Shown: piece after piece, positions 1 through 64,000 of the stretch | Numbering within the stretch: position 1 is the first letter of the stretch | Layout: each line of letters opens with the position of its first letter | NCBI GenBank assembly: GCA_913055685.1 | Contig: CAJXKC010000001.1 | Coordinates: forward strand, 1,395,734-1,459,733 | Length of the DNA stretch: 64,000 nucleotides | Reading direction: 5' to 3' | Source of the DNA: an uncultured Flavobacteriales bacterium | GTDB taxonomy: Bacteria; Bacteroidota; Bacteroidia; Flavobacteriales; Schleiferiaceae | Notes under the pieces: generated by a model | Told to the model about the DNA's origin: nothing | Databases searched by the model: none | Seen by the model: only the letters and a program-made list of their open reading frames with translations | Program-made: the position numbers and the translations under genes

Positions 1-509
1 ACGAAGTAAAAGGTGGTAACGTTCCTAAAGAATTTATTCCATCAGTAGAGAAAGGTTTCAAAGAAGCAATGACTACTGGTGTTTTAGCAGGGTATCCTGT
101 TGATAGCTTAAAAGTTACCTTGAAGGATGGTTCTTTCCACCCAGTGGATTCGGATCAGCTTTCTTTCGAGGTTGCGGCTAAGATGGCTTTCCGTCACGCA
201 GTTCCAAAGGCTAACCCAGTATTGTTAGAGCCTATTATGAAATTGGAGGTATTAACTCCAGAAGAGTATATGGGTGATATCGTGGGTGACTTGAACCGTC
301 GTCGCGGAGTAGTAGAAGGTATGGGTGATCGTAATAACTCTAAAACGATTAAAGCCAAGGTGCCTTTATCTGAAATGTTTGGTTATGTAACCGACTTGCG
401 TACTAACTCTTCAGGTCGTGCGACTTCTACCATGGAATTCTCTCACTTTGATGAGGCTCCAAAAGGTATTGCAGACGAGGTTATTGCAAAAGTTAAGGGT
501 AACGATTAA
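1..509 (+). CDS. fusA: Elongation factor G, C-terminal part (gene begins before the window)
   Basis: Frame open from nt 3 ([18 protein letters not shown]...); EF-G domain IV/V motifs [35 protein letters not shown]. Confidence 0.98.
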
Positions 510-524
510 GATTTTATTAGAAAG

Positions 525-830
525 ATGAGTCAGAAAATTCGCATTAAATTAAAGTCATACGACCACAACTTAGTAGATAAGTCTGCTGAGAAGATCGTTA
601 AGACCGTAAAGAGCACTGGTGCAATCGTTAATGGTCCAATTCCATTGCCGACCAATAAGCGTATCTACACCGTATTGCGTTCTCCTCACGTAAACAAGAA
701 ATCACGTGAGCAGTTCCAATTATCTTCTTTCAAGCGCTTGTTAGATATCTACAGTTCATCATCTAAGACTATTGATGCCTTGATGAAGTTAGAGCTTCCA
801 AGTGGAGTTGAGGTTGAGATTAAAGTTTGA
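525..830 (+). CDS. rpsJ: 30S ribosomal protein S10
   Basis: [14 protein letters not shown]...GPIPLPT...[13 protein letters not shown]; first gene of the S10 cluster. Confidence 0.99.
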
Positions 831-862
831 TAGAATAGTATTAATTATAAATAGATTGTCAA

Positions 863-1489
863 ATGCCTGGAATGATCGGTAAAAAGATCGGGATGACAAG
901 CCTCTTTGACGAAAACGGTAAAAATTTACCGTGTACCGTCATCGAAGTAGAGCCCAATGTGGTAACCCAGATCAAGTCCGCTGAGACTGACGGTTACGAA
1001 GCCGTACAAATTGGTTTCGGTGAGAAAAAAGAGAAAGCTACTACAGCTGCCCTTGCCGGACACTTTAAGAAAGCAGGAGTTAGTCCTCGCACTAAATTAA
1101 AGGAGTTCGAATTAAATGGTTACGCTGTAGAATTGAAGGAAGGCGCTGAAATCAGCGTTGACCAATTCGTTGCTGAAGGAGAATTCGTTGATGTAAGCGG
1201 AACTTCTAAAGGTAAAGGATTTCAAGGGGTTGTTAAACGTCATGGCTTTGGTGGTGTAGGTCAAGCTACCCACGGTCAGCACAACCGCTTACGTGCACCT
1301 GGTTCTATTGGTGCAGGTTCAGATCCTTCTCGTGTATTTAAAGGAATGCGTATGGCCGGCCGTATGGGTGGCGCTACCACTGTAGTAGAAAACTTACGTG
1401 TTATTAAAGTAGATGCAGAGAAGAATCTATTAGTTGTTAAAGGGTCGGTTCCAGGTCCTAAGAACTCAATCGTAATAATCACCAAGTAA
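863..1489 (+). CDS. rplC: 50S ribosomal protein L3
   Basis: [29 protein letters not shown] motifs; operon order. Confidence 0.99.
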
Positions 1490-2118
1490 TGGAATTAGCA
1501 GTATTAGATAGTAAAGGTAAAGACACCGGACGCAAGGTGACTTTGGCTGATGATTTATTCGCGATTGAGCCTAATGAGCATGCTTTATATCTAGATGTTA
1601 AGCAATATTTGGCCAATCAGCGTCAAGGTACTCACAAAGCGAAAGAACGTGCAGAGGTATCTCGTACCACTAAAAAGTTCTTCCGTCAGAAAGGAACTGG
1701 TAACGCACGTGTTGGTTCTTTGAAGAGTCCAGTACAACGTGGTGGTGGTACCGTATTTGGTCCACGTCCTCGTAACTACGGATTCAAATTGAACAAAAAG
1801 TTAAAAGCTTTAGCACGTCGTTCTGCTTTAAGTCAGAAAGCTGCTGATAGCAATATCGTAGTGTTGGAAAGCTTAAAAATGGACGCTCCAAGCACCAAAA
1901 ATTACTTGCAAATTCTAGCGGCGCTAGGGCTTCAAGACAAAAAATCTTTGGTAGTGCTTGGTGAGTCAAATAAAGCTGTATATTTGTCGTCCCGAAATTT
2001 TAAGGGTTCTAATGTTGTAACTGCTTCAGAAATAAACACTTACGCTGTTTTGAACGCTCAAACAGTAGTTTTAACTGAAGATTCATTAGAAAAGCTTGAA
2101 ACTGTTTTAAGAAAGTAG
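1489..2118 (+). CDS. rplD: 50S ribosomal protein L4
   Basis: [35 protein letters not shown]. Confidence 0.99.
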
Positions 2119-2121
2119 ACC

Positions 2122-2412
2122 ATGGGCATTTTGATTAAACCAATCATCACCGAAAAGGCGACCGCGGACAGCGAAGAGATGAATCGCTTTGCATTTGAAG
2201 TTGCGGTAGATGCCAATAAGGTTGAAATCCGCAAGGCGGTAGAAGAGCTTTACGGTGTAAACGTAGAAAGTGTTCGTACTATGGTAATGCCAGGTAAGCG
2301 TAAATTCCGCTACACCAAAACTGGTATTAGTCGTGGTAACACTGGTAAGTATAAGAAAGCCATTGTGGAAGTTCGCAGTGGTGAAACTATTGACCTTTAT
2401 AGCGAAATTTAA
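2122..2412 (+). CDS. rplW: 50S ribosomal protein L23
   Basis: [33 protein letters not shown]. Confidence 0.98.
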
Positions 2413-2414
2413 TT

Positions 2415-3239
2415 ATGGCTGTACGTAAGTTAAATCCGGTTACTCCCGGACAGCGTTTTAAAGTTGTAGGTCAGTTTGAAACTGTAACCGCCAGCAAGCC
2501 TGAGAAGTCTCTTGTAAAAGGGAAATCAAAGTCGGGCGGACGTAACAATACAGGTAAGATGACCATGCGCCAAATTGGTGGTGGTCACAAGAAGAAATAT
2601 CGTGTAATCGATTTCAAGCGTGATAAAGATGGTATACCAGCAACTGTAAAGTCCATCGAGTATGATCCTAACCGTTCTGCTCGCGTGGCTTTGTTGGTTT
2701 ATGCCGACGGTGAAAAGCGCTACATCATTGCTCCTAATGGCCTTCAAGTAGGTCAGAAGCTTATGAGCGGTAGCGAAGCGACTCCAGAGATCGGTAACAC
2801 CATGTTCTTAGCAGATATTCCATTAGGTACTGTTATTAGTGGTATCGAAATGCGTCCAGGTCAAGGGGCTATCATTGCTCGTTCGGCCGGTGCTTTCGCT
2901 CAGCTAGCAGCTCGTGATGGTAAGTACGCGATTATCAAGTTACCTAGTGGTGAGACTCGTATGATTCTTACTACTTGTAAAGCTACTATTGGTGCGATTG
3001 GAAATTCTGATCACCAATTAGAGCGCAGTGGTAAAGCCGGTCGTAGCCGTTGGTTAGGTCGTCGTCCACGCGTTCGTGGTGTAGCTATGAACCCAGTAGA
3101 TCACCCCATGGGTGGTGGTGAAGGTCGCGCGAGCGGTGGTCACCCACGTTCTCGTACTGGTGTTCCTGCAAAAGGTTACAAGACCCGTACTCCTAAGAAA
3201 GAGTCGAACAAGTATATCATTGAAAGACGTAAAAAGTAA
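2415..3239 (+). CDS. rplB: 50S ribosomal protein L2
   Basis: [38 protein letters not shown]. Confidence 0.99.
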
Positions 3240-3246
3240 TTAAGCT

Positions 3247-3528
3247 ATGGCGAGATCATTAAAGAAAGGTCCTTTTATTCACCATAAGCTGGAGAAGCGT
3301 GTATTGGCGAATGTGGAGAGCGGTAAGAAGTCAGTTATTAAAACTTACTCTCGTGCTTCCATGATTTTCCCTGAAGCGGTGGGTCAGACCATAGCAGTGC
3401 ACAACGGAAGAACTTTTGTTCCTGTATTTGTAACAGAGAACATGGTAGGACACAAATTCGGTGAATTTTCTCTTACCCGTACTTTCCGTGGACACGGTGG
3501 TAATAAAAAAGATAAAGGTAAGCGCTAA
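3247..3528 (+). CDS. rpsS: 30S ribosomal protein S19
   Basis: [30 protein letters not shown]. Confidence 0.99.
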
Positions 3529-3538
3529 GATTTAAGAT

Positions 3539-3970
3539 ATGGGATCTAGAAAAAGACTTAGAGCTGAAGCGAATAAAGTAGCCCGTGAAAACGTGGCGAG
3601 CGCTCAGTTGCGCAATTATCCAACCAGCCCTCGCAAGATGCGCTTGGTAGCGGATATGGTACGCGGAATGGACGTAGATAAGGCTTTGTTCTTATTAAAG
3701 AATAGTCCAAAGCATGCCAGCATTCCTATGGAGAAATTGATTCTTTCTGCAATCAATAACTGGGAGCAGAAGAATGAGGGAGCTCGTATCGAGGATGCAG
3801 CGCTTTACATTTCTGAAATTAAAGTTGATTCTGCGCGTATGTTGAAGCGTATCCAGCCCGCCCCACAGGGTCGTGCTCACCGCATTCGCAAGCGTAGCAA
3901 TCACGTGACTGTAGTAGTAGATGCACGCACTGAGGCAGCTACTGTTGAATCTAACGAAACAAACGAATAA
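3539..3970 (+). CDS. rplV: 50S ribosomal protein L22
   Basis: [35 protein letters not shown]. Confidence 0.99.
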
Positions 3971-3974
3971 CCGC

Positions 3975-4694
3975 ATGGGACAGAAGACTAATCCAATAGG
4001 AAATCGATTAGGATTTATCCGCGGCTGGGACAGCAACTGGTATGGTGGTCGTGATTATGGCGACAAGATTGCGGAAGATGCCAAAATCCGTAATTACTTG
4101 TACGCTCGTCTTGCCAAAGCCAGTGTAAGTCGAATCATTATCGAGCGCACTTTAAAACTTGTTACCGTAACAATTACTACCAGTCGTCCTGGTATTATTA
4201 TCGGTAAAGGTGGACAAGAGGTCGATAAGTTGAAAGAAGAGCTTAAAAAGCTCACTAACAAAGAAGTTCAGATTAACATCTTCGAGATCAAACGTCCTGA
4301 ATTAGATGCCAAATTGGTGGCCGATTCTATTGCCCGCCAGATTGAGGGACGTATCTCTTACCGTCGTGCTGTGAAAATGGCTATCGCCGCTTCGATGCGT
4401 ATGGGTGCTGAAGGAATCAAGATTATGGTTTCTGGACGTCTTAATGGTGCGGAAATGGCACGTTCTGAAATGTATAAAGATGGACGTACTCCGTTACACA
4501 CTTTCCGCGCCGACATTGATTATGCTTTATCTGAAGCACATACCACTTATGGTCGCTTAGGAATTAAAGTGTGGATCATGAAAGGCGAAGTATACGGTAA
4601 ACGCGATCTAAGCAATCCATTCGGAGCAGCCAAGAAATCGGGTGCTCAGGGCGGTAACGCTGGTGGCGGACGTAACAGAAGAAAGAGAAAATAA
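3975..4694 (+). CDS. rpsC: 30S ribosomal protein S3
   Basis: Start moved to the ATG at 3975 ([13 protein letters not shown]); [31 protein letters not shown]. Confidence 0.99.
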
Positions 4695-4720
4695 TAAGCG
4701 TAGGCTTAAATTATTGAAAG

Positions 4721-5143
4721 ATGTTACAACCTAAAAAGACAAAACATAGAAAGCAGTTTAAAGGCCGTATGAAGGGTAATGCCCAACGCGGTGCTGAAAT
4801 GGCTTTCGGTAGTTTCGGTTTAAAAGCTATGGATTCAGTGTTTATCACTTCACGTCAAATCGAGGCCGCTCGTATTGCAGCGACTCGTTACATGAAGCGT
4901 GAAGGACAGCTTTGGATTCGCATTTTTCCCGATAAACCTATTACCAAAAAGCCTGCGGAAGTACGTATGGGTAAAGGTAAAGGTGCTTTAGATCACTGGG
5001 TAGCAGTTGTTCGTCCCGGACGTATTTTGTTCGAATTGGACGGTGTTAACCAGGATATTGCAAAAGAAGCCTTGCGCTTAGCAGCACAAAAGCTTCCTGT
5101 TAAATGTAAGTTTATCACTCGCCGGGATTATACCGGTGTCTAA
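4721..5143 (+). CDS. rplP: 50S ribosomal protein L16
   Basis: [33 protein letters not shown]. Confidence 0.99.
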
Positions 5144-5156
5144 TTAGATTAGAAAG

Positions 5157-5342
5157 ATGAAGGCATCTGTTATCAAGGAAATGACTACGCAAGAAATTAG
5201 CGAGGCTATTTCAGAGGAAAAGATCAGCTACGACAAGTTACGTATGGCTCATCATATTTCCCCATTGGAAAATCCCATGGAGTTGAAATCAAAAAGAAAG
5301 GTGATCGCACGTTTAGAAACTGAGCTTCGCGCTCGTTCCTAA
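5157..5342 (+). CDS. rpmC: 50S ribosomal protein L29
   Basis: 61 aa, LENPMELKSKRKVIARLETEL; lies between rplP and rpsQ. Confidence 0.96.
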   Translation: MKASVIKEMTTQEISEAISEEKISYDKLRMAHHISPLENPMELKSKRKVIARLETELRARS

Positions 5343-5371
5343 GCCTAGATCTTTAATAAGATTTGTTTCAA

Positions 5372-5632
5372 ATGGAACACAAAAGAAACTTGCGTAAGGA
5401 ACGTGTCGGGATCGTAACCAGCAATAAGATGGATAAGTCTATCGTAGTTGCGGTTGAGAAAAAGCAAAAGCACCCGATGTATGGTAAGTTTATTAAGACT
5501 ACCAAAAAGTTTCATGCTCACGATGAGACGAATGACTGTAATATTGGCGACACTGTTCGCATTATGGAAACTCGTCCTTTGAGCAAGACCAAGAACTGGA
5601 GATTAGTAGAAATCATTGAAAGGGCTAAGTAA
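5372..5632 (+). CDS. rpsQ: 30S ribosomal protein S17
   Basis: ATG at 5372 preferred over TTG at 5363; [31 protein letters not shown]. Confidence 0.98.
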
Positions 5633-5635
5633 GCG

Positions 5636-6004
5636 ATGGTACAACAAGAATCACGACTAAAAGTAGCGGATAACACTGGAGCCAAGGAAGTTTTGGTGAT
5701 CCGCGTATTAGGAGGAACTGGTCGCCGTTACGCTTCGGTAGGCGATCGTATTGTAGTAACCATTAAGGAGTCTACACCTTCTGGTAACGCTAAGAAAGGA
5801 CAAGTGTCCAAGGCAGTAGTGGTACGTACCAAAAAAGAAGTGCGTCGCCCAGACGGGTCTTACATCCGTTTCGATGATAACGCTTGCGTATTGTTGAACG
5901 CTCAAAACGAAATGCGCGGTACTCGTGTATTCGGTCCAGTGGCTCGTGAATTACGCGACAAGCAGTACATGAAAATTGTATCACTAGCGCCAGAGGTGCT
6001 ATAA
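5636..6004 (+). CDS. rplN: 50S ribosomal protein L14
   Basis: [32 protein letters not shown]. Confidence 0.99.
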
Positions 6005-6014
6005 AGGATTAACA

Positions 6015-6335
6015 ATGGCAAAGTTTCATATTAAAAAAGGAGACAAGGTAATCGTACTTTCCGGCGAAGATAAAGGCAAGGAAGGTGTGGTTTTAGAAAT
6101 GCTTCCCAAGAAAGGTAAAGCTATTGTTGAAGGTATTAACGTAGTTAAGAAACATCAGAAGCCAAGCGCTACTAACCCACAGGGTGGTATCGAAGAAACT
6201 GAGGCTCCTATTTATGTTTCTAAACTAATGTTGGTAGATCCTAGCACTGGCAAACCCACTCGTGTAGGTCGTAAGGCAGACGAGAACGGGAACTTGGTTC
6301 GATACTCAAAGAAAACTCAAGAGATTATTAAGTAA
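6015..6335 (+). CDS. rplX: 50S ribosomal protein L24
   Basis: KOW motif [19 protein letters not shown]; [15 protein letters not shown]. Confidence 0.99.
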
Positions 6336-6883
6336 TGGACTTTTCTACCAAATTAAAGGACAAATACCAAGAGCAAATCATTGCGGCCTTAACTGAGGAA
6401 TTCGGTTATAAAAACCGCATGGAAGTTCCACGCTTGCAAAAGATCGTGTTATCTCAAGGTGTTGGCGATGCTACAGGTGATAAGAAACTTGTAGATCAAG
6501 CTGTAGAGCAAATGACTTCTATTGCTGGTCAGAAAGCAGTAGTTACTTATTCAAAAAAGGATATCTCTAACTTTAAACTTCGTAAGGGAATGCCAATTGG
6601 TGCAAAGGTTACTTTGCGTGGCAACCAGATGTTTGAATTTTTAGAGCGTTTACTTTGGTCTGCTTTACCTCGTATCCGTGATTTCAACGGAATCAAGAAT
6701 AATGGTTTTGATGGACGTGGTAACTATACTTTAGGTATCACCGAGCAGATCATTTTCCCAGAGATGAATATTGATCAAGTAAGTCGTATTACCGGTATGG
6801 ATATCACTTTTGTGACAACCGCAGATACCGATAAGGAGGCTTTCGCATTATTAAAACATTTAGGTTTACCCTTCAAAAAATAA
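6335..6883 (+). CDS. rplE: 50S ribosomal protein L5
   Basis: [41 protein letters not shown]. Confidence 0.99.
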
Positions 6884-6886
6884 GTT

Positions 6887-7156
6887 ATGGCTAAAGAATC
6901 AATGAAAGCGCGCGAGCGCAAACGTGAAGCAATGGTAGCCAAGTACGCTGAGAAGCGTGCCGCCTTGAAGGCAGCAGGTGACTACGAAGCATTACAAAAG
7001 CTTCCAAAGAACGCCTCTCCAGTGCGTATGCACAACCGTTGTAAATTGACCGGCCGCCCTCGCGGTTATATGCGTCAGTTCGGTATTTCAAGGGTAACCT
7101 TCAGAGAAATGGCCAATGCGGGATTAATCCCAGGTGTTAAAAAAGCCAGTTGGTAA
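6887..7156 (+). CDS. rpsN: 30S ribosomal protein S14 (long, zinc-independent form)
   Basis: 89 aa; [14 protein letters not shown]...[11 protein letters not shown]; only one Cys. Confidence 0.99.
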
Positions 7157-7169
7157 ATTAGATTTAGCG

Positions 7170-7568
7170 ATGATTACAGATCCAATTGCAGATTATTTGA
7201 ATCGGGTTCGTAACGCCATCATGGCGGGACACAAAATCGTAGAAATTCCTGCTTCTAACTTGAAGAAGGAGATTACCCGTATTCTACAAGATCAAGGTTT
7301 TATCCTTAACCACAAAGTGGAGGATAATGGTCCTCAAGGTACCATTAAGATTGCCTTGAAGTATGATAAAGTTACCAACGAGCCTGCTATCCGCTCTTTG
7401 AAGCGTGTGAGTAAGCCAGGATTGCGTACCTACCGTGGTAGTGGCGAGTTACCTCGTGTTATCAATGGTTTAGGTGTGGCAATCGTGTCTACCTCTAAAG
7501 GTGTAATGACCGATAAGCAAGCCCGTAAAGAAAATGTAGGTGGCGAAGTACTTTGCTACGTATACTAA
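7170..7568 (+). CDS. rpsH: 30S ribosomal protein S8
   Basis: Start moved to ATG 7170 ([15 protein letters not shown]); [26 protein letters not shown]. Confidence 0.99.
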
Positions 7569-7578
7569 AAATTAGAAG

Positions 7579-8130
7579 ATGTCACGAGTAGGAAATTCCC
7601 CCATTACTATCCCAGCTGGTGTTGAAGTAAAGTTCAACGATGGTGTAGTTACCGTGAAGGGTAAACTAGGCGAGCTTAGTCAGACGATCTCAGAAGCTAT
7701 CGATATTACTATCGAAGGTGAGGTTTTAACTGTAGCTCGTAAAAATGAAGAGAAGCAAACCCGCGCCGACCACGGATTGTATCGTTCTTTGATCAATAAC
7801 ATGGTGCAAGGTGTTTCTACTGGCTTTGAAAAGAAATTAGAGCTAGTAGGGGTTGGATATCGTGCTTCTAACCAGGGTCAGCGCCTTGACCTTTCTTTAG
7901 GTTATTCACACAATATCGTGATTGAATTACCCAAAGAAGTTCAGGTAAATACTGTATCTGAAAAAGGTAAAAACCCGATCGTAGAGTTAAAGAGTCATGA
8001 TAAGCAGCTTGTAGGAATGGTTGCGGCAAAGATTCGTTCTTTCCGTAAGCCTGAGCCTTATAAAGGTAAAGGTGTTCGCTATGTAGGCGAGTACATCCGT
8101 AGAAAAGCCGGTAAAACTGCTAGCAAATAA
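7579..8130 (+). CDS. rplF: 50S ribosomal protein L6
   Basis: MSRVGNSPI, LELVGVGYRA, RKPEPYKGKGVRY. Confidence 0.99.
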   Translation: MSRVGNSPITIPAGVEVKFNDGVVTVKGKLGELSQTISEAIDITIEGEVLTVARKNEEKQTRADHGLYRSLINNMVQGVSTGFEKKLELVGVGYRASNQGQRLDLSLGYSHNIVIELPKEVQVNTVSEKGKNPIVELKSHDKQLVGMVAAKIRSFRKPEPYKGKGVRYVGEYIRRKAGKTASK

Positions 8131-8137
8131 TTAAGAG

Positions 8138-8491
8138 ATGGCACTTACTAAAACACAAAGAAGAACAAGAATTCGCAATAGAATTCGCAAGAATGTTAAC
8201 GGTGACGCTCAGATTCCACGCCTTTCCGTGTTTCGTTCAAACAAAGAGATTTACGCTCAGTTGATCGACGACGTTAGTGGAAAGACTTTGGCAGCTGCAT
8301 CCTCTATGGATAAAGGCCTTGCTAAAGAAGGAACCAAGTCAGATATAGCTAAAGCAGTGGGTGTGGCCTTGGCCAAAAAAGCTGCGGAAGCAGGTGTTGA
8401 ACAATGCGCTTTCGATCGCGGTGGATATTTATACCACGGTCGTGTTAAGGCTCTTGCCGAAGGTGCACGCGAAGGTGGTTTAAAATTTTAA
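8138..8491 (+). CDS. rplR: 50S ribosomal protein L18
   Basis: [40 protein letters not shown]. Confidence 0.99.
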
Positions 8492-8500
8492 GGTAGCCTT

Positions 8501-9025
8501 ATGATTAAAGGACATAAAAATATTCAACGAGTAAAGCCTAGTGGCTTGGAGTTAACCGACCGCGTGGTTGGGATCCAGCGTGTAACTAAGGTAACTAAGG
8601 GTGGTCGTACCTTCGGTTTCTCTGCTATCGTAGTGGTAGGTGACGAGAAAGGAGTGGCAGGCTACGGATTAGGTAAAAGTAAAGAGGTATCTGAGGCTAT
8701 TCAGAAAGGAATCGAAGATGCTAAGAAAAACTTGGTTCGTATTCCTTTAGTGAAAAACACTATTCCGCACGAGCAAAATGGTAAATTTGGCGGCGCTCGC
8801 GTTTTCTTGCGTCCTGCTTCCAATGGTACCGGTGTAATCGCTGGTGGTGCCATGCGTGCAGTGTTAGAAAGCTGTGGAGTACATGATGTATTAGCAAAAT
8901 CAAAAGGTTCGTCAAATCCACACAATGTGGTGAAGGCTACCTTCGATGCACTATTATCACTTCGTGATGCTGGTGCTATTGCTAAGACTCGTGGTATTAG
9001 CGTTGACAAAGTATTTAACGGTTAA
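8501..9025 (+). CDS. rpsE: 30S ribosomal protein S5
   Basis: [33 protein letters not shown]. Confidence 0.99.
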
Positions 9026-9035
9026 GATTTGATTC

Positions 9036-9218
9036 ATGGCTAAGATCAGAGTTAAACAAGTTCGCAGTAAAATCAACCGTCCTGAAGACCAAAAGCGTAC
9101 CCTCGCTGCTTTAGGTTTGCGTAAGATGAATCAGGTAGTAGAGCACGAAGCTACTCCCCAAATTTTAGGTATGGTGCGTAAAGTATCGCACTTACTTGAA
9201 GTGGAAGAATTGAACTAA
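9036..9218 (+). CDS. rpmD: 50S ribosomal protein L30
   Basis: QKRTLAALGLRKMNQVV, GMVRKVSHLL. Confidence 0.98.
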   Translation: MAKIRVKQVRSKINRPEDQKRTLAALGLRKMNQVVEHEATPQILGMVRKVSHLLEVEELN

Positions 9219-9240
9219 GCATTTTTAGAATTTATAAAAG

Positions 9241-9690
9241 ATGAGCTTAAACAATCTTAAACCAGCAGAAGGATCCGTAAAAAATACCAAGCGTATTGCA
9301 CGTGGTGAAGGATCTGGTCATGGTGGTACTTCTACGCGCGGTCACAAAGGGGCCAAGTCTCGTAGTGGTTACAAATCCAAGATCGGTTTCGAAGGTGGTC
9401 AAATGCCTTTGCAACGTCGTGTACCAAAATTTGGTTTCACAAACCCAAATCGTGTTGAATACAATGCCATTAACTTAGACGCTATCCAAGCTCTAGTTGA
9501 TAATGGTAAGGTTAAGGATACAGTAAGTATGCAAGACCTAGTAGAAAACGGGTTAGTAGCCAAGAAGGATTTAGTGAAAGTACTAGGTCGTGGTGAATTG
9601 AAAGCAAAATTGACTATTGAAGCCAACGCCTTCTCAGCTTCTGCGAAAGCAGCAATTGAGGCTCAAGGTGGTGAGGCAAAAACGCTATAA
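9241..9690 (+). CDS. rplO: 50S ribosomal protein L15
   Basis: [35 protein letters not shown]. Confidence 0.99.
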
Positions 9691-9698
9691 TTTAGAGC

Positions 9699-11039
9699 AT
9701 GAAGCGATTTATTGATACCATCAAGAATATCTGGGCAATCGACGAGTTAAGAGAAAAGATTCTTTTGACTTTAGGTCTATTGCTTATTTATCGCTTAGGC
9801 TCTAACGTAGTACTTCCAGGTATTGATACTGAGAGTTTAACCGGATTACAGTCACAAGCCGATGGCGGACTGATTGGCATTTTGGATGCCTTTACCGGTG
9901 GTGCATTTTCGAATGCCTCCATTTTAGCTTTAGGTATTATGCCTTATATCTCTGCTAGCATTGTAATTCAATTGCTAGGTATGGCAGTCCCTTCTATTCA
10001 GAAGATGCAGAAAGAAGGAGAGAGTGGTCGTCGTAAATTAAACCAGATTACTCGCTTACTGACCATTGGTATTACTATGGCTCAAGCACCAGGTTATATT
10101 GCCAACCTTACTTCCCAAGGGGTAGCGGTTTCTATTAACCCACAATTGTTCTGGACCCAAAGTATCATTGTACTTACAGCGGGAACTATTTTTGCAATGT
10201 GGTTAGGGGAGCGTATTACTGATAAAGGTATTGGTAATGGTATTTCACTACTTATTATGGTGGGCATCATTGCAAGCTTACCGCAAGCTTTCTTCCAAGA
10301 ATTGGTTTCTAAAATGGAACGTTCTGGTGGTGGTCTGGTATTATTCGTAGTGGAAATTGCAGCCTTATTAATTGTTATTTTATTATCGGTTGGTTTAGTG
10401 CAGGCGGTGCGTCGAGTGCCGGTGCAATATGCTAAGCGAACTACTGGTGGTCGTACCTTCACAGGTAATATGGCCCGTCAGTACATTCCTTTAAAGGTGA
10501 ACGCGGCTGGGGTAATGCCTATCATCTTCGCTCAGGCGATTATGTTCATTCCTATCACCGTTTTATCTTACAGCGGACTAGAAACTGGAAATGCCACTTG
10601 GTTGGTTTCGATGTTCTCTGATATACAAGGTTTCTGGTACAACTTCGTGTTTGCCGTTCTCATCATTTTATTTACCTATTTCTACACCGCGATTCAGGTA
10701 AATACAAATCAGATGGCTGAGGACTTAAAACGCAATGGAGGTTTTGTTCCAGGGATTAAGCCTGGTAAGGCTACCGCTGAGTTTTTAGATACGGTATTAT
10801 CGCGTATCACTTTACCTGGATCTATTTTCTTAGCGATCCTAGCCATTTTACCAGCATTTGCGATGACTGCAGGTGTTAATACTCAGTTTGCCTATTTCTA
10901 CGGCGGTACCAGTCTGTTGATTATGGTAGGTGTAGTTTTAGATACACTGCAGCAAATTGAAAGTTATTTATTGAATCGTCATTACGACGGTTTAATGAAA
11001 AATGGAAAGTTAAAAGGGAGAGCAGTTAGCGCTTTCTAA
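9699..11039 (+). CDS. secY: Preprotein translocase subunit SecY
   Basis: [43 protein letters not shown]; about 10 TM segments. Confidence 0.99.
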
Positions 11040-11050
11040 GAGCATTAATT

Positions 11051-11266
11051 ATGGCGAAGCAATCAGCAATCGAACAAGACGGCACTATTGTAGAAGCATT
11101 AAGTAATGCTATGTTCCGCGTAGAATTAGAGAATGGTCATGTTATTACCGCTCACATCTCCGGAAAAATGCGCATGAACTACATTAAGCTATTACCAGGA
11201 GATAAGGTGAAGCTAGAAATGTCTCCTTATGACCTAACCAAAGGACGTATTACTTACCGATATTAA
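11051..11266 (+). CDS. infA: Translation initiation factor IF-1
   Basis: [39 protein letters not shown]. Confidence 0.99.
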
Positions 11267-11270
11267 TATT

Positions 11271-11387
11271 ATGAAAGTAAGAGCATCATTAAAAAAGAGA
11301 AGTGCAGACTGCAAAATTGTACGACGCAAAGGCAGATTGTACGTAATCAACAAGAAGAACCCCAAATTCAAACAACGACAAGGTTAA
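11271..11387 (+). CDS. rpmJ: 50S ribosomal protein L36, type B (zinc-independent, YkgO-like); absent from the ORF track
   Basis: Translated by hand: [38 protein letters not shown] (38 aa), ATG 11271, TAA 11385-11387; canonical position between infA and rpsM. Confidence 0.97.
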
Positions 11388-11399
11388 TATCTAACTGAT

Positions 11400-11777
11400 A
11401 TGGCGAGAATTGCAGGAATAGATTTACCAAAAAACAAGCGTGGCGTAATTGGCCTCACTTACATTTTTGGTATTGGTCAGAGCCGCGCTGAGAAAATCCT
11501 TACGGAAGCCGGTATCGACCCAAACATTAAAGTTAGCGACTGGAACGACGATCAGTTAACCACAATCCGTGGTATCATTTCTGATACTTACAAAGTGGAA
11601 GGGGAACTTCGTTCAGAAATTCAGTTGAATATTAAGCGCTTGATGGACATCGGTTGTAACCGTGGTATTCGTCACCGTGCTGGTTTACCACTACGCGGTC
11701 AACGTACCAAGAATAACTCTCGTACTCGTAAGGGTCGTAGAAAAACTGTTGCCAACAAGAAGAAGGCCACTAAATAA
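11400..11777 (+). CDS. rpsM: 30S ribosomal protein S13
   Basis: [36 protein letters not shown]. Confidence 0.99.
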
Positions 11778-11790
11778 TATTTGACGCATT

Positions 11791-12183
11791 ATGGCAAAGA
11801 AGCAAGCAAAAGTTAGCAAAAAGCGTAAAGTAGTTGTTGAAGCAGCGGGTGAAGCCCACATTAATGCTTCTTTTAACAACATTATTATTTCGCTTACTAA
11901 TACTCGCGGTCAAGTAATCTCATGGTCTAGTGCCGGTAAAATGGGATTCCGTGGTTCTAAGAAAAACACTCCTTACGCAGCTCAAATGGCGGCAGAGGAT
12001 TGTGCTACCAAGGCGGCAGAGTATGGCCTTAAGAAAGTTAAGGTATTCGTAAAAGGTCCAGGTAACGGTCGCGAATCTGCGATTCGTAGCATCCACAACA
12101 GTGGAGTAGAAGTAACGGAAATTGTTGACGTTACTCCAATTCCACACAATGGTTGTCGTCCTCCGAAAAGAAGAAGAGTTTAA
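11791..12183 (+). CDS. rpsK: 30S ribosomal protein S11
   Basis: [40 protein letters not shown]. Confidence 0.99.
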
Positions 12184-12206
12184 TAATCTACTTAGATTAA
12201 TTAGTA

Positions 12207-12812
12207 ATGGCTAGATATACAGGCCCCGTTTCAAAGATCGCACGTAAATTTCAAGACCCTATTTTTGGTCCTGATCGTGCCTTAGAAAGAAAAAACTACC
12301 CTCCCGGTCAGCATGGTCCTAACCGTCGTCGCGGGAAGAAGTCTGAGTACGCTATTCAATTAGCCGAAAAGCAAAAAGCCAAGTACACCTATGGTATTTT
12401 GGAGCGTCAATTTGCGAACATGTTCGACAAGGCTTCACGTGCAAAAGGTATTACTGGTGAGGTATTATTGCAATTATGCGAGTCTCGTTTGGACAACATC
12501 GTTTATCGCTTAGGTATTGCCCCTACGCGTCGCGCTGCTCGTCAGTTAGTAGGTCACCGTCACATTACGGTAAACGGCGAGGTAATGAACATTCCTTCTT
12601 ACCACGTTAAGACCAGCGATGTAATCGCAATTCGTGAAAAGTCTAAATCGCTACAAGTGATTTCCGATTCTTTATCTACTCGTAAAGAAACCTTAGAATG
12701 GTTAGAGTGGAATGAGTCTTCTCACAGCGGCAAGATTTTGAGCGTTCCTATGAGAGCACAGATTCCTGAGAATATCAAGGAACAGCTTATCGTAGAATTG
12801 TACTCTAAATAA
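12207..12812 (+). CDS. rpsD: 30S ribosomal protein S4
   Basis: [39 protein letters not shown]. Confidence 0.99.
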
Positions 12813-12836
12813 TTAATAATCTTAATCCCTACCCTT

Positions 12837-13829
12837 ATGGCGATTTTAAATTTCCAGAAGCCTGATCAGGTTATCATGAACCACGCGACCGACACTGAAG
12901 GTCAGTTTGAGTTCAGGCCTTTGGAGCCCGGTTACGGACTCACGGTGGGTAATGCTTTGCGTCGCGTATTACTTTCTTCATTAGAAGGTTTCGCAATTAC
13001 TTCCGTACGTATCGAAGGTGTAGATCATGAGTTCTCTACCATCAAAGGTGTGGTAGAAGACGTTACAGAGATCATTCTTAACCTTAAACAAGTGCGCTTT
13101 AAGCGTCAGATTGAGGATAGTGAGGATGAAAAAATCAACGTAAGCATTAGTGGCCAAGAGCGCATGACTGCCGGTGATATCGGTAAGTTTGCCAGTGCTT
13201 TCCAAGTGCTTAACCCAGATTTAGTGATCTGTAACCTAGATCCTTCTGTACAACTTTCAATGGATATCACTATTGAAAAAGGTCGTGGTTATGTACCAGC
13301 AGAAGAAAACAAGAAAAGCGGTGATCCAATCGGTACGATCGCAGTAGATGCTATCTATACTCCAATTAAGAACGTAAAGTATAGCATTGAGAACTACCGG
13401 GTAGAGCAAAAAACCGACTTCGAAAAGTTGATCTTGGATATTACTACCGACGGTAGCATTCATCCTAAGAAAGCTCTAACTGAAGCTGCTAAGATTTTGA
13501 TTCAGCACTTTATGTTGGTAAGCGACGAAAAGATCTCTTTAGAAGAAGAAGCAGGAAACGAAGCAGATCGCTACGATGAAGAAATTCTTCACATGCGTCA
13601 GCTCCTTAAGACTAAATTAGTTGATATGGACCTTTCGGTTCGTGCTCTAAACTGTCTTAAAGCAGCCGAAGTTGATACCCTTGGTGACTTAGTAACTTAC
13701 ACCAAGAGTGATCTGATGAAGTTCCGCAACTTTGGAAAAAAATCACTCACCGAATTGGACGAGTTGGTAGAAAGCAAAGGATTGAGCTTCGGTATGGATA
13801 TTTCTAAATACAAATTAGACAAGGACTAG
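12837..13829 (+). CDS. rpoA: RNA polymerase subunit alpha
   Basis: [54 protein letters not shown]. Confidence 0.99.
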
Positions 13830-13835
13830 TAACCG

Positions 13836-14456
13836 ATGAGACACGGAAAGAAAATTAATCATCTCGGTAGAACCGCTTCCCATCGTAAAGCGATGTTGTC
13901 CAATATGGCCAACAGCTTAATCGAGCATAAACGTATCAACACTACTGTAGCTAAGGCAAAAGCGCTTAAGTTATTCGTTGAGCCCCTTATCACTAAAGCT
14001 AAAAGTGATACTACCCACAACCGTCGTGTAGTATTCTCTTACTTACGCAACAAGAACAGTGTAACTGAATTGTTCCGTGAAGTAGCTGCCAAAGTAGGTG
14101 ATCGTCCAGGTGGATACACTCGTATCATTAAAACTGGAACGCGCTTAGGTGATAATGCGGAAATGTGTATGATTGAGTTGGTAGATTTCAACGAAATCTA
14201 CACCAACGCGAAGAAAGAAGCTAAGAAATCTCGTCGCCGTCGCGGTGGTGCTAAGAAAGAAACTGCTAGTGCTGCGGCACCTGCAGCTGAAGTAAAAGAA
14301 GAAGCACCAGCAGCAGAGGCGGTTGAAGAGACCAAAGCCGAAGAAGCTCCAGTAGAGGAGGCGAAAGCTGAGGCTCCTGCAGCTGAAGAAACCAAGGCAG
14401 AAGACACGACTGCTGAGGAAGCAAAAGAAGATGACGAAAGCAAGAAAGGAGAATAA
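13836..14456 (+). CDS. rplQ: 50S ribosomal protein L17 with long Ala/Glu-rich C-terminal tail
   Basis: [35 protein letters not shown]. Confidence 0.99.
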
Positions 14457-14477
14457 TTGTTTTCGGTAGAATAATAG

Positions 14478-14513
14478 AAAGGGATAAGAGCATTAGTTCT
14501 TATCCCTTTTTTT
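14478..14513 (+). terminator. Intrinsic terminator ending the ribosomal superoperon
   Basis: 12-bp stem AAAGGGATAAGA/TCTTATCCCTTT followed by a T-run. Confidence 0.9.
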
Positions 14514-14542
14514 GTGTCTGATAGCTTTTGGGCTTAACTTTG
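14511..14542 (+). promoter_or_regulatory. Bacteroidota housekeeping-sigma promoter for carA-eno-citrate synthase
   Basis: TTTG (14511-14514), 20-nt spacer, TAACTTTG (14535-14542); matches the TTTG-N19-21-TAnnTTTG consensus. Confidence 0.8.
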
Positions 14543-14558
14543 AACAGTTTTTTACACT

Positions 14559-16956
<2,398 letters not shown>

Positions 16957-16965
16957 GCTTTATCA

Positions 16966-18270
16966 ATGGAAAATTTAAAACAGCACTTTTCTACTAAGAT
17001 TGCTCCCGCGGCGCAGGAAATAAAGGATTTCTTGGCGGCCCATGGCGATAAGGTGGTAGGTGAAGTTAAAATTAGTCAGCTTTACGGCGGTATGCGCGGC
17101 GTACAAGCTTTAATTACCGAAACTTCAAAATTGGATCCGGCCGAAGGGATTCGTTTCCGCGGCTATTCAATTCCGGAATTACAGGAAAAATTACCTAAAG
17201 CGCCAGGAGGAAATGAACCTCTTCCCGAAGGTATTTTTTACCTGATGTTGTTTGATGAACTTCCTGATGAAGCAGCGGTAAAAGCAGTAACTGCAGAATG
17301 GAATCGTCGTGCAGATGTGCCCCAACACGTTTTTGATGTATTGGACGCTTTACCAACCGACACGCATCCGATGACTCAGTTCGTAAGTGCAATTATGGCC
17401 TTGCGTACCGAAAGTGAATTCCACACCGCTTACCGCGATGGTATTAACAAGAAAGATTACTGGCAACCTACCTACGAAGACGTAATGAATCTTATTGCTC
17501 GTCTTCCAAGAGTAGCTGCATATATCTACCGCCGTACCTATCACAATGGCGATCATATTGCACCCGATCCGAGCTTAGATTGGGGTGGTAATTTTGCCCA
17601 TATGCTAGGCTTCAACAACGAGGAGTTCCGTGAATTAATGCGAATTTACCTTACTATACACTCCGATCACGAAGGAGGTAATGTATCGGGTCATACTATT
17701 CACTTAGTTGGTTCGGCTTTAAGCGATGCTTACCAGTCTTTTGCAGCGGGTATGAATGGTTTAGCCGGACCATTACATGGATTGGCAAACCAGGAGGTAA
17801 TTCGTTGGACTCTAGGTATGATTGAGGAATTAGGTGGCGGATTACCATCTAAAGAGGCAATCGAGGGATATGTACGTCAAACTTTAGACGGTGGAAAGGT
17901 GATTCCAGGATTTGGTCACGCGGTATTGCGTAAGACGGATCCACGCTACACTGCTCAGCGTGAATTTGCTTTAAAGCACATGCCAGACGATGATTTATTC
18001 CAGGTTATTAGCCGTATCTATGAAGTGGTGCCTAGCGTACTACAAGAATTAGGTAAGGTGAAAAACCCTTGGCCTAATGTAGATGCGCACTCGGGTCAGT
18101 TGCTTATGCATTATGGATTGACCCAATACGATTACTACACCGTATTATTCGGAGTTTCAAGATCATTGGGAACCTTAGCTAGTTTAATTTGGGACCGTGC
18201 CCTAGGTATGCCAATCGAGCGCCCCGGTTCCACCACTACTAAGCTTTTGAAAGAAAAATACGGCGCATAA
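16966..18270 (+). CDS. Citrate (Si)-synthase, eukaryote/mitochondrial type
   Basis: YGGMRG, EGIRFRGYSIPELQEKLPKAPGGNEPLPEG, HSDHEGGNVS, GLAGPLHGLANQEV, PGFGHAVLRKTDPR, NPWPNVDAHSG. Confidence 0.93.
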   Translation: MENLKQHFSTKIAPAAQEIKDFLAAHGDKVVGEVKISQLYGGMRGVQALITETSKLDPAEGIRFRGYSIPELQEKLPKAPGGNEPLPEGIFYLMLFDELPDEAAVKAVTAEWNRRADVPQHVFDVLDALPTDTHPMTQFVSAIMALRTESEFHTAYRDGINKKDYWQPTYEDVMNLIARLPRVAAYIYRRTYHNGDHIAPDPSLDWGGNFAHMLGFNNEEFRELMRIYLTIHSDHEGGNVSGHTIHLVGSALSDAYQSFAAGMNGLAGPLHGLANQEVIRWTLGMIEELGGGLPSKEAIEGYVRQTLDGGKVIPGFGHAVLRKTDPRYTAQREFALKHMPDDDLFQVISRIYEVVPSVLQELGKVKNPWPNVDAHSGQLLMHYGLTQYDYYTVLFGVSRSLGTLASLIWDRALGMPIERPGSTTTKLLKEKYGA

Positions 18271-18291
18271 AGTCCCGCTAAGTTTTATAGG

Positions 18292-18318
18292 AAGGTCACC
18301 TTAATGGTGGCCTTTTTT
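18292..18318 (+). terminator. Intrinsic terminator after citrate synthase
   Basis: AAGGTCACC-TTAAT-GGTGGCCTT then T-run. Confidence 0.8.
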
Positions 18319-19678
18319 ATTGGCTAATGAGTCGGTATACCTGATTACTTTGGCTTGACCTCAAGAAATAGTAACCCGGTTTAAGCGAGGCTTTAATTTT
18401 CCCTTCTTGATAATGGAAGTCATATTCGCGGCCCAGCGCATCCAAAAGTTTCCATTCTTGTGGTCTGAAATCTCCCTTAACGAAAAGTTCATCCTGAAAG
18501 GGTTGAGGAAAAAACTCAAGATTTTCGAGGCCTTTAGGCTTGCGGGTATTTAATCCTTTCGCCATTCCACTGGCTAAAATTAGGGATGGAGCCAGATTAA
18601 AATCGCTGCCAGCGGCATAGAAGCGCCCTTGATTATCACAGATAATTCCTGAACCAATACAGGTAGATGACTTAGCGTAAGTATCTATATGCAAGCGATT
18701 ACCGAGTGAATCACTTTCTACGACAATCATTTCGGTGTTGCCATTTTCGGGTGCAATATAGTATCCGGTAAAAAGGTAGGTGCCGTAGGGACTGATGGCC
18801 ATGTCAAAACAAGCGTCATTCTTCACAACGCCTGGTCGAACGAAAACATCGGAGATTAGATTTAAATTGGTATCTAAACGAGTGAGGGTAATGTCGAAGC
18901 TAACCGAAAAGGCCGATGCACCTTCACCACCAATTACAATCTGATGCTGGTCATTCATCGCAATGGCATTTCCTCCACGGGTGTAACCATTAGAGACAAT
19001 TACCCTTTTCACGAATTGGGCCCTTGCATCAATCTTGGTCACCAAGATATCAAATCTAGTGGGCTGTTGATAATCGGCGGTATAAACCCATCCGCCGAAA
19101 GGCAAGGGACAAATTTCATGAGAAACAAACTCGGCCGTATCCAACTGAAGATGTCGGTCAAGTACATTAAGGTTGGTGTCTAAAATTAAGACCTGTGCAC
19201 CTAGAGGCTGGCCCGATTGGCTCCGAACCTGATTTAATAAGGCCAGTTCGGAATTTTGATTAATCGCAATATCTTGACCTAGCACCACGCTGTCGCCACT
19301 TCCGAAAAAGTTCTGTTGAAGTACATTTCCTGCGGTGTCCAAAATCATTACCCAGGCGCGATCGGTATCGTTCCAATTTTTATCCCCCGCAACGAATAAT
19401 TTGTCCTTATTGAAAAGGATTTGCGAAGCAGTATAGTTCCCAACACCACCGTATAGTTTATTCCAAATCACATTTCCTTGAGGGTCTATTTTGTAAAGAG
19501 CCCATTTTTTACCTGGTAAATGATTGGTGTCACCATTGGCCGAATAGTATAGATTTTGTGTGGAATCGAGGCAAAGTTTAGCCGAGGCAATTAACCTTTG
19601 ATTAGGACCAAAATCCTTCCAATTTGCGCTCTGGGCGGACAATTGAAAGCAAAGTAGGATTAGAAATAGGCTTCTCAT
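18317..19678 (-). CDS. Secreted T9SS cargo protein, probable beta-propeller repeats, function unknown
   Basis: Start moved to ATG 19678 (MRSLFLILLCFQLSAQ signal peptide); repeats like KIDPQGNVIWNK and DTAGNVL; C-terminal FFPQPFQDEL...LKPGYYFLR resembles a T9SS type A CTD. Confidence 0.75.
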   Translation of the reverse strand: MRSLFLILLCFQLSAQSANWKDFGPNQRLIASAKLCLDSTQNLYYSANGDTNHLPGKKWALYKIDPQGNVIWNKLYGGVGNYTASQILFNKDKLFVAGDKNWNDTDRAWVMILDTAGNVLQQNFFGSGDSVVLGQDIAINQNSELALLNQVRSQSGQPLGAQVLILDTNLNVLDRHLQLDTAEFVSHEICPLPFGGWVYTADYQQPTRFDILVTKIDARAQFVKRVIVSNGYTRGGNAIAMNDQHQIVIGGEGASAFSVSFDITLTRLDTNLNLISDVFVRPGVVKNDACFDMAISPYGTYLFTGYYIAPENGNTEMIVVESDSLGNRLHIDTYAKSSTCIGSGIICDNQGRFYAAGSDFNLAPSLILASGMAKGLNTRKPKGLENLEFFPQPFQDELFVKGDFRPQEWKLLDALGREYDFHYQEGKIKASLKPGYYFLRSSQSNQVYRLISQ

Positions 19679-19767
19679 ATTGCGAATGTATAAATCCAGA
19701 TTTTTTTCGTGCAGGATAAATTTAGGTTTAGCGCTATTTTTTAGTCTGGTTTTCAAAAAAATAAGTC

Positions 19768-19775
19768 TAAATTTG
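19768..19775 (+). promoter_or_regulatory. -7 promoter element for rpsA
   Basis: TAAATTTG about 120 nt upstream of the rpsA ATG. Confidence 0.7.
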
Positions 19776-19895
19776 CACTCCTTTTTCTGGGGAGTTTATG
19801 AAACAGGGAAAAGGTTGATTATCACAAAAATGTAATTCTTTCGTCGGTTTGCTCCCGCCTCGTTTCAAGGTCGATGAAATACAAATATTTTCTGC

Positions 19896-21779
19896 ATGTC
19901 AGAAGAAAACAAAAAAGTAGCAGAAGAGGTAGTGGTAAACACTCCTGAGGCTACTACCGAAGCCACTGAAAACGTTGAAGAGGCAAAAGTTGAAGAAACT
20001 GCTGAGGCGAAGGAAGTGGATAACACTGAGTTCGATTGGGAAGAGTTTGAGTACGGAATTGCTTCAAAGGGCAAAGCTCAACGTGAAGAGCTTACTAAGC
20101 TTTACGAAGAGTCTCTTACTTCAATCGACGAACACACCATCACTGAAGGTCTTGTAATTAGCAAAACCGACCGTGAAGCGATTGTAGACATTGGCTACAA
20201 AAGCGAGGGCGTTATTTCTTTAAATGAGTTCCGTTACAATCCAGACCTTAAAGTTGGCGACAAAGTTGAGGTATTGGTAGACAAGCAAGAAGACAAAGAA
20301 GGTCAGTTAGTACTTTCTCACCGTAAGGCTCGTGCTATCAAAGCTTGGGATCGTGTAAATGAAGCTCACGAAAACGAAGAAGTTGTAAAAGGTTACATCA
20401 AGTGTCGTACTAAAGGTGGTATGATCGTAGACGTATTTGGTATCGAGGCCTTCTTACCTGGATCACAAATCGACGTGAAGCCAATCCGCGATTACGATGC
20501 TTATGTAGATAAGAACATGGAATTCAAGATTGTGAAAATCAATCACGAATTCAAGAACGTTGTTGTTTCTCACAAAGCGCTTATCGAAGCCGATTTGGAA
20601 GAGCAAAAACGCGAAATTATTGGCAAGCTAGAGAAAGGTCAAGTACTAGAAGGTGTGGTGAAAAACATCACTTCTTATGGAGTATTTATCGACCTTGGTG
20701 GCGTAGATGGTTTAATCCATATCACCGACTTAAGCTGGAGCCGTATCAACCACCCTTCAGAAGTGGTAGAGCTAGACCAGACTATGAACGTGGTAATCTT
20801 GGACTTCGACGAGGACAAGACCCGTATCCAATTAGGTCTAAAGCAGCTTGAAGCGCATCCATGGGATAACTTAGACACCGAATTGAAAGAAGGTGATAAG
20901 GTAAAAGGTAAAGTAGTGGTATTAGCTGACTACGGTGCTTTTGTTGAAATTATTCCTGGTGTTGAAGGTCTTATTCACGTTAGTGAAATGAGCTGGAGCA
21001 CTCACTTACGTTCTGCTCAAGACTTCATGAAAGTGGGCGACGAGGTTGAGGCAGTAGTATTAACCCTTGACCGCGAAGAGCGCAAGATGTCTCTTGGTAT
21101 CAAGCAATTATCTACTGATCCATGGACCGACATCACTACTAAATATCCTGTAGGCTCTAAGCACGAAGGTGCTGTACGTAACTTCACCAACTTCGGTGTA
21201 TTCGTTGAGCTTGAAGAAGGTATTGATGGTCTAATTCACATCAGCGACTTAAGCTGGACTAAGAAAATTAAGCACCCAAGTGAGTTCACCTCAGTTGGCG
21301 CTAAATTGGAAGTAGTTGTATTGGATATCGACGTTGAAAACCGTCGTTTAAGCCTTGGTCACAAGCAAGTAGAAGACAATCCATTCGAAACTTATGCAAC
21401 CTTATTAGAAGAAGGTAGCGTAATCGAAGCTAAGGTTCTACGTAAGGTGGACAAGGGTGCTGAAATCCTTTTCGAAAACTTAGGTGTTGAAGCTTTCGTT
21501 CCTGCCCGTCACATGGTGAAGGAAGATGGTAGCGAAGTAGCTCCTGATGAAAAGATCGATTTCAAAATTATCGAGTTTAATGCTGACGCCCGTCGCGTGG
21601 TAGCTTCACACACCGAATTGCATAAGCAAGTGAAAGCAGACAAGCAGAAAGCCGATAAAGCCAAAGCTCAGAAAGCTGTTAAGGTGATTAACTCTAATGT
21701 AGAGCGTTCTACTTTAGGTGATTTAGACGCCCTAAGCAAATTAAAAGAGCAAATGGAAGACGAAGAGAATAATGGTTAA
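19896..21779 (+). CDS. rpsA: 30S ribosomal protein S1
   Basis: Repeated S1 domains (YGVFIDLGGVDGLIHITDLSW, YGAFVEIIPGVEGLIHVSEMSW, FGVFVELEEGIDGLIHISDLSW). Confidence 0.99.
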   Translation: MSEENKKVAEEVVVNTPEATTEATENVEEAKVEETAEAKEVDNTEFDWEEFEYGIASKGKAQREELTKLYEESLTSIDEHTITEGLVISKTDREAIVDIGYKSEGVISLNEFRYNPDLKVGDKVEVLVDKQEDKEGQLVLSHRKARAIKAWDRVNEAHENEEVVKGYIKCRTKGGMIVDVFGIEAFLPGSQIDVKPIRDYDAYVDKNMEFKIVKINHEFKNVVVSHKALIEADLEEQKREIIGKLEKGQVLEGVVKNITSYGVFIDLGGVDGLIHITDLSWSRINHPSEVVELDQTMNVVILDFDEDKTRIQLGLKQLEAHPWDNLDTELKEGDKVKGKVVVLADYGAFVEIIPGVEGLIHVSEMSWSTHLRSAQDFMKVGDEVEAVVLTLDREERKMSLGIKQLSTDPWTDITTKYPVGSKHEGAVRNFTNFGVFVELEEGIDGLIHISDLSWTKKIKHPSEFTSVGAKLEVVVLDIDVENRRLSLGHKQVEDNPFETYATLLEEGSVIEAKVLRKVDKGAEILFENLGVEAFVPARHMVKEDGSEVAPDEKIDFKIIEFNADARRVVASHTELHKQVKADKQKADKAKAQKAVKVINSNVERSTLGDLDALSKLKEQMEDEENNG

Positions 21780-21796
21780 TCCATTTTCCTGATACT

Positions 21797-21829
21797 AAAA
21801 CCCCGATGTGAAAGCATCGGGGTTTTTTT
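21797..21829 (+). terminator. Intrinsic terminator after rpsA
   Basis: AAAACCCCGATG-TGAAAG-CATCGGGGTTTT then TTT. Confidence 0.92.
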
Positions 21830-21893
21830 ATTGGTCTATATTGAAATATATTAGCCTACGCTATTGAATGCACTAGCGTTAAAGAATTAGGAA

Positions 21894-23663
21894 TTGAAAA
21901 AGGGGATATTAGTAGCGCTTTTGATAAGCTGTTGTCATTGGCTATTCTCAAATGGCATTGATCAGCAAAATGCGGTAGACTCTCTCAAGAGCTTATTTAA
22001 CAATGGCTTGCATGAGGAGTTAATTTACTACGGTCAGACTCTATTAGATGATTGGCCCAAAGAAGATACGCTTAGTGCCAACTACGCAAGGGTTTTACTC
22101 GACTTAGGTCGATCATATATTCAGTTAGAGGCCTTTCCTGAAGCCTTAGAGTATAACAAGCGTGCATTACGTATTTTTCTAGATAATAAGGATTCGCTAG
22201 GAGTGGCTCGAACCTATTCTAATTTCTCAGGCGTCTATTTCTATACGGACGATTCCGCTAAAGCCTTTCATTATTTAGATCTCGCTAAGCATAATTACCC
22301 AAAGGAAATTGATAATGCTGAAAGGGCGCGTTTTAGTTTCATGGCTGCGCTATTGCATCTGGAGTTTGGGTCCAGTGCAAAAGCTTTTAAGAAAATTGAT
22401 AGTTTAATACAGGAATTAGAGTCAAGTTCCAGTTTAGCTGCCTATGTTGCTGTAACCAGCTTAGGTATAGCTGATTCTTTGGAATTTGTGATTCGTTATC
22501 CTCAAGTGTTAAGTCAAGTAGCCCGATCGGCAGTTAGTACAAATTTTCAACTTACGGCCCTTTTAGAGGCAAGTATTAGCGCTATTCGCTTTGGGCGATT
22601 AGATATAGTGAAACGCTATTATCCACAATTAGAGCAAACTTATCTGGACGTAGGTTCCAACGCATCGATAAGTCAGCAGGTTGACTATCATCAAGTAAAA
22701 GCAAACTTAGAGGCCTATGAAAAAGACTTTGAAAGTGCTTTTCAGACGATGAAAAAATACGGCTCCTTGTTAGTGCAGAAAGATTCGATTCAGGGAAAGG
22801 GTGACCTCCATAAGCTTGAAACTCAAATTCGTATCAAAGATTCTGCTTTGAGGACCAAAGCTCTCGAAACGGAACTGGCCGCAAGTAAGCAAAGAGGGGT
22901 AATTTTAGTTGCTTTAATCGTGGCTTCTCTTATTGCTGTTTTCTCAGTATACCGGATCAATATAAACACACGTGAGCGGAATAAAGCGATTGCGGAAATA
23001 GCCAATACGCGCGGTCGGATGATTTCCATCTTATCCCATGATATTCGTACTCCACTCGGACAGTTGAGTTCTTTGCTGGATCAGTATCAATTGGGACATT
23101 TAGAGGAGGCAGACCTTAAAGTTCTTTTAGATCAAATCAAGGAAACTACGGAGCTTACCACTAAAATGCTAGACAATACCGTAAGCTGGATAAATTTAAA
23201 TCGGGCTGATTTTAGAGTCAAGGAAGAGGAAGTGGTTATTGGTGAATTATTCAAGGACCTCCAAGCTTTACTAAATAATCGATTGCTAGCAAAGAATGTG
23301 AACTTAAAGGTTGAAATCGGCTTTGAGTTCATAAGAAGCGATCGCTTTCTACTGCAAACCGCCTTATTTAACTTACTTAGTAATGCCATTAAGTTTTCAT
23401 CTCATGGAGATCAGATAAGTTTAAGGGCAATTGAGGAAGGTACTAGCTTAAAAATTGAGGTTGAGGATCAAGGTTTGGGTATTGATCCCAAGAAGCTCGC
23501 CGATATTCAAGCGCAAATTAGCACTAGCACAATGGGAACAAAGGAGGAGCTGGGTTCTGGCTTAGGCTTGGTGATAGTGCATGATGCAGTAGAGAAATTG
23601 AAGGCTCGCTTCGAGATAGAAAGTAAGGCCGGTAAAGGTACCCTTTGTCGGATAGTATTTTAA
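21894..23663 (+). CDS. Sensor histidine kinase with TPR-like extracytoplasmic domain (orphan)
   Basis: TTG start; signal peptide; TM GVILVALIVASLIAVFSVY; H-box SHDIRTPL, N-box NLLSNAIKFS, VEDQGLGI, GSGLGL. Confidence 0.9.
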   Translation: MKKGILVALLISCCHWLFSNGIDQQNAVDSLKSLFNNGLHEELIYYGQTLLDDWPKEDTLSANYARVLLDLGRSYIQLEAFPEALEYNKRALRIFLDNKDSLGVARTYSNFSGVYFYTDDSAKAFHYLDLAKHNYPKEIDNAERARFSFMAALLHLEFGSSAKAFKKIDSLIQELESSSSLAAYVAVTSLGIADSLEFVIRYPQVLSQVARSAVSTNFQLTALLEASISAIRFGRLDIVKRYYPQLEQTYLDVGSNASISQQVDYHQVKANLEAYEKDFESAFQTMKKYGSLLVQKDSIQGKGDLHKLETQIRIKDSALRTKALETELAASKQRGVILVALIVASLIAVFSVYRININTRERNKAIAEIANTRGRMISILSHDIRTPLGQLSSLLDQYQLGHLEEADLKVLLDQIKETTELTTKMLDNTVSWINLNRADFRVKEEEVVIGELFKDLQALLNNRLLAKNVNLKVEIGFEFIRSDRFLLQTALFNLLSNAIKFSSHGDQISLRAIEEGTSLKIEVEDQGLGIDPKKLADIQAQISTSTMGTKEELGSGLGLVIVHDAVEKLKARFEIESKAGKGTLCRIVF

Positions 23664-23672
23664 CTTAGCGGT

Positions 23673-24764
23673 ATGACCTTAAGCGAAATCACGGGAGCAC
23701 TGGAACTATGGGCTCCAAGAGAATATCAAGAATCCTACGATAATAGCCGACTACTTTTTGGAGACCCGCAGTCGGAAATAAAGTCAGCCCTAATTTGTTT
23801 AGATATTACTGAAAAACAAATTGATGAAGCTTTAGCTAATGGATGTGATTTAATAATTGCGCACCATCCTTTAATTTTTAAAGGAATAAAAAGCTTAAGT
23901 CCACGTACCGATGCCGAGCGAGCCCTAATTAAGGCAATTCAAAATAATATTGCACTCTACGCCCTTCATACTAATCTCGACAATGTAGCCAGCGGAGTAA
24001 ATGCTGAAATAGGTCGACGTTTGGGTTTTTCGGATATGAAAATATTGGCTCCCAAACGAGGACTTCTGCATAAGCTTGTGGTCTATGTTCCGGAGAATAG
24101 CTGGCAAACACTTGCTGAAGCTTTATGGGAAGCAGGGGCAGGAAGTATTGGTAACTATGATGAGTGTAGTTTCCGCGCCGCTGGTAAAGGAACATTCCGA
24201 CCATCATCTAATGCTAATCCTAGTATTGGCGAAATTGGACAGCGGCATGAGGAGGGGGAGTTTCGACTAGAATGTATAATTGAGTCCGATAAAGTCGCAA
24301 AGGTTTTGAAGGCCATGCAAGCAAATCACCCCTATGAAGAGGTAGCTTACGACTTGTTTAGCCTTGAAAATGAACATGCTGAAATAGGCTCAGGAATGAT
24401 TGCGGACCTCAAATCGCCAGTAGCTGTAATGGACTTCCTGAAATTGATAAAAGAAACATTTGGCGGTATAGTGCGCTTTACCAAGCCTCCTAAAAGTAGC
24501 GTGCAGCGCGTCGCCTGGTGCGGTGGTAGCGGCAGCTTCCTCTTAGGAGCGGCTAAAGCACAAAAGGCCGACCTATTCCTGAGTTCCGATTTTAAATACC
24601 ATCAGTTTTTTGAAGCTGAAAATGAAATACTTATCGCAGATATTGGTCATTATGAGAATGAACAATTCACTATTGACCTGATTGCCGAGTATTTGCGGAA
24701 AAAATTCCCTACTTTTGCCGTTCTTTTAACGGAAAACAGTACAAACCCGATCAATTATTTATAG
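23673..24764 (+). CDS. Nif3-like dinuclear metal-centre hexameric protein (YqfO type, with PII-like insert)
   Basis: ESYDNSRL, IIAHHPLIF, ALHTNLD, HPYEEVAYD, DIGHYENE. Confidence 0.95.
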   Translation: MTLSEITGALELWAPREYQESYDNSRLLFGDPQSEIKSALICLDITEKQIDEALANGCDLIIAHHPLIFKGIKSLSPRTDAERALIKAIQNNIALYALHTNLDNVASGVNAEIGRRLGFSDMKILAPKRGLLHKLVVYVPENSWQTLAEALWEAGAGSIGNYDECSFRAAGKGTFRPSSNANPSIGEIGQRHEEGEFRLECIIESDKVAKVLKAMQANHPYEEVAYDLFSLENEHAEIGSGMIADLKSPVAVMDFLKLIKETFGGIVRFTKPPKSSVQRVAWCGGSGSFLLGAAKAQKADLFLSSDFKYHQFFEAENEILIADIGHYENEQFTIDLIAEYLRKKFPTFAVLLTENSTNPINYL

Positions 24765-24768
24765 CTCT

Positions 24769-25545
24769 ATGGCTAAAGAAGTTACTGTTGAAGAAAAGCT
24801 ACGTGCCCTTTACGATCTTCAGCTTATTGACTCCCGCATCGACCGCATTCGTAACATCCGTGGCGAACTTCCTTTGGAGGTTGAAGACCTGGAAGATGAA
24901 ATCGGTGGATTAGAAACTCGCATCGAGAAGTTAAATACAGATATCTCTGAATTGGATCAGGAGGTGAAAACCAAAAAGAACCTGATCAAAGACTCTGAGG
25001 AGAAGATTAAAAAGTACGAGACACAGCAGAAAAACGTACGTAACAATCGTGAATTTGACGCTCTCTCGAAGGAAATCGAGTTCCAAGAGTTGGAAATTCA
25101 ATTAGCTGAGAAGCGTATCAAAGAATTCAAAGCTAAGATTGACAATAAGAAGGAAGCAATTGCTGCCTCTGAAGAGAAGCTTACCGAGCGTAAGTCTCAT
25201 TTAGATTTTAAGAAAGGCGAGCTGGATAATATCTTGAAGGAAACTCAGGATGAAGAAGAGGTTCTTCTTAAGGAATCAGCTAAACAACAGAAGGTAATTG
25301 AAGAGCGTCTATTAAAAGCCTACACGCGTTTGCGCGACAGTGCTCGCAATGGCTTAGCTGTTGTTCCAGTGGAACGCGGTGCATCAGGTGGCTCATTCTT
25401 TACCATTCCACCACAGCGTCAATTAGAAATTGCCGCGAGAAAGAAAATCATTACCGACGAGCATTCGGGTCGTATTTTAGTAGATCCAGAATTGGCACGC
25501 GAAGAGGAAGAGAAAATGGAGAAACTTTTCACTTCCAAGAAATAA
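24769..25545 (+). CDS. Coiled-coil protein with C-terminal zinc-ribbon-like domain (DUF164/CT398-type), Cys ligands replaced
   Basis: LYDLQLIDSRI, NNREFDALSKEI, long coiled coil, GLAVVPVERGASGGSF...DEHSGRIL; follows Nif3. Confidence 0.88.
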   Translation: MAKEVTVEEKLRALYDLQLIDSRIDRIRNIRGELPLEVEDLEDEIGGLETRIEKLNTDISELDQEVKTKKNLIKDSEEKIKKYETQQKNVRNNREFDALSKEIEFQELEIQLAEKRIKEFKAKIDNKKEAIAASEEKLTERKSHLDFKKGELDNILKETQDEEEVLLKESAKQQKVIEERLLKAYTRLRDSARNGLAVVPVERGASGGSFFTIPPQRQLEIAARKKIITDEHSGRILVDPELAREEEEKMEKLFTSKK

Positions 25546-25563
25546 AAAATTATAGCAATTTTG

Positions 25564-25588
25564 GAGGGACCTTGAGGTCCCTTTTTTT
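25564..25588 (+). terminator. Intrinsic terminator
   Basis: AGGGACC-TTGA-GGTCCCT then T-run. Confidence 0.85.
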
Positions 25589-27052
25589 ATGCGAAAACTT
25601 TTCCTACTTAATTTATTCCTCTCCAGCAGTATAATAACTGCTCAAAAAGTGGAGTTCACCAATAACATGGTTGAGGCCCAGAAAGCCACCATGGAACTTC
25701 GCTACCAAGATCTTGATCAAAGGCTGAAAGCGGAACGTATTCAGAACCCCGAGAACCGACTAGCAGACTATACCGAAGGAGCCGCGCTTTGCATTCGCAT
25801 GTTCTTAGTGGAGGATGAAGAATTCTTTGAGCAAAATCGAGATCATCTTGATCAGTTGATTTCCGGCTTAGAAGACTTGTCGGATGAAGACCCCAATAAG
25901 CGGGTCTTGTTGGCCGAACTATTACTTGTTCGTTCCGGTGTATATGCGAAATACAAGCATAACCTTAAGGCCGCATGGGGCTTTTATCGAGCCTATAATT
26001 TATTACAAGAAAACTTAGAAAAGTTCCCTAACCACATCCCCACTTTAGTGCCTTATGGTGTTTTACAAGCGGCGGTGGGCAGTTTGCCAAGCGATTATCG
26101 GTCATTGGCGGCTGTCTTCGGTTTTAAAGGAGATATAGAGCGTGGTTTGAAGATGATTCGTAAGGCTTACTATTATAGCCTGGCAAATCCGGAATATCGA
26201 TTTTACCGGGATTATTTTGGCTATATCTATGCCTTTATCAATTTCGAATTGGAAACTAAGGAACAGGTTTCGCTCTTTACTTTAGGTATCGAGGTTGAGC
26301 GCTCTGCCTATTTCATTTATCTGGAAGCACAACAGGAGTTAAAGCAAGGCCGGGCCGCGGAAGCCCTTCGATTGCTGCAAGCCATACCAAACTCTCCGGC
26401 TCATTTGAAAGTTCCGTATTTCACCTATTACCAAGGAAAGGTGGCTTTAATGGTTAAGCCTAGTTTGGCCAAAGCATATTTGGACACTTTTTTAAAGGAA
26501 ACTAAGGATCAAGAACATCGCAAATCGACCTACCGATATTTGGCTTGGTATAATTTATTGGAAGGAAACCAGGATCAGGCGAAGGCATACCGGCAAATGA
26601 TATTAAGCGATGAGTCTGCACCAAGTGGAGCAGATAAACAGGCCGTGGCCGAGGCAAAGAGAGGATTTAATAAGGGATTAATTCAGGCTCGCCTTGATTT
26701 TGATGCTGGTCGATATGCAGAAATAGTTAAAAGACTTAGCCCCTGGATGTTAAGTGAGCAATGTCGCGAAGATTGGGAGAAGCAGGAGTTTCATTATCGC
26801 AGGGGGCGGGCTTTACAGGAGCTTAAATTTTATAAAAAGGCAGAGGTCGAATTCCTAAAAGTAATTTCCTTTCAAGATAATGTTACCTATGCCCTTGGGA
26901 ATAGTTACTTACAACTAGGCTATATCTATGAGCAGGCCGGGGCTTATGGCAGTTCCCGTAAATACCTTAAGAAGGCGGAGTCACTTTCCGGCTATGCTTT
27001 TCATGAGGGAGTTCAACAAAAGGCAAAAGCGGTTTTGGCCCGTTTGCCTTAG
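25589..27052 (+). CDS. Exported TPR-repeat protein (possibly DUF3808/TTC39-like)
   Basis: Signal peptide; helical repeats (YYQGKVAL, YRYLAWY, HYRRGRAL, YLQLGYIY); SLPSDY...FGFKGDIERGL segment. Confidence 0.7.
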   Translation: MRKLFLLNLFLSSSIITAQKVEFTNNMVEAQKATMELRYQDLDQRLKAERIQNPENRLADYTEGAALCIRMFLVEDEEFFEQNRDHLDQLISGLEDLSDEDPNKRVLLAELLLVRSGVYAKYKHNLKAAWGFYRAYNLLQENLEKFPNHIPTLVPYGVLQAAVGSLPSDYRSLAAVFGFKGDIERGLKMIRKAYYYSLANPEYRFYRDYFGYIYAFINFELETKEQVSLFTLGIEVERSAYFIYLEAQQELKQGRAAEALRLLQAIPNSPAHLKVPYFTYYQGKVALMVKPSLAKAYLDTFLKETKDQEHRKSTYRYLAWYNLLEGNQDQAKAYRQMILSDESAPSGADKQAVAEAKRGFNKGLIQARLDFDAGRYAEIVKRLSPWMLSEQCREDWEKQEFHYRRGRALQELKFYKKAEVEFLKVISFQDNVTYALGNSYLQLGYIYEQAGAYGSSRKYLKKAESLSGYAFHEGVQQKAKAVLARLP

Positions 27053-27087
27053 CCTTAATTTCTTAATTTCACCGGCAAATCTGAATT

Positions 27088-28161
27088 ATGAGTTCTATCT
27101 TAAGTATAACCTGGGACCTTGGTAGAGGTATCGACTTAGGCTTTTTTACCTTACGCTACTACAGCTTACTCTTTGCCTTAGGTTTTGTCTTAGGATATTT
27201 AATCATGAAGCGCATCTTTAAGAAAGAAGGATACGCCATTGAAAAGCTCGACACTTTATTAACCTATGTAGTTATTGCCACCATTGTAGGTGCTCGCTTA
27301 GGGCACGTATTTTTCTATCAATGGGATTATTACTCGCAGCATCCAGGGGAAATCTTAAAAGTTTGGGAAGGTGGTCTGGCTAGCCATGGTGCGGCCATTG
27401 CTATAGTTATAGCCATGATCATTTACAGTAAAAGGGTAATCGATAAATCTGCCCTTTGGATTTTGGATCGGGTGGTAATTACGGTGGCTCTAGCGGGATG
27501 CTTTATTCGTTTAGGGAACTTTGCCAACAGTGAAATTTACGGGGATATCTCTAATTCTTCTTGGGAAATGGTTTTCACCAACCCGGTACGGGAGCGTATC
27601 CTAATCAATTACGGTGACTATATCAATTCGGTTGACTTCATTGAAAAGGAAGAGTATGAGATTAGTAATTCTTTAAGCTACCCTTTATATGACCTTCAAT
27701 TAAACTTTGGTCCTAAGATTACCGATCAGGATTTAGCTGAGAAGCTTGTTTTAAGTCGAATTAAGCCTCTTTTGGCCGCTTCTAGTAAAGAGGATTTAAA
27801 TTTAAGTATTACAGGCTCTAAACTGCGCTGGGATGATACTATCGAAGGTCAGGCTTACATTGAGGCCCGCGGTTACCCTCGTAGTCCCACCCAAATTTAT
27901 GAGGCTATAGGGTACCTGCTTATCTTCTTCATCTTGGCTCGTCTTTATCTAGTTGCTGATGTGCGGCAGCGTCAAGGTATGCTATTCGGGCTTTTCCTTA
28001 TTCTAATTTTCGGCTTCCGCTTTGCGATTGAATTCATGAAAGAAAACCAAGTGGTGGCAGAGCAGGGGCGCAGTATAAATATCGGCCAGAGTTTGAGTTT
28101 TCCAGCTGTTTTAATTGGCCTTTATTTCACAATCTTCGCTAAGAAAACTGATCATGAATAG
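27088..28161 (+). CDS. lgt: Prolipoprotein diacylglyceryl transferase with large loop insertion
   Basis: LRYYSL, GARLGHVFFY, GLASHG, signature IRLGNFANSEIYG, PTQIYE, RFAIEFMKE. Confidence 0.95.
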   Translation: MSSILSITWDLGRGIDLGFFTLRYYSLLFALGFVLGYLIMKRIFKKEGYAIEKLDTLLTYVVIATIVGARLGHVFFYQWDYYSQHPGEILKVWEGGLASHGAAIAIVIAMIIYSKRVIDKSALWILDRVVITVALAGCFIRLGNFANSEIYGDISNSSWEMVFTNPVRERILINYGDYINSVDFIEKEEYEISNSLSYPLYDLQLNFGPKITDQDLAEKLVLSRIKPLLAASSKEDLNLSITGSKLRWDDTIEGQAYIEARGYPRSPTQIYEAIGYLLIFFILARLYLVADVRQRQGMLFGLFLILIFGFRFAIEFMKENQVVAEQGRSINIGQSLSFPAVLIGLYFTIFAKKTDHE

Positions 28162-28684
28162 AAATCGTCAACGCATTATTGCGATAGGTCTATTAATAGC
28201 CTTTGGCCTATGGATTTTGTTTACCGTTCTTCCTATGGGTTCCGGTAAGGGAAATAAGGGTAAAAATAAGAAGTTACCGACCATTGTAGAGCCTCAATTT
28301 ACCAAGGAGGCCAGTCTAGCAATTCTTGATAGCAATGCAGTCGACACTTTAAAGCTTTTAGATATTGAGTTGGCAGAAAGCATCGCGGAAATCCAGTATG
28401 GTATGATGTATCGCCGTTCTATGGCGGAAAACATGGGCATGCTTTTTCTGATGGGGGAAGAGCGCAGACAATCTTTTTACATGAAGAATACATATGTCTC
28501 CTTAGACATTATCTACATCAATGACCAAATGGAGATTGTGAGTATTCAAAAAAATGCAGTCCCCTTGGATGAAACAAGTTTACCTTCGGAAGGACCAGCC
28601 TCTATGGTTTTAGAAATAAAAGGTGGACTTAGCGATGAATGGGGCTTGCAGAAAGGTCAAAAGATCCGCTGGGAACGATTGTAA
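28154..28684 (+). CDS. DUF192 family protein
   Basis: Start moved to ATG 28154; N-terminal TM; YGMMYRRSM, GMLF, FYMKNTYVSLDIIYI, MVLEIKGG. Confidence 0.9.
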   Translation: MNRNRQRIIAIGLLIAFGLWILFTVLPMGSGKGNKGKNKKLPTIVEPQFTKEASLAILDSNAVDTLKLLDIELAESIAEIQYGMMYRRSMAENMGMLFLMGEERRQSFYMKNTYVSLDIIYINDQMEIVSIQKNAVPLDETSLPSEGPASMVLEIKGGLSDEWGLQKGQKIRWERL

Positions 28685-28690
28685 TAGCTT

Positions 28691-29113
28691 ATGAAAGGTT
28701 TTGCTCTATTTCTTTTAATCATCACTCTGTCCTTTAGTGCATCGGCACAGGTACAGACCGACGAAAATGGCTTTCAGACCTTTGAAATGAAAGATGGGGA
28801 TACGACCTATCTAATGAAGCAGTATTTCTTGATTTTGTTAAAAAGTGGTCCCGAAAGGAGTCAGTCTCAAGAAGAGGCTATGGCTATCCAAAAAGGGCAT
28901 TTAGCCAATATTGATTCGTTGGCCGCGCTCGGGAAATTAGATATCGCCGGTCCGATGGGGGATAATACCGAATTAAGAGGTATCCTAGTTTTGAGAGTTC
29001 CTAACCTCGAGGAAGCGAAGGCTTGTATTGAGGCTGATCCTGCGGTTAAAGCAAAAAGACTGACTTACGAAATCCATCCATGGTGGGCAGCTAGGGGAAG
29101 TCGTTTGCGTTAA
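28691..29113 (+). CDS. YciI family protein with signal peptide
   Basis: GHLANIDSLAALGKLDIAGP, EEAKACIEADPAVKA. Confidence 0.85.
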   Translation: MKGFALFLLIITLSFSASAQVQTDENGFQTFEMKDGDTTYLMKQYFLILLKSGPERSQSQEEAMAIQKGHLANIDSLAALGKLDIAGPMGDNTELRGILVLRVPNLEEAKACIEADPAVKAKRLTYEIHPWWAARGSRLR

Positions 29114-29670
29114 TTCTTATAACGCCCTCCTCTAAAAAAGCGCTTCTGCCAATAGCTATTGCTTAAAGCACTTACCATTACCCCGCGACTGGAACTGGTA
29201 TGCACAAATTTTAGGTCTCCCAAATAGATTCCTACGTGATCGATGCGACGCCCTTTAACTTTAAAGAACACTAAGTCGCCATACTTTAATTCACTCAATT
29301 CAATGGCTTCCATCTCCGCAAAAAGGTCCTCTGCCCGTCGGCCCTCGAATTCCCTTTCAAAAATTTCTCGGTAAGCAATAATTACAAAGCCGCTGCAATC
29401 GACTCCTTTTTTGCTCATCCCGCCCATTTTATGGGGCGTTCCGTACCAATCGTCTATAAAGTCATCTAGTGACTTAAGGGAAACTGTACTGCTTTCTTCC
29501 TTATCGACACTCGGCTTTTCGACCAAGCCTTCTTCCATTTCATTATTGAGTACTTCATGTTCATATCTAGGTTTGGGTTTAACCTTGCTATTGCTTTGTC
29601 TCGGAGGCTTTAAACTACCACAGGAACTCAGAAGCAAAACAGCTAAACCTAAAATGAAGCCCTTTTTCAT
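29110..29670 (-). CDS. NlpC/P60 (C40) peptidase lipoprotein
   Basis: Start moved to ATG 29670; lipobox LLSSC; WYGTPHKMGG, GVDCSG, HVGIYLG, FVHTSSSRG. Confidence 0.93.
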   Translation of the reverse strand: MKKGFILGLAVLLLSSCGSLKPPRQSNSKVKPKPRYEHEVLNNEMEEGLVEKPSVDKEESSTVSLKSLDDFIDDWYGTPHKMGGMSKKGVDCSGFVIIAYREIFEREFEGRRAEDLFAEMEAIELSELKYGDLVFFKVKGRRIDHVGIYLGDLKFVHTSSSRGVMVSALSNSYWQKRFFRGGRYKN

Positions 29671-29695
29671 AGCACAAAGATGATGGATTTCCCCC

Positions 29696-29728
29696 AAAAA
29701 AATAAAGGCCGCAAAAAGCGACCTTTAT
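29696..29728 (-). terminator. Intrinsic terminator after the M1 peptidase gene
   Basis: Minus strand ATAAAGGTCGC-TTTTT-GCGGCCTTTAT then T-run. Confidence 0.8.
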
Positions 29729-29813
29729 AAGGGGAAGGAATTATATCATTAAACTATGCTAATGATGACCGAATGTCTTACTTGTCCGATTAGATTACAA
29801 TAGGGCAAATGAC

Positions 29814-32108
29814 CTATTTTGCCGCTCTTTGCATAGGGTTTTCACGCCTGTAATTGCGTGACTTGTACAATTCAAATCGGCTGGGCTTTAATTCTTTTGG
29901 CCACTGATTATTATTAAGATCCGTATCTGCTGTTTCTAAGAAGGGATCTAGTTCAATTCTTTCTACTTTTTTCTCGAAGGCGAAGATTTTGCTGAAGGAC
30001 TCTTCATGTTTCAACCAAATTTCGGCAGGATGGCGGCTAACCTCTTGACTTCCATCTTCAAAAGTGAAGCGCAGAATTACGGGCATTACCAGTCCACCTT
30101 TATTCTCAAAGTTTAACTCATAGAAGTTATAACCGCTATCGAGAATTTCCTTTTCCTCTTCACTTAGGGATTTCCGGTATTTTTCATATTCCTTACGATC
30201 GATTGGGAATACGGTCCAGTCGTCATTCTTATTATAAAAATCCGCCATTTCGGGATGGGCATCGCTGTAATGCTTTCCTTTTAACTCTTCAGCATTGCGG
30301 CGATCTCCGATAAACTCATTCTCTGCTTCTTTACGTTTTTTCGGATTCTCAACATCGGGGTTTTTAGTATCTAGACGATACCATTTTACATCCTTTAAAG
30401 CGATATCTACGTGGTCGGTCGTGTAAAACCAACCTCTGAAAAACCAATCTAGATCCACTGCTGAAGCATCTTCCATGGTGCGGAAAAAATCGGCTGGTGT
30501 GGGATGTTTAAACATCCAGCGCTGACAATACATTTTAAAGGCGTAATCAAAGAGCTCTCGACCCATCACTGTTTCTCGCAGGATATTTAATGCGGTGGCT
30601 GGTTTGCCGTAAGCATTATTTCCAAATTGTAAGATGCTTTCCGAATTGGTCATAATTGGCACCATGTCCTTCTTCTCGGAACGCATATATGGCGCAATTT
30701 TGTAGGCTGGACCTCTTCTGCTGGGATAGTTTTCCTCCCACTCTTGCTCAGTGAGGTATTGAACAAAAGTATTTAAGCCTTCGTCCATCCAAGTCCACTG
30801 ACGCTCATCCGAATTTACAATCATCGGGAAGAAGTTGTGACCAACTTCATGAATGATTACGCCGATCATACCATATTTGGTTCGCTTGCTGTAAGTACCG
30901 TCTGCCTCTGGTCTACCGCCGTTAAAGCAAATCATTGGGTATTCCATACCGATGCGATCAGTATGTACCGATATTGCTACAGGGTAGGGATAATCAAAAG
31001 TGAATTTTGAATAGGTTTTAATGGTATGTGCTACTACTCGCGTTGAGTAGCGCTCCCAAAGGGGATTACCTTCTTTGGGATAATAACTCATCGCCAACAC
31101 GGTGCGATCGCCAAATTTTACCGCCATGGCATCCCAAATGAATTTGCGACTTGAGCAAAAAGCAAAGTCTCTCACATTCTTGGCTTTAAAATGCCAAGTT
31201 TTCTCTTCCTTACTGCGTTTGCCTTCGGCTCGCTTAGCTTCCCTTTCAGTAACAATAAATACTGGATCTTCGGTATTATTCATGGCCTCTGCCAATCGTT
31301 CTCTTTGCTCTTCGCTGAGGACTTCTTCTGGGTTCTGTAACTCCCCAGTTGCTCCAATAATGTGATCGGCAGGAGCAGTAATCTTAACATCATAATCGCC
31401 AAAAGGAAGGGCAAATTCTCCCCGACCTAAAAATTGCTTGTTCTGCCAGCCTTCTACATCATTGTAAACGGCCATGCGAGGAAAGAATTGAGCAATGGTA
31501 TATAGGTAATTATCCTCCTCTTCAAAATATTCTAAACCACTACGTCCACCTAATTTCGCTCGATCATTAATATTAAACCACCATTTCACGCCAAAACTGA
31601 TTGAATCACCATGCTTAAGCGGTTCATCTAAATTGATGCGCATCATGGTGTAATTAATCTTATGCGATTGATAATGGCCTTCTTCATTACTGACGTGGTC
31701 TATTTTAAAGCCACCATCAAAGTCATAGAAAAGCCCTTTAATTGATCGTGCACTCATGCTGCGACCCACTTCACCGGTTTTTATGGCTTGGGTTAAGCTA
31801 TTTTGAGCGCGCATATTTTGGTCTAATTGAACCCACAAATACTCTAAGGCTTCAGGAGCATTGTTTATGTAGGTAACCGTTTCCTCTCCGTAAATTCTCT
31901 GATTTTCATCATCGAGGCGAATATCCATTTTGTAATTCGCCTGTTGTTGATAGTAAAAAGCACCAGGTGCGCCACCTCCAGTCCTATACATATTAGGAGT
32001 GGGTAGCTGATCATACAATTGACGGAAGCGACTTTGGTTGATGTTTTCAGTTTGCGCCAAGGCACTAAAACCTAGTCCTGATAAGAGAAAAAGGAGTTTT
32101 AACTTCAT
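29814..32108 (-). CDS. M1 family zinc aminopeptidase (secreted)
   Basis: Signal peptide; GMEYP; HEVGH...WMDEG zincin motif; YGKPA. Confidence 0.93.
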   Translation of the reverse strand: MKLKLLFLLSGLGFSALAQTENINQSRFRQLYDQLPTPNMYRTGGGAPGAFYYQQQANYKMDIRLDDENQRIYGEETVTYINNAPEALEYLWVQLDQNMRAQNSLTQAIKTGEVGRSMSARSIKGLFYDFDGGFKIDHVSNEEGHYQSHKINYTMMRINLDEPLKHGDSISFGVKWWFNINDRAKLGGRSGLEYFEEEDNYLYTIAQFFPRMAVYNDVEGWQNKQFLGRGEFALPFGDYDVKITAPADHIIGATGELQNPEEVLSEEQRERLAEAMNNTEDPVFIVTEREAKRAEGKRSKEEKTWHFKAKNVRDFAFCSSRKFIWDAMAVKFGDRTVLAMSYYPKEGNPLWERYSTRVVAHTIKTYSKFTFDYPYPVAISVHTDRIGMEYPMICFNGGRPEADGTYSKRTKYGMIGVIIHEVGHNFFPMIVNSDERQWTWMDEGLNTFVQYLTEQEWEENYPSRRGPAYKIAPYMRSEKKDMVPIMTNSESILQFGNNAYGKPATALNILRETVMGRELFDYAFKMYCQRWMFKHPTPADFFRTMEDASAVDLDWFFRGWFYTTDHVDIALKDVKWYRLDTKNPDVENPKKRKEAENEFIGDRRNAEELKGKHYSDAHPEMADFYNKNDDWTVFPIDRKEYEKYRKSLSEEEKEILDSGYNFYELNFENKGGLVMPVILRFTFEDGSQEVSRHPAEIWLKHEESFSKIFAFEKKVERIELDPFLETADTDLNNNQWPKELKPSRFELYKSRNYRRENPMQRAAK

Positions 32109-32131
32109 GAATGTGTTTTTTTGAAAGCGCT

Positions 32132-32139
32132 CAAAAATA
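32132..32139 (-). promoter_or_regulatory. -7 promoter element for the M1 peptidase gene
   Basis: Minus strand TATTTTTG, 23 nt upstream of the ATG. Confidence 0.55.
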
Positions 32140-32144
32140 AAAAT

Positions 32145-33050
32145 CTAATTGGGATAGAGAGCGGCTAGAGCGTCCTCTAATCGATTATATTGATATTTAA
32201 AGCCATAAGATTGAATCCGTGCACTGCTTACTTTGTTACTAGCAAGTGCGGTAGCTGCCATTTCGCCGAGGATTAGTTTGAGAACAAAAGCCGGCACTTT
32301 GGGAAGAAACAGGGGCCGATGTAATTGTTTGGCTAAAGCTTTAGTGAGCTCTTCATTACGAACCGAATAAGGCCCTACGGCATTGTAAACCCCGGTTGGG
32401 ATTTCGCTATGCTCTAAAGCATAAATAAATAGAGAAGCAAGGTCGTCCTTATGAATCCAAGGCATCCACTGTTTTCCGCTGCCAAGCGGTGAGCCTAAAC
32501 CAAATTTAATAGGCAGAGCCATCTTCGCTAAAGCACCTTCCTCATTGTCAAGTACTATCCCTATTCTCATCCTAAGCAATCGCATGGATAGATTCTCAAT
32601 AGCGCTTGCTTCTTGTTCCCATTTTTGGCAAACGATACTTAGGAAATCACTCCCTGGTGGATCCGCTTCGGTAAATTCTTGTTCGAAACTATTGGGATAG
32701 TAGCCCACGGCGGAGGCATTAATAAAAGTGTGTACCTGATTTTCTTGGCGGCTTAGCGCTTCGACCAAGGTCCGTGTAGAATCAATTCTACTGCTCAATA
32801 TTAACTCCTTATTATGCGGAGTCCATGGCTGTGCAATAGTAGAGCCCGCTAAGTTTATAATGGCCTCTACGCCTTCAAGTGCTGCCTCATCTAGGTGTGA
32901 TTTGGCAGGATCCCAAACAAATGCTTTTATTCCCTGCTTTGGAGATTTTGAGGAACGGCTTAATACCGCTACCTCGTGCCCCTCGGATAGGAGTTTTTCA
33001 CTAATCGCTGACCCAATAAGACCAGAGCCTCCGCTAATAAGTACCTTCAT
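32145..33050 (-). CDS. TIGR01777 family NAD(P)-binding oxidoreductase/epimerase
   Basis: VLISGGSGLIG, INASAVGYY, LRMRIGIVL, GSGKQWMPWIH. Confidence 0.92.
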   Translation of the reverse strand: MKVLISGGSGLIGSAISEKLLSEGHEVAVLSRSSKSPKQGIKAFVWDPAKSHLDEAALEGVEAIINLAGSTIAQPWTPHNKELILSSRIDSTRTLVEALSRQENQVHTFINASAVGYYPNSFEQEFTEADPPGSDFLSIVCQKWEQEASAIENLSMRLLRMRIGIVLDNEEGALAKMALPIKFGLGSPLGSGKQWMPWIHKDDLASLFIYALEHSEIPTGVYNAVGPYSVRNEELTKALAKQLHRPLFLPKVPAFVLKLILGEMAATALASNKVSSARIQSYGFKYQYNRLEDALAALYPN

Positions 33051-33095
33051 AGTTTTATATCCAAGAAGAGAACTATTGGCATCAGAAAAGGTTCA

Positions 33096-34691
33096 TTACC
33101 GCATGATTAGGCGCTGACTAGAAATGGCTTGACCTTGAAACCAAAGCTCCAAGAAATAAACCCCGCTATTGAAACGATCCAGCACGAATTCTTGATAAAA
33201 ACTCCCTTTTTCATTTGGAGCTTGCCAACCTTCCGTCTTAAGAAGTCCGCCCCGCTCATCATAAATCTTCATTTGATATTCTCCGTTTCCAGCCGCTTGT
33301 TGATACCAAATTCGAAACTTATTGTGACTAGGATTAGGCGCGATTTGCCAACTTATATTCTGAACACTCGCCTCATTAAATAGGCCTCCGATCTGCCCCT
33401 GGTTTCGGACCATATATACAGCAAATATGCTATTGCTAGCGGAACTTTCGACTCCAGTATTGATGAAGAAGATGTTTGGGGCAGTACTTTCTATTCCGCC
33501 GTAAATGTGGCCAAGAAGCACCGTGTCATTAGTCATGCTGTTGAGGTCCAAAATCCCATGAGCATATTCTATGAGGGAGGGATTGGGGAAAAACTCGCTT
33601 CCCGCACCTAATAAGGCCGGCATTTCAGTATTCATTTTAAACTCGCGGTAAACCCCAAGACTGTCTCTCGTTACTTGGGCAATAGTCTTAACAAAGGGGA
33701 CATTATTGTCTTGGGTTAATACTCCGTTTTGGTCGAAGTATTGAGCCATACCTCCAAAGAAGAAGTTATGCATTTCGTTGGCTTGCGCGTCGTAAAGGGC
33801 AACATTAGCGCAGTGGTAATGATTGTAATACTGACTAAAGCCGGCTATTTCAGAAGCGCCGCTTGAATCAATTTGCACTGCACTTAAATAGGGCAGATCA
33901 ACTCCTACTTGAAAAACGCCCGAGTAAGCGATAAGTCCGTAGTCGCCATTAGTTCTTATTTCGGAAAGCACATTGTAGTCCCTTCGGTGCAAGTTTACCG
34001 CATCATTAATGGGGGAATGCCAAGTAATTTGGGGATTACCATTTTGCCAGTTTAGCTGAAAGCGTCGTACTGCATTGGTATAGGTTTGGGTAAAGCTTGG
34101 TCCATTCATGGGATTGTAACGTCCATCAAATCGGTGTCCACCAACTAAGTAAAAGCTCGAGCCCATTTTCTTCAAGTGACCGCCAGTTACCGCAAAGTCA
34201 TTATGAAATACCGTTTGAAAAGCAGATGCTGGCGCCATATCATTATTGTTGAGTGTACTTAATTGAGAGAGGTTTACAACAACAAGATTAGGGTGGGTAA
34301 TATGGTCACCAGCACCTGTAGAATAGCCATATCCACCAATTAGGTAAAGAAGACTATCCTCCTGATAAAATTCCATATTGGTAGATCGTAATTGGTCAAA
34401 TAGGGCAGTGTTTAAACCCTGTAAGCTGATACTTTTAAAACTTTGGTTTTGCGGGTCAACTATGAAAATTTGTTCATTATGACCAGCATTATCGAAGGAA
34501 GCCCAAGGCTGACGACGGTGTAATCCGTCGGTTCGACCACCAATAATGTACCATTCACCATTATAGCTGGCATGGGCAAAGGATTGTAGTCCGGGTAAAT
34601 TCGGAATATTTGTTGGCTGAAGTATTAAATTACTTTGAGCTGCTAAGGGAAGGTAAAGGATTAGCAGTAGGCTGGTAAGGAAGGTTCGCAT
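33096..34691 (-). CDS. Secreted T9SS cargo protein with kelch-like repeats
   Basis: Signal peptide; YIIGG, YLIGG, YLVGG, FFFGG, HIYGG repeats; C-terminal IAPNPS...SGVYFLEL CTD. Confidence 0.8.
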   Translation of the reverse strand: MRTFLTSLLLILYLPLAAQSNLILQPTNIPNLPGLQSFAHASYNGEWYIIGGRTDGLHRRQPWASFDNAGHNEQIFIVDPQNQSFKSISLQGLNTALFDQLRSTNMEFYQEDSLLYLIGGYGYSTGAGDHITHPNLVVVNLSQLSTLNNNDMAPASAFQTVFHNDFAVTGGHLKKMGSSFYLVGGHRFDGRYNPMNGPSFTQTYTNAVRRFQLNWQNGNPQITWHSPINDAVNLHRRDYNVLSEIRTNGDYGLIAYSGVFQVGVDLPYLSAVQIDSSGASEIAGFSQYYNHYHCANVALYDAQANEMHNFFFGGMAQYFDQNGVLTQDNNVPFVKTIAQVTRDSLGVYREFKMNTEMPALLGAGSEFFPNPSLIEYAHGILDLNSMTNDTVLLGHIYGGIESTAPNIFFINTGVESSASNSIFAVYMVRNQGQIGGLFNEASVQNISWQIAPNPSHNKFRIWYQQAAGNGEYQMKIYDERGGLLKTEGWQAPNEKGSFYQEFVLDRFNSGVYFLELWFQGQAISSQRLIMR

Positions 34692-34738
34692 GGCTTAATT
34701 TTTACAATTTTACCGCTACTTTTCCTCTCTGGATATGA

Positions 34739-34746
34739 CAAAAGTT
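34739..34746 (-). promoter_or_regulatory. -7 promoter element for the kelch T9SS gene
   Basis: Minus strand TAACTTTG at the end of the NUDIX gene. Confidence 0.55.
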
Positions 34747-35197
34747 ACTTTGTCTCTATTATTTTTCTAATAACCAATTTATCGATTGGAAGGTCAAAGT
34801 CAGACTCTTTGAGCGCAGTTATTTTTTGCCAGATTAGCTCTTGGTCGCCATGCTTTTTTAGTTCTGGGCTTTTAGCTCTTTTTAAAAGCGGACTTAGGTC
34901 TTTACAGCTTACCTTATAGTAAATACTCATCACCTGCATCTTACTGGAGAATGCAGAGGGAACAAAGTTCTCGGTAGTGTAAAAATGATCGCCAACTTGA
35001 ATATCAAGGTCACATTCCTCCTGAAACTCACGCTTTAGGCAGTCGATGGTACCCTCACCAAATTCTAAACCTCCTCCCGGAAACTTGAGGTATACATTAC
35101 CGTAAATATTCTCTTTCGATAAAAGGAGATGATCATCCTTAAAAAGAAGTCCATACACACGAATGGTGAAGGCCTCAATATTGCCACCTTTGGTCAT
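34745..35197 (-). CDS. NUDIX hydrolase
   Basis: Nudix box GGGLEFGEGTIDCLKREFQEEC. Confidence 0.92.
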   Translation of the reverse strand: MTKGGNIEAFTIRVYGLLFKDDHLLLSKENIYGNVYLKFPGGGLEFGEGTIDCLKREFQEECDLDIQVGDHFYTTENFVPSAFSSKMQVMSIYYKVSCKDLSPLLKRAKSPELKKHGDQELIWQKITALKESDFDLPIDKLVIRKIIETK

Positions 35198-35201
35198 ATC
35201 T

Positions 35202-35209
35202 CAAAAGTA
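35202..35209 (-). promoter_or_regulatory. -7 promoter element 4 nt upstream of the NUDIX ATG (leaderless candidate)
   Basis: Minus strand TACTTTTG-AGAT-ATG. Confidence 0.6.
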
Positions 35210-35234
35210 CAAATCCTATTTGAAGCAAGGTGGA

Positions 35235-35903
35235 CTAAGCCTTAAAGGCTCTTACCATTTCGCGTTTTCCTGGTGGGCCTGGGATTTTTGTTACCGAGAA
35301 ACCAGCAGCAGCCATAGCCCGACGTACCGCGCCCATAACACAGTAGGTAACCAAGATGCCTCCAGGTTTTAAGACGTAGTGCATTTTTTTAAAAACATCT
35401 TCCGTCCATAAATCGCTTTGTGCGCCCGGGGAGAAGGCGTCAAAATAAATAAGGTCAAAATTATCGACGTTAGCTTGAAAATTGTGAAGGTCTACTTGCT
35501 CTTTGAATAAAGTAAAGCGGGGACTAATATTTACAAGCTCATTCCATTTTGCTTGGTGGATCGACTTAAAAGCTTCAGGTGCATTAGGGTGTTCACCCAA
35601 AAAAGAGGCAGGGTCCATGCCGGCCCATTCGGTATCTTCCAAGGGGTACTTTTCAATACCGTGGTAATAGATAGTACTCTCGCTTGGACCTTCTAAATAA
35701 GTTAACAAAGCATTTAACCCCGTCCCTAAGCCTATTTCTAAAATGCTAATAGAGGGATTGGTTTTTAAAGCGGCGAGCCCGGCCTCTAAAAAGACATGGC
35801 GCGACTCTTGAACCGCGCCATGATGAGAATGGTAATGCTGCTTTAGCTCAGGAACCCAGAGGGTCTGACTATTATCTTTGGTACGTACCCACTCGCGTTT
35901 CAT
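35235..35903 (-). CDS. mnmD: tRNA (mnm5s2U34)-methyltransferase, stand-alone MnmC methyltransferase domain
   Basis: HYHSHHGAVQESRHVF, ILEIGLGTGLN, DLIYFDAFSP, PGPPGKREM. Confidence 0.92.
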   Translation of the reverse strand: MKREWVRTKDNSQTLWVPELKQHYHSHHGAVQESRHVFLEAGLAALKTNPSISILEIGLGTGLNALLTYLEGPSESTIYYHGIEKYPLEDTEWAGMDPASFLGEHPNAPEAFKSIHQAKWNELVNISPRFTLFKEQVDLHNFQANVDNFDLIYFDAFSPGAQSDLWTEDVFKKMHYVLKPGGILVTYCVMGAVRRAMAAAGFSVTKIPGPPGKREMVRAFKA

Positions 35904-36391
35904 GACTCACCCGGAGCAGGAATGCGCATTTTTTTAATTTTTGGCAGAGGGCCTTGACAGTAAATGGTATGGCAGCTTGCACAAGTATTTACCATCCCAT
36001 TGTAAGCCTTAATACCTTCCTCTTTGGTCTTGGCGGCAGTAATCGCCTCTAAATTGGCGGTGTACTGTTCTGCAAGAGCATAGAAAGTTTCATTGAGGTT
36101 CTCATTGGATTGGGCACTGTGTATTTTTACAAAGTCTTCAGGAAAGGACTTGGGTATCTCACCCTCCATTATTCCTTTACGGATTTCCAGATTTTCCTCA
36201 TACATCGAACGCATAAGCAAGGCAAGCTCGCTAGCTTCTTTCATTTTAAGCGTTTTCTCTTCTTTTGGCTCCTCTTTGAGCTCGGTTTGTGCTTTCGCCT
36301 CCTCGGCCATGACTTCCGAGTTTTGCTGACAAGACACAAAAAAGGATGTCCCAATGAGACATCCTCCAATAATTATTTTGCTAAGCTTCAT
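35900..36391 (-). CDS. Lipoprotein with C-terminal CxxCH haem-c motif (cytochrome c-prime-like, putative)
   Basis: Lipobox-like FFVSC; helical body; TCASCH at 35969-35983. Confidence 0.65.
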   Translation of the reverse strand: MKLSKIIIGGCLIGTSFFVSCQQNSEVMAEEAKAQTELKEEPKEEKTLKMKEASELALLMRSMYEENLEIRKGIMEGEIPKSFPEDFVKIHSAQSNENLNETFYALAEQYTANLEAITAAKTKEEGIKAYNGMVNTCASCHTIYCQGPLPKIKKMRIPAPGES

Positions 36392-36393
36392 AA

Positions 36394-36918
36394 TTAGCTT
36401 TTAATAATCACGCCGTCAGCGGTAAAGTTTACGCTCACCTCTGGCTCTGTAATTGCATCAATTTCCTCTTGACTTTTACCAGCGTCTTCTGCTAGGTGCT
36501 TAAGGAATTGAACGTCTAGGGTATCTACATAAGCGATGCCTTCTACAATGGCACTTTCTCCGCCTAAGTTGGTAGGTACAAAGAATCCATAGTCACGGAA
36601 ACTCACACGCATTTCTTCGCCATTACCCATATCCATCTTCATCCAACAACCTTTTTTCTGACAAGAGGAGTTAACTACACCACTTAATTTCACTTTCACG
36701 GAATCTTTACCCTCCATTAAAGCTAATAAATTGCTGATTTCAACTACTTCATCTTCATTAATTGTGTCTCCAAAGTAGTGGTTTTCAAGGCTTTCAGCAG
36801 AAGCTTCCACCGCGGTTGAATCTGATTGACCTTCCGCTTTTTCGGCGCCGTCGTTTGTATTACTTTTGCAAGCGCTAACTAGTAGCACGGCAGATAGCCA
36901 AAGTGCGATTTTTTTCAT
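36394..36918 (-). CDS. DUF4920 domain lipoprotein
   Basis: Lipobox LLVSAC; CQKKGCWM, FRDYGFFVP, HLAEDAGKS. Confidence 0.85.
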   Translation of the reverse strand: MKKIALWLSAVLLVSACKSNTNDGAEKAEGQSDSTAVEASAESLENHYFGDTINEDEVVEISNLLALMEGKDSVKVKLSGVVNSSCQKKGCWMKMDMGNGEEMRVSFRDYGFFVPTNLGGESAIVEGIAYVDTLDVQFLKHLAEDAGKSQEEIDAITEPEVSVNFTADGVIIKS

Positions 36919-36939
36919 CGTAATTTCTGTTTTGAGTTA

Positions 36940-36947
36940 CAAAGATA
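36940..36947 (-). promoter_or_regulatory. -7 promoter element for the DUF4920-CxxCH-mnmD unit
   Basis: Minus strand TATCTTTG. Confidence 0.65.
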
Positions 36948-37005
36948 GCATTCTCTCAAAAGCGCTAAACAAGGAGTCTTAAGAGACCCTTAAAATTGAT
37001 AAAAG

Positions 37006-38052
37006 ATGAAGATTACCAAAACAAGCCAGTCGCGAATTTCTGAAGTGGATTTTTCCAATCTTCCTTTCGGTAATACCTTCAGCGACCACATGTTGATTTC
37101 GGAATTTAGCAATGGCCAATGGTCTGAGCCCGAAATTAAACCATATGGCCCGTTAAGCTTCACCCCAGCCTTACATACCTTGCACTATGGTCAGGCTATC
37201 TTCGAAGGCCAGAAGGCTTATTACCGCGAGGATGGTTCTATTGGTATTTTTCGTCCGGAGGCCAATGCAAAGCGATTAAATCATTCTGCTCGTCGCATGT
37301 TTATGCCCGAGTTTCCAGAGGAATTATTCATGGAAGGTATTAGAGCTTTGGTAGACATCGATCGCGAATGGGTACCAAAGGCACCTGATCATTCTTTGTA
37401 CTTACGCCCATTTATGTTCGGTAGTTCCGAATTTGTTGCGGCTCGTCCTTCTGAGAAATACATATTCTGTATAATTACTTCTCCAGTTGGTCCATACTAC
37501 GCCGGTAATGTGAAGGTGAAAGTAGAAGAAACTTACACCCGAAGTGCTAGTGGTGGTGTAGGCTCTACCAAATGTGCCGGTAATTATGGTGGGGCATTTT
37601 TTGCTACCGACCAAGCGCGTAAAGAGGGATACACTCAAGTTATTTGGACCGATCATAAAGATCATCAATTAGTAGAAGAGTCAGGTACGATGAACATCGC
37701 TTTTATTATTGATGATACTTTCATTACCCCTCCTTTAAGTGATCGTATTTTAGGTGGTATTACCCGCGATAGCATTTTAACCATGTTAAGAGACCGCGAT
37801 TACTTAAAAGTAGAAGAGCGCCCGGTGCAGGTGGAGGAAGTAATCAATGCCGCCAAAGAAGGTCTTCTGCAGGAGGCATTTGGTATGGGAACCGCAGCAG
37901 TAATTAGTCCGATTTCAACTATTGGTTTCAGAGGAACTGATTATGAGGTAGGAACCCCTGCTGATGGTTATGCCATGCGCATCAAAAAGGAGCTTACTGA
38001 ATTGCGCAGTGGTGCTGCAGAGGATCCTTATGGATGGATGGTGCAGCTTTAA
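37006..38052 (+). CDS. ilvE: Branched-chain amino acid aminotransferase
   Basis: LHYGQAIFEGQKAY, LYLRPF, KCAGNY, EESGTMN, ILGGITRDS, GTAAVISP. Confidence 0.96.
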   Translation: MKITKTSQSRISEVDFSNLPFGNTFSDHMLISEFSNGQWSEPEIKPYGPLSFTPALHTLHYGQAIFEGQKAYYREDGSIGIFRPEANAKRLNHSARRMFMPEFPEELFMEGIRALVDIDREWVPKAPDHSLYLRPFMFGSSEFVAARPSEKYIFCIITSPVGPYYAGNVKVKVEETYTRSASGGVGSTKCAGNYGGAFFATDQARKEGYTQVIWTDHKDHQLVEESGTMNIAFIIDDTFITPPLSDRILGGITRDSILTMLRDRDYLKVEERPVQVEEVINAAKEGLLQEAFGMGTAAVISPISTIGFRGTDYEVGTPADGYAMRIKKELTELRSGAAEDPYGWMVQL

Positions 38053-38073
38053 TATAGCCTAGATATAGAACAC

Positions 38074-38103
38074 AAAAAAGGCTTCCCTAGGGAGGCCTTT
38101 TTT
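38074..38103. terminator. Bidirectional intrinsic terminator after ilvE
   Basis: AAAAAAGGCTTCC-CTAG-GGAGGCCTTTTTT. Confidence 0.9.
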
Positions 38104-38366
38104 ATGAAACTATCGTGAACAAATGCGGCCGTTAAATGTGCTTTGCAGTCTAGGGTGTATAATCAACCTTCGTAGCCCCATTCTTAGCTTTAGCGGACCT
38201 GCTCTCAGTGAGCCCTTTATGAGATTTTCGGTGTTTTTTGAACTAGCCGTGGTTTATTTTCAGGGAATCCTGCGTTCCCTTTATGATGCCAAATCCAAGC
38301 ATAAGTGGCGTCTTATATAGGTCGATTTACAGACAAATTAATATTTTCTTTGGCATGGCGTTAAGG

Positions 38367-39815
38367 CTAACGAGCTCTAAGTTGATAATAGGCCCTCTGA
38401 CCTTCGTCGTTCAATAATTCCAAGTGATAGAGTCCCGAGCCTATATGATCCAGGGCTAAAACATGGGGCTTGTTTTTTGATGCATTAAAAGAACCACTGT
38501 CTACTTTTTGTCCTGAGTATGCGTAAAGTGACCATTGGTAACTACCGCTGCAGTCTGGACCTGCAGAGATGAATAGATTACTTTCAAAAGGGTTGGGATA
38601 TACCACCAACTTAAATCTAGAATGGACTTGCTCTGCAGACAGGTAGCGCTGATGCTCCACCGCGCCGATATCAATATTGAGACCTTGGATTCGTGGTTGT
38701 CCGTAAAAGTCAACAGAGTCCAAACTTAAAGTGGTGGCATTTGCATAACCAACATCAACCGCAGGAGAGCTTCCGTAGAGACGGTAATTGCCATTAGGGC
38801 CATCTATAAAGTCGGGGTCAACATTCTTAATATTACCGGCTACAAGGTCTAGTCTATTATCGTATTCAATGGAAGTGGTAAGGCAATTCTCCATTCGTAT
38901 ACTAATACTTGCGCGAGGATCAAAATTCAAAGTGTTATTCGCGAATATGCAGTTGATGAAATCAGCGCTGCGAACACCAAACATCCGCATCCCCACTGCA
39001 TTATGTGCAATAGTATTGTTAAACGCCCTAAGCCTTACTAGTATTAAACCACCATTGTCTTTAAAGTAAATCCCATTGCTGCCAAGGTGGTGGATAAGAC
39101 TGTTCACTAGAAGAACATCTGAATTTTCGGCCCAAAGTCCCGCCCTTACTAATGATCCACTAGGATTACTTGCAGCCTTAATCTCACATTTTCTGACCTC
39201 GGCTTCCGTTCGATTCAAGGAAATTCCCGAACCGCCAAAATCTGATATGGTGCAATTTTCAATGTTTAGATTGTTACTTCTCTTTGCATATATCCCGCCA
39301 GTGTAGCATGCGGAAAAATTACTGTTTGCAACCAGACCTTCGCTTTCATAGAAGCCGAGCACAGCTGCGAAATCTTCGTATTGGGCAAACTGAACATTTT
39401 TTAAACCATTGCCATAAAAAAAGTTGCAATGCTTTATGATGGAGCGACGAGGAGATTTGCTGGCTATAATAACTCCACCCCAATAACCGGTGGTATCCTC
39501 CCGGGTGAAAATTATAGGTTCCGTTTCTGAGCCAATCGCCTTAAGGATACCATGCACTTCCATCATTCCTAGACCAGAGCCATAGAAATAGCTAAAGAGG
39601 TAATTCAAACTCGGGCTAGGTATCGCCGCAAAATGAAGCTCTACTCCGGGTTCCAAAATTAAAGTTTGACTGCTGCCTATAGATACTTTGCCCTGAATTA
39701 TATAGGGAGAATTGGCCTTGGTCCAGGTTCCTGAAACGGTGGTATCGTGGGGTATGATGGTTTGTGCCGGTAGCACAATCGAGAAAAGCGAAAAAAGTAT
39801 TAGGAAACGAAGCAT
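38367..39815 (-). CDS. Secreted T9SS cargo: right-handed beta-helix repeats plus choice-of-anchor-Q-like segment
   Basis: Signal peptide; WTKANSPYII, DTTGYWGGV; beta-helix repeats; SSPAVDVG...PRIQGLNIDIGAVE; VYPNPF...SGLYHLEL CTD. Confidence 0.8.
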   Translation of the reverse strand: MLRFLILFSLFSIVLPAQTIIPHDTTVSGTWTKANSPYIIQGKVSIGSSQTLILEPGVELHFAAIPSPSLNYLFSYFYGSGLGMMEVHGILKAIGSETEPIIFTREDTTGYWGGVIIASKSPRRSIIKHCNFFYGNGLKNVQFAQYEDFAAVLGFYESEGLVANSNFSACYTGGIYAKRSNNLNIENCTISDFGGSGISLNRTEAEVRKCEIKAASNPSGSLVRAGLWAENSDVLLVNSLIHHLGSNGIYFKDNGGLILVRLRAFNNTIAHNAVGMRMFGVRSADFINCIFANNTLNFDPRASISIRMENCLTTSIEYDNRLDLVAGNIKNVDPDFIDGPNGNYRLYGSSPAVDVGYANATTLSLDSVDFYGQPRIQGLNIDIGAVEHQRYLSAEQVHSRFKLVVYPNPFESNLFISAGPDCSGSYQWSLYAYSGQKVDSGSFNASKNKPHVLALDHIGSGLYHLELLNDEGQRAYYQLRAR

Positions 39816-39820
39816 TGCGC

Positions 39821-39853
39821 AAAATAAACAAAGGCTCCTTTATTAGGAGCCTT
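39821..39853 (-). terminator. Intrinsic terminator after metK
   Basis: Minus strand AAGGCTCCT-AATAA-AGGAGCCTT then TGTTTATTTT. Confidence 0.75.
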
Positions 39854-39878
39854 CAAAGTAAATTTTAAAATAATTCGC

Positions 39879-41171
39879 CTATAAACCGAACGTGGCTTTC
39901 ACATCGTTTACCCGATCGAGTTTCTCCCAGGTAAATAGTTCTACTTCAATTTCTTTGGTTTCAGTGCCCACTCCATCAGGTCGTGAGAAGCTCACCTTCT
40001 TCACTTCATTGGTGCGACCCATATGACCATAGGCTGCAGAGCTAGAATAGATAGGATTACGCAACTTTAGGTTCTTCTCAATCAAACCTGGGCGCAGGTC
40101 AAATAATTCCATAACCTTGGCCGCAATCTGACCGTCATTTAAATCAACTTTGGCGGAGCCATAAGTGTCTACAAATACCCCCATCGGTTCAACTACACCA
40201 ATAGCATAAGATACTTGAACCAAGATTTGATCGGCAACTCCCGCTGCAACTAAGTTCTTTGCAATATGACGAGCGGCATAAGCTGCAGAACGGTCTACTT
40301 TACTAGGATCTTTACCGCTAAAGGCACCACCACCGTGAGCACCTTTACCTCCATAGGTATCCACAATGATTTTACGTCCGGTTAATCCCGCGTCCCCATG
40401 TGGACCACCAATTACAAATTTCCCGGTTGGATTAATGTGGTATTTGATATTATCGCCAAACAAGGCTTGTAGCTCTGGACTAAGTTGCGCCTTAACCTTT
40501 GGGATGAGAATATTGATAATGTCTTCCCGAATTTTTGCCAGCATTTGTTCATCAGCTTCAGCCTGAGCTAAACCGCCTTCTGCCTTGATAAAATCGTCGT
40601 GCTGGGTAGAAACCACTATCGCATCGATACGTTGTGGCTTATGGTCGTCATCATACTCAATGGTAACCTGGGCCTTTGCATCCGGACGTAAGTAACCAAT
40701 TTCAGAGCCATCGCGTCTAAGATCCGCTAAGGTTTGAAGAATCTTATGGCTAAGGTCTAAAGCCAAGGGCATGTAATTATCGGTTTCATTGGTAGCGTAA
40801 CCAAACATCATACCTTGGTCGCCAGCGCCTTGCTCTTCAATATTACCACGATCTACACCTTGGTTAATATCTTGGCTTTGCTCATGAATAGCGGAAAGAA
40901 TACCACAAGAGTTCCCTTCAAACATATATTCGCTCTTAGTGTAACCAATTTTGTTAATCACGTTACGAGCAATTTGCTGAAGATCTAAATAGGTTTCAGA
41001 TTTCACTTCTCCCGCTAAAACAACCTGCCCGGTTGTAACCAGCGTTTCGCAGGCCACTTTCGAGTTTGGGTCAAATGCTAAAAAGTGATCGAGAATAGCA
41101 TCCGAAATTTGATCGGCGATCTTATCGGGATGTCCTTCGGAAACGGACTCAGAGGTAAATAGGTAAGACAT
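39879..41171 (-). CDS. metK: S-adenosylmethionine synthetase
   Basis: Start moved to ATG 41171 ([17 protein letters not shown]); [35 protein letters not shown]. Confidence 0.99.
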
Positions 41172-41228
41172 AGCTTCTTTGAGTTTAAAATTGCAGAGGG
41201 GAGAGGCTAATTGCTTACCGAGAAACAC

Positions 41229-41279
41229 TGGTTTAGCATTTTTTAGGGTGGTTGCAATCAGCCAAATTTTTCCACTCAG
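41229..41279 (-). promoter_or_regulatory. SAM-II class riboswitch (Bacteroidota long-loop-like variant) upstream of metK
   Basis: Minus strand: P1 GAGUGG/CCACCC (one mismatch), loop with UUUGGC and UUGCAA, then AAAUGCUAAA able to close the pseudoknot with UUUGGC; directly behind a promoter and upstream of metK. Confidence 0.8.
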
Positions 41280-41283
41280 GCGG

Positions 41284-41291
41284 CAAATGTA
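41284..41291 (-). promoter_or_regulatory. -7 promoter element for metK
   Basis: Minus strand TACATTTG ending just 5-prime of the aptamer. Confidence 0.75.
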
Positions 41292-41371
41292 GAAAATTTT
41301 CCACGTGTGAAATAGGGCTTTGATTTTTTATTGGCATTGACTTTGTATTCACTTAAAGAAACAGCCTCGCT

Positions 41372-42286
41372 ATGCAAAGAATCTTAGTCTCTTTTATTGT
41401 TTTGACCCTATTAAGTTCTTGTGTGAGCTACCGGCCAGTAGCTCCATTAAGCCAAGAGCATTTAAGTAGTCCGCCACATCCAGTAAATCCAGAGCTTTTT
41501 GACTTGGGAGGCTCATTACCTAATCGAACGATTGTGACTATAAAGCAGGAACAAATTACCAGCACCGGAAATCTAAAAAAGGCCCTGACCAAACGCTTAC
41601 GAAACCGATCTTTAGACGGAGCAATAATCACCTATCGCGATTATGCGACCCATGAAGCGGGGCGGGACCTTGGAAATGGTGAGGTACAATATTATACAGA
41701 ACACAATCACTTCGCCGAGTATTATCCATTTATCTACTTAGATGAAATTGCTAGCCGAGGAATTCTTGACTCCATCGTGCTGGAAGTTTCGGATCCAAAT
41801 GGGGATGACTATCAGGTGTATTTCTTATTGGATTGGCAAGAACAATTACGGTATATGCCCGCAGCGTTAAAACCGCAGGATTTTAGAGCTCTGGCGGTTC
41901 AGCCCTGGTTTTTCCTTCGCCAAAGATCAGGTTGGTACACCGCTTATTCCAGCAATGTTTATTTCAGTCAAAGGCGCTACGGCAGTGGTCCAGCGGCCCT
42001 TAAATATACTCCCTCAATAAACTATTATAATGTGTTTTATCTAAATGTACCCGGACCCAATTACAAGCTCTGGGTTTCTTTAGGCAAGGCAGATAGATAC
42101 CATATTGACTCACTTCAATATGAAGGGGAGCGCATAAAGGTGCTTCGGGACGACTTTCTAGGGATTGTCCGTAGTGAGACTTTTAGGATGCCCGATGGGA
42201 GACAATATCACTTTCGATACTTTTATAAAAGGCCGGAGCATGTTCCCAAAGATTGGATAATTGATCCGAAGAGTTTGCAACATTAA
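41372..42286 (+). CDS. Hypothetical lipoprotein
   Basis: Lipobox LLSSC; 304-aa ORF; no family recognised. Confidence 0.7.
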   Translation: MQRILVSFIVLTLLSSCVSYRPVAPLSQEHLSSPPHPVNPELFDLGGSLPNRTIVTIKQEQITSTGNLKKALTKRLRNRSLDGAIITYRDYATHEAGRDLGNGEVQYYTEHNHFAEYYPFIYLDEIASRGILDSIVLEVSDPNGDDYQVYFLLDWQEQLRYMPAALKPQDFRALAVQPWFFLRQRSGWYTAYSSNVYFSQRRYGSGPAALKYTPSINYYNVFYLNVPGPNYKLWVSLGKADRYHIDSLQYEGERIKVLRDDFLGIVRSETFRMPDGRQYHFRYFYKRPEHVPKDWIIDPKSLQH

Positions 42287-42305
42287 GGCTTGAGGATTAC
42301 ATTTG
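42274..42305 (+). promoter_or_regulatory. Promoter for metH-metF
   Basis: TTTG (42274-42277), 20-nt spacer, TACATTTG (42298-42305). Confidence 0.8.
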
Positions 42306-42310
42306 CTCTC

Positions 42311-42414
42311 ATACTTATCCAGAAAGACGGAGGGAATGGGCCCGATGATGTCTTAGCAACCCCTTAGGGCGGGTGCTACTTCCCACCTCGTTTTCATACG
42401 AGGATAGATGAGAG
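42311..42414 (+). promoter_or_regulatory. SAM-I (S-box) riboswitch
   Basis: CUUAUC...GAUGAG P1, AGAAAGACGGAGGGA, GGCCCGAUGA kink-turn region, GCAACC...GGUGC P3, P4 CCUCG/CGAGG; upstream of metH. Confidence 0.95.
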
Positions 42415-42476
42415 GCGTTTCGCAAGAACAATTCCAATTCAATCTGGCTTTCTCGGTAAGTTGTAGTAAAGAAACT

Positions 42477-43484
42477 ATGACGAAAGAAGCTATTTTCAAG
42501 ATTTTAGATGAGCGGATATTGGTGTTGGACGGAGCAATGGGCACCATGATTCAGCGCCACAAGCTAGGAGAAGCCGAGTATCGGGGTCAGCGCTTCGCTG
42601 ATTGGCCCAGCGATTTAAAAGGCAACAATGACCTATTAAGTCTTAGTCAGCCGCAAATAATAAAAGACATACACCGCGCTTATTTGGAAGCTGGGGCTGA
42701 TATTATTGAGACCAACACTTTTAATAGTACCCGTATTTCCATGGCCGATTACAATATGGAAGATTTGGTACCTGAAATTAACCGGGAGTCGGCTCGTTTG
42801 GCGCGCGAAGCGGCCGATGAGTATACGGCTAAGAACCCTGGGAAACCTCGCTTAGTTGCGGGCTCCATGGGTCCTACTAATAAAACCGCTAGTCTTAGTC
42901 CGGATGTAAACAACCCCGGCTTTCGAGCCATAGATTTTGATACCCTAGCCGCTAACTACCGCGAGCAGGCGGAAGCATTAATTGAAGGTGGGGTAGATAT
43001 TTTATTGGTGGAAACGGTTTTTGATACGCTAAACGCCAAGGCTGCCTTATTTGCTTTAGAAGAACTTTTTGATGATTTAGGTAAGGACTTTCCTATTATG
43101 GTTTCGGGAACAATTACCGATGCCTCGGGACGCACCCTATCGGGTCAAACGGCCGAAGCCTTTTTAACCAGCCTAAGTCATGTGCCGCTAATGTCCATTG
43201 GCTTAAACTGTGCCTTGGGAGCGGATCAGTTAAGGCCTTATGTTAATGTGTTAAACCGAAAGGCACCCTTTGCTGTCTCGGCCCATCCTAATGCGGGTTT
43301 ACCAAATGCTTTTGGGGAATACGATCAGGGGCCAGATGAAATGGGCGCCTTAATCCGCGAGTATTTAGAGCAACAATTGGTAAATGTGATAGGTGGTTGT
43401 TGTGGTACCACACCCGAACATATTCGAGTAATGGCAGATTTGGCACAGGAGTTTGAACCTCGAAAAATTACGGCATTAGTATGA
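42477..43484 (+). CDS. metH: B12-dependent methionine synthase, N-terminal homocysteine-binding module (split MetH)
   Basis: Start moved to ATG 42477; [42 protein letters not shown]. Confidence 0.95.
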
Positions 43485-46120
43485 ACCTCTCCGGATTAGA
43501 GCCTTTAGCGATTTCGCCAGCCTCCAATTTTGTGAATGTGGGGGAGCGAACCAATGTAACCGGTTCGCGAAAGTTTTTGCGGCTAATTAAAGAAGATAAA
43601 TACGATGAAGCCTTGGAAGTGGCCCGTGATCAAGTTGAAGGAGGCGCCCAGATTTTAGATGTCAATATGGATGAAGGCATGCTGGAGGGTAAGGCAGCCA
43701 TGGTCAAATTCTTACATCTTATTGCTGCAGAACCCGATATCGCCCGCATCCCAATAATGATTGACTCCTCGAAGTGGGAAATAATTGAAGCAGGATTAAA
43801 ATGCGTGCAGGGCAAGTCGGTAGTTAACTCCATTAGCCTTAAAGGCGGAGAAGCGGAGTTTTTGCGTCAAGCAAAATTAGTACGGCGCTATGGGGCAGCC
43901 GTAATTGTAATGGCCTTTGATGAAAAAGGCCAGGCCGATACCTATGAACGACGCATTGAAATCTGTGAACGTTCTTATAAGCTTTTAAGGGAAAAGATCA
44001 ACTTTCCCGCCGAAGACATCATTTTCGATCCAAATATCTTTCCGGTGGCAACCGGTATAGAGGAGCATCGCAGAAATGCCTTAGACTTCTTTAAGGCTAC
44101 CCAATGGATTAAGGAGAATCTTCCCCAGGCCAAGGTAAGTGGTGGGGTGAGCAATGTATCCTTTAGCTTCCGCGGCAATCAATTGGTACGCGAAGCCATG
44201 CATGCCGCTTTCCTATATCATGGTATTCAACACGGAATGGATATGGGAATTGTCAATCCAACCATGCTTGAGGTGTATGAGGAAATCCCTAAAGACCTCT
44301 TGGAAAGGGTTGAGGATGTACTATTAGACCGTCGTGATGATGCCACCGAGCGCCTGCTAGATTTTGCCGAAACGGTAAAAGGCGAAGCCCGCAGCAAGGA
44401 AAAGGATTTAAGCTGGCGAGAAGCACCAGTGGAAAAGCGTATTGAGCATGCCTTAGTAAAAGGAATTGTCGATTTCATCGAAGAAGATGTAGAAGAGGCT
44501 CGGCCAAATTTCGAAAAAGTATTAGGCCTTATCGAAGGGCCTTTGATGGACGGCATGAATGTGGTCGGCGATCTTTTTGGTTCAGGGAAAATGTTTTTAC
44601 CCCAAGTGGTAAAGTCAGCTCGAGTTATGAAGAAGGCCGTAGCTTATTTGGAGCCTTATCTCGAGGCGGAAAAGGCCGCCAGTAGTGATGTTTCTAAAAA
44701 GGGTAAAATTTTGCTAGCCACCGTTAAAGGCGATGTCCATGATATTGGGAAGAATATAGTAGGAGTGGTTTTGGCCTGCAATAATTTCGACATTGTGGAC
44801 CTTGGCGTGATGGTTCCTTTACAAGAGATCATCGAAACCGCTAAACGAGAGCAAGTAGATGTTATAGGGCTTAGCGGTTTAATTACGCCTTCTTTAGACG
44901 AGATGATAGAAGTGGCTAAGGAAATGGAGCGTCAGCAATTGGATATCCCCTTAATGATTGGCGGAGCCACCACTTCTAGGGCGCATACGGCGGTTAAGAT
45001 TTACCCCGAGTATTCCAATATTGTGGTGCATGTCAATGATGCCAGTCGATCGGTTCCTATAGCGCAGACCTTAGCCCAGCCAAAAGCCCGCCCAGAGTTT
45101 AAATCCAAGATTAAGCAGGAGTATGAGAAGCTACGAGATGGCTATTTAAATCGGGCGAAAGCCAAAGAATTAGTAAGTCTAGCTGAGGCGAGGAGCAATG
45201 CAGCCACTTTAGATTTCGACCATATAGTGGAGCCTCGAGTTAAAGGCTTGCAGACCGCTTTAGAATTTGATTTAGCAGTTTTAAGAAACTATATCGATTG
45301 GACCCCCTTCTTTCAGACCTGGCAATTGCATGGTAAATACCCACGAATTCTTGAGGATAAAGTGGTAGGTGAGGAAGCCACCAAGCTTTTTGATGATGCT
45401 CAAAAAATGCTAGACCAAATTGTGGCTGAAAAATGGATTGAAGCCAAAGGTCTTTTTGGAATATGGGAAGCAGAACGTTTGGGCCGGGACGATATTCAAC
45501 TCTATGAAAATGGAAAGGAGAAAGCCATCTTCCATACCCTAAGACAACAAACGAAAAAGGCTGCAAAAGCTCCCAATTTAGCTTTATCAGATTTTGTGTC
45601 GCCCGAAGGAAAAGATCATGTCGGATGCTTTGCCGTTTGTGCAGGCCTGGGAATAGAGAAGAAACTAGTTGAGTTCGAACAACAGCACGACGATTACAGT
45701 AGTATTCTACTCAAGGCCTTAGCCGATCGCTTAGCGGAAGCCGCTGCGGAATACCTACATGAGCAGGTGCGAAAGGATTATTGGGGCTATGCTCAAGATG
45801 AAGCACTCCTTAACGAAGAATTAATTAAAGAACAATACCAGGGCATTCGCCCGGCGCCCGGTTATCCCGCATGTCCGGACCATTTAGAGAAGACCACCAT
45901 TTTTGAATTATTGCAAGCTGAATCTATCGGGATGAGCTTAACAGAGAGCCTAGCCATGAATCCGGCCGCTAGTGTTTCGGGCTATTATTTTGCGCATCCA
46001 GATTCCAAGTATTTCGGTTTGGGGAAAATAAATAAAGACCAGGTGGTCGACTATGCCCAAAGAAGAGGAATTAGTATTGAAGAAGCGGAGAAATGGCTCC
46101 GACCCAATTTGAATTATTAG
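43481..46120 (+). CDS. metH: B12-dependent methionine synthase, pterin-binding, cobalamin-binding and activation modules
   Basis: [54 protein letters not shown]. Confidence 0.97.
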
Positions 46121-46121
46121 C

Positions 46122-47075
46122 ATGAAAATTACCGAACATATTGCTCAGTCGAAAGACACTTTATTTTCATTTGAGATTTTACCGCCTTTAAAAGGTCAGC
46201 GGATCGAGGATATTTACGAGGTTATCGATCCCTTAATGGAATTTGACCCCCCTTTTATAAATGTTACTTACCATCGAGAAGAAGTAGTTTACAAAAGGTT
46301 GCCTAATGGTTTATTGGAGCAGAAAACGGTGCGCAAGCGACCGGGAACGGTTGGCATCTGTGCCGCTTTACAGTACCGCTATAAAGTAGATACTGTGCCG
46401 CATATGCTTTGTGGTGGTTTTAGTAAAGAGGATACCGAGAATGCTTTAATCGACCTCGACTTTTTGGGGGTCGAGAATGTACTTGCCCTAAGGGGAGATA
46501 GTATGAAAAATGAGCGCTTCTTCGCACCTGAGGCCGATGGTCACCAATATGCTAAAGATCTGGTGGGACAAATAAAGGACATGAATGAAGGTCGCTTTTT
46601 AGACGATGAATTGCAGAATACTAATAAAACTAACTTTTGCATAGGGGTTGCCGCTTATCCCGAAAAGCATTTCGAAGCACCCAGTTTAAATCAGGATATT
46701 ATGCATCTTAAGCAAAAGGTAGATGCGGGAGCTGATTTTATCATCACCCAGTTGTTTTTCGATAATCAGAAGTACTTCGACTTTGTTAATCGTTGCCGCA
46801 AAGCGGGAATCACGGTGCCCATAATTCCCGGTTTAAAACCGCTGTCAACTAAGCAGCACTTAAGTTTTCTCCCTCATTTCTTTAAAGTGGACTTGCCCGA
46901 TGATTTGGTAAAGGCGGTGGTAGATTGTAAGGATAATGCCGCTGCTAGGCAGGTTGGAATCGAATGGGGTATTAAACAGGCCCAAGAGCTTAAAGCGGCG
47001 GGAGTGCCGGCAATCCATTTCTATTCTATGGGTCGGCCCGATAATATTGCCGCTATTGCCCGCGCTACCTTTTAA
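46122..47075 (+). CDS. metF: 5,10-methylenetetrahydrofolate reductase
   Basis: SFEILPP, NVLALRGD, GVAAYPEKH, GADFIITQLFFD, IHFYSM. Confidence 0.96.
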   Translation: MKITEHIAQSKDTLFSFEILPPLKGQRIEDIYEVIDPLMEFDPPFINVTYHREEVVYKRLPNGLLEQKTVRKRPGTVGICAALQYRYKVDTVPHMLCGGFSKEDTENALIDLDFLGVENVLALRGDSMKNERFFAPEADGHQYAKDLVGQIKDMNEGRFLDDELQNTNKTNFCIGVAAYPEKHFEAPSLNQDIMHLKQKVDAGADFIITQLFFDNQKYFDFVNRCRKAGITVPIIPGLKPLSTKQHLSFLPHFFKVDLPDDLVKAVVDCKDNAAARQVGIEWGIKQAQELKAAGVPAIHFYSMGRPDNIAAIARATF

Positions 47076-47184
47076 AGTTTTCAACAGCAGCGGGTAATAT
47101 TTGTGGATAGATACTGATGGCTCAAGGTCGACGCTTGGATGTGCTTCTTTAAATTAGAATCAAGATTCAAACTAAAACACGTCT

Positions 47185-48603
47185 ATGCCTGCCAAAGCCA
47201 AAGCGACTACCAAAGCAAAACCAGTAAAAAAAACTAGTTCAAAGTCTAGCACCAAGCGCACTGCAAAATCGGTATCCAAAGTATTTGTGCTCGATACTTC
47301 GGTGATTTTATACGATCATAACTCCATCATGAACTTTGATGAGCATGATGTGGCTATTCCCATTACCGTTTTGGAAGAATTGGATGAGTTTAAGAAAGGT
47401 AGCGATACCAAAAATTACGAGGCAAGGCAGTTTATTAGGCTTATTGACCGAAAGGCAGGTGAAAGCAATATAAATGACTGGATATCCTTAAACGGTGGAA
47501 CCAAAGGTCGTTTTAAGGTGATTATGGATACCCGCGGAGTGGGAGAGGATGCGCAGCGTATTTTCGGTGCCGGGAAGAATGATCATAAGATTTTAAATGC
47601 CGCCTTAAATCTAACCGAAGAAGAAAAGGACCGCAAAGTAATTCTGGTAACCAAGGATATTAACCTTCGTTTAAAGGCCAAGGCTTTAAATCTTACTGCC
47701 GAGGATTATGAAACGGGAAAGATTAAGGATGTCGACAGTCTCTATACCGGGAAGACGAATTTGGATGATTTCGATCAAGATTTGATTGATACATTGTACA
47801 AGAAGAAAACCCTACCGCTGGATAAAGTAGAAAAGGTCTACCCCAGTTTTTCTAAACTTAACAATCACTTTTACATCTTAAAGGCAAGCAAGAGCAGTAC
47901 CCTTTCATTTTACAATGCCTTCAGCGAAAGCTTGGACCAAATTGAAAAGAAAAGCTATTACGGTATTAAACCTCGCAATGCTGAGCAAGCTTTTGCCTTG
48001 CATGCGATTGCTAATCCCGATGTAAAGCTTGTAACCCTTAGCGGAGTAGCAGGTACGGGAAAAACCTTATTGGCCTTAGCGGGCGCCTTAGAGCAAAGAC
48101 GTGACTTTAAGCAAATTTACTTGGCGCGACCAATCGTTCCGCTTAGTAATAAAGATATCGGTTATTTACCGGGTGACATGAAGGCTAAGATTAATCCTTA
48201 TATGCAACCCTTATGGGATAACCTTAAGTTTATCAAGAACCAGTTTAATGAGCAGGATAAAGAATACCGTCAGATTGATGAGATGGTTACTTCCGAGAAA
48301 TTACTGGTTACACCCTTGGCTTACATTAGAGGTCGTAGTTTATCTAATGTGATTTTCATTGTGGATGAGGCCCAAAACTTAACTCCCCATGAGGTTAAAA
48401 CCATTATCACGCGTGCGGGAGAAAACGCCAAGTTTGTATTCACCGGTGATGTAAACCAGATTGATACGCCTTATTTGGATGAGCAGTCAAATGGCCTGAG
48501 CTACCTTATTGATAAGATTAAGGGTAATAAGTTATTTGCCCACGTATTATTGGAAAAAGGCGAACGCTCCGAATTAGCCAATCTCGCTAATGAGTTGCTT
48601 TAA
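47185..48603 (+). CDS. PhoH family protein (PIN domain plus PhoH ATPase)
   Basis: FVLDTSVILYD, NDHKIL, VTKDINLR; GVAGTGKT Walker A, YIRGRS, IVDEAQN, GDVNQID. Confidence 0.94.
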   Translation: MPAKAKATTKAKPVKKTSSKSSTKRTAKSVSKVFVLDTSVILYDHNSIMNFDEHDVAIPITVLEELDEFKKGSDTKNYEARQFIRLIDRKAGESNINDWISLNGGTKGRFKVIMDTRGVGEDAQRIFGAGKNDHKILNAALNLTEEEKDRKVILVTKDINLRLKAKALNLTAEDYETGKIKDVDSLYTGKTNLDDFDQDLIDTLYKKKTLPLDKVEKVYPSFSKLNNHFYILKASKSSTLSFYNAFSESLDQIEKKSYYGIKPRNAEQAFALHAIANPDVKLVTLSGVAGTGKTLLALAGALEQRRDFKQIYLARPIVPLSNKDIGYLPGDMKAKINPYMQPLWDNLKFIKNQFNEQDKEYRQIDEMVTSEKLLVTPLAYIRGRSLSNVIFIVDEAQNLTPHEVKTIITRAGENAKFVFTGDVNQIDTPYLDEQSNGLSYLIDKIKGNKLFAHVLLEKGERSELANLANELL

Positions 48604-48959
48604 TAGTTTTCCTGCTTAAAAGCCAAAAAGGAATAAACTCCAAGTATTAGCTCAATGGTAGAGTAGAGCATGAGTCCGGGGTTGGCGAAGTCGATAATGA
48701 GAATGGTGATAAAGAAAGCCGGTTGCAAAAGGCGGTAGTTTATAATCCAACGGTAAAGGCCGTCGATATCGTAAAAACTGCTTTTATAGCTGATGATTCC
48801 TTCAATGAACATGAAATATCCGAGGGTGCGCAGCCAATAGCGCGCCACGATATCCTTCCAGAAAAATAACATTACCTGATCGGGAATTGCCACCAAGATA
48901 AGGCCAGCGAAAATTAATATCCAGCCCGAATGTTTTATGGTTTTTGCCGTACGCGTCAT
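48600..48959 (-). CDS. Hypothetical membrane protein (about 4 TM)
   Basis: Hydrophobic 119-aa ORF filling the gap between PhoH and the pckA terminator. Confidence 0.6.
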   Translation of the reverse strand: MTRTAKTIKHSGWILIFAGLILVAIPDQVMLFFWKDIVARYWLRTLGYFMFIEGIISYKSSFYDIDGLYRWIINYRLLQPAFFITILIIDFANPGLMLYSTIELILGVYSFLAFKQENY

Positions 48960-48996
48960 TGCTGCACTAAAATAGAGTCAAATTTTGAATTGCAAT

Positions 48997-49026
48997 AAAA
49001 AAGCCCGACCAATGGCCGGGCTTTTT
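48997..49026. terminator. Intrinsic terminator after pckA (T-tracts on both strands)
   Basis: AAAAAGCCCG-ACCAATGGC-CGGGCTTTTT. Confidence 0.88.
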
Positions 49027-49044
49027 CGTTATTCGATTCGAATC

Positions 49045-50661
49045 TTAATTAACATCCGCTGATACTTTAGGTGCACCAGCCATTATTTCATCGCTCGCAT
49101 AGTCAGAGAATTTCTCGAAGTTTTTCAAGAATTTCTTAGCTAAGTTATTTGCGGTCTGATCGTATGCATCTTTATCTGCCCAGGTATTACGTGGGAATAA
49201 GATATCAGATGGAACATTAGGGCATTCGGTAGGCATGGCCAAACCAAATACTTCGTGGGTTTGGAAATCTACTGAATCTAATTCGCCGTTCATGGCGGCA
49301 GTGATCATGGCACGCGTGTATTTTAGGCTCATACGCTTACCCACACCGTAAGATCCGCCAGACCAGCCCGTGTTAACCAACCAAACATTTACGTTTGATT
49401 TTTGCATCTTCTCGCTTAGCATGTCGGCATACTTAGTAGGATGCAAGGGCATAAATGGTGCACCAAAACAAGCAGAGAATGCCACTTGAGGTTCGGTGAT
49501 GCCTTCTTCAGTTCCTGCTACTTTAGCGGTATAGCCGCTGATAAAGTGGAAAGCAGCCTGGCCCGGAGTCAGTTTCGAGATGGGAGGTAAAACCCCATAG
49601 GCATCACAGGTAAGGAAGAATACATTTCTTGGGTTTTCACCACGTGAAGGCTCCTGAATATTATCGATGTGATAAATAGGATAGCTCACCCGAGTATTCT
49701 CAGTTTTGCTGCTGTCGGTGTAATCCACTTCATTTCCGTCGCCTTTAAAGACGATGTTCTCCAAAAGAGCACCGGGTTTGATGGCGCGGAAAATATCGGG
49801 TTCTTTTTCTTCGCTAAGGTCAATAACCTTGGCATAGCATCCCCCTTCGAAATTGAAGATTACATCGTCTTCTGTCCAACCATGCTCATCGTCACCAATA
49901 AGCTTACGATTAGGGTCAGCACTAAGGGTAGTTTTGCCAGTACCGGATAAACCAAAGAAGAGTGCGGTATCACCTTCGGCACCAACATTGGCCGAACAGT
50001 GCATACTAAGCACATTTTTTTGATGAGGTAAAATAAAGTTGAGGGCCGAGAAAATTCCTTTCTTGATCTCTCCGGTATAACCTGTGCCTCCAACTACCGC
50101 CATTTGGTCGCTGAAGTTAAGGATGGCAAAATTAGATTGACGGGTATGGTCTACTTCAGGCTCCGCCATAAAGCCAGGAGCGTTAAATACCACCCAGTCC
50201 GGTTCAAAGTCTTTAAGTTCTTCTTCACTAGGGCGAAGGAACATATTGTGGGCAAAAATATTTGACCATGGTAATTCGGTAATTACCCGAATTTTTAAAC
50301 GGTAACGATCGTCGGCACATGCATATACATCACGTACGTAAATTTCCTTACCACCTAAGTAATCGGCTACTTTGGATTTGAGATTACCATAATGCTCAGG
50401 CTCGAATGGAATATTAATATCACCCCACCAAACTGAATCTTTGGTAAGCTCATCTTTTACAATAAAACGATCTTTAGGTGAACGCCCTTTGAAAGCTCCG
50501 GTGTCGATAGATAATGCTCCAGAATCGGCGATTTCGCCCATTCCTTTTTTTACCGCAATTTTTTCCAGATCTGAAGGGGAAAGGTTCCATTTGGCATCGG
50601 CATTTTTAATGCCGTATTGCTCGAGTGAAGCTTGAGTTGGTCTCACTTCTTTAAAACTCAT
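49045..50661 (-). CDS. pckA: Phosphoenolpyruvate carboxykinase (ATP)
   Basis: GRSPKDRF, GYTGEIKK, MHCSAN, GLSGTGKTTLS, IGDDEHGW, NFEGGCYAK, WLVNTGW. Confidence 0.99.
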   Translation of the reverse strand: MSFKEVRPTQASLEQYGIKNADAKWNLSPSDLEKIAVKKGMGEIADSGALSIDTGAFKGRSPKDRFIVKDELTKDSVWWGDINIPFEPEHYGNLKSKVADYLGGKEIYVRDVYACADDRYRLKIRVITELPWSNIFAHNMFLRPSEEELKDFEPDWVVFNAPGFMAEPEVDHTRQSNFAILNFSDQMAVVGGTGYTGEIKKGIFSALNFILPHQKNVLSMHCSANVGAEGDTALFFGLSGTGKTTLSADPNRKLIGDDEHGWTEDDVIFNFEGGCYAKVIDLSEEKEPDIFRAIKPGALLENIVFKGDGNEVDYTDSSKTENTRVSYPIYHIDNIQEPSRGENPRNVFFLTCDAYGVLPPISKLTPGQAAFHFISGYTAKVAGTEEGITEPQVAFSACFGAPFMPLHPTKYADMLSEKMQKSNVNVWLVNTGWSGGSYGVGKRMSLKYTRAMITAAMNGELDSVDFQTHEVFGLAMPTECPNVPSDILFPRNTWADKDAYDQTANNLAKKFLKNFEKFSDYASDEIMAGAPKVSADVN

Positions 50662-50695
50662 AATGCTAGGTTTTGATCAGCAATAATTTGTGGGA

Positions 50696-50703
50696 CAAAA
50701 TTA
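50696..50703 (-). promoter_or_regulatory. -7 promoter element for pckA
   Basis: Minus strand TAATTTTG. Confidence 0.7.
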
Positions 50704-50724
50704 AGACTAATCTCCGGCTTAAAG

Positions 50725-50740
50725 TGTGATTTATATCAGA
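50725..50740. promoter_or_regulatory. CRP/FNR-family-like box upstream of pckA
   Basis: TGTGA-TTTATA-TCAGA (9 of 10 CRP half-site positions; TGAT-N4-ATCA core). Confidence 0.5.
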
Positions 50741-50758
50741 AATAAAATCACTTTTAGT

Positions 50759-50778
50759 TAGCGTAAAAAGTACACTAA
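50759..50778. promoter_or_regulatory. Palindromic operator candidate, copy 1 (pckA upstream)
   Basis: TAGCGTA-AAAAG-TACACTA; 16/18 identical to the copy at 62403-62420. Confidence 0.55.
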
Positions 50779-50780
50779 CG

Positions 50781-51170
50781 CTAGGATTGCCGGGCCAAAG
50801 GGCTTGCTGCTAGCATTATCCAACCAGCGATTAAGGCAAGTCCTCCCAGGGGTGTAATCGGACCAAAAAAAGATAGATTTAAACCGATTAAATTATCTAA
50901 GGTTAATGCATAAATACTGCCCGAAAAAAAAATTATACCCAGGATCCAAAGTCTAAAAACCCAAGCGGAGAACTTAAATTTTTCATGAATAATAGCCAGG
51001 GCCATAAGTGCTAAAGCATGCCACATTTGATAACGAACGGCAGTATTAAAGCTCTCCAAACTTTGACTGTCTAATTCGGATTTTAAGGCGTGGGCTCCTA
51101 AGGCACCTAAGATTACAGCCAGACCAGCAATGGCACTGCTGCTGCGGAGGTAAGAACTATTTACTTGCAT
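50781..51170 (-). CDS. DUF423 (YgdD/TMEM256) small membrane protein
   Basis: LGALGAHAL, TAVRYQMWH, FSGSIYAL, GPITPLGG. Confidence 0.93.
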   Translation of the reverse strand: MQVNSSYLRSSSAIAGLAVILGALGAHALKSELDSQSLESFNTAVRYQMWHALALMALAIIHEKFKFSAWVFRLWILGIIFFSGSIYALTLDNLIGLNLSFFGPITPLGGLALIAGWIMLAASPLARQS

Positions 51171-52059
51171 TTGCTTCCAATATTTTTTTCGCGGCCTGCT
51201 TGCTTAACTCGTAATCGAAGGCATTAAGAATAGCTTCATCTAGCTTCTTTTTCGGATGTTTTTCCAGGTATGTTTTAAGCAGGTCTAGGCGACTTTGGTC
51301 GTACTTAAAGCTATTTAAAAGCAAAACTATTTGCTCTGAGTCAAGACTTTCTTGACCGATTAATCCTTTGGCCATTTGCAATTTGTCAAATTCAAAATTG
51401 CTGGCCTTGATCTTCGCTAGGGCGGTGGCGAAATTGAAAACTTCTTCTTTTTTTTCCGTTTTCTGTTTGGGCTCAGCTATAGAGATCGAATCGGTGTTCT
51501 GGGCCAGAGTGTTTTGGCTTGTAAGACTGTCTTTAGATGGCATATCCTCTTTTGCTGCTGCCATGGTCTCTTTGTTAATGGGGGTTTCCGCGCTAGCAAT
51601 TGCTTCTTCGCTCTTAATGCTATCCGTTTTAGCGGACTGCTTGGTCTTAAGTTCCTCATCGGGCTGAGCAGCAATAATTACTGGGAACTGATATTTATGC
51701 TCCTTTTTGAAACTGAACATTAGAGCCGATTGGCTTAGCTTATCGAATTCACCGCGATAGCGCAATCGCAGTTTCCCCTTAAAGTCTTCGTAAATGATGT
51801 ATTGATGATTTCCGGCTGGTAGCTTAGGCAAGGCACGGCTAAAATGACGACCATCTTGCATTTCGAAAAAAAGTAATGCTCCATCTTGTGAAAACCCCTT
51901 GAAATTGAGCTTTTCGAGGAATACTTCGTTTTGCAGATAATCATCTACGACTAATTTAAAACCAGTCTTACTTTGGTCTTCAATCATCAATACTGCTTGA
52001 GCCTGAATGTTTTGAAAGCATAGAAGTCCTAAAACAAGGGAGTAGAGGCGTAGGCTCAT
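51157..52059 (-). CDS. DUF4476 domain exported protein
   Basis: Signal peptide; low-complexity linker; C-terminal ASNFEFDKLQMAK...FKYDQSRLDLLK. Confidence 0.75.
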   Translation of the reverse strand: MSLRLYSLVLGLLCFQNIQAQAVLMIEDQSKTGFKLVVDDYLQNEVFLEKLNFKGFSQDGALLFFEMQDGRHFSRALPKLPAGNHQYIIYEDFKGKLRLRYRGEFDKLSQSALMFSFKKEHKYQFPVIIAAQPDEELKTKQSAKTDSIKSEEAIASAETPINKETMAAAKEDMPSKDSLTSQNTLAQNTDSISIAEPKQKTEKKEEVFNFATALAKIKASNFEFDKLQMAKGLIGQESLDSEQIVLLLNSFKYDQSRLDLLKTYLEKHPKKKLDEAILNAFDYELSKQAAKKILEANASK

Positions 52060-52076
52060 TTAATAAAGAATTTGTT

Positions 52077-52111
52077 CAAAGGTAAAACGGATTGTCTTAA
52101 TTATAAATTTG
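52077..52111. promoter_or_regulatory. Back-to-back divergent -7 promoter elements
   Basis: Minus strand TACCTTTG (52077-52084) for DUF4476; plus strand TAAATTTG (52104-52111) for saccharopine dehydrogenase. Confidence 0.6.
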
Positions 52112-52128
52112 TGAGGCAAAACCCTCTT

Positions 52129-53475
52129 ATGAAGCGTATTCTTTTAATCGGCGCTGGCCGTTCTACCTATTCTTTAGTCGAATATATTAAGCAACATCTG
52201 GTATCGGAAGATTGGTTCTTAACCGTAGCCGATCAGGACTTGAACTTGGCGCAGTCTAAAGCTGGATCCTCCGAAAGAAGTGAAGCGGTTTCCTTTGATG
52301 TGACGGATGAAATTTCGAGAGTAAGCGCTATTTCTAAAGCAGATCTGGTTATTAGTATGCTTCCTGCGCACATGCATTTGCCGGTGGCTACCGATTGTAT
52401 TGCCTTGGGAAAACATATGCTTACCGCTTCCTATATAAGTGATGAAATGCGGGCCCTAGATGAACGAGCAAAAGATGCAGGGGTGGTACTGATTAATGAA
52501 ATCGGCGTGGACCCTGGTATCGATCACTTGAGTGCGATGAAGGTTTTAGATGAGGTTAGAACCGCGGGTGGTAAAATGTTATTGTTTGAAAGTTTTACCG
52601 GCGGCTTAGTGGCCCCAGAGTCGGATAATAACCCTTGGAATTACAAATTTACTTGGAACCCTAGAAATGTGGTTTTAGCTGGCAGTGGCGGTGCGGTAAA
52701 GTTTATTCAGGAGGGTAAGTATAAGTACATTCCTTATCATCAAGTATTTAGGCGTACCGAGATGATTAGCATTGAGGGCTACGGTCGTTTTGAGGGCTAT
52801 GCCAATCGCGATTCATTAAAATACCGGGAGGTTTATGGCTTAGAGGATATCCCGACCATTTACCGTGGCACCTTGCGTCGACCAGGATTTTGCCGGGCTT
52901 GGGATACCTTCGTGAAATTGGGAATGACCGATGATTCTTATCGCCTTAATGGGGTCGAAGAAATGACTTACCGCGATTTCACCAATCTCTTCCTCGCTTA
53001 CAATTTGCACGATTCAGTAGAGCTAAAGCTGATGCATTACCTTAATATTCCCCAGGATAGCGAGTTAATGGATAAATTGACTTGGTTAGGCATTTTCTCT
53101 GATACCAAAATTGGCCTACATAATCCAACTCCGGCTCAGGTCCTACAAAAGATCTTGGAGGACAAATGGACCTTGGATGAGGGTGACAAAGACATGATTG
53201 TAATGTTCCATAAGTTCGGCTACGAACTGAATGGCGAAAAGCGCATGATTGAGTCCAGTATGGTGACCTTAGGTAAAGATGCTAATGAAACGGCTATGGC
53301 AAGAACTGTTGGTTTGCCTTTAGCCATCGCGGCCCGACATATCCTGAATGGTAAAATCCATAGTCCGGGGGTGCAAATTCCCATTAGCCAAGAAATTTAC
53401 CGTCCGATGTTGAAGGAATTAGCGGACTATGGTATTAGCTTCCAGGAAAAGGAGACGCCGTATAAAGGGTATTAA
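52129..53475 (+). CDS. Saccharopine dehydrogenase family protein
   Basis: Start moved to ATG 52129 (MKRILLIGAGRS); VISMLP, NEIGVDPGIDH, YKFTWNP, AMARTVGLP. Confidence 0.93.
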   Translation: MKRILLIGAGRSTYSLVEYIKQHLVSEDWFLTVADQDLNLAQSKAGSSERSEAVSFDVTDEISRVSAISKADLVISMLPAHMHLPVATDCIALGKHMLTASYISDEMRALDERAKDAGVVLINEIGVDPGIDHLSAMKVLDEVRTAGGKMLLFESFTGGLVAPESDNNPWNYKFTWNPRNVVLAGSGGAVKFIQEGKYKYIPYHQVFRRTEMISIEGYGRFEGYANRDSLKYREVYGLEDIPTIYRGTLRRPGFCRAWDTFVKLGMTDDSYRLNGVEEMTYRDFTNLFLAYNLHDSVELKLMHYLNIPQDSELMDKLTWLGIFSDTKIGLHNPTPAQVLQKILEDKWTLDEGDKDMIVMFHKFGYELNGEKRMIESSMVTLGKDANETAMARTVGLPLAIAARHILNGKIHSPGVQIPISQEIYRPMLKELADYGISFQEKETPYKGY

Positions 53476-53690
53476 TCCTCTCTAGTTTGGTGCCCCAATA
53501 AAGCATAAGCTAGACTACCTAAAAAAGGAACAAGAACGATTATTAGTACCCAGTAAACCCGCCAAGCTCCGGGGAAATTCCGATTACGGATATCCAATAG
53601 CGCCAAGATCGGTGCGAGGATAACGATACCGATAATAATTAGTAGGGTTGAGAAAGCAAAGACACCAGACATGCAAAGGATTTTTAGCAA
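53472..53690 (-). CDS. Small membrane protein, PLDc N-terminal domain
   Basis: LLDIRNR...WVLIIVLVPFLGSLAYALLG; true start may be ATG 53672. Confidence 0.8.
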   Translation of the reverse strand: MLKILCMSGVFAFSTLLIIIGIVILAPILALLDIRNRNFPGAWRVYWVLIIVLVPFLGSLAYALLGHQTRED

Positions 53691-53706
53691 GCTAGGAAGA
53701 ATTTAA

Positions 53707-54417
53707 TTATTGGTCAAGCAGGAAGTCTTTACAAAGCCTTTGATAAGCATCGCTGCGCATTATACCGTCTTCCACATAAAGATCCATTTCGGTGGCGAGC
53801 GGCTCAATTTCTTTTTGACTTAGTTCGATTAAAACCCGCTTATAGTCCTTGCCTTTTTGATGTCTTACCTTGCAGATGCGTTTTACAGAAAATCCTAGAT
53901 CAAATATGGCCGGCCGATTTATTTGCCAGCTAGTACTCGGTAGAATTAAGGCCAGGGTGCCATCTGCATTAAGCTGTTTTTTTAGAATGCTTAAATAGTT
54001 AATTAATTTACCTGGTTCTATCGTCCTTGCTTGGGCTCGGCGCTGGTCAGGGGCGCTGGTATCCGCTTCGAAATAGGGCGGGTTACTAATAATGAGATCG
54101 TATTTCCGCGGAAGCTCTATTGACTCAAGTTCGCCCAATAAAAAGTGTATAGAATGGGCCAGGGGAAATTGTTCCAAGTTGTGCAAGCTTTCGGTGAAAG
54201 ATGCAGTATCCTTTTCCAGTCCGTGGATTTGCATTTTTGGAAAACGCTGGGCGAGGATAAAAGCGATTAATCCACAGCCACTGCCAAAGTCCAATATCGA
54301 TTGAGCCTTTGATGCATCTACCCAGGTAGCAAGCAAAATACCATCGGTGCCAATTTTATGCGCCGATGCACTATGTTGAAGATTAAATTTCTTGAATTGA
54401 AAGGCTTTAGCCTTCAT
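53707..54417 (-). CDS. tRNA1(Val) adenine(37)-N6 methyltransferase (YfiC/TrmN6-like)
   Basis: FQFKKF, KIGTDGILL, LDFGSGCG, IISNPPYF. Confidence 0.9.
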   Translation of the reverse strand: MKAKAFQFKKFNLQHSASAHKIGTDGILLATWVDASKAQSILDFGSGCGLIAFILAQRFPKMQIHGLEKDTASFTESLHNLEQFPLAHSIHFLLGELESIELPRKYDLIISNPPYFEADTSAPDQRRAQARTIEPGKLINYLSILKKQLNADGTLALILPSTSWQINRPAIFDLGFSVKRICKVRHQKGKDYKRVLIELSQKEIEPLATEMDLYVEDGIMRSDAYQRLCKDFLLDQ

Positions 54418-54940
54418 TGGAAAGGTAAAGTTCTACCAACCCTTCGGGCAAGCGAAGCTTAATTTCTTCTTTTTCCCGATCGATTGACTCGATGAACTCG
54501 TCAATTGCCGGTACCAAGACTTCTTGGCCTTGAGCATCAATTTGAAAGAGTACTTGGGCGCTGTTGTCTAATACCGCTTTGCAATGGCCTATTAACTGGC
54601 CTTCGCTAATCATTTTAAAACCAATGATTTCGTGGTAATAAAAGCTTTTGCCTTCCAGTTTAGGTAAGGCGGAGAGCGGCAGCCATAATTCGCTATTGAT
54701 GAGCTTTTGCGCTTCGGCCTCGGTATTTATATCCTCAAACTTAAGGATGAAATGGCCTTTGGAATTCTGACTTTGCTCTTCAATAAAAAAAGGAATCAGT
54801 TCGTCATCCCAATCGATGAGAACTGATTCCAAGTTTTGATAAGCTTGTGGTCGGTCGGTGTCAAAAACCCCGATAACCGATCCTTTAAAACCATGTAAGC
54901 GACTGATGTGGCCTAGTTGAAAACAATCTTCCTTCCGCAT
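54407..54940 (-). CDS. rimM: 16S rRNA processing protein RimM
   Basis: GHISRLHGFKG, FYYHEIIG, EVLVPA, LPEGL; downstream of rpsP. Confidence 0.96.
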   Translation of the reverse strand: MRKEDCFQLGHISRLHGFKGSVIGVFDTDRPQAYQNLESVLIDWDDELIPFFIEEQSQNSKGHFILKFEDINTEAEAQKLINSELWLPLSALPKLEGKSFYYHEIIGFKMISEGQLIGHCKAVLDNSAQVLFQIDAQGQEVLVPAIDEFIESIDREKEEIKLRLPEGLVELYLSNEG

Positions 54941-54954
54941 CAGACGGCTTTGGT

Positions 54955-55551
54955 TTATGCTTCTTTGGTGTCTTCGCTAGCTTCTTCAGCTGGAGCTTCC
55001 TCTGCTGGAGTCTCCTCTGCAGCAGCTTCGGTAGCTGGAGCTTCTTCGGCAGCGGCCTCAGTAGCTTCTTCTACTTCCTCTTCAGCAGGAGCTTCTTCTT
55101 CAGCTGGAGTATTAGCAGCGATACGAGCCTCATTAGCGGCGCGCTCTGCTTCTAATGCCTTTGCTTTAGCTTCTTCTTGAGCTTTGCTTAAACCTTCTTT
55201 TTTAGCGTCGATCTTGCCTACTTTTTCTTCTAGCCAAGCTTCGAAACGCTTTTCTGCCTCAGCTTCATCAAAAGCACCCTTCTTTACACCTTCTAACAAG
55301 TGTTTTTTGTGAAGTACACCTTTGTAGCTTAAAATCGCACGAGCAGTGTCGGTAGGTTGAGCACCTTTCATCATCCAATCCAAAGCACTGTCGAAGTTTA
55401 ATTCGATAGTGGCAGGGTTGGTGTTAGGGTTGTACTGACCTAAACGCTCGATGATTTTACCATCACGCTTTACACGAGAATCGGCTACTACGATGGTGAA
55501 GATAGGGCGACCTTTGCGGCCGTGGCGTTGCAAACGAATTTTTGTTGCCAT
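54955..55551 (-). CDS. rpsP: 30S ribosomal protein S16, long form with acidic tail
   Basis: [35 protein letters not shown]. Confidence 0.99.
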
Positions 55552-55601
55552 GATTAATTGTTAAAGGGTTCTCGACCCGATTAATTAATTTTTAAGGGCG
55601 G

Positions 55602-55609
55602 CAAAGATA
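55602..55609 (-). promoter_or_regulatory. -7 promoter element for rpsP-rimM
   Basis: Minus strand TATCTTTG. Confidence 0.75.
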
Positions 55610-55652
55610 GCTAATTATTTGATGTTCAAATAGCGAAAGCCTTTTTATTAAA

Positions 55653-56435
55653 TTATTTCGCTAAAGCTAAAATTCTTTTAGCACCTCTTAGTACTAGCAC
55701 AAAAATAAAACTTCCTACTAGGAGGTCGGGCCAGGCGGCATTAAAATAATGGACCAGTAAGGCACTGAGGATTACGCCAAGGTTAATTAGGATATCATTG
55801 GAAGTAAAAATCATACTGGCCTTCATAGCCGCTTTCTCGGATCGGCTGGCGCGCAATAGGTAAAGGCTAATGCCATTGGCTATTAAGGCTAGGGAGGATA
55901 TCCAAATCATGGTCGAAATATCGGGTGCTGCTTCGGCGCCCAGCACTCTTCGTAGCACTTCAGCAAAGCCTAGTAAAGCAAGCAGTATTTGAAAATAGCC
56001 AGCACTTTTGGCAACTGACTTCTGACTTTCCAATCCCTTGTTAAGAGCCCAAAGGCTTAATCCATAGACAAGGGCGTCGGCTAGCATATCTAGCCCATCC
56101 GCCGCAAGGCCCATACTACCCGACCAGAAAGAGGCAATGATTTCGATTAAAAAGAAACTAAAGTTTAGGATTAATACGCTAATTAAACTCGACCTTTCTT
56201 TGCTATTCGCGGTGCTAATTTGTGCCGTTTCTTCATCTTTTAACCAGCTACTGCCCAAGTTTAACTCCTCTAATCGAGTACTTATTTCTTGGCTTTCGCC
56301 GGAATGGTATACCCAAAGTTCCCGTCTTTCAAAATCGGCTTCAAGGTTTTGGGCCTTCGCTCCTAACTTTAGTTTAATCAGGTTTAGTTCGGAGGGGCAG
56401 TCCATTTCCGACACTTTGTAAAGACTGCGAATCAT
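55653..56435 (-). CDS. Cation transporter (CDF family) with N-terminal HMA-like domain
   Basis: MDCPSE metal motif; SMGLAADGLDMLAD, SNDILIN, WPDLLVG. Confidence 0.85.
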   Translation of the reverse strand: MIRSLYKVSEMDCPSELNLIKLKLGAKAQNLEADFERRELWVYHSGESQEISTRLEELNLGSSWLKDEETAQISTANSKERSSLISVLILNFSFFLIEIIASFWSGSMGLAADGLDMLADALVYGLSLWALNKGLESQKSVAKSAGYFQILLALLGFAEVLRRVLGAEAAPDISTMIWISSLALIANGISLYLLRASRSEKAAMKASMIFTSNDILINLGVILSALLVHYFNAAWPDLLVGSFIFVLVLRGAKRILALAK

Positions 56436-57295
56436 TTCTTTTCTTCGAAATAAGATTCATAGGCATTTCGCCCTACCTTAATAAGTTCCTTCGATTTGTG
56501 GAAGTCAAAAACGCCGCAGGTACTGCGAGGGATTTGAATCAAAACATCGGGTTTATATTCGGCTACATCTCTTTTGATTAGCCTATTTTGCATGTGCTCG
56601 TAGCTCGTCTGAATTACATCAATGAGACCGGGATCGGTATTGTCATCTTTCTTAAAGAAGGGCCAATTGATACTTAACCAGCTGTTGTCTTTATAATTGC
56701 TTTGATCCTTCTTCATCACCTTTGGTTTGGGACCAGGAGCATTAATGTCTACTGCCACCAATTTATGATTGGCCTTTACTTTAACTTGGTTTAGTGGCAG
56801 CGGGTTAATAACCCCACCGTCTACTAAAAAGTGTTTTGAATCAGAATCGTATTTCACCGGAGTAAAAATGCCGGGTATGGAAATAGATGCTCTTAAGGCC
56901 TTATACAGATCGCCCTTATCGAAAACCACTTCCTCGCCGCTATGCAGGTCGGTCGCCACAGCTTTAAAAGGAATTTTTAAATCCTCAATTTTTTGCGGAC
57001 CGATTAAATCGGTGATGGTGCTAAAAACCTTTTCCCCTTTTACAAAGCCATGTTTGGCAAAGGTGAAGTCCAATTGACGAAAAACATCAGAACGTTGCAG
57101 ATCCAATAACCATTCTTTATAATCCTGAAGTTTCCCTGCAGCGTATAATCCGCCAATTACCGCTCCCATTGAGCAGCCAGCAATTTCTACAATTTCATTG
57201 CCATCTTCTAATAAGCCTTCGATTACTCCAATGTGAGCTACTCCTCGGGCCCCTCCAGAGGCAAGAACCAGGTGTATTTTTTCGTTTTTTAGCAT
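56432..57295 (-). CDS. Patatin-like phospholipase
   Basis: SGGARG, GCSMG nucleophile elbow, RASISIPG, VDGG. Confidence 0.93.
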   Translation of the reverse strand: MLKNEKIHLVLASGGARGVAHIGVIEGLLEDGNEIVEIAGCSMGAVIGGLYAAGKLQDYKEWLLDLQRSDVFRQLDFTFAKHGFVKGEKVFSTITDLIGPQKIEDLKIPFKAVATDLHSGEEVVFDKGDLYKALRASISIPGIFTPVKYDSDSKHFLVDGGVINPLPLNQVKVKANHKLVAVDINAPGPKPKVMKKDQSNYKDNSWLSINWPFFKKDDNTDPGLIDVIQTSYEHMQNRLIKRDVAEYKPDVLIQIPRSTCGVFDFHKSKELIKVGRNAYESYFEEKK

Positions 57296-57299
57296 TTCA

Positions 57300-57307
57300 C
57301 AAATTTA
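57300..57307 (-). promoter_or_regulatory. -7 promoter element 4 nt upstream of the patatin ATG (leaderless candidate)
   Basis: Minus strand TAAATTTG-TGAA-ATG. Confidence 0.6.
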
Positions 57308-57342
57308 AAATTTGACCGCTCAATCACTAGGGCTAAGTAAAC

Positions 57343-59241
57343 ATGTTTTATATTCAAGCGCATTTTATGACTCGAAAACTCACTTTCTTTTTGCTACTCC
57401 TGCATTTTGCCGCTCTGGGCGGAGAGTTGAGTATTCAGGATTCTTTATTGCGCTATCATCCAGCAGAATTGAAACCGGAACTTGAGCTGGCTTTAGAACA
57501 TGACCCTGGTATAGAGAGTTTTTCCTTACTGCTAGAGGCAGAGATAAATTTGGGAGAATACTTTTATGCCGATTCTATTTACGATCTCTATTTCGATGCC
57601 CTGACCGTTAATCAAGATATTGAGAAAACGGTGGAATTGCTGTTATTGGCGGCCCAGTTAAACAAGATACAGCAGCGTAATAACCTAGCCCTTAGTCAGT
57701 ACCAAAAGTGTTTAGATTATTATCGATCCATAAATGATTGGGAAGGCGAGGGGAATGTAATTACAAAGCTAGGTGAGTTTTACCGCAGTAGTACGCAGTA
57801 TGAAGATGGCATGCGGATTTTAAACAGCCTCATTGAAGATCCTCGTTTTGAGGAATTAAGTCCTCGCACCAAGGCGGCTGCCTTTCACCGCTTAGCGGCC
57901 ATATACAACGAAGGGACGCAAAATTTCCGCGCAAGTATCGATGCGAGTCGTCGGGCCCTTTATTACTCAGAGGCGAATAATGCCCTTGACCAAATGGCCA
58001 CTTCATATTTAGAGATCGGTTACACCTATTTTAATCGTGGTGATTCGCGATGCATCAATTATTTCCGCAAGGCGATGAGCGTTTGGCAGCAATTAGGCTA
58101 CGGTCATTATATTGCCAACACCCACCTCAATATTGCCTCTTATTTCGTGGATGTTAAACAGATAGACAGCGCTGAGTATCATTTAGGGCGAGCCATGGAG
58201 GTTGCCACTAACCATAAGCTACCGGGCTTCTTTGCCTTATTACTAAGTCGGCTGAGTCAGGTTTTATACGAGAAAGGTGAGTATAAAAGAGCTTTTGAAT
58301 TAAGAGACTCGGCTGCAGAATTACGCTTGCAGGATGTGCGTATACAGTTTGACATGGACTTAAGGGAAAGTGTGAAGAAGTATCAGTACGATTTAACCCT
58401 TACCAAATTAAAAACGGCGGAGAAGGAAAGGCAGCTTATTGCGGAAGAGGCGAGAGCCGAGCAGCAAAGTAATCGCTATTTGATGGCGAGTTTAATTTCA
58501 ATGTCCATCATTAGCTTGTTACTCATTTACCTCTACCGCCAGATTCGAGTCGGTAATAAAAAACTCACCCGTCAGTCGGCGATAATCACCAAGCAAAATG
58601 ACGATCTTTCTAAGGCCTTAGCTCAGAAGGATATCCTCCTCAAGGAAGTGCATCATCGAGTTAAGAACAACTTACAAATGATTATTAGCCTATTGGAGAT
58701 GCAGGAAATGGGCTTAGAAGACCCTATTGTTTCCGATGCGCTAAAGGATAGTGTTTTACGCCGTATTTCGGCCATGGCTCTGGTGCATGAGCATTTGTAT
58801 AGTCAGAGTGATTTAAGCTATTTACAAGCCAATGAGTACCTAAAACAATTGGTAAAGCAATCTCGTGTTTTGTCTAACCCTCGCGGCTTGCCGGTTTTAT
58901 ACAAGCTCGATCTAGAACCCTGTAGTCTTAGCATTGGGAGAAGTGTAGCACTGGGAATGATATTATCGGAACTTCTTTCTAATTCTCATAAATATGCATT
59001 CGAGCCTAGCCAGACTAATCCTACTATTCGAGTAGAATTAAAACAAGATCCGGAGGATGAGAATTTGTTCAGTTTTTTTTACTCCGATAATGGCAAGGGA
59101 CTAGGGGAAGAAATAAAGGAAGGTCTTGGAACTAAGCTTATTGAGATATTCGCAAAACAACTAGAGGCAGATATCAATATCTTTGGAGATAATTACGGCT
59201 ACCGCATTCATTTGAAATTCTACCGGAACTTTGAAAACTAA
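57343..59241 (+). CDS. Sensor histidine kinase (HisKA_2-type), TPR sensor domain
   Basis: Signal peptide (start may be ATG 57367); TPR-like helices; TM; EVHHRVKNNLQ, ELLSNSHKYAF, YSDNGKG, GLGTKL. Confidence 0.92.
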   Translation: MFYIQAHFMTRKLTFFLLLLHFAALGGELSIQDSLLRYHPAELKPELELALEHDPGIESFSLLLEAEINLGEYFYADSIYDLYFDALTVNQDIEKTVELLLLAAQLNKIQQRNNLALSQYQKCLDYYRSINDWEGEGNVITKLGEFYRSSTQYEDGMRILNSLIEDPRFEELSPRTKAAAFHRLAAIYNEGTQNFRASIDASRRALYYSEANNALDQMATSYLEIGYTYFNRGDSRCINYFRKAMSVWQQLGYGHYIANTHLNIASYFVDVKQIDSAEYHLGRAMEVATNHKLPGFFALLLSRLSQVLYEKGEYKRAFELRDSAAELRLQDVRIQFDMDLRESVKKYQYDLTLTKLKTAEKERQLIAEEARAEQQSNRYLMASLISMSIISLLLIYLYRQIRVGNKKLTRQSAIITKQNDDLSKALAQKDILLKEVHHRVKNNLQMIISLLEMQEMGLEDPIVSDALKDSVLRRISAMALVHEHLYSQSDLSYLQANEYLKQLVKQSRVLSNPRGLPVLYKLDLEPCSLSIGRSVALGMILSELLSNSHKYAFEPSQTNPTIRVELKQDPEDENLFSFFYSDNGKGLGEEIKEGLGTKLIEIFAKQLEADINIFGDNYGYRIHLKFYRNFEN

Positions 59242-59914
59242 TAGGATATTAATTGTGGAGGATGAGGTGCTTATTGCAGAGCACCTTTCGAGGATTTTAC
59301 AAAGTCAGGGGTTTAAGTATGTTCATACGGTACATCGCTATACCAAGGCCTTAGAAATTTTAAAAGAACAGAAATTTGATTTAGCTCTTTTGGATATTAA
59401 TTTGGAGAGTCAGACGGAAGGGGTGGAGATTGCCAAGTTAATTGAGCGAGAATATAAATTCCCTTACATCTTCATTACTGCGCAAACCGATCCCATCGTT
59501 CTAGGAATGGCGGTTAAGCTGCAACCAAAAGCTTTTATTTCAAAGCCCTTTAATAAGGTAGACGTAGCCATGGCGGTTGAGTTAGCCTTAGGCGGGGAAG
59601 GAGAGAAAGAGGACTATTTAGTCTTCAAAGATGGCTGGACCACTATTAAGTTGCCGCATTCTCATATTTATTGGGCCGAGGCAGATGGTAATTACATTCA
59701 TTTGCACTGCAAGGATAAGAACTATACCGTACGCTATTCACTAAGTTGGTTGGAGTCGGTTTTGGATGATACCACATTTGTGAAAGTCCATCGCTCACGC
59801 TTAATAAATCTTCGTTTGGTTGAATCACTCGAGGCAGATAAGGTCTATCTAAAAGGTCAAGAAATCGGCATATCCAAGTCCGGTTACCAGCGTTTAAAGT
59901 CACTATTGGGTTAA
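59231..59914 (+). CDS. LytTR family response regulator
   Basis: REC domain (IVEDE, LLDINL, FITAQ, KPF); LytTR domain (EADGNY, FVKVHRSRLINL). Confidence 0.93.
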   Translation: MKTNRILIVEDEVLIAEHLSRILQSQGFKYVHTVHRYTKALEILKEQKFDLALLDINLESQTEGVEIAKLIEREYKFPYIFITAQTDPIVLGMAVKLQPKAFISKPFNKVDVAMAVELALGGEGEKEDYLVFKDGWTTIKLPHSHIYWAEADGNYIHLHCKDKNYTVRYSLSWLESVLDDTTFVKVHRSRLINLRLVESLEADKVYLKGQEIGISKSGYQRLKSLLG

Positions 59915-59942
59915 AAAAAAAGCCGGTCCCAATGGAACCGGC
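59913..59942 (-). terminator. Intrinsic terminator after the GH31 gene
   Basis: Minus strand GCCGGTTCC-ATT-GGGACCGGC then T9. Confidence 0.88.
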
Positions 59943-59968
59943 CCTCACCTCTCAAAAAAGCGCGCTAT

Positions 59969-62356
59969 TTAAACCCAGCGCAGGGTTATTTGGTTAAAGT
60001 TCTCAGGTACTTCAAATTCGTAAGAAGAACCAGAGGTTTTGATATTAGGCTTAAAGCTTTCGGAATTTACTTCCACCGACTTAGGCGCCTGCTCAAAGCC
60101 GTGAAAGATCATTTTATAGTTCTGATATTCGGCCGGCATCCGACCTTCTTTAAATTGAGTAATGCGGTATTTATCTTTAGAAGGAATAACCGTAAAACTC
60201 TTTATCGCATGCATGCCTTGTTTGTGGGCATAGCCATCGTCTTGGTCTTCGTAGAGTTTGCTAATTACCGTTTCTTCACCACGGTAAACATGTAACTCAA
60301 TTGCTTCGCCCTTTTGGGCGGCAGTGTATTGTTTAACCTCGGCGCGCGGAATTATCGCTCCTGCTTTTATGAAAGTCGGTATTTCATTTAGAGGAGTCTG
60401 AATTAGATGTTCTTTTCCGCCGATAAAGATTTCGTTGGAGTAGAGATGGTACCATTTTCCTCTAGGGATATACATGCGTCTGCTTTGGCGATTCGGCTCA
60501 ATAACCGGGCATACCAAGATGTGATCTCCAAATAAAAACTCGTCTTGTCGATACCAGGTTTGTGGATCTTCATGATCAAAGAAGACCAAAGGCCTCAACA
60601 TCGGCTTACCTTCACTACTATATTGGAAGAAGGTCGTGTAGTGATAAGGCAATAATGCGTAGCGCAGTTCAATGGCTTCGCGCACCAAATCGGTTCCTTC
60701 TTCGCCGAAGCTCCAAGGCTCTTGTTCGCCATGGTCTCCAGAAGAGTGGGTGCGCATTAAGGGGTGGAAAACCGCTAATTGCATCCAGCGTACAAAAAGT
60801 TCCATGCTGGGATGCTCAGTAAAGCCACCGATATCGGATCCTACAAAGGAAAAGCCACTTATCGCTAAACGCTGGGCTTGTACATTGGCCACCCAAAGGT
60901 GCTCCCAAGTAGCAATATTATCACCGGTCCATACCGATGAATAACGCTGACCACCAGCATAGGTACTGCGAGTGATAAGGAAAGGACGATTAGGGTAGGC
61001 CGATTTCTTAACGCCGTGGTAAGAAGCGCGACTCATCTGCATGCCATAAACATTATGAGCTTTGCGATGGCTACAAGGATGCCCGTCATAATTATGACGT
61101 ATATCTAAGGGGAAGGTTTTGGTAGGTACATCCATAATGGCCGGCTCATTCATGTCGTTCCAGATGCCAGCTAAGCCCACTTCTTCAATCAGTCCTTTAA
61201 AGAGGCCCGACCACCACTCGCGTACTTCAGGGTTGGTGAAGTCGGGAAAGTAACACTCTCCCGGCCACACTTTGCCCTTATATAATGGACCATCGGCATG
61301 TTTACAGAAATAGCCCCTCTCAAAGCCCTCTTTACATACCTCATAGTCCATATCGACTTTAATTCCCGGGTCAATTATGGCCACGGTTTTAAAGCCCATT
61401 TCTTTAAGTCGGTCTACCATGCCCTTGGGGTCCGGGAAATTCTCCTGGTTCCAAGTAAAGCAGCGGAAGCCGTCCATATAATCAATGTCTAAATAGATTG
61501 CATCGGCAGGAATTTCTAGCTCTCGAAGCTTAGTGGCAATGGCCATCACTTCTTCTTCGCTAGAATAACTCCATTTACATTGATGGTAGCCTAAGGTCCA
61601 TTTTGCCGGCAATTCAGGTTTTCCGGTTAAACGAGAATAACGCTGGGCGATATTCATCAGGCTTGAGCCGGCAATGAAATAATAATTGATTTCTCCTCCT
61701 TCGGCCCAGAAGCTGGTTACATTATTGCGTTCCGAGGCAAAATCGAAAAAGGTGCGAAATGAATTATCGAAAAAGATGCCGTAACAGCCGTCCTTATGAA
61801 GACCATAATAAAAAGGAATGTTCCGGTAAAGTGGATCCGCATCCTTGGCAAAGCCGTATTCATCGGTTCCCCAGTTCTGAAAACGGCGATCACGTAAATT
61901 GAGATTAGTAGGTTTATCTCCTAATCCATAGTAATGCTCGCCCATTAGAGAGCGCTTACTCATTTTTACGATGTTGTCGCCCCTCTGACTATCTTCTTGC
62001 CAGTGAAAACCTTTCTCATCTTCATTGAGCAGTTTACCATGCTCATCATAGATGGAGGTTTTTAAGTCGTGGCGGTTAATATGCGCTTTAATTTTTGGCG
62101 TTGCGAAGATGTAATAATCGCCTTCCTCGCTAATGCTGAACTTACTAAAACCCGAGCGATGGTCTTTATCCATCGCATAGGAGAAGTCATCCGAGAAATA
62201 ACCCTTCGCCGAAAAGCGAAAACGCATAACATGATCGGTAATTACTTCAATTTTTAGCATTACCCCATTATGGCTATGAAGGATAGCGTGAGAGCCATTT
62301 TTTTCAAGCTCTACTACATGGTTGGGAAAATGCTCATTAGGAAGCGAGTGTATCAC
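59969..62356 (-). CDS. Glycoside hydrolase family 31 (alpha-glucosidase)
   Basis: GTG start; LGYHQCKWSY, YLDIDYMD, nucleophile WNDMNEP, acid/base WTGDN, GSDIGGF. Confidence 0.95.
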   Translation of the reverse strand: MIHSLPNEHFPNHVVELEKNGSHAILHSHNGVMLKIEVITDHVMRFRFSAKGYFSDDFSYAMDKDHRSGFSKFSISEEGDYYIFATPKIKAHINRHDLKTSIYDEHGKLLNEDEKGFHWQEDSQRGDNIVKMSKRSLMGEHYYGLGDKPTNLNLRDRRFQNWGTDEYGFAKDADPLYRNIPFYYGLHKDGCYGIFFDNSFRTFFDFASERNNVTSFWAEGGEINYYFIAGSSLMNIAQRYSRLTGKPELPAKWTLGYHQCKWSYSSEEEVMAIATKLRELEIPADAIYLDIDYMDGFRCFTWNQENFPDPKGMVDRLKEMGFKTVAIIDPGIKVDMDYEVCKEGFERGYFCKHADGPLYKGKVWPGECYFPDFTNPEVREWWSGLFKGLIEEVGLAGIWNDMNEPAIMDVPTKTFPLDIRHNYDGHPCSHRKAHNVYGMQMSRASYHGVKKSAYPNRPFLITRSTYAGGQRYSSVWTGDNIATWEHLWVANVQAQRLAISGFSFVGSDIGGFTEHPSMELFVRWMQLAVFHPLMRTHSSGDHGEQEPWSFGEEGTDLVREAIELRYALLPYHYTTFFQYSSEGKPMLRPLVFFDHEDPQTWYRQDEFLFGDHILVCPVIEPNRQSRRMYIPRGKWYHLYSNEIFIGGKEHLIQTPLNEIPTFIKAGAIIPRAEVKQYTAAQKGEAIELHVYRGEETVISKLYEDQDDGYAHKQGMHAIKSFTVIPSKDKYRITQFKEGRMPAEYQNYKMIFHGFEQAPKSVEVNSESFKPNIKTSGSSYEFEVPENFNQITLRWV

Positions 62357-62376
62357 CTTTCTGTTTTTTGGAAAAA

Positions 62377-62384
62377 CGAAAGTA
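62377..62384 (-). promoter_or_regulatory. -7 promoter element for GH31 (variant)
   Basis: Minus strand TACTTTCG (one mismatch). Confidence 0.5.
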
Positions 62385-62402
62385 GATAAAACTTGGGACT
62401 TC

Positions 62403-62420
62403 GTGTAAAAAATACACTAA
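62403..62420. promoter_or_regulatory. Palindromic operator candidate, copy 2 (GH31 promoter)
   Basis: GTGTA-AAAAA-TACAC-TAA. Confidence 0.6.
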
Positions 62421-62476
62421 ATATTTTTTAGAAAAGATTAAGTTATTGGTTCCCAGTCCACAATGGCTGATTTAGC

Positions 62477-63316
62477 TTAATCTTTTCTTTTTCCTAAGGT
62501 TTTGATATCGCGGAAATAGAAATTGTTTTTGGGGTCTAAGGTGAAAACCGGGATGCGGTACTGATTTAAAAGTACCGTCTGAGCAAAATCTTTTCCAAAC
62601 ATCCTCTTTAAGGCACTGTCGCCATGGTGCGGAATCGCAATTAAATCGGATTGCATTTCTTGGGCGTAGTGAATGAGGTAGTCATCAAAGTTTTTGGTTT
62701 CGGGGGCATATTTTACCGTGGCCTCTACACCAAGTTCTTTGAAATATTCGACCGAAACCTCCGCGATTTCTCGGCCTAAGTTCTGCTTGCTTTTATCGCT
62801 ATTCCAGGAAGCGAGGATGTGTACTTGGCTACCCTGGGGCATGGCTAGAGCGGCAGCGGCCTCTAAAATTCGCATATCGTCACTATGCAAGTCAATGGGA
62901 ATGGTAATGTGCTCCATTCTGCTTTTAATGCGATGATCTTCCTGCACAATCATAAAAGGGGTTTCGGCACTAGTGATCAGTCGCAGCGCGCTACTGCTAA
63001 ACTTGCGAACACCATTTTCTACCGGCGGACTACCTAATACTGTGCACACCACCCTTTCGCGCTGGATAAGATCATTTATGATATCCAATATGTCCCCACT
63101 CTCCATTACGATTTCCCAAGGGGCATCATCCAGGATGTACTGTTCACCAATACGCACTAATTTCCTGTAACGTTCCTGTTTATCTGAATCTTTAATGCGT
63201 TTCGGTAAAGCATGTGCCAAAACAATCTCAATATTGAGATTATCGGTAAACTCATCGGTGTACCGGAGAGCATGTTCGGCCGCAGGACTAAAATCTATGG
63301 GGACTACTATTTTCAT
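62477..63316 (-). CDS. Universal stress protein (tandem UspA domains)
   Basis: KIVVPIDFSPAAEHAL, HITIPIDL, DLIAIPHHG, IPVFTL. Confidence 0.85.
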   Translation of the reverse strand: MKIVVPIDFSPAAEHALRYTDEFTDNLNIEIVLAHALPKRIKDSDKQERYRKLVRIGEQYILDDAPWEIVMESGDILDIINDLIQRERVVCTVLGSPPVENGVRKFSSSALRLITSAETPFMIVQEDHRIKSRMEHITIPIDLHSDDMRILEAAAALAMPQGSQVHILASWNSDKSKQNLGREIAEVSVEYFKELGVEATVKYAPETKNFDDYLIHYAQEMQSDLIAIPHHGDSALKRMFGKDFAQTVLLNQYRIPVFTLDPKNNFYFRDIKTLGKRKD

Positions 63317-63460
63317 AAATCAAAAAACCTGGCGATGCAGGAAATGTTTGGGTACTATTTAAAAGCAAAGTGCTTAAGGCTTACAAGATAATCACTGAAG
63401 CCCATTCTTTAAAACTCCAAAAGTGGAGCGGTTAATTTAATTTAACTTCTACTTTACACT

Positions 63461-63480
63461 TAGTGTGAAAAATACACTAA
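63461..63480. promoter_or_regulatory. Palindromic operator candidate, copy 3 (CBM48/USP divergent region)
   Basis: TAGTGTG-AAAAA-TACACTA; 17/18 identical to copy 2; overlaps the TAAGTTTG promoter element. Confidence 0.6.
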
Positions 63481-63485
63481 GTTTG
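63478..63485 (+). promoter_or_regulatory. -7 promoter element for the CBM48 gene
   Basis: TAAGTTTG. Confidence 0.65.
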
Positions 63486-63511
63486 TTCTTGCATTTTAAA
63501 TCTAAACCATC

Positions 63512-63811
63512 ATGGCCTTACGTAAAAAGTATTTGAAGTCGAAGCCGGTTTGCAAGGTGAGCTTCGATTTTCCCAGTGATCGTCTTGCAGAGGAAGTGAA
63601 AGAAGTAGAATTAGTAGCCTCTTTCAACAATTGGGAACCCATTAGCTTGCGAAAAGCGAAGGGTACCTTTACGCGTACAATCGATTTAGAAGCGGGTTCC
63701 AATTACGAATTCCGCTACCGAGTGAACGGTGAAATTTGGGAGAATGATGAAGCGGCAGACGCCTATCAGCCCAATGGTATTGACGGAGATAACTCGGTGC
63801 TAGTCCTTTAA
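63512..63811 (+). CDS. Isoamylase early-set / CBM48 glycogen-binding domain protein
   Basis: KPVCKVSF, VELVASFNNW, YEFRYRVNGEIWEND, NSVLVL. Confidence 0.88.
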   Translation: MALRKKYLKSKPVCKVSFDFPSDRLAEEVKEVELVASFNNWEPISLRKAKGTFTRTIDLEAGSNYEFRYRVNGEIWENDEAADAYQPNGIDGDNSVLVL

Positions 63812-64000
63812 GATTTTTTCTTGTAGACCAGTGCGGCTAGGGGAGCAAGGTTTAATTTTAAGCCTTGCTTCCGGCCGTGACTCGCTTTTTTCTCGCTTTC
63901 CAAACGACTCTTCACCTTATAATTACTGCCCCAGTAATTAGAGGCATCGCCATTAAAGACTAGTTCGTATTTACCCGGATTATTAATTCCGATGCGGTAA
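63808..64000 (-). CDS. glgB: 1,4-alpha-glucan branching enzyme, C-terminal fragment (gene continues beyond the window); absent from the ORF track
   Basis: Hand translation YRIGINNPGKYELVFNGDASNYWGSN...HGRKQGLKLNLAPLAALVYKKKS* resembles the GlgB C-terminal beta-domain. Confidence 0.8.
   Translation of the reverse strand, partial: YRIGINNPGKYELVFNGDASNYWGSNYKVKSRLESEKKASHGRKQGLKLNLAPLAALVYKKKS

Follow-up and report, generated by a model that had tools for sequence, protein, structure and literature searches.

Organization of the metK locus

The window, that is, the whole 64,000-nucleotide stretch of DNA analyzed here, encodes an S-adenosylmethionine synthetase (metK) on its minus strand. The coding sequence occupies positions 39879 to 41171, as read from the ORF list and its translation, and the ATG start codon lies at 41171-41169. 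A tblastn search returned 598 relatives of metK from across the Bacteroidota, the best of which share 67 to 78% identity, and the close relatives belong to the genus Croceimicrobium, order Flavobacteriales. An in-frame GTG at 41228 (minus strand), 19 codons upstream of the ATG and with the frame open through the linker (ORF 39879 to 41228), was considered as the metK start. It was rejected because it lies inside the riboswitch region and because alignment of the MetK N termini among relatives points to the ATG at 41171.

A Bacteroidota -7 promoter box, TACATTTG (TAnnTTTG), was read from the sequence at 41284-41291 (minus strand) and is identically placed in relatives. A UAnnUUUG promoter is also annotated for the SAM-II long-loop motif in the alignment file of Weinberg 2010 (PMC2864571). 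Judging from this layout, the leader transcript probably starts at about 41280-41278, just before the first aptamer helix (P1). On the plus strand, and divergent from metK, a SAM-I riboswitch was found at 42312-42414 (RF00162, 78.5 bits), upstream of an ORF with its ATG at 42477. Between the two SAM riboswitch leaders sits a 304-amino-acid ORF (41372-42286, plus strand), for which no relatives were recovered in a pattern-based scan of 185,579 species genomes (116 pattern matches, none confirmed).

A SAM-II long-loop aptamer precedes metK

The preliminary description of this DNA had placed a SAM-II riboswitch in front of metK and had proposed a comparison with the Rfam models. When run with cmscan, this comparison returned the SAM-II long-loop family RF01726 at 41223-41281 on the minus strand, with 61.0 bits against a gathering score of 44 (E value, 2.8e-9), and the match is full length (model positions 1 to 60 of 60). 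The motif is present as a single copy in the 2.96-Mb genome and was detected in 129 of 151 genomes of the host family, nearly always once per genome. Helix P1 is formed by GUGG (41275-72) and CCAC (41251-48), and the inner stem by AUU (41267-65) and GAU (41259-57). The H-type pseudoknot pairs UGCA (41256-53) with U41238, G41237, C41236, and A41234, following the SS_cons_1 line of the Weinberg 2010 Stockholm file. The pseudoknot bases (UGCA and the UG-C(U)A of the A-rich 3' tail) are present at the SS_cons_1 columns, and these columns are invariant in the leader set. An alternative pseudoknot of UUUGGC with GCUAAA was dropped, since the original SS_cons_1 line gives UGCA with UG-C-A.

The metK leader shares with RF01726 the P1 helix, the inner stem, and the UGCA pseudoknot strand, as well as the placement after a TAnnTTTG promoter and upstream of a gene of SAM metabolism in Bacteroidota, and its aptamer has no differences from the family (Weinberg 2010; PMC2864571). 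The leader thus carries a known SAM-sensing class, which presumably binds SAM here as well. The publication that introduced the motif reports that long insertions are tolerated and does not give an expression platform (PMC2864571); no description of a SAM-II long-loop expression platform beyond Weinberg 2010 was found in the literature.

Absence of an intrinsic terminator and of a Shine-Dalgarno sequence

No hairpin followed by a U tract was found between the aptamer (41223) and the metK ATG (41171) on the minus strand, and the sole U run in this interval, UUUU at 41189-41186, lacks a preceding stem. Likewise, none of the Shine-Dalgarno (SD)-like sequences GGAG, GAGG, and AGGA is found within 25 nt upstream of the ATG. 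The lack of a terminator and of an SD sequence in this leader, both of which had been pointed out before, is thus borne out. Bacteroidota ribosomes make no use of SD sequences (PMC7797042).

Intrinsic terminators do occur in this riboswitch class. In two leaders (L109 and L111; from a Prevotella-like genome and a metagenome-assembled genome labeled 'Christensenella sp.'), the aptamer is followed by a classical terminator, e.g., CUGCCUGCU...AGCAGGC and then UUUUUAUU, and an anti-P1 strand (CCUCUG) overlaps the 5' strand of the terminator, making the switch a transcriptional one in these leaders. Intrinsic termination and antitermination of this classical kind, with a GC stem and a U run overlapped by the anti-P1 strand, was therefore considered for metK, and the SAM-II riboswitch of Sinorhizobium meliloti metZ is predicted to work in this manner, while that of metA uses SD occlusion (PMC9373788). 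However, no terminator-like hairpin with a U tract lies in the window leader (41223-41171), a strict scan detected none in any congener and was positive for only 3 of 84 leaders overall, and intrinsic termination is a very improbable output of the metK switch.

A linker strand complementary to the aptamer

In the predicted free fold of the 131-nt leader, the 5' half of the aptamer (strand X, 41277-41250, minus strand) pairs with a strand of the linker (strand Y, GGUAAGCAAUUAGCCUCUCCCCUCU, 41219-41195). Strand X runs from the 5' strand of P1 through the purine tract, loop, and pseudoknot strand into a portion of the 3' strand of P1, and its duplex with Y was assigned -22.6 to -24.8 kcal/mol by RNAduplex. 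The core of this pairing is the anti-aptamer helix noted previously, GGCUGAUUGC (41263-41254) with GCAAUUAGCC (41214-41205), whose coordinates and composition (10 bp, one G-U) are exact. Its proposed extension by ACC (41252-50) and GGU (41219-17) is also found, across a 1x2 internal loop. The X:Y helix is present in both the minimum free energy (MFE) and the centroid structures of the leader. The duplex energy of -24.8 kcal/mol compares with -15.6±2.6 kcal/mol for dinucleotide-shuffled linkers, and 0 of 60 shuffled linkers were as good. As the helix occupies three of the four bases of the pseudoknot 5' strand and the 3' strand of the inner stem, the mutual exclusion of helix and pseudoknot, which had been proposed from the sequence, is real, and it was confirmed against the SS_cons_1 line of the original alignment.

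The pairing was then compared across 84 aptamer-bearing metK leaders, of which 16 are from the genus, 29 are from other genera of the host family, and 39 are from other Bacteroidota. In most of these, the 5' half of the aptamer pairs best with a three-part strand of the linker: a GCAAUCA-like 5' part opposite UGAUUGC, a middle part opposite UUUGNC, and a pyrimidine-rich 3' part opposite GGAAAGA and the 5' strand of P1. Among 56 nonredundant Bacteroidota leaders, the linker pairs with its cognate aptamer 3.0 kcal/mol better than with the aptamers of other species (Wilcoxon P = 1e-7). The covariation that had been suggested as a check across metK leaders is hence found, and the anti-aptamer helix is conserved. 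By eye, compensatory sets include GGC:GCC, GAC:GUC, and GUC:GAC; GAAC:GUUC, with an inserted base in GAACUG:CAGUUC; AGAUUU:AAAUCU versus GGAUUU:AAAUCC; and AGAUUUGAC:GUCAAAUCU versus GGAUUUGAC:GUCAAAUCC. A variant, GAGUAGC:CUACUCA, was seen by eye in Bacteroides-like genomes. On the evidence of these sequence comparisons, the anti-aptamer strand belongs to the SAM-II long-loop class throughout the phylum and co-varies with the aptamer.

The C-rich tract and a possible Rho-dependent attenuation

A C-rich tract of 12 nt, CCUCUCCCCUCU, lies at 41206-41195 (minus strand), exactly where it had been reported. It forms the 3' end of strand Y and pairs with GAG.UGG of the P1 5' strand in the MFE structure of the window leader. 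In four close congeners the tract differs (CCUCUCCCCUCUG, CCACUACUCUCUG, CCACCUCUCUUAG, and CCUCCUCUCCUUAG), and in each version the complementarity to CUGAGUGG or CUAAGUGG is preserved. Four types can be distinguished among the 16 leaders of the genus, type A being that of the window; in types B and C, the tract reads CUUCUU(U) and pairs with AAGAAG before the AUG, and in type D it is absent. Across leaders, C richness is limited to the Y strand (C, 0.28; G, 0.15), and the sequence after Y is A/U-rich (C, 0.13; G, 0.08). Y is pyrimidine-rich in the 84 Bacteroidota metK leaders because its partners, GGAAAGA and the 5' strand of P1, are rich in purines. The C-rich tract is thus accounted for as the 3' portion of the anti-aptamer strand, and a dedicated rut function, although possible, is not required. 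The earlier reading of the tract as a dedicated rut site is not upheld, as the tract pairs with the P1 5' strand and its sequence varies while the complementarity stays.

A broader role of Rho was considered separately. According to this alternative, Rho-dependent attenuation is the primary output: SAM frees the C/U-rich strand Y, giving Rho a loading site there and in the C>G-skewed RNA beyond; transcription is then terminated within the leader or early metK, and any pairing of Y with the start region is incidental. Rho is encoded in the genome (PF07497, 123.7 bits, 580-amino-acid open frame). The composition of the leader is compatible with rut function, the C>G skew being moderate (23 C and 9 G in the 78 nt from 41216, within the top 1.7% of 78-nt segments of the 64-kb window). 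Over the same span all congeners have a C/G ratio of about 2, and the C>G skew is somewhat larger in linkers of the family than in aptamer-free metK leaders (0.10 versus 0.054). The tract is paired in the predicted free fold and lies in a hairpin loop when the bound state is mimicked (see below), and its exposure to Rho would therefore depend on the ligand. The lack of an intrinsic terminator in the window leader and its rarity in the class are also in line with Rho-dependent termination, and control of Rho by riboswitches has been established in other classes (Hollands 2012; Bastet 2017).

However, the pyrimidine richness is limited to Y and explained by its complementarity to X, and the RNA after Y is A/U-rich. 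Furthermore, the tract is just 12 nt long, whereas a rut region would be expected to be C-rich, G-poor, and unstructured over some 70 to 80 nt, and its C richness is not conserved among the leader types, and Rho-dependent attenuation leaves the match between the linker and its own start codon region, described below, unexplained. No example of a Rho-dependent SAM-II riboswitch was found in the literature searched. Overall, it is rather doubtful that SAM-freed Y serves as a Rho loading site and that metK is controlled mainly by Rho-dependent attenuation, be it alone or coupled to start codon occlusion. Some involvement of Rho at metK is possible, following from blocked translation or independently of it.

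Predicted occlusion of the start codon in the SAM-bound state

To mimic the SAM-bound state, the aptamer (41277-41231) was blocked in folding. All folds are in silico predictions from nearest-neighbor thermodynamics, with the pseudoknot, the triplex, and SAM itself lying outside the model. In this bound mimic, Y is predicted to pair with the translation initiation region (strand Z, AGAAGCUAUGUCUUACC, 41178-41162, minus strand), which includes the AUG at 41171-41169. The MFE structure of the mimic contains four blocks of Y:Z pairs: GGUAAG (41219-14) with CUUACC (41167-62), CA (41213-12) with UG (41170-69), UAGC (41209-06) with GCUA (41174-71), and UCU (41204-02) with AGA (41178-76). All three bases of the AUG are paired in this aptamer-blocked fold. 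The Y:Z pairing is both the MFE and the centroid structure of the downstream 82 nt (-13.2 kcal/mol, z = -2.5), and only 2 of 200 shuffled sequences were as good.

The predicted accessibility of the start region changes accordingly between the two folds. In the free leader, positions -10 to +10 have a mean unpaired probability of 0.67, which decreases to 0.29 when the bound state is mimicked; with shuffled linkers, the bound mimic gave 0.54±0.06, and 0 of 60 were as low as 0.29. In the predicted pairings, 11 bases of Y are shared between X:Y and Y:Z. The Y:Z duplex (-15.3 kcal/mol) is weaker than X:Y (-22.6 kcal/mol). The ON state was calculated at -31.1 kcal/mol and the OFF state at -24.4 kcal/mol for the secondary structure of P1 and Y:Z, to which about -5.5 kcal/mol for the pseudoknot and the energy of ligand binding would be added. 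These modeled X:Y and OFF energies would fit a switch.

We therefore favor, with a probability of roughly 0.6, the reading that the metK switch is mainly a translational OFF riboswitch in which three strands relay the signal and the start codon is buried without involvement of an SD sequence. In the absence of SAM, X would pair with Y, including the C-rich tract, and thereby disrupt P1 and the pseudoknot; Z would be single stranded, and metK would be translated. With SAM present, the P1/pseudoknot fold would capture X and free Y, which could then pair with Z in the four blocks and bury all three AUG bases. Burial of the AUG would block initiation where ribosomes rely on an unstructured start region and not on SD pairing. 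As a secondary effect of the loss of translation, Rho could terminate transcription in the C>G-skewed leader and the beginning of the coding sequence. The direction of control (OFF with SAM) is suggested by the function of metK and the behavior of the class, and AUG occlusion is the presumed cause of reduced expression. The preliminary description had mentioned, as a second option, that SAM binding remodels the initiation region, and this option is the one favored here, given the drop in openness from 0.67 to 0.29 and the family-wide pattern described in the next section.

Predicted start region occlusion in relatives of the host

All 16 same-genus leaders show the drop in accessibility (mean z = -2.48 versus shuffled linkers), although these sequences are related by descent and supply only four independent leader types. 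Each type has its own Y:Z pairing register. Type A, that of the window, uses the four blocks given above (GGUAAG/CUUACC, CA/UG, UAGC/GCUA, and UCU/AGA); type B uses GUAAG:CUUAC and CUUCUU:AAGAAG, and type C uses CUUCUUUAA:UUAAAGAAG and UAAG:CUUA. In type D, Y has lost GGUAAG, codons 2 to 4 are synonymously recoded to UCA UAU UUA, and the pairing is GCAUACUGC:GCAGUAUGU; it can also be given as CAUACUGC:GCAGUAUG, with the synonymous codons UCAUAUUUA. RNAalifold, applied to a MAFFT alignment of 13 congeners, predicted 0 pairs for a consensus Y:Z helix, as the register differs from one leader type to another. The evidence for Y:Z is therefore statistical, from shuffles of each sequence and from comparisons of cognate and noncognate pairs, and not from column-wise covariation.

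As controls, 41 metK leaders without the aptamer were taken from the same phylum. Start occlusion in the genus leaders differs from that in these controls (P = 9e-8), and the leaders of the other genera of the host family have a mean z of -0.81, compared with +0.18 in the controls (Mann-Whitney P = 0.0013). Linkers of the host family pair with their own -12 to +14 region 3.3 kcal/mol better than with that of other species (P = 9e-6). With a control target of equal length in the coding sequence (+14 to +40), no cognate advantage was observed in the host family (-0.34, P = 0.33). In a position scan of the family, occlusion relative to shuffled linkers was strongest at +0 to +4 (-0.16, t = -4.9), with flanks at -5 to -1 and +5 to +9. 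The MFE structures of 37 of 45 family leaders have 5 or more of the 9 bases from -3 to +6 paired with the linker, compared with 12 of 41 controls (Fisher P = 9e-7). Examples of Y:Z pairs from other genera are CGGCAUUUU:AAAAUGCCG in L015, GGCAUU:AAUGCC in L012, and CAUUCG:CGAAUG in L002. Within the limits of structure prediction, these comparisons show that both X:Y and Y:Z exist, exceed chance, and co-vary throughout the family.

In aptamer-bearing leaders of other Bacteroidota families, no start occlusion signal is seen (z = -0.02; P = 0.18 in the cognate test), and yet the anti-aptamer strand is significant there (Flavobacteriaceae, Bacteroidales, and others). Since these families keep the anti-aptamer strand without start occlusion, another output must exist in the class, and it could act at metK of the window, too; the retention of the strand in these families is in this respect a point for Rho. 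With few leaders having terminators and other families lacking start occlusion, the class appears to use more than one output. In five Flavobacteriaceae leaders (L034, L045, L047, L048, and L053), an anti-aptamer strand, GUCAAAUCYU, lies 11 to 14 nt before the AUG and co-varies with GGAARGAUUUGAC; neither start occlusion nor a terminator was predicted for these metK leaders.

The need of these families for some output also bears on mRNA decay. In this scenario, the anti-aptamer helix merely tunes ligand sensitivity, the output is decay of the mRNA, and Y:Z is weak or irrelevant. The A/U-rich linker after Y is compatible with such a role, and there is a precedent in other riboswitches for dual control of translation and decay (Caron 2012). 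However, neither a cleavage motif nor a conserved single-stranded element turned up, and decay leaves the cognate-specific pairing of the family, centered on the start codon, unaccounted for. We consider mRNA decay an improbable main output of the metK switch.

Comparison with known riboswitches

The SAM-II and SAM-V riboswitches are direct-occlusion switches with the ribosome-binding site inside helix P2 (review, PMC10907184). Classical SAM-II/SAM-V riboswitches (metX; PDB 2QWY) share with the metK switch the ligand class, the H-type pseudoknot, and the output, which is probably translational and OFF with SAM. They differ in that the SD sequence is located inside the aptamer helix P2 and occluded directly (PMC10907184), whereas the metK switch is without an SD sequence. 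Furthermore, the metK AUG lies 52 nt past the Rfam match, which ends at 41223, and the signal would be relayed by a distinct switching strand.

In the thiM TPP riboswitch of Escherichia coli and the add adenine riboswitch of Vibrio vulnificus, the SD sequence is sequestered with or without the AUG. These sequester/anti-sequester switches share with the metK switch the mutually exclusive helices, with one strand alternating between the aptamer and the initiation region, and thermodynamic, posttranscriptional control, which for metK is a prediction. Unlike thiM and add, the metK switch would target the AUG, codons 2 to 4, and positions -7 to -1, in a phylum that is SD independent, and it belongs to another aptamer class.

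Rho-dependent riboswitches, such as those responding to Mg2+ in Salmonella mgtA and to FMN in E. coli ribB, or the coupled systems of thiM and lysC, share with the metK leader the lack of an intrinsic terminator, a C>G-skewed leader, and a ligand-dependent exposure of a C-rich stretch, the last being predicted for metK. In contrast to these systems, the C-rich tract of the metK leader is short and accounted for by anti-aptamer pairing.

Within the Bacteroidota, TPP riboswitches of Bacteroides act at the transcriptional or the translational level, and translational riboswitches abutting start codons have been demonstrated there experimentally (bioRxiv 10.1101/867226). The metK switch would share with them translational control in an SD-less Bacteroidota host. 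The TPP aptamers lie <5 nt from the start codon without a described relay strand, and their ligand and fold differ from those of the metK switch. Overall, the aptamer belongs to a known family, and the platform would be a sequester/anti-sequester design adapted to an SD-less host, which extends known principles.

SAM-II is a textbook example of a direct-occlusion riboswitch with the SD sequence inside the aptamer, and Bacteroidota do not use SD pairing. If true, the relay of one strand between the aptamer and the AUG would show how a riboswitch can control translation without SD sites. The model is concrete and can be mutated, and the genus offers natural 'compensatory' variants in its four pairing registers and the synonymous recoding of codons 2 to 4. 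It could be of use for the annotation of regulation in Flavobacteriales and for the design of SD-independent synthetic switches. The output of the class would be lineage dependent, with start occlusion in the host family and intrinsic terminators in some Prevotella-like genomes. Should metK be controlled mainly by Rho after all, it would be the first Rho-dependent SAM-II riboswitch, and the same output could serve the many Bacteroidota SAM-II long-loop leaders that have an anti-aptamer strand and neither a terminator nor start occlusion.

Additional observations on related leaders and the neighboring SAM-I riboswitch

Two leaders, from a Bacteroides sp. (L052) and from Mediterranea massiliensis (L066), are long, with 188 and 122 nt, respectively, after the pseudoknot tail, and around the anti-aptamer strand they contain long stretches rich in C and poor in G. 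The linker of L066 has C and G fractions of 0.26 and 0.08, and about 40 nt of it are almost G free. As candidates for a Rho-dependent platform, these two leaders surpass the leader in the window.

The leader of the neighboring SAM-I riboswitch (metH) is without a terminator, and a local hairpin (GUAGU..ACUAU) covers its AUG in both states. In a crude two-state fold, no change in start accessibility was detected for this leader (0.45 versus 0.45; 48 of 100 shuffled sequences were as low).

The metK and metH leaders have a 12-mer, UUUCUCGGUAAG, in common, located at 41225-41214 (minus strand) and 42449-42460 (plus strand), respectively. The genome contains 5 copies, compared with about 0.4 expected and 2 of a reversed control. 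The 12-mer was considered as a site for a trans-acting factor and dismissed, the other three copies being in unrelated coding contexts. In the metK copy, GGUAAG is accounted for by its pairing with CUUACC and ACC, while UUUCUC is not. One of the other three copies, at 29364-29379 (plus strand), shares 16 nt (TTTCTCGGTAAGCAAT) with the metK leader.

Follow-up and report, generated by a model that had tools for sequence, protein, structure and literature searches.

The leader of metH described here belongs to the same RF00162 family as the S-box leaders of Bacillus subtilis (yitJ, metI, metK and samT), and it shares with them the methionine gene class and, by our predictions, the SAM-off logic. 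In the B. subtilis leaders a terminator and an antiterminator compete and it is the 3′ strand of P1 that switches, whereas for the metH leader we predict that the 5′ strand switches, with the start codon as output. A terminator-less SAM-I riboswitch has been described in Xanthomonas campestris (SAM-I Xcc; Tang et al. 2020, PMC7270179). This lack of a terminator is shared with the metH leader, as is the repression of translation, which is established for Xcc and predicted here. In SAM-I Xcc, a SAM-bound platform hairpin with an ‘anti-AUG’ sequestor holds the AUG (PMC7270179). However, Xcc also sequesters a Shine–Dalgarno (SD) site and has an anti-SD that binds tRNA-fMet, while the flavobacterial leader has no SD. 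Furthermore, the flavobacterial sequestor, unlike that of Xcc, would pair with a hairpin around the AUG and with early codons, and its antisequestor would be the 5′ half of the aptamer itself.

The general sequestor/antisequestor platforms (Barrick and Breaker 2007, PMC2258182), e.g. those of Escherichia coli thiM and lysC, have the same OFF logic, in which the ligand breaks an antisequestor and a sequestor hairpin then forms over the initiation region. The platform proposed here differs from these in that the start codon and the first codons would be hidden, and in that the antisequestor helix would enclose the entire aptamer, starting at the 5′ end. Within the phylum, the TPP riboswitches of Bacteroides thetaiotaomicron control translation without a change in mRNA level, with an aptamer less than 5 nt from the start codon; aptamers more than 40 nt away were proposed to act on transcription, and the molecular details of riboswitch control in Bacteroidota were left open (Costliow et al. 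2019, bioRxiv 10.1101/867226). In the metH leader, whose aptamer belongs to another class, 62 nt separate the aptamer from the ATG and 15 nt the switching strand. In Bacteroidetes it is mRNA structure, and not an SD, that tunes initiation (PMC6847099). Our full-text literature search returned no description of such a platform for SAM-I in Bacteroidota, which is weak evidence, as the search covered few subscription journals.

The metH leader and its SAM-I aptamer

The locus lies in a 64,000-nucleotide stretch of DNA from an uncultured member of the Flavobacteriales, which we call the window and in which all positions are counted from the first letter. The SAM-I (S-box) aptamer, with helices P1–P4, occupies positions 42312–42414 on the + strand. 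It matches the full length of the RF00162 model (1–108 of 108) with 78.5 bits (E 9e-17), against a gathering score of 44.4, and a whole-genome Rfam search found the same site again as the sole SAM-I in the genome. The consensus alignment contains all four helices and the core blocks GAGGGA, GCAACC, GGUGCUA and AGAU. This core is unvarying in 60 related leaders, and a SAM-I aptamer is present at 59 of 80 related metH loci. P1 is weak, consisting of six pairs (42314–19 with 42407–12). Its 3′ strand, GAUGAGAG (42407–42414, + strand, placed by the Rfam alignment pairs), finds no other partner in the sequence 3′ of it.

The aptamer ends 62 nt upstream of the start of a split metH, in the sense orientation. 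The ATG (42477–42479, + strand) has an A at −3 (42474) and no SD, and the N-terminus that it implies aligns with those of relatives. The first part of metH (42477–43484, + strand) encodes a homocysteine S-methyltransferase domain protein of 335 aa (PF02574, E 1.7e-100, the match starting at residue 15). It overlaps by 4 nt with the second part (43481–46120, + strand), which encodes 879 aa with pterin-binding, B12-binding and activation domains (PF00809, PF02607, PF02310, PF02965). The gene for methylenetetrahydrofolate reductase, metF (46122–47075, + strand; PF02219, E 1.2e-69), comes next and is presumed to be the final gene of a metH–metH–metF operon. A longer N-terminus for metH could in principle begin at an ATG at 42408, in the 3′ strand of P1, which is in frame and followed by an open frame. 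Since this extension is conserved only in one further leader of the same genus (L002), and in none of the other relatives, we take it to be a coincidence.

Bacteroidota promoters have the consensus TTTG/TAnnTTTG. By reading the sequence against this consensus we identified a candidate −33 element, TTTG (42274–42277, + strand), which lies 20 nt upstream of a candidate −7 box, TACATTTG (TAnnTTTG; 42298–42305, + strand). A similar TTG or TTTG is found in the same place in three relatives (L002, L003 and L004), and the TTTG of the −7 box is unchanged across the six closest leaders (alignment A1). In leaders of the window's clade the G of the −7 box is 4–7 nt upstream of the first nucleotide of the aptamer. 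The transcript probably starts near 42311, the first base of P1.

The same genome contains a second riboswitch for the same ligand, a long-loop SAM-II (RF01726, by Rfam match) before metK at 41223–41281 on the − strand. Like the metH leader, the metK leader has neither an SD nor a terminator, but its fold is a different one, a pseudoknot. The two leaders share a 12-mer, UUUCUCGGUAAG, and an 11-mer, AAAGAAGCUAU. We considered the 12-mer as a genome-wide repeat or motif and rejected this, as there are 5 exact copies against 2 of the reversed control, and with one mismatch the counts equal those of the control in all 16 genomes of the genus.

A distal strand complementary to the aptamer 5′ strand

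The initial annotation of this DNA had claimed that the P1 5′ strand and J1/2 are complementary at 13 of 14 positions, with one G-U pair and one C-C mismatch, to a strand that ends 15 nt before the ATG. A direct reading of the sequence confirms this. The strand ACUUAUCCAGAAAG at 42313–42326 (in the DNA, ACTTATCCAGAAAG) pairs with CUUUCUCGGUAAGU at 42448–42461 (CTTTCTCGGTAAGT) in antiparallel orientation through 12 Watson–Crick pairs and one G-U pair (U42318-G42456), interrupted by one C-C mismatch (C42320/C42454), and 15 nt separate the end of the distal strand (42461) from the ATG.

In the minimum free energy (MFE) fold the core of this pairing appears as two helices, 42315–19 with 42455–59 and 42321–26 with 42448–53. 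The unconstrained fold extends them further, pairing CGGA 42328–31 with UCUG 42443–46, GAAU 42334–37 with AUUC 42437–40, and GGG 42338–40 with UCC 42433–35. The putative antisequestor thus comprises the P1 5′ strand, J1/2 and the 5′ side of P2 (42313–42340, + strand), as indicated by the MFE helices, duplex z-scores and covariation. The putative sequestor is a pyrimidine-rich distal strand (42433–42461, + strand) made up of the core 42448–42461, UCUG 42443–46 and the linker pairs; it is predicted by folding and is conserved and covarying in alignments A4 and A5.

The duplex between the 5′ strand and the leader is predicted at −17.7 kcal/mol (RNAduplex, z about −4.2), with none of 200 dinucleotide shuffles as good, and the mean z over 22 short leaders is −4.0. 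The 3′ strand of P1 shows no complementarity to the leader (z −0.28 in the window, mean z +0.20 over the 22 leaders), and we therefore rejected a classical antiterminator or antisequestor formed from that strand. Without ligand, the folding calculations for the window leader prefer the ON ensemble, in which the long helix forms, by 5.6–6.6 kcal/mol, a preference that on these calculations is within reach of the energy of ligand binding.

Covariation across metH leaders had been proposed as a check on this pairing, and the distal strand proves to be both conserved and covarying. It is found, with compensatory changes at the family and order level, in nearly all short Flavobacteriales metH leaders and in another lineage of the phylum. 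In A4 and A5, two alignments that were not fitted to the structure, 82% and 76%, respectively, of the ON helix cells are paired, against 33–58% when the partner is slid. For covariation the helix scores 0.223 and 0.201, slid partners reach 0.101 at most, and 0 of 500 shuffles score as high, although such shuffle counts overstate significance because the relatives are not independent. The compensatory swaps include exchanges of GC with CG and of AU with GC, and the column of the window's own C-C mismatch contains CG (11), GC (3) and AU (2) in relatives. In short leaders the distance from the distal strand to the start codon is constant at about 12–25 nt. In long leaders (>135 nt, 22 loci), which contain inserted elements, the distal strand is often undetectable above shuffles, and these were excluded from the energy analysis. 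On the evidence of these sequences, the complementary strand is not due to chance.

The start region and its predicted occlusion

The initial annotation had further suggested that UGUAGU and ACUAUG can fold over the start codon, and this too is borne out. A start-codon hairpin, GUUGUAGU/ACUAUGAC with the loop AAAGAA (42460–42481, + strand), pairs 42460–67 with 42474–81 at a predicted −5.3 kcal/mol, and its first two bases (42460–61) are common to the ON helix. The hairpin recurs in the form GU(C/U)(A/G)UAG with CUAUGAC in seven related leaders, where one-sided changes keep Watson–Crick or G-U pairs, and the inner hairpin is kept in 8 members of the family.

When the aptamer is locked, the freed sequestor is predicted to form an outer helix between U42445–U42453 and AGAAGCUA in codons 3–6 (42485–42492, + strand). 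The platform alone folds at −11.9 kcal/mol, and the helix with 42485–92 is present in the MFE and in all of the 25 lowest suboptimal folds. The weak partner that had been suggested for the freed strand, AGAAA at 42470–74, occurs in none of them. The platform hairpin of the window leader has a z of −1.76, with 11 of 200 shuffles as good. However, the duplex between the distal strand and the start region in the window alone is not significant (RNAduplex, z −0.6, p 0.24), and this window taken alone hints only weakly at the pairing. The case for a duplex between the sequestor and the start therefore rests on the relatives and on the state-dependent energy of opening the start region.

This energy differs between the two states. 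In the window leader, 7.8 kcal/mol are needed to open the region from −12 to +12 around the AUG when the aptamer is locked, and 3.4–4.8 kcal/mol in the ON or free state, i.e. about 3–4 kcal/mol extra when locked, against about 0.3 for shuffled leaders; 1 of 8 shuffled leaders exceeded the real difference between states. Among Flavobacteriales leaders, 36 of 37 show the extra cost (mean 3.4 kcal/mol). Its mean is 3.76 over the 22 short leaders (0.25 when shuffled), and within the same family 21 of 23 leaders show it, with a mean of 3.36 (0.29 when shuffled). These nearest-neighbour calculations leave out aptamer tertiary structure, co-transcriptional folding and proteins.

Among the relatives, the target of the sequestor varies. 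In four leaders (L060, L048, L063 and L076) CCUGAUAAC pairs with GUUAUCAGG immediately 5′ of the AUG (z −2.6 to −3.8), in six others UGACAU pairs with AUGUCA, and in L011 the sequence ACUUAU-AUG-AAAG mimics the P1 strand (z −2.9). The same design occurs with a GUG start in four leaders of another lineage of the phylum. Thus both register and target of the OFF helix depend on the lineage, lying before the AUG, on it, or in codons 2–6. As this makes column covariation of the OFF helix unfeasible, we used a contingency test instead, in which the variant of the distal strand is associated with the kind of target (Fisher p 0.004).

The reading that we consider probable, from folding and comparison, is a SAM-I OFF switch on translation initiation, in which a swap among three strands occludes a start without an SD. 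In setting it out we infer that SAM binds, that the switch operates, that 30S binding is affected and where the transcript starts. When SAM is scarce, the weak P1 would lose its 5′ strand, and this strand, J1/2 and the 5′ side of P2 would pair with the distal strand and linker (42433–42461). The resulting interrupted helix of 20-odd base pairs would loop out the rest of the aptamer and tie up the distal strand. The start region would be left with a marginal hairpin of 5–8 bp, and 30S subunits could bind there, at an initiation site that is rich in A and has no SD. When SAM is abundant, P1 and P2 would be locked and the distal strand set free, so that its CUUUCU could pair with codons 3–6 (42485–92). 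This outer helix would stack on the hairpin that contains the AUG (42477–79), giving a bipartite hairpin of 16 bp at about −12 kcal/mol in which the start is occluded. The two pairings would be mutually exclusive, as 42448–53 and 42460–61 are used in both the ON helix and the OFF hairpin, and 11 of the 14 OFF-paired bases of the distal strand are ON-paired too. That said, the inner start-codon hairpin is predicted in both states, and the switch would therefore rest on a difference of 3–4 kcal/mol rather than on all-or-none exposure.

Alternative outputs and what the switch may mean

The initial annotation had left the choice between occlusion of an SD-less initiation region and control through Rho. 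The comparative and folding results favour occlusion, and the sequence gives no support to Rho. It had also reported that no terminator and no SD follow, which holds, and the lack of an intrinsic terminator is a point in favour of Rho. A terminator scan found no intrinsic terminator on the + strand between 42415 and the ATG, its nearest match on that strand being inside the aptamer (42371–42388), and there is no GGAG, GAGG or AGGA within 20 nt upstream of the ATG. The scan is able to see terminators, since it detected them in eight leaders elsewhere in the phylum. There is a small chance that Rho-dependent termination is the primary output, with SAM freeing a C-rich unstructured stretch of the leader or early ORF and the swap hiding or exposing a Rho site. 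Precedents exist in E. coli, where the ribB, mgtA, thiM and lysC riboswitches act together with Rho, and an mRNA whose translation is blocked is in general open to attack by Rho, both as cited in PMC12121620. The linker had been described as C-rich and G-poor, and a 16-nt stretch of it, CAAUUCCAAUUCAAUC, is indeed without G; this stretch would be paired in the ON state and unpaired in the OFF state. However, the whole 62-nt leader has 12 C and 12 G (C/G 1.0), and over its first 100 nt the ORF is rich in G (C/G 0.57); beyond the G-free patch, no extended rut-like region was found in the leader and these 100 nt. The pyrimidine tract that is set free has little length, and folding predicts that the OFF hairpin takes it up again. 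Pairing with the purine-rich 5′ half of the aptamer explains the composition of the linker without a Rho site, and the freed strand of relatives targets the AUG or the bases just upstream, which Rho loading would not need. Rho may have a secondary, translation-coupled effect. A dual switch, in which the OFF hairpin (42445–42492) and U-runs act as a weak intrinsic terminator in the first codons and SAM lowers both transcription and translation, seems to us decidedly unlikely. Terminators that include the ribosome-binding site are a known dual design (PMC2258182), UUUUC (42493–97) and then UUUU (42502–05) lie directly 3′ of this hairpin, which forms only in the locked state, and the hairpins of both same-genus leaders (L002 and L121) are likewise followed by AUUUU. 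Yet the stem beside the U-run is A/U-rich and interrupted (U-A, G-U, G-C, C-G, U-A, U-A, bulge) within an element of 48 nt that the terminator scan did not call, the U-run corresponds to the Ile-Phe/Ile-Leu codon pair of the protein, and in most relatives that have this switch the sequestor hairpin is not followed by a U-run.

Control of mRNA decay by the swap, e.g. by hiding or exposing an A/U-rich nuclease entry site or the 5′ end, is very unlikely. The transcript is predicted to begin with the first base of the swapped strand, and the lysC riboswitch of E. coli exposes an RNase E site (as cited in PMC12121620), but here the 5′ end is paired in both states, we identified no specific cleavage motif, and what the sequestor targets in a conserved manner is the region of the start codon. 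We give almost no credence to a complementarity without switching function, arising by chance or as a by-product of a degenerate terminator. It is true that in classical S-box leaders one expects the terminator 3′ strand to look like that of P1, and hence to complement the P1 5′ strand; however, there is no 5′ strand of a terminator and no antiterminator, the P1 3′ strand has a z of +0.2 against the leader, and the distal strand is kept, with its compensatory changes, at a constant spacing from the start codon in short leaders. A more far-reaching proposal is that the leader represents a phylum-wide, undescribed class of SD-less translation-control platforms whose start region mimics the aptamer 5′ strand, and that SAM-I (metH) and SAM-II (metK) share one sequestor-target cassette, through exchange of modules between riboswitch classes or a common trans-acting factor co-regulating metK and metH. 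We think this unlikely. The leader is most likely a translational OFF switch of an ordinary kind, adapted to bacteria that manage without SD sites.

As Bacteroidota make no use of Shine–Dalgarno pairing, the textbook model in which a riboswitch hides the SD is inapplicable to them. The leader and its roughly 60 relatives offer a concrete model that can be mutated, in which a pyrimidine-rich strand would pair by turns with the aptamer's 5′ half and with the region of the start codon. What the model predicts can be addressed directly in Flavobacterium johnsoniae by probing, toeprinting and reporter assays. The example also suggests that the distance from aptamer to start (62 nt) is a poor guide to mechanism, and that what matters is where the switching strand lies (15 nt). 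Annotations of these genomes should treat metH–metF as repressed by SAM, probably in translation.

The metH leader and its alternative helix

The SAM-I aptamer upstream of metH is an ordinary and complete one (42312-42414, + strand; 78.5 bits against an Rfam threshold of 44.4, full model), and a search of the whole 2.96-Mb genome found no other SAM-I. Three plus-strand genes follow: a homocysteine S-methyltransferase protein of 335 aa (42477-43484), an 879-aa protein with the MetH pterin-binding, B12-binding and activation domains (43481-46120), and MetF (46122-47075). Here metH is carried by two genes (42477-46120) with a 4-nt overlap, the homocysteine-binding domain being separate. As a query, the 335-aa protein matches as a separate unit throughout the Flavobacteriales. 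The source organism belongs to the Flavobacteriales. Among named records, 'Flavobacteriales bacterium ih4' is closest in the metH protein (83% identity), and further close relatives carry the labels Schleiferiaceae, Cryomorphaceae and Owenweeksia.

A TTTG at 42274-77 and the box TACATTTG at 42298-42305 (+ strand), the latter kept in the six closest leaders, plausibly form a Bacteroidota-type promoter. The last G of the box lies 4-7 nt before the aptamer, therefore the RNA probably starts at about 42311, the first base of P1. An ATG within the P1 3′ strand is in frame with metH and, with no stop in between, could extend the protein by 23 codons (42408-42476, + strand). The same in-frame ATG occurs at position 1435 of L002, a metH locus from the same genus. 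In the remaining relatives the extension is either missing or closed, so it is probably a coincidence.

The initial annotation proposed that the 5′ strand of P1 and J1/2 (42313-42326) pair with a distal strand at 42448-42461. The two 14-mers indeed form 12 Watson-Crick pairs and one G-U pair around one C-C mismatch, and 15 nt separate the distal strand from the ATG (42477-79). At -17.7 kcal/mol the pairing is far above chance (z about -4.2 against shuffled sequences, with 0/200 shuffles equalling it). The unconstrained minimum free energy fold of 42305-42500 contains this ON helix, lengthened via the linker to some 22 pairs; these extend into the P2 5′ side, so that the helix and the aptamer fold exclude each other. 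The remaining features described for the leader also hold: a terminator scan finds no U-tract hairpin from the aptamer to the ATG, upstream of the ATG there is no purine block resembling an SD, and a hairpin of GUUGUAGU and ACUAUGAC can cover the start codon (-5.3 kcal/mol).

Conservation and covariation of the distal strand

Three sets of related leaders were compared: 80 Flavobacteriales metH loci, 59 of which have an upstream SAM-I aptamer (model R1), 29 loci from the window's own family and 30 loci drawn from the whole phylum. Among leaders no longer than ~130 nt, nearly all have a strand complementary to the P1 5′ side, J1/2 and the start of P2, and in short leaders the distance from its end to the start codon is 12-28 nt. 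MAFFT alignments at the order (A4) and family (A5) levels, fitted to no structure, show that the ON helix is conserved with compensatory swaps. With the helix as given, 82% of cells are paired in A4 and 76% in A5, against 36-58% and 33-48% when the partner is slid by 1-3 columns. The covariation scores are 0.223 and 0.201, compared with highest slid scores of 0.101 and 0.093; no shuffle out of 500 reaches the observed score in either alignment, a count that overstates independence as the aligned leaders are related, but the slid controls keep this relatedness and are equally clear. Swaps on both sides of the helix include GC to CG, UA to AU and AU to GC. Where the window has its C-C mismatch, the pair in relatives is CG (11), GC (3) or AU (2).

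We also considered that the distal strand might be the remnant of a terminator. This is excluded, because the P1 3′ side, the classical switching strand, has no partner within the leader (mean z +0.20).

Most of the 22 leaders longer than 135 nt are without a detectable distal strand near the start. In some of these long leaders a Flavo-1 RNA (RF01705) lies between SAM-I and metH, on the strand opposite metH (L043, 1358-1433, 72.5 bits; L019, 1347-1426, 54.6 bits), which suggests that Flavo-1 copies can insert into metH leaders, like a mobile or repeated element. A further 21 of the 80 loci lack a SAM-I in the 1.5 kb before metH, therefore metH control must differ there; these are mainly from Chryseobacterium (e.g. 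L016, L018 and L021), Bergeyella and a Bacteroidales genome, and L064 is among them.

Predicted state-dependent access to the start codon

When the aptamer is taken as locked, with P1 formed and the distal strand freed, the platform alone (42440-42500) is predicted to fold into a bipartite hairpin of -11.9 kcal/mol, a form found in 25/25 of the best suboptimal folds. Its outer helix pairs UGGCUU.CU (42445-53) with AG.AAGCUA (42485-92, codons 3-6), and its inner part pairs 42460-67 with 42474-81, which contains the AUG and A-3. With the ON helix enforced, the start region is left with 5-8 weak pairs (-3.1 to -5.3 kcal/mol). In an RNA from 42311, opening the region from -12 to +12 around the AUG costs 7.8 kcal/mol when locked versus 3.4-3.7 in the ON state. 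Without ligand the ON ensemble of this RNA lies 5.6 kcal/mol below the P1-enforced one, a gap plausibly within reach of SAM binding together with tertiary contacts. Because both states keep the inner hairpin, control is predicted to be graded rather than absolute. Judged from the window alone, the OFF pairing does not stand out statistically (duplex z -0.6, hairpin z -1.76), and one of eight shuffled leaders has a larger state difference than the real one.

The folding models suggest that relatives follow the same logic, often more plainly. Among Flavobacteriales leaders of up to 135 nt, start opening is costlier when locked in 36 of 37 (mean difference 3.4 kcal/mol). For 22 short leaders the mean difference is 3.76 kcal/mol against a shuffled-leader null of 0.25, and in the same family 21 of 23 leaders agree (mean 3.36, null 0.29), with coordinates in this last set off by one base and the outcome unaffected. 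In one Flavobacteriaceae group (L060, L048, L063, L076 and L081; z -2.6 to -3.8 in four), CCUGAUAAC pairs with either GUUAUCACG of P1 or a copy, (G)UUAUCAGG, directly before the AUG. In another group the partner of UGAUGACAU is AUGUCA, made up of the start codon and a serine codon. The AUG of L011 lies within a near-copy of the P1 strand (ACUUAU-AUG-AAAG versus ACUUAUCCAGAAAG; z -2.9), and in L003 UUUCUGGC pairs with GCCAGAGA at +1 to +10. The distal strand variant predicts the kind of target: a UAUCA box precedes the AUG in 5/6 leaders with UGAUAAC and in 1/12 with UGAUGAC (Fisher p 0.004), 11/12 of the latter having an AUGUC start. Within the window's family, eight leaders share a hairpin, GU(C/U)(A/G)UAG with CUAUGAC, in which every change keeps Watson-Crick or G-U pairing and whose first bases belong to the ON helix. 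The same arrangement is found in another lineage of the phylum (L102, L106, L109, L110), where UUCACUCU/AGAGUGAA holds a GUG start codon.

The first proposal for this leader, occlusion of an SD-less start, is supported in outline by the conserved ON helix and the state-dependent opening cost, but not in detail: AGAAA at 42470-74, the suggested partner of the freed strand, sits unused in the hairpin loop, and codons 3-6 are the predicted partner instead. The other proposal, Rho-dependent termination, has no sequence support. The leader does contain a 16-nt G-free patch; however, C and G are equal in number across the leader as a whole, the early ORF is G-rich, and pairing with the purine-rich aptamer strand explains the pyrimidine richness. 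Rho may still act secondarily on untranslated mRNA. A weak intrinsic terminator inside the first codons is conceivable, as UUUUC (42493-97) lies directly 3′ of the OFF hairpin, but the stem beside this U-run is A/U-rich and interrupted, the run itself encodes Ile-Phe, and most relatives are without it. Occlusion of the start region is the likeliest reading of the metH leader.

In another class of the phylum (L089-L092) a strong classical terminator follows 26-67 nt past the aptamer, so both modes coexist in the phylum. Beyond the terminator, three or four of these leaders also have an anti-P1 strand whose pairing is very strong (-34 to -35 kcal/mol), in L092 39 nt before the called start, and may be of a two-stage design.

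The metK neighbour and known switches

A SAM-II long-loop riboswitch (RF01726, 61 bits; 41223-41281, - strand) precedes metK (41171-39879, - strand), 1.2 kb from the metH SAM-I and divergently transcribed. Both SAM classes are thus adjacent in one genome, and L048 and L012 likewise have both; Barrick and Breaker found no species with both in 2007 (PMC2258182). Between the two riboswitch leaders lies a 304-aa ORF without a Pfam match (41372-42286, + strand), ending 12 nt before the metH -7 box. The two leader RNAs share a 12-mer, UUUCUCGGUAAG, and an 11-mer, AAAGAAGCUAU, in the same order, 33 nt apart in metK (41225-41214 and 41180-41170, - strand) and 22 nt apart in metH (42449-42460 and 42483-42493, + strand). 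In metH the 12-mer is the sequestor core and the 11-mer its target; in metK the 11-mer ends with the AU of the start codon. L002 has both words in its metK leader only. The 12-mer was not borne out as a genome-wide motif, and the sharing may reflect gene conversion, convergence or a common factor. A 16-mer, TTTCTCGGTAAGCAAT, at 29364-29379 (+ strand), inside a minus-strand ORF (29110-29697), is identical to metK leader RNA 41225-41210, a match unexpected by chance for 64 kb.

Our models place the metH leader with the sequestor/antisequestor platforms, a known kind of switch that Barrick and Breaker outlined broadly (PMC2258182), as a variant conserved among relatives. Of the characterised switches, SAM-I Xcc comes nearest: its anti-SD and anti-AUG elements repress translation, and the paper on it notes that terminators were used by every SAM-I switch characterised earlier (PMC7270179). 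What matters for initiation in Bacteroidota is a start region free of structure, rather than an SD (PMC6847099), and for Bacteroides TPP riboswitches translational control has been demonstrated in a study that did not settle the molecular details (bioRxiv 10.1101/867226). The metH leader differs from known cases in that what would be hidden is the start codon and first codons, with no SD, and the aptamer 5′ half would be the antisequestor; in flavobacterial leaders, moreover, the start region often mimics the aptamer 5′ strand. A full-text literature search of incomplete coverage found no description of such a platform. The metH leader offers a testable model of how riboswitches could control translation that does not depend on an SD.

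Follow-up and report, generated by a model that had tools for sequence, protein, structure and literature searches.

The window analysed here, a stretch of 64,000 nucleotides from the genome of a Croceimicrobium (Schleiferiaceae), carries three copies of a palindrome, which lie upstream of pckA, of a GH31 gene and of a small CBM48 gene (see the table below). Pfam confirmed the gene calls made in a preliminary description of this DNA, that is, PEPCK_ATP, GH31, Usp, an AMPK1_CBM/CBM48-like protein and a LytTR response regulator. The three palindromes were also found where that description had placed them. The dyad that it gave, TAGTGTA-N5-TACACTA, was real but too short: the complete palindrome, TTAGTGTA-N5-TACACTAA, spans 21 bp, and weaker AC/GT flanks lengthen it to 25 bp. 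At up to three mismatches the window contained exactly three matches, compared with 0.12 expected, and none of 100 shuffles reached this number. The common orientation and the A-rich spacer reported earlier apply to the three window sites but do not hold as a general rule, since the spacers of other genomic sites and of orthologous promoters differ and are only AT-rich. Operator 2, which is imperfect at a single inner position (GTGTG), lies 144 bp from the start of the USP gene.

Features of the window and of the three NrtR-family genes of the same genome (window coordinates, except where contig C1 is named)
Feature	Position	Strand	Description
pckA, ATP-dependent PEP carboxykinase	49045..50661	-	Pfam PEPCK_ATP, E = 1.8e-221; predicted target of operator 3
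pckA -7 box	50696..50703	-	Minus-strand sequence TAATTTTG; block GTxTTAATTTTG unchanged in 13 genomes
Crp/Fnr-type site TGAT-N4-ATCA	50727..50738	.	TGATTTATATCA; read directly from the sequence
Putative operator 3	50758..50778	.	TTAGCGTAAAAAGTACACTAA; PWM score 24 bits; 97 bp upstream of the pckA start
GH31 alpha-glucosidase-type gene	59969..62356	-	Pfam GH31 domains; predicted target of operator 1, operator conserved
Putative operator 1	62400..62420	.	TTCGTGTAAAAAATACACTAA; PWM score 28.3 bits; 44 bp upstream of the GH31 start
Tandem-USP gene	62477..63316	-	Pfam Usp; between operators 1 and 2
Putative operator 2	63460..63480	.	TTAGTGTGAAAAATACACTAA; PWM score 29.4 bits; 32 bp upstream of the small CBM48 gene
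CBM48 -7 box	63478..63485		TAAGTTTG
Small CBM48/AMPK-type glycogen-binding module gene, 99 aa	63512..63811	+	Pfam AMPK1_CBM; predicted target of operator 2
glgB (branching enzyme), 3' end	63808..64000	-	Own putative operator just past the window, genome position C1:1461486, 30.4 bits
Paralog A	C1:514801-515502		Shares an operon with genes for thiolase and thioesterase
Paralog B	C1:718581-719357		Clustered with genes for SSF and MFS transporters, GH16 and GH30
Paralog C (alpha-glucan paralog)	C1:817982-818683		Within the alpha-glucan utilisation (starch) locus, about 577 kb upstream of the window

The pckA gene is present as a single copy in the genome (tblastn). Operator 3 sits 65 nt upstream of its conserved -7 box and is centred at about -77 from the inferred transcription start. 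The Crp/Fnr-type site lies between the two, with its centre at about -41, and is kept in 10 of the 13 aligned promoters of the genus. At the GH31 promoter, operator 1 lies over the -33/spacer region, and the conserved -7 box (TACTTTCG) starts 14-16 nt beyond it. The -7 box of the CBM48 gene overlaps the right arm of operator 2. At all three promoters the distances between operator and -7 box agree with the earlier placements. Most operators overlap the -33/-7 promoter region, implying repression. The preliminary description had proposed that GH31 and CBM48 are repressed and pckA modulated; the repression of the first two is what we infer from the overlap of the operators with their promoters.

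The CBM48 gene is the divergent partner of GH31 and adjoins it in all loci of the genus. The USP gene was found at this position only in three genomes (G000, G004 and G009), and in the other members of the genus the two GH31/CBM48 operators are 95-222 bp apart. Such a distribution suggests that the USP gene is probably a lineage-specific and recent insertion into the GH31/CBM48 divergon, placed between two older operators. Its membership of the regulon is doubtful.

In the whole genome, we found 10 sites with at most two mismatches, nine of them intergenic. The reversed motif, used as a control, gave a single match, and 100 palindromes with a shuffled half-site gave 1.9 +/- 1.9 matches (maximum 8). 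Outside the window, six of the seven matches were intergenic, where 6.4% would be expected (P = 4.5e-7). A position weight matrix (PWM) gave 15 matches of at least 20 bits, all but one intergenic (14), located upstream of GH13 genes at three loci, a secreted CBM20/48 protein, susC, pfkA, glgB, GH31, CBM48, pckA and an aldehyde dehydrogenase. Outside the window, genes were delimited with a crude longest-ORF caller, and some starts, such as that of pfkA, may be a few codons off. The G, T, G and T positions are 97-100% conserved among 43 unique sites. In this PWM scan of the genome, no NAD genes adjoined strong sites. The motif is enriched genome-wide, and the coherent carbon regulon that the preliminary description suggested now comprises alpha-glucan use, glycolysis, pckA and glgB.

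The sites are also conserved in orthologous promoters. The pckA site was present at about -105 from the ATG in 16/16 genomes of the genus, where it stands out as conserved while the rest of the intergenic region varies. Of the 15 genus genomes that have GH31, 14 keep its operator at -54 to -66; the fifteenth locus is truncated by its contig, with shifted offsets. The second GH31/CBM48 site was present in 15/15. Beyond the genus, the pckA site is mostly missing (2/14 loci have one) and the GH31 homologues have no site near the gene start. The glgB site was kept only in the three closest genomes. The scarcity of window sites outside the genus and the restriction of the glgB site to three genomes indicate that the window targets are recent additions: the core regulon is local to the alpha-glucan locus, and the window targets joined it recently.

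Three genes of the genome encode an NrtR_WHD domain and represent three paralogs of the NrtR family. All three have NrtR_WHD (77-84 bits) and AraR_C matches in Pfam, whereas NUDIX was matched in B and C and not in A. Paralog C lies in the order GH65 maltose phosphorylase, BadF-type kinase, gapA, pfkA, site, regulator, site, susC, susD. Its product (NrtR_WHD 83.6 bits, cut-off 27; AraR_C 40 bits; NUDIX 22.6 bits) has the architecture of the NrtR family, that is, a Nudix-fold N-terminal domain joined to a C-terminal winged helix-turn-helix (HTH) of the NrtR type. As read from the sequence, the Nudix signature GX5EX7REUXEEXGU is impaired: PGDLILDDEGLDGAASRVLKDLTGL has RVLKDL in place of REUXEE and therefore lacks the catalytic glutamates. 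Among proteins of solved structure, BtAraR (5BS6) is the closest, matched over its full length with 34% identity (phmmer, E = 8.6e-34). For an ortholog 92% identical to paralog C, the AF2 model (pLDDT 86.8) had BtAraR as its top Foldseek match (TM 0.76-0.79), followed by the Shewanella NrtR; NadQ was matched too. The recognition helix is of the BtAraR type, as the contacting residues K179, R180 (intercalating), N181 and K184 of BtAraR map to K195, R196, N197 and K200 of the regulator, each of them unchanged in at least 28 of the 29 orthologs.

The motif accompanies this gene. A strong site was found 60-90 bp upstream in 25/28 orthologs of the alpha-glucan paralog (51-92% identity), and the divergon in which a site separates pfkA/gapA from the regulator is kept in named Croceimicrobium, in Schleiferiaceae, in Cryomorphaceae and in other Flavobacteriales bins. 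Operators are thus co-localised with the regulator gene, as is characteristic of the NrtR family. One genome (G019) has the alpha-glucan paralog only, and all its sites with 0-1 mismatch are on the contig of the regulator. Homologues from Flavobacteriaceae with about 40% identity adjoin mannitol dehydrogenase and fructokinase genes and have no motif nearby, and on these grounds we rejected them as members of the same group.

The preliminary description could match the palindrome to no operator. In fact, operators of the NrtR family are 21-bp palindromes with a GT-N7-AC core (PMC2330246), and TTAGTGTA-N5-TACACTAA contains GTA-N5-TAC, which is the same core. The motif is near-identical to the validated BtAraR operators AAAGTGTAAAAAAGACACTTAT and AAAGTGTTACTTTTACACCC, which have the geometry GTGT-N7-ACAC (PMC4666351). 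The operator is thus of a known type and the regulator of a known family; what is new is the regulon. Judged by their sequences, the three palindromes of the window are real, conserved binding sites of the type used by Nudix-like (NrtR/AraR-family) sugar repressors, in line with the earlier view of functional operators for a dimeric HTH regulator, here a winged one.

Which of the paralogs occupies the window sites is a question in itself. Paralog A is a possible, if improbable, binder, instead of or along with the alpha-glucan paralog, and would tie pckA, perhaps also GH31 and CBM48, to lipid or acetyl-CoA metabolism. Its orthologs have CTTAGTGT-N7-ACACTAAG upstream of their own gene in 12/15 loci of the genus, a near-identical operator, and the recognition helices are nearly equal (DKRNFRR in A, DKRNFRK in C). 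The outer CTT/AAG arms of the window sites are well conserved, as in A-type sites, which the imperfect inner position of operator 2 also resembles. Moreover, growth on fatty acids or acetate needs pckA, and G019, with the alpha-glucan paralog only, has no pckA site. Nevertheless, the inner GTGTA...TACAC is complete on both halves in 12/12 pckA sites and 17/23 GH31/CBM48 sites, much as in the sites linked to the alpha-glucan paralog (34/43), but in none of the eight autoregulatory sites of paralog A, a signature that separates A from C on the basis of only these 8 related A-type sites. The alpha-glucan function of GH31, CBM48 and glgB also fits paralog C. Paralog B was rejected as an XylR-like binder; its intercalating Arg is replaced by Ala, and no separate regulon was found for its variant half-site (AATTGTA). 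The neighbouring LytTR regulator, already regarded as an unlikely binder in the preliminary description, was rejected as well, since it is unlinked to the motif elsewhere in the genome. The binder is therefore most likely the alpha-glucan paralog, an assignment made from sequence comparison and of which we are only about 65-70% sure because a second paralog has a near-identical motif.

It is very improbable that a protein of another family (Crp/Fnr, GntR or LacI) binds the sites and that their likeness to NrtR operators and their proximity to NrtR genes are coincidental. A Crp/Fnr-like site does exist at pckA, and operators of the GntR family also show GT...AC cores. We rejected Crp/Fnr on the spacing of the palindromes, GTG-N9-CAC in an odd 21 bp, as Crp sites are TGTGA-N6-TCACA (GTG-N8-CAC); neither this nor the other even-length dyad, TTGAT-N4-ATCAA, can be read in their sequences, and the even, CG-centred form of LacI sites is also absent from them. 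Additionally, the motif accompanies the NrtR gene from one family to another, even where identity falls to about 50%, the residues contacting DNA are conserved in the regulator, and the validated sites of BtAraR are almost the same. Even less probable is that the dyads act as RNA hairpins, either terminators of DUF423 and USP or leader structures. On the minus strand, operators 3 and 1 directly follow the stop codons of DUF423 and USP, and a stem of 8 bp with a loop of 5 nt is possible. The stem, however, is AT-rich with no U-tract after it, and deviations in the arms are both uncompensated and inherited (TTAGCGTA/TACACTAA at pckA in 16 genomes, TACACGAAG at GH31). Some sites are in divergent promoters without transcript ends (pfkA/regulator and GH31/CBM48), and no Rfam family matched at the sites. 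We rejected the hairpin reading on account of these deviations, the divergent promoters and the lack of Rfam matches.

Taken as operators of an NrtR-family transcription factor with the alpha-glucan paralog as the binder, a reading to which we give a probability of about 0.7, the palindromes suggest the following mechanism. According to the plan of the family, the protein would have a non-catalytic, Nudix-like N-terminal domain for the ligand and a C-terminal winged HTH, and would bind DNA as a dimer. By analogy with BtAraR, the ligand-free dimer would occupy GTGTA-N5-TACAC sites overlapping the -33/-7 region and block transcription of GH31, CBM48, pfkA, susC and the GH13 amylase genes, and of glgB in the clade of the window genome. 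We would guess that a sugar or sugar phosphate derived from glucans enters the Nudix-like pocket and releases the dimer. At pckA, where the operator at about -77 is placed beside the Crp/Fnr-like site at about -41, the regulator might, again as a guess, tune a promoter that depends on an activator instead of keeping RNA polymerase out. Overall, alpha-glucan use and glycolysis would be coupled with gluconeogenesis.

Much more tentatively, the regulator may represent a distinct Nudix-like subfamily of NrtR that serves as the master switch between glycolysis and gluconeogenesis in marine Flavobacteriales of the Schleiferiaceae/Cryomorphaceae type. Its marks would be a conserved insertion of 15 residues beside the ligand pocket and the change of Arg34 to Gln. 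Such a subfamily might respond to a sugar derived from glucans or to a central sugar phosphate, repress the alpha-glucan polysaccharide utilisation locus (PUL), the sole pfkA, gapA and GH31, and help or hinder a Crp/Fnr-type activator at pckA. As part of the same tentative reading, the NrtR family may have diversified in Flavobacteriia and given rise there to the main cytoplasmic sugar sensors. Its candidate members were seen at loci for alpha-glucan, GH16/GH30 beta-glucan, mannitol and thiolase.

The regulation of PULs in marine Bacteroidetes was called largely unknown in 2020 (PMC7641319), and our search for literature on NrtR/Nudix regulators together with starch, alpha-glucan or PULs found only papers on AraR/XylR. 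For an abundant group of marine Flavobacteriales, the present data provide a testable pair of regulator and operator at the alpha-glucan locus, and would add glucans to the fields known for the NrtR family, namely NAD metabolism, arabinose and xylose. As the regulon includes the single pfkA and pckA, one Nudix-like sensor may control both the use of polysaccharides and the direction in which central carbon flows. In metagenome-assembled genomes of the clade, the PWM can serve to annotate regulons.

Among known systems, BtAraR (BT0354), the L-arabinose-responsive repressor of the NrtR family from Bacteroides thetaiotaomicron (PDB 5BS6, 5DD4, 5DDG and 5DEQ; PMC4666351), is alike in domain plan and fold (Foldseek TM 0.76-0.79) and in its degenerate Nudix box. 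Its operator, AAGTGTA-N5-(T/G)ACACTT with about 25 bp covered, has nearly the same letters as the window sites, and both systems have operators placed over the promoters of sugar-catabolic genes and SusC/D loci. The ligand-pocket residues Arg86, His131, Phe129 and Val92 are conserved in the regulator. In contrast, the identity is only 34%, Phe36 is replaced by Met, Gly48 by Asp and Phe49 by Leu, and the L-arabinose-binding triad Arg34/Arg86/His131 expected of a BtAraR ortholog is broken by the replacement of Arg34 by Gln (22/29 orthologs of the regulator), with Arg86 and His131 kept. A conserved insertion of 15 residues after Arg86 is predicted to form a helix (90-97) in the model. The regulator belongs to Flavobacteriales of the Schleiferiaceae/Cryomorphaceae type, and its gene has alpha-glucan and glycolysis genes as neighbours, with no linkage to ara genes. 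Alpha-glucan use together with pfkA, gapA, pckA and glgB takes the place of arabinose genes in the regulon, and arabinose may not be assumed as the effector. The classical NrtR proteins, ADP-ribose-responsive repressors of NAD metabolism known from Shewanella oneidensis (3GZ5/3GZ6) and Synechocystis (PMC2330246), share the family, the 21-bp GT-N7-AC operator, autoregulation and sites beside the regulator gene. They differ in their regulon, since the one described here is without NAD genes, and their fold is less similar (TM 0.64-0.72); the NCBIfam equivalog NF050029 scored 120.3 bits vs a cut-off of 400.

The preliminary description imagined a switch like Cra or HexR. This applies only as a functional analogy with Cra (FruR) and HexR, which regulate central carbon flux in Proteobacteria: sites for one predicted regulator are found at the sole pfkA, a committed glycolytic gene, at the sole gluconeogenic pckA and at sugar-catabolic genes. 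The family is not shared, since those proteins belong to the LacI and RpiR families, with other operators and other effectors, and no homology is implied. The sole regulator gene accompanying our motif is of the NrtR family and is encoded outside the window. Regulators of the LacI type are usual at starch and alpha-glucan PULs of Bacteroides and Flavobacteriaceae. SusR and the LacI-type PUL regulators resemble the present system in what they control, that is, an alpha-glucan system with SusC/SusD, GH13, GH65 and GH31. All of these, on the other hand, belong to other protein families, and SusR is a membrane-spanning activator, whereas the alpha-glucan locus described here encodes a predicted cytoplasmic, Nudix-like repressor.

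The three palindromes lie where the preliminary description placed them, and the full dyad spans 21 bp in each (see table). With up to three mismatches allowed, the window holds three matches against 0.12 expected, a number reached by none of 100 shuffles. Domain searches upheld the earlier gene calls, namely PEPCK_ATP, GH31, tandem Usp, a 99-aa AMPK/CBM48-type module and a LytTR response regulator.

Positions of operators, regulators and associated features (window coordinates, or contig coordinates where marked C1)
Feature	Position	Sequence or context
Operator 3, pckA	50758-50778	TTAGCGTA-AAAAG-TACACTAA
Operator 1, GH31	62400-62420	TTCGTGTA-AAAAA-TACACTAA
Operator 2, CBM48	63460-63480	TTAGTGTG-AAAAA-TACACTAA
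pckA -7 box	50696-50703	TAATTTTG
pckA Crp/Fnr-type site	50727-50738	TGATTTATATCA
pckA 5' leader block	50662-50695	AATTATTGCTGATCAAAA
Tandem-USP gene	62477-63316	between GH31 and CBM48 operators
Fluoride riboswitch match	48722-48809 (+)	
119-aa ORF	48600-48959	
Paralog C	C1:817982-818683	between pfkA and susC, flanked by an operator on either side
Paralog A	C1:514801-515502	in a thiolase/thioesterase operon
Paralog A operon	C1:513525-515954	outside the window
Site similar to paralog A operator	C1:500123	between FabH-like and fasciclin genes
Paralog B	C1:718581-719357	5' of SSF and MFS transporters, GH16, GH30
Paralog B cluster	C1:718581-725255	SSF and MFS sugar transporters, GH16, GH30; outside the window

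We scanned the whole genome (2.96 Mb, 43.7% G+C; the window is C1:1395734-1459733) with the consensus TTAGTGTA-N5-TACACTAA and found 10 matches at two mismatches or fewer, nine of them intergenic. The reversed, non-complemented control gave one match, and 100 palindromes with shuffled half-sites gave 1.9 +/- 1.9 (maximum 8). Outside the window, six of seven matches were intergenic, compared with 6.4% expected (P = 4.5e-7). A palindromic PWM returned 15 sites of at least 20 bits, followed by a clear score gap; 14 fall between genes, and the remaining one sits at the margin of an ORF called by a crude method. According to domain searches, strong sites precede pfkA (followed by gapA, a BadF-type sugar kinase and a GH65 maltose phosphorylase), susC-susD, a GH13/GH13/MFS operon, a T9SS-secreted GH13, glgB (just beyond the window end), GH31, the small CBM48 gene, pckA and an aldehyde dehydrogenase, and another is found at a divergent pair encoding a secreted CBM20/CBM48 protein and a GH13 cyclomaltodextrinase-like enzyme. 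Both pfkA and pckA are single copy. Enrichment of this kind, at glycolysis, glycogen and alpha-glucan genes together with pckA, is what the preliminary description had named as support for a regulon.

The motif had been said to match no nameable operator, but it belongs to the NrtR-family class, defined by 21-bp palindromes with a GT-N7-AC core (PMC2330246), to which it is an exact fit. It shares its GTGT-N7-ACAC geometry, and nearly all its letters, with the experimentally validated operators of BtAraR, the L-arabinose repressor of Bacteroides thetaiotaomicron (AAAGTGTAAAAAAGACACTTAT and AAAGTGTTACTTTTACACCC; PMC4666351). Three NrtR-family genes were found in the genome, two of 233 aa with a site directly upstream (paralogs A and C) and one of 258 aa (paralog B); all carry NrtR_WHD and AraR_C, with Pfam NUDIX in B and C but not in A. 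The alignment of paralog C to BtAraR is full-length (E = 8.6e-34, 34% identity), and all four base contacts are kept (Lys179, the intercalating Arg180, Asn181 and Lys184). For the AlphaFold model of a 92%-identical ortholog (pLDDT 86.8), BtAraR was the top structural match (TM 0.76-0.79), followed by Shewanella NrtR and then NadQ.

Croceimicrobium and other Schleiferiaceae/Cryomorphaceae-type Flavobacteriales are the nearest named relatives. Among 40 relatives searched, 28 further genomes have paralog C orthologs (51-92% identity), and in 25 of these a strong site lies 60-90 bp 5' of the gene. In 12-kb loci from public genomes, the order GH65-kinase-gapA-pfkA, site, regulator, site, susC or GH13 is kept down to about 50% identity. 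One relative (G019) has only paralog C, and all its sites with zero or one mismatch are on the contig with the regulator and its locus. This linkage in orthologs, public loci and G019 indicates that the core regulon is the alpha-glucan/glycolysis locus itself.

Could the dyads instead be RNA hairpins? This is unlikely, since deviations in one arm are not compensated in the other and the sites occur in divergent promoters; an Rfam search matched no family at the dyads. A Crp-type binder of the palindromes was excluded by spacing. A closer rival is paralog A, whose orthologs also have CTTAGTGT-N7-ACACTAAG upstream of themselves, so that the motif alone cannot separate A from C. The finer pattern differs: GTGTA...TACAC occurs on both halves in 34 of 43 unique paralog C-linked sites, versus none of the eight unique paralog A autoregulatory sites, a small set from a single genus. 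In the former, 90% of half-sites have A at position -3; in the latter, the outer CTT arms hardly vary. The paralog C pattern is present in 12/12 pckA sites and 17/23 GH31/CBM48 sites. This pattern and the functions of GH31, CBM48 and glgB favor paralog C as the putative binder of the window operators, with a probability of about 65-70%. Cross-binding by A and C is possible, and paralog A could control pckA in particular.

The paralog A sites, its own conserved operator included, may be the regulon of a Nudix-like regulator of lipid or acetyl-CoA metabolism. In paralog B the DNA-intercalating Arg is replaced by Ala (DKANFRK), and 33 bp upstream there is a variant site, AATTGTAAAGAATACACTT; the gene cluster headed by paralog B resembles those devoted to laminarin or other beta-glucans. 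Homologues of about 40% identity in Flavobacteriaceae adjoin mannitol dehydrogenase, PfkB fructokinase and HAD hydrolase genes (L145, Polaribacter sp. Hel1_85, 583-6717; similarly L120-L150), and may form another branch of the family with its own sugar specificity.

Bacteroidota promoters have a -7 box (TAnnTTTG) and a -33 element, on which the preliminary description also relied. At CBM48 and pfkA an operator arm forms part of the -7 box TAAGTTTG; for glgB, susC and the GH13 operon, 5-15 nt separate the operator end from a downstream TAnnTTTG box, and for GH31, 14-16 nt separate it from a conserved TACTTTCG box. Such placement implies steric repression, in which an NrtR-family dimer would block the promoter as BtAraR does. 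At pckA the operator centre is 65 nt 5' of the invariant -7 box, at about -77. Between them, at about -41, lies a Crp/Fnr-type TGAT-N4-ATCA site, kept in 10 of 13 aligned genus promoters, which confirms the CRP-like site of the preliminary description; a -33 TTTG element is not evident in this promoter. These features resemble those of a class II promoter under a Crp/Fnr-type activator, suggesting that the NrtR-type protein would act there on an activator-dependent promoter, in either direction. The pckA leader block is nearly invariant across the genus. A fluoride riboswitch match falls below threshold (25.3 bits, gathering score 34; E = 0.0021); it is contained within the 119-aa ORF, on the opposite strand, and is probably spurious.

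Footprinting of orthologous promoters supports the window sites within the genus. The pckA site, about -105 from the ATG in 16/16 genomes, is an identity island within a variable spacer, its asymmetric TACGCT arm inherited too; beyond the genus it was found at only 2/14 loci. Every one of the 15 genus genomes with GH31 has a site between -54 and -66 and another further upstream; in most species the two are 95-222 bp apart within the divergent region. The USP gene separates this pair in just three genomes, this one and its two closest relatives, and so appears to be an insertion rather than an old target; the glgB site has the same three-genome distribution. The window sites are therefore genus-level or younger extensions of the regulon. 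In one of the two closest relatives (G004) the USP tblastn match comes in two overlapping pieces, and this copy may be frameshifted. Some species of the genus (among L072-L077) have a third, weaker site, ATTAATTGTAAGCATGACACTTAAT, between the two operators at about -106 from the GH31 start, resembling the paralog B variant site.

The Nudix box of paralog C is degenerate (RVLKDL replaces REUXEE), so the Nudix-like domain is a sensor, not an enzyme. Against the NCBIfam equivalog model for ADP-ribose-responsive NrtR it scored 120 bits (cut-off 400). A 15-residue insertion after Arg86 (RVxDxKDxxWLxxxR), modelled by AlphaFold as a short helix, is conserved in 29 orthologs. Among the residues that contact arabinose in BtAraR, Arg86, His131, Phe129 and Val92 are kept, whereas Arg34, Phe36, Gly48 and Phe49 are changed to Gln, Met, Asp and Leu. 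Given these pocket changes and the sub-cut-off score, arabinose and ADP-ribose are both improbable ligands; a reasonable guess would be a sugar derived from glucan, or a sugar phosphate.

In the searchable literature, which does not include regulon databases such as RegPrecise, Bacteroidetes NrtR-family regulators concern arabinose and xylose only (PMC2330246, PMC3878776, PMC4666351), and we found none tied to starch/alpha-glucan loci, pfkA or pckA. Steric repression has been shown for BtAraR, whereas at the alpha-glucan operators it is implied by promoter position. Neither the operator class nor the regulator family is new; apparently novel are the regulon, the altered ligand pocket and the extension into central carbon metabolism.
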